This document shows, piece after piece, positions 1 through 17,004 of a stretch of DNA of 17,004 bases. This stretch comes from Fidelibacterota bacterium. GTDB lineage: Bacteria; Fidelibacterota; Marinisomatia; Marinisomatales; TCS56. The stretch spans positions 1 through 17,004 of the forward strand of contig JBDRBK010000153.1 in assembly GCA_043822705.1 (NCBI GenBank), written 5' to 3'. The notes under the pieces are model-generated. The model made no database searches, was not told where the DNA came from, and saw only the letters and a list, made by a program, of their open reading frames with translations. Within the stretch, counting starts at the first letter, position 1. Every line of letters begins with the position of its first letter. The translations under genes were made by a program, and so were the position numbers.

Positions 1-120
1 TTGAATGCCCGCCTTGACTTCCGGTAACTTCATTATTGTATTTTTAAAGATTTAATATCGGACCCTGAGGAACCTTAAAAAATAATCCTGGTGATCTCCG
101 TGTCTTTATGTTTCAATAAT

Positions 121-127
121 AAGGAAG
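121..127 (+). promoter_or_regulatory. Shine-Dalgarno-like site for proS
   Basis: AAGGAAG lies 4 nt upstream of the ATG at 132, in an AT-rich leader. Confidence 0.55.
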
Positions 128-131
128 TATT

Positions 132-1601
132 ATGTCAAAAGGTGTAACGCCCCAGAGTGAAAGTTATTCCGCCTGGTATACCGATGTGGTGACCAAAGCC
201 TGCCTGGCCGATTACGGTCCGGTGAAAGGAACGATGGTCATTAGACCCTACGGCTATTCGTTGTGGGAGAATATCAAGGAAATATTCGATAAAATGATCA
301 AGGAAACCGGGCACATGAACGCCTATTTTCCATTGTTCATCCCGAAATCCTATCTGAGTAAGGAAGCGGACCATATTGAGGGTTTCGCCAAGGAATGCGC
401 GGTCGTCACCCACACCCGTCTCATGGCCGGTCCCGACGGCGGCGTCATAGTCGATCCCGAATCGAAACTGGAGGAGGAAGTGATTGTGCGTCCGACCTCC
501 GAAACGGTGATCTGGTCGATGTACAAGAACTGGATCCAGTCCTACCGCGACCTGCCGCTGCTGATCAACCAGTGGGCCAATGTAGTACGCTGGGAAATGC
601 GCACCCGCCTGTTCCTGCGGACCACCGAATTCCTGTGGCAGGAAGGCCATACCGCCCATGCCACCGCCGAGGAAGCCGAGCAGGAGGCGCTGTTGATCCT
701 GGAACTGTACCGGCGTCTGGCCGAAGATTACCTGGCGATACCGGTCCTGACCGGCATCAAGTCCGAGTCCGAGAAATTCGCCGGGGCCGAGCATACCTAT
801 TGTATCGAAGCCATGATGAAGGACAAGAAAGCGCTGCAGGCCGGTACCTCCCACAACCTGGGCCAGAATTTCGCTCGCGCTTTCGACGTGACTTTCCAGA
901 ACAAGAATAACCAGGAAGAACTGGTCTATGCCACCAGCTGGGGCGTCAGCACGCGTTTGGTGGGTGCCGTAATCATGGCCCACGGCGACGATCAGGGCCT
1001 GCGCCTGCCACCGCGGATCGCGCCGATCCAGGTAATCGTGGTTCCTATCGCCCGCAAAGATGAGCAGAAGGAGCTGGTCAAAGAATACCTGCAGCCGGTA
1101 CTGGATGGACTGAAAAATATTAATGTCCGGGTCCAGGTGGACTGGCGCGGTGAATCGCCCGGATTCAAATTCAACGACTGGGAAATGAAGGGCGTACCCC
1201 TGCGGCTGGAAGTCGGTCCCCGGGATGTGGAAAACGGCAAGGCGGTGCTGGTGCGGCGCGACAGCAGCGAAAAAATGATTGTCGGGAAAACCGAGCTGAT
1301 AACCCTGATACCCAGGTTGCTGGAAGAGATTCAGCAGGGACTGTTCGACCAGGCCGTTGCACATCGCGCCGCCAACACCCACAGTGCGACCACCTACGCG
1401 GAATTCAAGTCCATAATCGCCGAGCAAGGTGGCTTTGTCCGCTGTGGCTGGGATGGAACCACTGCCACCGAAGTGCAGATCAAGGACGAGACCAAGGCGA
1501 CGATCCGCCTGATCCTGCCGGATGGAAATACCGAGGGGTTGAACTGCATTTTCAGCGGCCGGCCGGCGGCTCACGAAGTCATTTTCGCCAAGGCGTATTA
1601 A
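132..1601 (+). CDS. proS: Proline--tRNA ligase (archaeal/eukaryal-type ProRS)
   Basis: 489 aa. Class II aaRS motifs RPTSET, QWANVVRWEMRTRLFLRTTEFLWQEGHT, QAGTSHNLGQNF and SWGVSTR; anticodon-binding domain (WEMKGVPLRLEVGPRD); C-terminal AKAY typical of this ProRS type. Confidence 0.98.
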   Translation: MSKGVTPQSESYSAWYTDVVTKACLADYGPVKGTMVIRPYGYSLWENIKEIFDKMIKETGHMNAYFPLFIPKSYLSKEADHIEGFAKECAVVTHTRLMAGPDGGVIVDPESKLEEEVIVRPTSETVIWSMYKNWIQSYRDLPLLINQWANVVRWEMRTRLFLRTTEFLWQEGHTAHATAEEAEQEALLILELYRRLAEDYLAIPVLTGIKSESEKFAGAEHTYCIEAMMKDKKALQAGTSHNLGQNFARAFDVTFQNKNNQEELVYATSWGVSTRLVGAVIMAHGDDQGLRLPPRIAPIQVIVVPIARKDEQKELVKEYLQPVLDGLKNINVRVQVDWRGESPGFKFNDWEMKGVPLRLEVGPRDVENGKAVLVRRDSSEKMIVGKTELITLIPRLLEEIQQGLFDQAVAHRAANTHSATTYAEFKSIIAEQGGFVRCGWDGTTATEVQIKDETKATIRLILPDGNTEGLNCIFSGRPAAHEVIFAKAY

Positions 1602-1646
1602 GGCAGACAGGCCGCGGCCGGTGTTGGATAAGTTAGTCCTGACGCG

Positions 1647-2333
1647 ATGATTGTGCAGACACCGGCCGTCGTGCTGAAAAGCTTTCCCTATGGCGACACC
1701 AGTCTGGTGGTCCGGTGTTTTACCCGTGATATGGGTAAGGTCAGCCTGATCGCCCGGGGTGCCCGCAGCAAGAAATCGCCGCTGGGCGCCTATCTGCAAC
1801 CAATGAGCTATCTGGAACTGGTCTTTTATCATAAAACCACCCGCGAGCTGCAGACCATTTCCAAAGTCTCCTTTTTAGGTAGCTGGCCGGCGATACTGGG
1901 CGATCTGAAGAAAATCAGTTACGGCCTGGCAGTTGTCGAATTGACCGACAAGACGCAGCGGGACCACGACGCCCATCAGGACCTGTTCGATCTGCTGGTG
2001 GAAGTGCTGACGACCATCAATCAGCGCCAGGAGCGCCTGAATCTGGTGTTCTGGTATTTCCAGGTCCGATTGCTGTCCAGCCTGGGATTTCGCCCCAACC
2101 TGTATGATCGGGAATTGATCGGTTTCACCCTCCCCGATCCGGCGGCGGGACCTAACAGCCGACTGCTGATCGAAGCTTTGCTGGAACACGATCTGGCGTC
2201 GCTACCGGACCTTCCGGTCACCGCCCGCGACCGGAAGGCTATCGCCGAGTATCTGAATGCCCAGATGCGCTACCATTTCGAGAATATTACCGAGTTGCAA
2301 TCATTGAAGGTATTGAAACAAATTCTGGACTGA
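1647..2333 (+). CDS. recO: DNA repair protein RecO
   Basis: 228 aa. N-terminal OB-fold signature AVVLKSFPYGDTSLVVRCFTRDMGKVSLIARGAR..KS, helical middle, LGFRPNL motif and C-terminal L.SL..L. No Cys4 zinc finger. Confidence 0.92.
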   Translation: MIVQTPAVVLKSFPYGDTSLVVRCFTRDMGKVSLIARGARSKKSPLGAYLQPMSYLELVFYHKTTRELQTISKVSFLGSWPAILGDLKKISYGLAVVELTDKTQRDHDAHQDLFDLLVEVLTTINQRQERLNLVFWYFQVRLLSSLGFRPNLYDRELIGFTLPDPAAGPNSRLLIEALLEHDLASLPDLPVTARDRKAIAEYLNAQMRYHFENITELQSLKVLKQILD

Positions 2334-3208
2334 TGACAGCGGAAATCATAAGTGGCAGACTGGTGCAGGACGGCGCCCGAGCGTTCGTCGAAGACGGGCA
2401 GGGCCGGCGCCATTTCACCGATGAGCTGATCTGGGACGGCTATCTGCGGCACTGGTCCGGGCGGTCGATCTGCTCCCGCTACCTGCCGCAGACCGATTAT
2501 GAAACCGGCCGGCCGATCATTATCATGTGGCCCGCTGAGGCGCCGGCCGCCGAACCGATCGTTGAGCTGTATTACAATGAGCGTCTGGTGAAATACCCGG
2601 CCTCGACGTTTGGTCATGTCGCTATTAATGTGGCCGGTGAAATATTCAATTTTTCCCACCTGGTCAACGAGAATGAAGCCATGTCGCCGGAGGAATATTT
2701 TTACCGGCCGGCATTGGGCGAATTCGCCCCGTCGCCGGGCAACGGCAAATTCGAGATACTGGAAAACGGGCGGGCTTACTACGATAAATTCGGTCGGAAT
2801 TTTATGCGGACGATCCACGTCACCCGGGTCACCGGCATCGATACCGGGAAACTGGCGGCGATTTTTCATAATGAGCTGGCGGTGATTCACGATACGCCGG
2901 TCGATTCCCGGCAACCGGAGAAATACCGCGATTTTAATTTTTTCACCCGCAGTTGCGGTACGATCATCCGGGACGGGCTGCGGCAGTACGGCTTCAGCGG
3001 TATCAGCGGCTTTCTGCCGCGGGACTTATTAGTGAGCGCCACCGCCGCCCTGTTGCGGTCCCAGGCGCAGGGGCTGGTGCGGGTGCGGCGCTACCTGATG
3101 CCGCAACTGCGGGTGCCGGAGGCGCCGCCCAGCGCATTGTCACCGTTGTTTAATCCCTGCAACCGCCGGCGGCTGCGGAACTTTCCCCCGGAAGCCACAT
3201 CGAAATAG
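2333..3208 (+). CDS. Hypothetical protein, probable permuted papain-like (DUF4105/Lnb-like) His/Cys enzyme
   Basis: 291 aa. Start overlaps the recO stop (TGATG) and the stop is 1 nt before the next ATG. Motifs PASTFGH95VAI..IFNF and FNFFTRSC208GT. The ORF is well supported; the family call is tentative. Confidence 0.7.
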   Translation: MTAEIISGRLVQDGARAFVEDGQGRRHFTDELIWDGYLRHWSGRSICSRYLPQTDYETGRPIIIMWPAEAPAAEPIVELYYNERLVKYPASTFGHVAINVAGEIFNFSHLVNENEAMSPEEYFYRPALGEFAPSPGNGKFEILENGRAYYDKFGRNFMRTIHVTRVTGIDTGKLAAIFHNELAVIHDTPVDSRQPEKYRDFNFFTRSCGTIIRDGLRQYGFSGISGFLPRDLLVSATAALLRSQAQGLVRVRRYLMPQLRVPEAPPSALSPLFNPCNRRRLRNFPPEATSK

Positions 3209-3209
3209 C

Positions 3210-4034
3210 ATGCGTTACCAATTCCAGTCCGAACATGGTCAGTTTTCATTCCGGCCGCGGGTCTTCACCGAAGCGATTAAAATACTGATCATCATCAATG
3301 TCGGTATCTTTATCCTGAACCTGATCGCCCGCCAGGTGATCGACCTGACGCTGATCTTCGGTCTCTCATCGTCTACGGTCTGGCCGCTGATCTGGCAACC
3401 GTTCACCTACATGTTCATGCATGGCAATACCTGGCATGTGCTGATCAACATGTTTGTCCTGTGGATGTTCGGCAGCGAACTGGAAACGATCTGGGGCAAA
3501 AAGGAATTTCTAAAATATTATTTCACCACCGGCGTCGGTTCGGGCCTGATCTGGCTGCTGTTCAACATCGGCAACCCGCAATCGATTCTGATCGGCGCCA
3601 GCGGTGCTGTCTACGGAATTTTACTGGCCTTCGGGATGATGTTCCCCAACCGGACCGTCTATATTTATTTTCTGTTTCCGGTCAAAGTAAAATGGTTTGT
3701 CATTTTTCTCGGCGCCATGGCTTTTGTTTCATCCCTGGGACCGGGCAGCAATATCGCTCATCTGACCCATCTATCGGGCATGATCATCGGCTACCTTTAC
3801 CTGAAGTCGGACTGGCATATGAAAAAGATGCGCTTTTCGATGCACAAGAAATTCACCGAATTCCGGACCCAGTCCCGGGAACGCAAGGTGGAGAAGAAGA
3901 CGCAGTACCGGCAGGAAATCGACCAGATTCTGGATAAGATCAACCGGGTCGGCTATAACGGGTTATCGGCGGAAGAACGGGAACGTCTGTACGACGCCAG
4001 CCGGCGCCTGTCCCGCGAACAGAATCACGATTAA
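3210..4034 (+). CDS. Rhomboid family intramembrane serine protease with C-terminal DUF6576-like tail
   Basis: 274 aa with multiple TM segments. Motifs WQPFTYMFMH..WHVLINM, catalytic GASG and AHLTHLSG; C-terminal EIDQILDKINRVGYNGLSAEERERL. Confidence 0.93.
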   Translation: MRYQFQSEHGQFSFRPRVFTEAIKILIIINVGIFILNLIARQVIDLTLIFGLSSSTVWPLIWQPFTYMFMHGNTWHVLINMFVLWMFGSELETIWGKKEFLKYYFTTGVGSGLIWLLFNIGNPQSILIGASGAVYGILLAFGMMFPNRTVYIYFLFPVKVKWFVIFLGAMAFVSSLGPGSNIAHLTHLSGMIIGYLYLKSDWHMKKMRFSMHKKFTEFRTQSRERKVEKKTQYRQEIDQILDKINRVGYNGLSAEERERLYDASRRLSREQNHD

Positions 4035-5188
4035 CGCAGCAGCAGAATCTTCTGTGTCATAAAATTCCGGTCACCGCGCACCGCGATTATATACAGGCCG
4101 CTGGGTGCTTTAGAACCGTTAGCCAGTGAACCATCCCAGGAAAAATTGTACTCGGCTGGTAGCAGCGGCCCCGCGCTGATTTGAGTTATTTCATGGCCGC
4201 CGATGTCAAGAATGGAAATCCTGACCGGCATCGGCCGGTTGATTGTTACCGCGAACATTGTCGCCGGATTGAACGGATTGGGGTAGGCCGGTTGTAACAT
4301 AAAGCCGGCGGGATTCAACCCGCTGGCGGCAGGATCAGTCGCTGCCGGGTCGCCCCAGATCAATTCGGCAAAAGCGGCGTTGTCGATGAACGGATTGCGG
4401 TTGTGCTGCAGGGCGTAGACCGCGTCGTTGCGGTCCAGTTCCTTTTGACTGACCGGATCGGCGGCATGCCAATCCAGCAGCATTGCCAGCGCCCAGTCCT
4501 TCAATTGGGCGCCGGTGGTCATCGCGCTGCCGGCCCAAACGCCGTCTTCTCCATAGTAACGCACCGACATGTAAAAATAGGTACGGGCGAGATCACCTTT
4601 ATATTCATCGATCGGCTCGAACACAGTCCCGGTATAGCCGGGGTAGGAACAGGAGCCCACCTTGCTGCCGTTCAATGAAGTCCAGGAGGTGCTACCGACC
4701 TCGCCGTAGGGGTAGCTGCCGCGTTTATTGTTCACCAGTTTATCGGTCGGATAGAGATGAAATAAATCGCTGTTCATGGGTGACAGATCGTTGAACCAGC
4801 TTTTCGGCCATGAATGTTCGCGGTTATATACATCGCCTTCAGTGGTTCCGCCCGACCCGATGTCCTGATCCTGGATAAAAGTGAATTCATACGGCGGCGT
4901 GCCCCCGGGAATATCGGAATACATGTCCCAGACCTTGCCGTTGGGTTTTTTATCGGTGGACTGGAAGGCGGTCCACAGGTAAGCGTAATCCAGATCGGTG
5001 TGATTATCGATGATGCCGTGCAAGGCAACCTGCAGGGCGGTTTTGGTCAAACCGTTGGCCGGGTTGTAGTAGCCGGCGGGGACGTCGGCGCGGGCCGGAA
5101 CAAGTGCCAATGCCAGCAGCATGGCAATAGCGGTGCGGCGCAGGCGGGCGGTATAAATAGTGTTCATGAGTGTGGCAGTCGCTTTCAT
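4031..5188 (-). CDS. Secreted endonuclease I family (Bsn/EndA-like) nuclease with T9SS-like/FlgD C-terminal sorting domain
   Basis: Signal peptide RLRRTAIAMLLALALVPARA. Nuclease motifs YNREHSWPKSW, DLFHLYPTD..VN..R, FEP.DEYKGDLAR.YFYM.VRY and RN......Q.NRNPFID. CTD AYPNPFNP...WDG....G...PSGLY...TQKILLLR. An alternative start at 5167 is possible. Confidence 0.9.
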   Translation of the reverse strand: MKATATLMNTIYTARLRRTAIAMLLALALVPARADVPAGYYNPANGLTKTALQVALHGIIDNHTDLDYAYLWTAFQSTDKKPNGKVWDMYSDIPGGTPPYEFTFIQDQDIGSGGTTEGDVYNREHSWPKSWFNDLSPMNSDLFHLYPTDKLVNNKRGSYPYGEVGSTSWTSLNGSKVGSCSYPGYTGTVFEPIDEYKGDLARTYFYMSVRYYGEDGVWAGSAMTTGAQLKDWALAMLLDWHAADPVSQKELDRNDAVYALQHNRNPFIDNAAFAELIWGDPAATDPAASGLNPAGFMLQPAYPNPFNPATMFAVTINRPMPVRISILDIGGHEITQISAGPLLPAEYNFSWDGSLANGSKAPSGLYIIAVRGDRNFMTQKILLLR

Positions 5189-5257
5189 CGATTAATCACA
5201 GCAGTAGTTTAGCGGTATAAAGCCGGTTGGGGCAAGTACCTTGAGCCGGGAACACTG

Positions 5258-7528
5258 TTAGCGGGTCAGCAGCAATTTGCCGGTTTGAACCATCGTGCCG
5301 GATTCCAGTCTCAGCAGATAACAGCCGCTGGCGGCTGCGGTGCCGGAGGTGGTTCGGCCATCCCAGACGATAGTATGTTGTCCCGGCTCCAGCGGTCCGT
5401 CGTTGAGGACGGTCACCAGCCGGCCGGCAATGTCGAACACCGCGACCCGGTAGCTGTCCCGGTTAGCGACGTTGAAGGTTATATTGGTGCGAGGATTGAA
5501 GGGGTTGGGCCAGGCCGATGCCAGACCGAAAGCCGCCGGTTGAACAGTGACCGCCACCGGACCGTGGCTGGTGGCGAAACCGTTATAATCAATATCGGCC
5601 AGCGTGTAATAATATGTTTGTCCCACCCGCACTTGTCGATCGCTGAATTGATAATCGGTCTGCCGGCTGACCGAGCCTTGCCCCTGCAGGCGGTCGTCGG
5701 TCAGGTAATCGGCGATTTTTTGAAAATCCGAGTAATTATCCCGGCGATAGAGGATAAATCCCAGGTTATCCATTTCCGAGGCGGTGGACCATTCCAGCAG
5801 CACCTGCCCGCCCGCTGAACGTCCGGAAAAGCGGTATAATTCCACTGCCAGGGACTGATCGCCATCCAGTTGGCCGGGCGTCGAATTGATCCCGTTGGCG
5901 GAACTACTGGGGGTAAATGTACCGATCGGATTCTGAATTGTGCGTAGTCCGTCGCCGCCGGCCGCCGCGCCGGTATCGTCGAACAGGGTGCCGTCATCCG
6001 CATTGGCACTGCCGTCGCTGCCGCGCAACCGCCAGCGCCGGGCCGTGGAAGTACCAAAAAACAGGCTGGTATTACCGTCATAGAATTTGGCGGCGGACGG
6101 GAACGACGAAAAGGCCGCTTCAAAAGTGGAACGGTCGGCCCCGCGGGAAATGACCCACAGACCGCCAGCAGGGACCAGGACATCACCGCCCTCACCGTCG
6201 CTGCCGATGTCAAAAACATATTCGCTGGTATTGGTGGAAGCGGAGGCCATCACCAGTTTGTAGCCGGTCAGATCGACGGTGGCGGAACTGGAATTGTAGA
6301 TTTCCAGAAATTCGGTAGTATAATCGGCATTGCCTTCCGAAACTTCGCTGATATACAGCGGCGGCGCGTCGTTTTCACTGATAGTCAGGGTGAATTCACC
6401 GGGGTAACCGCTGGCGGCGGAATTGCCACCGCTGACATTCTGGAGCGCAAACGTGATGGTCTCACTGCCTTCAAATACGGCATCATCGGTAAGGGTCAGA
6501 CTGATGGTCTGGTCGGCGCTGCTGTTGGCCGGAAAAGTGACGGTCTGGGTGGTGTAATTATTGATGTCGGCCGCGGAACCGCTGCCGCCGGTGATTGCCA
6601 CCTGGGCGGTAGTGGCGGTGGTGGCTGACATGTTGGAAAGGGAAGCAGTGAGGTTGTAAGTCCCGGCGCCTTCAGTGACGGTGGCGCCGAAAGCGCTGAA
6701 CTGGACGGTGGTATTACTGGAACCCCAGATCGAAACGGCATACTCCGGGTGATCGATAAAGGGATTGCGGTTTCCCTGAAAATGATAGATCGTATCGTTG
6801 CGGGTCCGCTCCCAGTTGTCCACCGGGTCGTCGTTGTGCCAGGTCAACAGGGTCGAGAGCTTGCCGAACAGAGGACTGTTTTCGGCGTTATTGCCGGTGG
6901 AGTCCACCAGTTCCAGGTCGTATTCGCTGTCGTCGGAATGTTTTCCGGGATCGTAGCGGACCACCATATAAAACATCATCCGGGCTACATCGCCCTTGAC
7001 GGCGTCGCGCGGCTCCCAGGTCCAGGCCTCGGTATCATAGTAGCAGCCGATGGCCTCGGTGTGGGCGGTAGTGCATTCATCAAATTCGCGATTATTGCGG
7101 TCGGTATTTACCGATTCGTCCGCTGGCCGCAGGTGATGGATGTCGGTATAGGCGGTGTCGCTCTCACTGGGAAAGCCATGGGATTTAGCCCAGACGTGCT
7201 CCCGATTCCAGCGGTCGCCGGTGTAGGTCAGGTTCTCGCCGCTGTTGTCGGATTTGGGATGGGAGCGACCGCTGTACAACAGGATAACATTGGCGGAATT
7301 TTCCGGGTCTTCATCGGTGATTTTCAGCAGGTCCCAGACGTCGGTGCCGCTGCCGGTATAAGGATAGCGGGTGTGATTCTTGACTATTCCGTGCAGGGCA
7401 GCCTTCAATTCGGTGCCGCTTTTGCCGCTGGCCGCATCATAATAACCGCCGGGAATTCCGGCTGGAATTAAATTGTTCGTCAGTACAAAAAGAAAAATGA
7501 GAATTGATAGTCGGTTAATCTTTGACAC
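5258..7528 (-). CDS. Secreted endonuclease I family nuclease with Calx-beta-like, lamin-tail-like, LxVEL Ig/FN3-like and T9SS-like/FlgD C-terminal domains
   Basis: 756 aa, GTG start preceded by GGGGG, with a signal peptide. Nuclease motifs WNREHVWAKSHG, DIHHLRPADESVN..R, WEPRDAVKGDVARMMFYMVVRY and QGNRNPFIDHPE. Calx-beta-like TVQF..TVTEG..DDAVFEGSET; LTD-like LYISEV..EFLEIYN..VDLTGYKL; then LAVEL..WSTASEMDNLGF and AWPNPFNP CTD. Confidence 0.9.
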   Translation of the reverse strand: MSKINRLSILIFLFVLTNNLIPAGIPGGYYDAASGKSGTELKAALHGIVKNHTRYPYTGSGTDVWDLLKITDEDPENSANVILLYSGRSHPKSDNSGENLTYTGDRWNREHVWAKSHGFPSESDTAYTDIHHLRPADESVNTDRNNREFDECTTAHTEAIGCYYDTEAWTWEPRDAVKGDVARMMFYMVVRYDPGKHSDDSEYDLELVDSTGNNAENSPLFGKLSTLLTWHNDDPVDNWERTRNDTIYHFQGNRNPFIDHPEYAVSIWGSSNTTVQFSAFGATVTEGAGTYNLTASLSNMSATTATTAQVAITGGSGSAADINNYTTQTVTFPANSSADQTISLTLTDDAVFEGSETITFALQNVSGGNSAASGYPGEFTLTISENDAPPLYISEVSEGNADYTTEFLEIYNSSSATVDLTGYKLVMASASTNTSEYVFDIGSDGEGGDVLVPAGGLWVISRGADRSTFEAAFSSFPSAAKFYDGNTSLFFGTSTARRWRLRGSDGSANADDGTLFDDTGAAAGGDGLRTIQNPIGTFTPSSSANGINSTPGQLDGDQSLAVELYRFSGRSAGGQVLLEWSTASEMDNLGFILYRRDNYSDFQKIADYLTDDRLQGQGSVSRQTDYQFSDRQVRVGQTYYYTLADIDYNGFATSHGPVAVTVQPAAFGLASAWPNPFNPRTNITFNVANRDSYRVAVFDIAGRLVTVLNDGPLEPGQHTIVWDGRTTSGTAAASGCYLLRLESGTMVQTGKLLLTR

Positions 7529-7860
7529 ATTTCCCCCGGATATTGCTATCAGGCATCTAAATTGACGTTTACTGGTTTTAAGGGACTGGATTAAACCTGT
7601 TTTTCTACTGGCGTTTTTCCTGGCTGTGGAAAAATGCCGGGCGAATCATTGCTATGTTGACCGATTGGCGGTCGATCAACCGGCTAATTTAAAATCAATC
7701 CGAATATGTTACAGTGTTTTTGAACACAGACCGGAGTTGCAATCCGTTTTGTCTCCAACAGAACCAAACAAAGTAAGATTTAGGGATGTCGGGGGAGCCT
7801 TGGGAAGATATAAAATGGAGGCACGGTTTATGGTGCCCTGCGGAGAAATAGCTATGGTTT

Positions 7861-7886
7861 AAAAGGGGCGCACTACCGTGCGCCCC
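7861..7886 (-). terminator. Rho-independent terminator downstream of the 7898-9199 gene
   Basis: On the - strand: GGGGCGCAC-GGTA-GTGCGCCCC (perfect 9-bp stem, 7865-7886) followed by TTTT, 11 nt after the stop codon. Confidence 0.75.
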
Positions 7887-7897
7887 CGCAACAACAA

Positions 7898-9199
7898 TTA
7901 TTTTACGTATACAACCTTCTGAACATTGACCATACCGCCGGATTGTAACCGTACCAGGTAGACCCCGGCGCTGAGAGTATTGGGCTGCCAGGCCAGGGAG
8001 TAGCTGTTGGCCGGCTGGTACTCATCCACCAGCGTCGCAACCAGTTGCCCGCGGACGTTGAAAACCTGCAGAATGGTTTGATTGTCGCTGGTGATGTCGT
8101 ACCCCAGCGTTACCGCCGGATTAAACGGGTTGGGATAAGCCCGGTGCAGGCCGAACTCCGTGGCTTGAGTCGGTTGTTCGGCGGCGTGAACGGTTACCTG
8201 CACGGTCTGGTGCCAGGTAAGATTGCCGCCGTAGTCCACATCGCCCAGGCGGTAACCGTATTCCACTCCCGGCAACACGGCGCTGTCGCTATATTGATAA
8301 TCGGTGCGCTGGGTGGTCGAGCCCTGCCCGGCCAGCGCCACCGCAGATTTGTAATCGGCTACCGCCGTCCATTCACCCTGCTCTGCGTTCTGCGCTCTGC
8401 GCTCAAGCAGAAAGCCCAGGTTGTCGGTCTCCGATTCGGTGGTCCAGGACAAAACGATTTTACCGTTGTTGGCTACGGCCTCGAATTTGGTCAGTTCGAC
8501 GGGGAGGGATAAATCTCCCCAGGATGTAGCAACTCTAATACCATCAACTATAATATTTTGACTAGAGCTATATTGTCGTAGACAAATCATGCTAATAGAT
8601 GTTTGCCCTGAACCACTTATTGATAATTCAGGCGTGCCAGCAGCAGATTCACTACCGGGAGCGCCAGATGAAAAAACCCATAGACTGGCATTACCTTCAG
8701 TAGATACTTCGTATTTTATAACACATAAATATGTAGTACCTGTACTGAAATTTGTTGGAGTGCTTGCAAAACTGCCGGTACTAGTGTTCGAAAGACCGAA
8801 TTGAAGATTACCGCTTGCGTCTCTTATAAATAATCTGGCTGCAAAAGTTGTGGTATTTTTTCCCAGATGAATAAAATATCCAGCGGCTATATTATCCACA
8901 CGAACAAGAAAAGAAACATAAATAGTGCCAGAAGATTGTTCAGAAAATGTCCGGTTATCATCCTCTCCTGTATTATCAACAAGTGCAGAATTGCCAATAT
9001 TCGATCCAGGATATTCGCTATATGTAAGTCCGCCGTCATTTACAGTGATGGGATTCGTACCAGCGCCACTGTGCGCAGACCATCCATTAGCTGTTAAATT
9101 AGTTCCGGCTGTATATTCAAAGTTTTCTATCAATAATTGCGCATTTATGGCATTGCTAAAAAATGATACAAAGCCAAGTACAATGATTAGTTTCTTCAT
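7898..9199 (-). CDS. Secreted protein: N-terminal beta-sandwich domain of unknown function plus LPVEL Ig/FN3-like module and T9SS-like C-terminal sorting domain
   Basis: ATG at 9199 is preferred over TTG at 9232 because it gives the signal peptide MKKLIIVLGFVSFFSNAINA/Q with GGGG upstream. The Ser/Thr/Gly-rich beta domain ends in DGIRVATSW, followed by LPVEL..WTTESETDNLGF and AYPNPFNP..SAGVYLVRL..QKVVYVK. Confidence 0.88.
   Translation of the reverse strand: MKKLIIVLGFVSFFSNAINAQLLIENFEYTAGTNLTANGWSAHSGAGTNPITVNDGGLTYSEYPGSNIGNSALVDNTGEDDNRTFSEQSSGTIYVSFLVRVDNIAAGYFIHLGKNTTTFAARLFIRDASGNLQFGLSNTSTGSFASTPTNFSTGTTYLCVIKYEVSTEGNASLWVFSSGAPGSESAAGTPELSISGSGQTSISMICLRQYSSSQNIIVDGIRVATSWGDLSLPVELTKFEAVANNGKIVLSWTTESETDNLGFLLERRAQNAEQGEWTAVADYKSAVALAGQGSTTQRTDYQYSDSAVLPGVEYGYRLGDVDYGGNLTWHQTVQVTVHAAEQPTQATEFGLHRAYPNPFNPAVTLGYDITSDNQTILQVFNVRGQLVATLVDEYQPANSYSLAWQPNTLSAGVYLVRLQSGGMVNVQKVVYVK
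8381..8404. repeat. 7-bp tandem repeat (CTCTGCG x ~3.4) inside a CDS
   Basis: ctctgcg ttctgcg ctctgcg ctc. Confidence 0.6.
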
Positions 9200-9410
9200 T
9201 CTATTCCCCGCGATTACTGCTGTGATTCCCAATTCCCAGGTTACGATTAACCCGCGCCGAAATACCCATTTCGGTAACGCGCAAAATAGCCCTATTTCTT
9301 TGTTTTTTCAAATTAATTTCGCACCGGGGCCGACGTCGGCAATCCTTGTAATTTGCCCCTGCTGTGCACTAACTTTACGGCACTAATCCTTTTCCTAATC
9401 AGGGGTCAAT

Positions 9411-10226
9411 ATGGATATTAGCACCGCCATCGGTTTGATTCTGGGGATCGGCCTGGTTTCCCAGGGAATTATTTTCGGCCACGGCCAGTTGCAGTGGTTT
9501 CTGAATCCGCCGGCGATCGGGATCGTGCTGGGCGGCACCCTGGCCGCCACCCTGGTCAATTACCCGATCCAGAATTTCATGCAGTTATTCAAAGTCACCA
9601 AGGTGATTTTCGGCGCGCAGAAATCGGGTTATATCGAAATGATCAACCTGCTGGTGGATAAAGCCGAAAAAGCCCGCAAGACCGGCATCATGTCCCTGGA
9701 AGCGGACCTGGCCAGCATCAACGATAAATTCCTGCGCAACGGGATCGAGCTGGCGATCAACGAACAAGACGCCAACCGGCTGCGCAATTTCCTGTCGCTG
9801 GAACTGAGCAATATCCGCCACCGCCATGCCATCGCCCAGGAAATTTTCTTCTACATGGGCGCCTACGCCCCGGCCTTCGGCATGCTGGGCACGGTGATGG
9901 GCCTGATCGTCATGATGAATAATTTTTCCGGCGGCGGTGGCGACGGTGCCATCGGCAAAGTCAATTTCGATGTGGCGGCCAAATTCGCCGAACTGCTGGC
10001 CGGCATGGGTCTGGCCCTGATCACCACTTTCTATGGCGTGCTGCTGTCCAACCTGGTGTTTCTGCCTATCGGCGGCAAACTCAAGCGCAAGTCCGAAGAA
10101 GAAATCATGGTCAAGAACATCATGGCCGAGGGCATCATCGGCATCCATGCCAAGGATCACCCGATCCTGCTGCGGGAGAAACTGATGACCTTCGTTCCCC
10201 AGAGTAAACGCACCAAGAAGGAGTAG
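9411..10226 (+). CDS. motA: MotA/PomA-family stator A subunit
   Basis: 271 aa. MD..T.IG TM1, IVLGGT TM2, cytoplasmic ARKTGIMSLE (R89/E97) and DKFLRNGIELAI, TM3 APAFGMLGTVMGLI, TM4 ALITTFYGVLLSNLVFLPIGGKL, C-terminal EGI..I....HP..LREKL. Confidence 0.9.
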   Translation: MDISTAIGLILGIGLVSQGIIFGHGQLQWFLNPPAIGIVLGGTLAATLVNYPIQNFMQLFKVTKVIFGAQKSGYIEMINLLVDKAEKARKTGIMSLEADLASINDKFLRNGIELAINEQDANRLRNFLSLELSNIRHRHAIAQEIFFYMGAYAPAFGMLGTVMGLIVMMNNFSGGGGDGAIGKVNFDVAAKFAELLAGMGLALITTFYGVLLSNLVFLPIGGKLKRKSEEEIMVKNIMAEGIIGIHAKDHPILLREKLMTFVPQSKRTKKE

Positions 10227-10228
10227 CG

Positions 10229-10927
10229 ATGGAACGCCGCGGTGGACTTTCCCAGATGGAGGCCCGGGCCAAGAGTACTTCCTGGGCGATTACCTACGGG
10301 GACATGGTGACCCTGCTGCTGACTTTTTTCATCATGCTGCTGGTGATCATGAACGACGCGGAAAAGCATATCGACCGTGTCATCAATATGCTGCTGGACG
10401 AAAGCTACAAGGAGCTGGCCGATAATGTGACCTCCTCCTATGTGATGGTCGAACGGGTCACCAAGGGCGTGAAAATCACGATGGCCAGCGGCCGCCTGTT
10501 CCGCTCGATGGATGCCGATGTCCAGCCGGATGTCTATCCCCTGCTGCAACAGATCGGCGGTATCATCAAACTGTCGCGCGTGGTGCGGGTCAAGGATGAC
10601 CCGGAATTGCATAAATTCATCGAGTCGGTGGAAAACGCCGGCCGGCAATTGAATATTGAAATCCGCTGCGAGGGGCATACCGACGACCTGCAGCTCTCCG
10701 GCACTTCCCGTTATGACGGCAACTGGGATTTGTCCACCGCCCGCGCCCTGAATATTGTCAAACTGCTGAGTCAGTTCGCCGGCATCCCCGAAGAAAAATT
10801 CTCCGCCATGGGCTACGGCGAATTTCGCCCGGTAGTGCCCAACAGCGACAACGCCGCCCGCGCCAAGAACCGGCGGGTGGAAATCTATTTGGATGCCTTT
10901 ATCACCGTTCCAACTATCACCAATTAG
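10229..10927 (+). CDS. motB: MotB/PomB-family stator B subunit with OmpA-like peptidoglycan-binding domain
   Basis: 232 aa with AAGGAG SD. TM WAITYGD25MVTLLLTFFIMLL carries the conserved Asp. OmpA_C motifs EGHTD, NWDLSTARA, GYGEFRP and KNRRVEI. Confidence 0.9.
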   Translation: MERRGGLSQMEARAKSTSWAITYGDMVTLLLTFFIMLLVIMNDAEKHIDRVINMLLDESYKELADNVTSSYVMVERVTKGVKITMASGRLFRSMDADVQPDVYPLLQQIGGIIKLSRVVRVKDDPELHKFIESVENAGRQLNIEIRCEGHTDDLQLSGTSRYDGNWDLSTARALNIVKLLSQFAGIPEEKFSAMGYGEFRPVVPNSDNAARAKNRRVEIYLDAFITVPTITN

Positions 10928-10936
10928 GGTTGATTC

Positions 10937-11518
10937 ATGAAGCGAAGCATTATTTTACTGGCGCCGGCGTTAATGACGCTGCTGACCGGCCAGGAAACCG
11001 AAGTCATCAAGAAGACACCGATTTACCTGAATCCTGCAAATGAAAAAAGCATTGTCGGCGAATTACTGCCCGGGGCTACGGTCACCAAGCTGCGCAAAGA
11101 TAAATCGGGGCAGTATATCATGGCCACGGTGGAATTCTATATTCCCATGGAAGCGCTACTGGAAGGGCGGGTGGCCAAGAATATCGGCGAGCGCCAGGTG
11201 GCCGACAACGCCACCTTCAAGCTGGCCAGCGCCCAGCGTGACGGTAATACGGTCAAACTCAGCCTGCAGGTCAAAAACAATAGCGACCGGAACCTTGACT
11301 TCGCCCCGATGATGCTGCTCAAGGTGACCGGTAAAGGCGATGTCGTCGGCGAGCTCAATCCTTTCATGGGTACGAACCAGGGGCTGGCGATGATTCCCCC
11401 GGAAGGGGCGATCACGGCTGATCTGTACTATGATTTTAAGTCCGCGCCGAAAAATGTCGAACTGATGTGTACGGCCCGGCCGGGCGGCGACCGGGTGTAC
11501 TACCTGCTGGGGTTTTAG
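10937..11518 (+). CDS. Hypothetical exported protein (possible SH3-like N-terminal domain plus DUF4352-like Ig-fold C-terminal domain)
   Basis: 193 aa, starting 9 nt after the motB stop. Signal peptide MKRSIILLAPALMTLLTG. TPIYLNP...VGELLPGATVTKL...EFYIP resembles SH3b; IGE..V...KL...VKLSLQVKNNSD...IPPEG...L.YD resembles DUF4352. Domain calls are tentative. Confidence 0.75.
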   Translation: MKRSIILLAPALMTLLTGQETEVIKKTPIYLNPANEKSIVGELLPGATVTKLRKDKSGQYIMATVEFYIPMEALLEGRVAKNIGERQVADNATFKLASAQRDGNTVKLSLQVKNNSDRNLDFAPMMLLKVTGKGDVVGELNPFMGTNQGLAMIPPEGAITADLYYDFKSAPKNVELMCTARPGGDRVYYLLGF

Positions 11519-11532
11519 CACAGCACTTTGAT

Positions 11533-11602
11533 CCGGCATGGTTGCCCAGGGCTTCGGGATGATTGCCCAAGACCTTGGCATGATTGCCCAAAGCTCCGGC
11601 AT
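11533..11602. repeat. 21-bp imperfect tandem repeat, ~3.3 copies
   Basis: ccggcatggttgcccagggct / tcgggatgattgcccaagacc / ttggcatgattgcccaaagct / ccggcat. Confidence 0.85.
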
Positions 11603-11604
11603 CA

Positions 11605-11635
11605 GAGATTCTTCGTCCTGCGGACTCCGAATGAC
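11605..11635. repeat. REP-like short palindromic element
   Basis: gagattcttcgtcctgcggactccgaatgac, with internal mini-hairpin GTCC-TGC-GGAC. Its reverse complement resembles the GTCATTCTGAG...CGAAGAATCTC type of intergenic repeat (from recollection). Confidence 0.45.
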
Positions 11636-11680
11636 CACCAATGACTATGAGTGACTATAAATGACTGTTCCTGACCACCG
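11631..11680. repeat. 10-bp-period tandem repeat with invariant TGAC core, 5 copies
   Basis: atgaccacca / atgactatga / gtgactataa / atgactgttc / ctgaccaccg. Confidence 0.75.
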
Positions 11681-11727
11681 ACACCACATTCCCTTTGAAT
11701 CTTCGGGTACCGCTAAAACCGTGAAGT

Positions 11728-12089
11728 TTATTTTTTGTCGTCGGTCTGGCCGGTTTCGATCACCTTGAAGACCTTTTCATTCTTTTTAGCCATTCGGTAG
11801 CGCTCCCGGGCCAGGCGCTCGATATATTCAAAATCGGTTTCCAGCCGCAGTTTCTGTTCTTCCAATTGGATTCGTTCGGCCCGCAGGTCCTCGATATTGC
11901 GCTGAATCTGTTTTCGTTCCAGCCGCAACTGGTAGAGCTGGTAGAGTCCATGATCGCCGAAGAAAAAAATCAGCAACAAGACCACGGCGCCCAGAGTCAG
12001 AACGCCCCGGATCAGGCGTTGCGGACGGGCGCCGTCGGAAGTTGTTGCGCGCCGCGGCTGACGCCGCGGTGTTTTCCTGCCGCGTGACA

Positions 12090-12090
<1 letters not shown>
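11728..12090 (-). CDS. ftsB: Septum formation initiator family protein (FtsB/DivIC)
   Basis: 120 aa. Basic N-terminus, one TM, FGDHGLY, coiled coil, then YIERLARERYRMAKKNEKVF (DivIC signature). GTG start overlaps the eno stop (TAGTG); eno-ftsB is a conserved gene order. Confidence 0.85.
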
Positions 12091-13421
<1,331 letters not shown>

Positions 13422-13445
13422 TCAACTCCAATTTAGAACTAAGAA

Positions 13446-13474
13446 TTGCTTGCCGCTTGCGGCCCGGTTAATTT
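13446..13474 (+). promoter_or_regulatory. Putative sigma70-type promoter for the GNAT gene
   Basis: TTGCTT-17 nt-TAATTT, ending 9 nt before the ATG at 13484. Confidence 0.4.
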
Positions 13475-13483
13475 CGGCTTACT

Positions 13484-14458
13484 ATGACTGTTTCTATCCG
13501 TCGTTTTGAGAATTCCGAATCCGGCCTCTGGGACGGATTGGTCTGGAAGGCCAACAACGGTACACTGTTCCACACGCGTCGGTTTTTGAACTATCATCCG
13601 GCGGACCGGTTCTGTGATCACAGCCTGATTTTCACCAAGAAGGATCGGCCCTACGTGCTGTTCCCGGCGGCGGAAAAGGTGGTCGAAAACGGCCGCTGGC
13701 TGGTCTCGCACCCCGGCGCCTCCTTCGGGTCTTTTGTCGTGCCGGAAGATTTGCCGTTCGCCGATACGCAGCAGTTGGTGGCCGGTCTGATCACTTATGC
13801 CCGGCGGAACGCTTTCAACGCTATCCGCCTGACCCTGCCGCCGACAATTTACAACCGGCGGCTTTCCAATTACGTCGATTTCGCCCTGGTGCGGCAGGGC
13901 TTCGAATATGTGAAACGGGAGGTATCCAGCATCCTGTTCCTGGAACCGGAGATCGCCGCCAATCTGGCCAAATTCCGGCCCTCCCACCGTCGGGCCGTCA
14001 ACAAGGCCCGCAATGCGGGGGTGGTCGTCCGGCCTACGGATGACTATGCCGCGTTCTACCGGATTCTGAAAAAAAACCTTAAAATCCGCCACGGCGTGCA
14101 GCCCACCCATACTTTGGACGAGCTGCTGCTGCTCAAGCAACTGTTCCCGGACAGGATCAACCTGTTCGGCGCTTTTGTCGATGAGAAAATGATCGCCGGC
14201 GTGGTCAATTTCTGCGCCACGGCCGAGGTGGTGCTGGCCTTCTATATCAGCCATGACGAAGACTATCAGGATTACCGCGGTGTGAACCTGCTGTTTTACT
14301 CGATTTTCGAATGGGCGATCGCCGCCGGCTACAAGGTGTTCGATTTCGGCATCTTTACCGTCAACGAGGAACCGAATTACGGTCTGGCCCGGTTCAAGGA
14401 AAATTTCGGTTCCAGCGGCATGTTCCGCGATACGTTGGAATTGAAGCTTCAACCCTAA
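13484..14458 (+). CDS. FemAB-related GNAT-fold acyl/aminoacyl transferase
   Basis: 324 aa. Motifs WD.LV....NGTLFH...FL.YH, SHPGASFG, RRAVNKA...GV, HGV.PTH and FDFG......PNYGL..FKE.FG, typical of Acetyltransf_6/FemAB-like proteins in envelope glycan loci. Confidence 0.8.
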   Translation: MTVSIRRFENSESGLWDGLVWKANNGTLFHTRRFLNYHPADRFCDHSLIFTKKDRPYVLFPAAEKVVENGRWLVSHPGASFGSFVVPEDLPFADTQQLVAGLITYARRNAFNAIRLTLPPTIYNRRLSNYVDFALVRQGFEYVKREVSSILFLEPEIAANLAKFRPSHRRAVNKARNAGVVVRPTDDYAAFYRILKKNLKIRHGVQPTHTLDELLLLKQLFPDRINLFGAFVDEKMIAGVVNFCATAEVVLAFYISHDEDYQDYRGVNLLFYSIFEWAIAAGYKVFDFGIFTVNEEPNYGLARFKENFGSSGMFRDTLELKLQP

Positions 14459-14551
14459 GCCAGCGAGCGTGCGGAGAACACTGAAAATAAAATTATGCCG
14501 AATAAAACTTGGCATCTTCGTGCGTACTAGCGTGAAATCTGATACTTGCTG

Positions 14552-16009
14552 ATGCGCTCACGGATAAAAGCACTGTCCCTGCAGACCCTGATTTACGGCA
14601 CCGGCCATATCCTGGCCCGGCTGGTGACATTTCTGCTGCTGCCGCTGTACACCAATGTCTTCGATCCCGAGAAATACGCCGTCGTTTCCCTGGCCTATAT
14701 GTTCATGGGATTCATGTCGGTGGTGCTGCATTACGGTCTCGATGCCGCCCTGATGAAACATTATGTGCCGGCCGGACCCGCCGAGCGCAAGGTGCTGATG
14801 TCCAGCGCCTATGTTTCGTTCGTTTCCACGGCGCTCGGTTTCGCCCTGCTGATGTATCTGCTGCGCCGAATTATCGCCGAACCGCTGTTGGGCGTCTACA
14901 TGCCCAAATATATCGCCTACTGCGGATTGATCCTGATGCTGGACAATCTCTGGTCGATACCCCTGCTGCTGCTGCGCTCCGAGGAAAAACCATTTGTTTT
15001 TATCGGATTCAGTCTGACCAACGTCGGTTTGACGCTGGGTTTGAATCTGATGTTGATTCTGCATTTCCGGATGGGCGTGGAAGGTGTCTTGATCAGCAAT
15101 ATCATTGCCTCCGTCGTGGTCTTTTTCCTGACCCTGCCGGTGGTGTTGCGGCGGGTCGATCTGCGCCAGGTTTCCCTGCCGGTCTGGAAGAAACTGATGC
15201 GTTTCGGCCTGCCGTTCCTGCCGTCCGGCATTTTCGCCATGATCATGGAAATGGCCGGGCGCTACCTGCTGAAATTCATGACCGACATGGAAACGGTGGG
15301 CATCTATAGCGCCGGTTACAAGCTGGGCATGCTGATGCTGCTGGCGGTGATGGGCTTTAACATGGCCTGGCAGCCATTCTTCCTGCGCGAGGGCGCCGGT
15401 GACGAGAAAAAAGTCCTGTACGCCCGGATCGCCTCCTACGTGGTGGCGCTGCTGGCGCTGCTGTGGGTATTGCTGCTGCTGTGGGTGGACCGGCTGGTGC
15501 GGCTGCCGATCGGCGGCACGACTTTTTACGGCCCGGAATTCTGGTCATCGGCCCGGATCGTGCCCTGGATCGCTCTGGGATACTTATTTCAAGCCACCTA
15601 CCTGCTGCAATTGCCGGGACCGTTTCTTACCGGCAAATCGCACTGGGTGGCCACCACACGCGGGGCGGGCGCGCTGGCGACCATCCTGCTGAATCTGGTG
15701 TTGATACCGCGGTACGGCGCCATGGGGGCCGCCGCCGCCATGGGCCTGTCATTTTTCATCATGAGCGGATTCATGTACTTTATCAACCGTCGGATTTTCC
15801 CGTTGCCGTTCGAGTGGTCGCGCCTGTTGCGGGTGGTCCTGGTGACGGCGGCGATTTACCTGTTGCACATCACCACCGCTGTCTCGCCCCTGCGGGATTT
15901 GCTGCTGGTACTGGCGCTGCCGGCCGGACTGCTGCTGACCGGCTTTCTGAAACGTAGCGAGCTGGAGTATCTGCGCGGGCTGATCGGTCGGCGGTCGCGA
16001 AATGGTTGA
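14552..16009 (+). CDS. Wzx-type oligosaccharide/polysaccharide flippase (MOP superfamily)
   Basis: About 485 aa with roughly 12-14 hydrophobic segments. Motifs TLIYG...ILARLVTFLLLPLYT, GLD.A, KKLMRFGLP, VGIYSAGYKLG, AWQPF and LN..LIP.YG.MGAA.A. ATG 14552 is preferred; TTG 14546 is possible. Confidence 0.88.
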   Translation: MRSRIKALSLQTLIYGTGHILARLVTFLLLPLYTNVFDPEKYAVVSLAYMFMGFMSVVLHYGLDAALMKHYVPAGPAERKVLMSSAYVSFVSTALGFALLMYLLRRIIAEPLLGVYMPKYIAYCGLILMLDNLWSIPLLLLRSEEKPFVFIGFSLTNVGLTLGLNLMLILHFRMGVEGVLISNIIASVVVFFLTLPVVLRRVDLRQVSLPVWKKLMRFGLPFLPSGIFAMIMEMAGRYLLKFMTDMETVGIYSAGYKLGMLMLLAVMGFNMAWQPFFLREGAGDEKKVLYARIASYVVALLALLWVLLLLWVDRLVRLPIGGTTFYGPEFWSSARIVPWIALGYLFQATYLLQLPGPFLTGKSHWVATTRGAGALATILLNLVLIPRYGAMGAAAAMGLSFFIMSGFMYFINRRIFPLPFEWSRLLRVVLVTAAIYLLHITTAVSPLRDLLLVLALPAGLLLTGFLKRSELEYLRGLIGRRSRNG

Positions 16010-16136
16010 TCGGGCGGGCAATAGAGTTCACGCCCCAGAGGTCTGACCGCCATCCCTGATTGATTTAGCAGCCCCGGTAATCCCCGTACCCTGGTGGTAG
16101 AATATATCCGCTTAGATCAGGAGTCGGTAATCGCGT

Positions 16137-17003
16137 TCAGGTGCGGAAGTTTTTGATCCGGTAGGTGAACGACAGCAAATAATAGCGCGTCAGCGCCAAC
16201 GTACGATTTTCTTCGATATAATTGCCGGTTGTCGTCTGTGAAATATTGCTGTTCTGACCCAGTACATCGTAAACGGCAAACTGGATTTCACCGCGGTCAT
16301 CGGCGAACAGCTTTTTGCCCAGACCCATGTTCAACAGCACCAGGGCGTTCTCACCGGCGACGGAAAACCCGTTGTAGGTCTGGTACTCCAGATTGGCATG
16401 GGTGGTGATTCCGGGACCGATGGTCCACTCCAGCTTGCCGGAAGTATTCAGGGTCGAGTAGGTGGAATTCGGGTTGGTGTTGAGCGTGTTGCCGATCTGA
16501 TACCAGGTCGATTTGGAGGTCAGGGTGAAGTCCAGCCGTTCGCTGATATTACTGGCCAGCACCAGGTGCAGACCGTAATTGAAATTATTGGACACGTTCT
16601 CAATACCGCTGATTAATCCCGGAGTGTTGGAGTAATTCGCGAATATATTGAAGTTCAGGTTGGATTTGAGCGGCGAGACCGGAAAAGCATAGGTGAGAAA
16701 TGAGCCGAACGTATAATAGCCGTCCAGGTTTTCCGGCACTACCAGCCGGCTGCCCGCCGGCAGCGGTATGCCCTGATAAACCGTACTGTCGCTGGCATAG
16801 ATGGTGTTGCTGCCGATGTAATCGTTGGCAAGATTGAGGGTCAGCATCGACAGGAAAAAAGTACCGCGGTCGGGATTGGAGGCGGCATAGTTGAGCATCA
16901 GCCGGTGCTCGGTCTGCTGTTTCAGGTCGGGATTTCCGGTGGATTGCTGCAGCGGATTGCTGTTATCCACCACGGCCTGCAACTGCTGGATGGTCGGTGT
17001 CCG
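16137..17003 (-). CDS. Outer-membrane beta-barrel (TonB-dependent receptor-like) protein, 3' part only
   Basis: The frame stays open to the window edge (RTPTIQQLQAVVDNSNPL..GNPDLK). Alternating beta-strand pattern, YDVLGQN, and C-terminal RYYLLSFTYRI. Confidence 0.85.
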   Translation of the reverse strand, partial: RTPTIQQLQAVVDNSNPLQQSTGNPDLKQQTEHRLMLNYAASNPDRGTFFLSMLTLNLANDYIGSNTIYASDSTVYQGIPLPAGSRLVVPENLDGYYTFGSFLTYAFPVSPLKSNLNFNIFANYSNTPGLISGIENVSNNFNYGLHLVLASNISERLDFTLTSKSTWYQIGNTLNTNPNSTYSTLNTSGKLEWTIGPGITTHANLEYQTYNGFSVAGENALVLLNMGLGKKLFADDRGEIQFAVYDVLGQNSNISQTTTGNYIEENRTLALTRYYLLSFTYRIKNFRT

Positions 17004-17004
17004 G

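Follow-up and report, generated by a model that had tools for sequence, protein, structure and literature searches.

The 17,004-nucleotide stretch of Fidelibacterota DNA analysed here, referred to as the window, carries a motA-motB pair followed by a gene for an exported protein, which raises the question of what machine this ion motor drives and what the third protein contributes to it. The window belongs to the genome G000 (Marinimicrobia), whose assembly is 93% complete with 6% contamination. The relevant features of the window are as follows.

9411-10226, plus strand: motA, 271 amino acids; A subunit of the stator termed class A; Pfam MotA_ExbB and MotA_N
10229-10927, plus strand: motB, 232 amino acids; D25, single membrane helix; Pfam MotB_plug and OmpA
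10937-11518, plus strand: third gene, 193 amino acids; weak Pfam match to DUF4352 (E 0.008, below cut-off)
9912-9998, plus strand: extended periplasmic loop of MotA between TM3 and TM4, from the alignment to the solved MotA 6ysf
10937-10990, plus strand: predicted signal peptide of the third protein, with cleavage before the invariant Gln19
10991-11170, plus strand: N-terminal SH3b-like domain of the third protein, a predicted wall-binding fold
11180-11518, plus strand: C-terminal DUF4352/MPT63-like Ig domain of the third protein, a predicted fold and the sole part retained in a long stalked variant
11728-12090, minus strand: ftsB/DivIC-like gene, convergent; together with eno a marker of the conserved locus (synteny)
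7898-9199, minus strand: CTD-bearing secreted protein, divergent; a variable neighbour and no conserved part of the system
4031-7528: tandem pair of Endonuclease I proteins, both with a sorting domain at the C-terminus and one also with Calx-beta and lamin-tail domains
2333-3208: protein of 291 amino acids, no Pfam or NCBIfam match

The ORF calls agree with the three-gene operon described in the earlier note on this DNA (a gap of 2 nt between motA and motB and of 9 nt between motB and the third gene), and R89, E97, P154 and P219 of MotA as well as D25 of MotB were confirmed at the positions it had named. The three divergent genes upstream of motA, which it had taken for CTD-sorted secreted proteins, indeed carry Por_Secre_tail or FlgD_ig C-terminal domains in Pfam. 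An NCBIfam scan of all three operon proteins gave no model above cut-off, the best one for MotA being MotP, and a promoter and terminator scan returned signals at chance level. The gene for the 291-amino acid protein sits between recO and a rhomboid-like gene and is kept in many relatives. The ftsB/DivIC-like neighbour is a synteny marker, which does not imply membership in the stator system. Flagellar genes were not seen among the window ORFs, as judged from their translations and from profile scans of nine of them. The description of the motor as an orphan without flagellar genes thus holds within the window, but not for the genome, which is flagellated.

Profile searches for fliG and flhA, proposed in the earlier note, matched both FliG and FlhA in G000. 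The genome contains four motAB pairs, the class A pair of the window included. One pair is located on contig C28 inside a flagellar operon, with flgD, flgE, fliL, fliM, fliN, fliO and fliP as neighbours, which were identified from translations and not from profiles. A further class, on contig C100 (2722-5529; L006; also L080-L084), lies directly behind an HD/response-regulator gene and before a PAS-type gene; this class is also found in G004, there without FlhA. Contig C154 (35434-42985; L007) carries a seven-gene operon, termed class E, which includes motA, motB, a FliF_C-like gene and the gene for a FliG-like protein, the orphan FliG, and which lies behind genes for TPR and carboxypeptidase-regulatory-domain proteins. 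A FliC search yielded a single Flagellin_N match, in the FlgL position, and this was not taken as absence of FliC because the assembly is 93% complete. Two near-identical copies of the fliO/fliP-like genes are located at contig ends (C27 and C28), which is consistent with the 6% contamination or with strain mixing. The G000 cell is probably flagellated, but not through the class A stator.

The third gene is present in 20 of 41 relatives, G000 counted in, and it follows motA-motB at all 20 loci, which is more than chance. In a set of 35 loci taken from named records, partly the same as those of the 41 relatives, motB lies no more than 0.5 kb upstream of the third gene in every case and motA is present in 34, the contig of the remaining one being cut. 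Among 251 genomes of the phylum, a profile search matched the third gene in 55 (49 full-length genes, five long variants and one decayed copy), all of them within a single order of 127 genomes, and it gave no match in the 124 phylum genomes outside that order; where a homologue comes with a taxon name, this is Marinimicrobia or Fidelibacterota. Class A MotB was found in 94/251 genomes, a count from which 11 genomes were dropped whose only match is a 35-38% class B copy. The third protein is an optional accessory of the class A stator, because 14 of the 68 genomes of the order with class A MotB lack the gene; at all 12 loci read without it, motB runs directly into ftsB. The third gene as a conserved partner of motAB is borne out by its constant place in the relatives, and "dedicated" is accurate in so far as it always accompanies motAB at the intact loci read, but not for those 14 genomes. 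FlhA occurs in only 6/49 genomes with a full-length third gene and in 17/94 class A genomes, which, together with the separate motAB pair in the flagellar operon of G000, upholds the non-flagellar use proposed earlier. In the single-contig genome G171, class A motAB, class E and orphan FliG are all lost and a decayed third gene remains; a DNA-methyltransferase-like fragment replaces the deleted motAB (L110, G171:C1:887000-899000). In the families f27, f29 and f31, class A motB is preceded by the genes for a CTD protein and for a lipoprotein of the TPR type (L134, L136, L137, L139-L141, L153-L157, L167-L169), and in f27 and f31 the matching class A motA is found separately at ftsB-eno, with both genes intact. 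A pairing of the lone class A MotB of f27 and f31 with class E MotA was rejected, since most of 10 genomes checked have a class A motA at another place (intact in eight, in pieces in one, no motA match in one).

The third protein has a hydrophobic N-terminus, no further membrane segment and no lipobox Cys. Gln19 is invariant in 36/36 aligned sequences, and cleavage is predicted directly before it; Gln at position +1 after signal-peptide cleavage is a trait of the FCB group. A structure model of the protein (pLDDT 87.7) consists of an SH3b-like N-terminal and an Ig-like C-terminal domain. The modelled C-terminal domain, with structural matches to 3cfu (Z 13.8, rmsd 2.0, 109 aligned residues), 4r4g (Z 12.6) and 1lmi (Z 11.1), is a predicted DUF4352/MPT63-like Ig sandwich resembling YjhA, YcdA and MPT63. 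The N-terminal domain has profile matches to SH3_3 proteins (E 3.5e-7), and its structural matches are of the SH3 type throughout with low Z, the best one being 4krt (Z 5.2, rmsd 2.2, 50 aligned residues); a Foldseek search with this domain gave no match at E <= 0.001. An identity as ribosomal protein S1 (profile E 9e-7, and also an automatic Atlas name) was rejected, as the match spans both predicted domains. In five of five genomes of the genus g31 (L105-L109), the gene after motB encodes an exported protein of 690-865 amino acids, which ends in the same Ig domain and has no SH3 match; proteins similar to it in a profile search contain Big_9, cadherin and PKD repeats. MotA at the g31 loci has an extended first periplasmic loop. 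Retention of the Ig domain alone in the long variant points to this domain as the conserved contact and to the N-terminal part as a variable tether.

It could be argued that the third gene has no connection with the motor and encodes an exported wall protein that happens to lie in the operon, given that it is missing at the 12 class A loci read without it and unmatched in the 124 genomes outside the order. This seems very unlikely, as the gene follows motB at every intact locus read, the long variant at the same place keeps only the Ig domain, and the third gene has decayed where motAB was deleted in G171.

The sequence of class A MotA is informative with regard to its partner. R89, K90 and E97 are invariant in 62/62 class A MotA sequences (some genes counted twice), against a background in which only 8/24 charged cytoplasmic residues reach 95%, and they are so although most carriers lack flagellar FliG. 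In the alignment to a named PomA, R88, K89, E96, P151, T158, T185 and T186 (PomA numbering) are all kept. In the part of PMC10374538 available, PomA R88, K89 and E96 are tied to FliG contact and the three threonines to Na+ selectivity, and D114 is called indispensable. The threonines correspond to T161, T205 and T206 of the window MotA and are found in 33/33 class A sequences; NCBIfam placed the window MotA closest to MotP (E 4e-59, below the cut-off of that model) versus E 0.044 for the ExbB model. Judged by these residues, the class A stator is likely Na+-driven. The D114 position is Asn in 33/33 class A sequences (N117 in the window MotA, next to the invariant E118) and Asp in 20/21 class E sequences. 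The R232 position is hydrophobic in both classes (Ile, Leu or Met in 33/33 class A sequences, I252 in the window; 21/21 class E sequences); it is Arg in 6/6 flagellar MotA proteins of the same genomes, and in seven flagellar-type homologues it is Asn in three, Lys in two and Arg in one. Class A and class E MotA, which are about 30% identical, have a similar non-flagellar C-terminal motif unlike that of the flagellar copies in the same genomes, and this motif is also present in other MotA classes of the phylum. The window MotA aligns to 6ysf over its full length without cytoplasmic gaps, and its periplasmic loop between TM3 and TM4 is 17 residues longer, a feature of every class A MotA shown. 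In two quick trees, the second of which omitted four long rows, the MotA proteins of flagellar operons form a separate clade (SH-aLRT 98-99) that does not include class A MotA; a clade of class A, B and E MotA received an SH-aLRT of 86 or 51, and the class E stem is long.

A candidate rotor for the class A stator is the orphan (class E) FliG, which is found in 183/251 genomes of the phylum at a cut-off of 1e-30, at which a few flagellar FliG may be counted in, in 48/49 genomes with a full-length third gene and in 89/94 class A genomes. A sister cassette, class B, consists of one motA and two motB genes, the first of which encodes a protein with Ser at the position of the catalytic Asp, whereas the second retains Asp; by its sequence, it is a candidate for a natural heterodimeric B2. 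It is often located at the same rhomboid-ftsB-eno locus as class A (cassettes at L066:4192-6407, L067, L068, L069, L071, L072 and L074), and its Asp-less motB was detected in 41/251 genomes after three cross-hits were dropped. In G020 and G034, class A and class B are arranged in tandem. Class A or B is present in 129 genomes, of which 123 have orphan FliG; these 123 are among the 183 genomes with orphan FliG, compared to 6/68 genomes without it, all six being fragmented assemblies, and the counts come from related genomes that are not independent. This co-occurrence is weak evidence because orphan FliG is common and kin are not independent. Furthermore, in the families f17, f20 and f21, orphan FliG is present in 26/26 genomes and class A and B in 0/26, so the rotor does not need this stator. 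The torque region of orphan FliG is three residues shorter than that of flagellar FliG, and in class E MotA one residue is deleted from the Arg..Glu motif, the spacing of which is canonical in class A; these changes in sequence suggest that class E MotA and orphan FliG are a co-adapted pair. In the flagellated family f16 (L123, L124), class E motAB is found at a different locus, and orphan FliG was detected in 0/4 genomes at 1e-30.

Two stators acting on one rotor have a precedent, as described in the accessible portion of PMC5380961, and class A could accordingly be a spare flagellar stator of the sort known from dual-stator swimmers, in which case the third protein would be a helper akin to MotX or MotC. 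G000 does have FlhA, FliG and a flagellar operon, and the Arg..Glu spacing of class A is canonical. However, 43/49 carriers of the third gene lack FlhA, the flagellar operons have their own motAB in the separate clade, and G003 (99% complete, about 70 contigs) already points towards intact class A copies in non-flagellated genomes. Of the 17 flagellated genomes without orphan FliG, 15 also lack class A and B, and only two have either. A role as spare flagellar stator is thus regarded as highly improbable.

The B subunit differs from flagellar MotB in its stalk. Class A MotB has the catalytic Asp in its membrane helix in 12/12 sequences, and the window MotB matches the OmpA-like domain PF00691 with 49.8 bits (cut-off 27.2) and PF13677, which covers a plug-like helix, with 41.2 bits; the peptidoglycan motif is conserved in 43 sequences. 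In class A, 54-56 residues (n=12; 55 in the window) separate the Asp from the first OmpA-like strand; the figure is 88-92 for flagellar MotB (n=6), 58-59 for class B, 74-80 for class E (n=11) and 90-161 for three outside references. The helix between the Asp and the OmpA-like domain is amphipathic and near-invariant across the 43 sequences. Measured by these distances, class A MotB largely lacks the flexible linker. In the flagellar stator, the OmpA-like domain extends to reach the wall, according to the available text of PMC10954123. A MotB lacking the linker would need other anchoring, from which we infer an adaptor role for the third protein.

The missing linker would also fit an ion motor that works on its own, without FliG, and pulls on a periplasmic or envelope partner in the manner of ExbBD or TolQR; such a motor might help to remodel the wall or act in division, and the third protein would be its output or its tether. 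The altered rotor face (N117/E118), the extended periplasmic loop of MotA, the long-stalk variant of the third protein and the constant place beside ftsB are in line with such a motor. On the other hand, R89, K90 and E97 are invariant, the cytoplasmic domain is of the full flagellar type, class A or B is rare in genomes without orphan FliG, and ftsB lies on the opposite strand. We therefore consider a stand-alone motor unlikely, albeit the strongest of the alternatives.

The earlier note had also hypothesised that the motor energises T9SS-like export in place of GldLM. The searches that it had proposed found SprA and PorV-family genes in five of five genomes, and GldL and GldM gave no match in these genomes, with control genomes equally blank; 65 ORFs in G000 carry a CTD-type motif. 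G000, G003 and G004 each have SprA and 19-23 PorV-family matches, with GldL and GldM unmatched there and in the controls. The position of class A motB behind a CTD protein gene and a TPR-type lipoprotein gene in f27, f29 and f31 is one further pointer in favour of this role. It is weakened, however, because the single-contig genomes G171 (94% complete) and G100 (96% complete) have retained SprA and PorV in the absence of MotAB and have only ExbB/TolQ-type PF01618 genes. Moreover, the CTD neighbours of the third-gene locus, to which the note had linked the operon, are not conserved: a CTD gene lies upstream at 9/35 loci and clearly not at 8/35, the other 18 being uninformative. An energising role in T9SS-like export is accordingly judged improbable.

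Compared to known systems, class A is closest in kind to flagellar-type stators. With the Na+ stators PomAB of Vibrio and MotPS of Bacillus and with the FIT/TGI4 class defined in the available part of PMC12505986, it shares full-length homology to solved MotA and PomA structures, the catalytic Asp, the OmpA-like domain, Pro154, the Arg/Lys/Glu rotor contacts and the Thr triad. Unlike PomAB and MotPS, it occurs mostly in genomes without FlhA, has its own exported partner and a MotB without linker, contains the 17-residue insertion in the periplasmic loop and is changed at the D114 and R232 positions. The third protein resembles stator helpers such as MotC/MotE of Sinorhizobium, MotK/MotE of Cereibacter, MotX/MotY of Vibrio and FliL in that it is predicted to be periplasmic and its gene lies next to motB, as does motC downstream of motB in S. 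meliloti (PMC10954123, in the portion available). In contrast to MotC, MotK, MotX and FliL, it has no Pfam or NCBIfam match to those families, has predicted SH3b and DUF4352-like folds, is optional and is found in a non-flagellar setting. The class E operon shares with class A the same genomes, the C-terminal motif of MotA and the use of a flagellar-type stator without a flagellum, whereas class A has a separate locus, no rotor genes of its own and a patchier distribution. Like the 5:2 motors ExbBD, TolQR, AglRQS, GldLM and ZorAB, class A is an ion motor outside the flagellum. We know of no homology between GldLM and the flagellar-type stator, and ZorA has a long cytoplasmic tail, unlike the class A subunit, which has 271 amino acids and ends like MotA. 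According to the accessible text of PMC12505986, the 5:2 motors named here either are without a cytoplasmic domain of the flagellar type or carry extensions of another kind. ExbBD/TolQR-type (GIT) motors are marked by a condensed cytoplasmic domain and a B subunit with no OmpA-like domain, whereas the cytoplasmic domain of class A is not condensed and its B subunit has an OmpA-like domain; the same text treats flagellar-type stators as specific to flagella. A literature search of mainly open-access articles, judged largely by title and the start of the abstract, found no paper on Marinimicrobia MotA and MotB together, on the class A triplet or on the class E operon, and the supplements of PMC12505986 may contain such sequences. 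The available part of PMC13277936 has no passage naming Marinimicrobia, and in that of PMC10359470 fliG is used only as a motility marker.

Taken together, class A is a genuine and conserved variant of the flagellar stator, non-flagellar in its use and with a new, optional partner; its most likely role is that of a second stator acting on a rotor not described before. The more specific proposal, that class A motAB provides a likely Na+-driven accessory stator to a FliF/FliG-like rotor without flagellum and that the third protein is likely a wall-anchoring adaptor, has in our estimation an even chance of being correct. In the proposed mechanism, five MotA subunits would rotate around two MotB subunits, a stoichiometry taken from homology, upon Na+ influx via D25 and the three threonines. 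R89, K90 and E97 would engage the ring of orphan FliG, which is encoded together with the FliF-like protein and class E motAB (on C154 in G000), and class A motAB would act as an optional second stator beside the rotor's own class E motAB. In the absence of the flexible linker, the wall-binding domain of MotB would sit close to the membrane, where the third protein as a periplasmic adaptor might bridge or brace it, its Ig domain contacting the stator and its SH3b domain, or the long Ig stalk in one genus, reaching the wall or beyond.

The reading of class A as a second stator draws on orphan FliG in 48 versus FlhA in 6 of the 49 third-gene genomes, on orphan FliG in 123/129 class A or B genomes, on the joint loss of class A motAB and orphan FliG with decay of the third gene in G171, on the invariant R89/K90/E97 and on the hydrophobic R232 position common to classes A and E. 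Against it stand the general abundance of orphan FliG, the 26 genomes of f17, f20 and f21 that have the rotor without class A or B, the Asn of class A at D114, the absence of the class E deletion, the clade support of 86 or 51, the finding that R232 is not universally Arg in flagellar types, the dispensability of the third gene and the low Z of the SH3b domain. More tentatively, and with a lesser probability than this second-stator reading, the phylum may possess a rotary envelope machine without flagellum, in which a core stator is supplemented by exchangeable cassettes for a second stator, all at a single locus: the linker-less MotAB together with the SH3b-Ig adaptor, this MotAB together with a stalk of 700-870 amino acids, or a MotA accompanied by two different MotB proteins, one of them Asp-less. 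The adaptor would then replace the MotB linker as wall anchor.

For the biology of this group, the finding means that a flagellar-type stator is conserved within an abundant phylum of largely uncultured bacteria, in carriers that are mostly non-flagellated. The class A triplet is a small, expressible module for probing the role of the flagellum-free FliF/FliG rotor, and it bears on the question of how a stator is gated and anchored without the MotB linker. The class B sister cassette, in turn, bears on whether one Asp per MotB dimer suffices.
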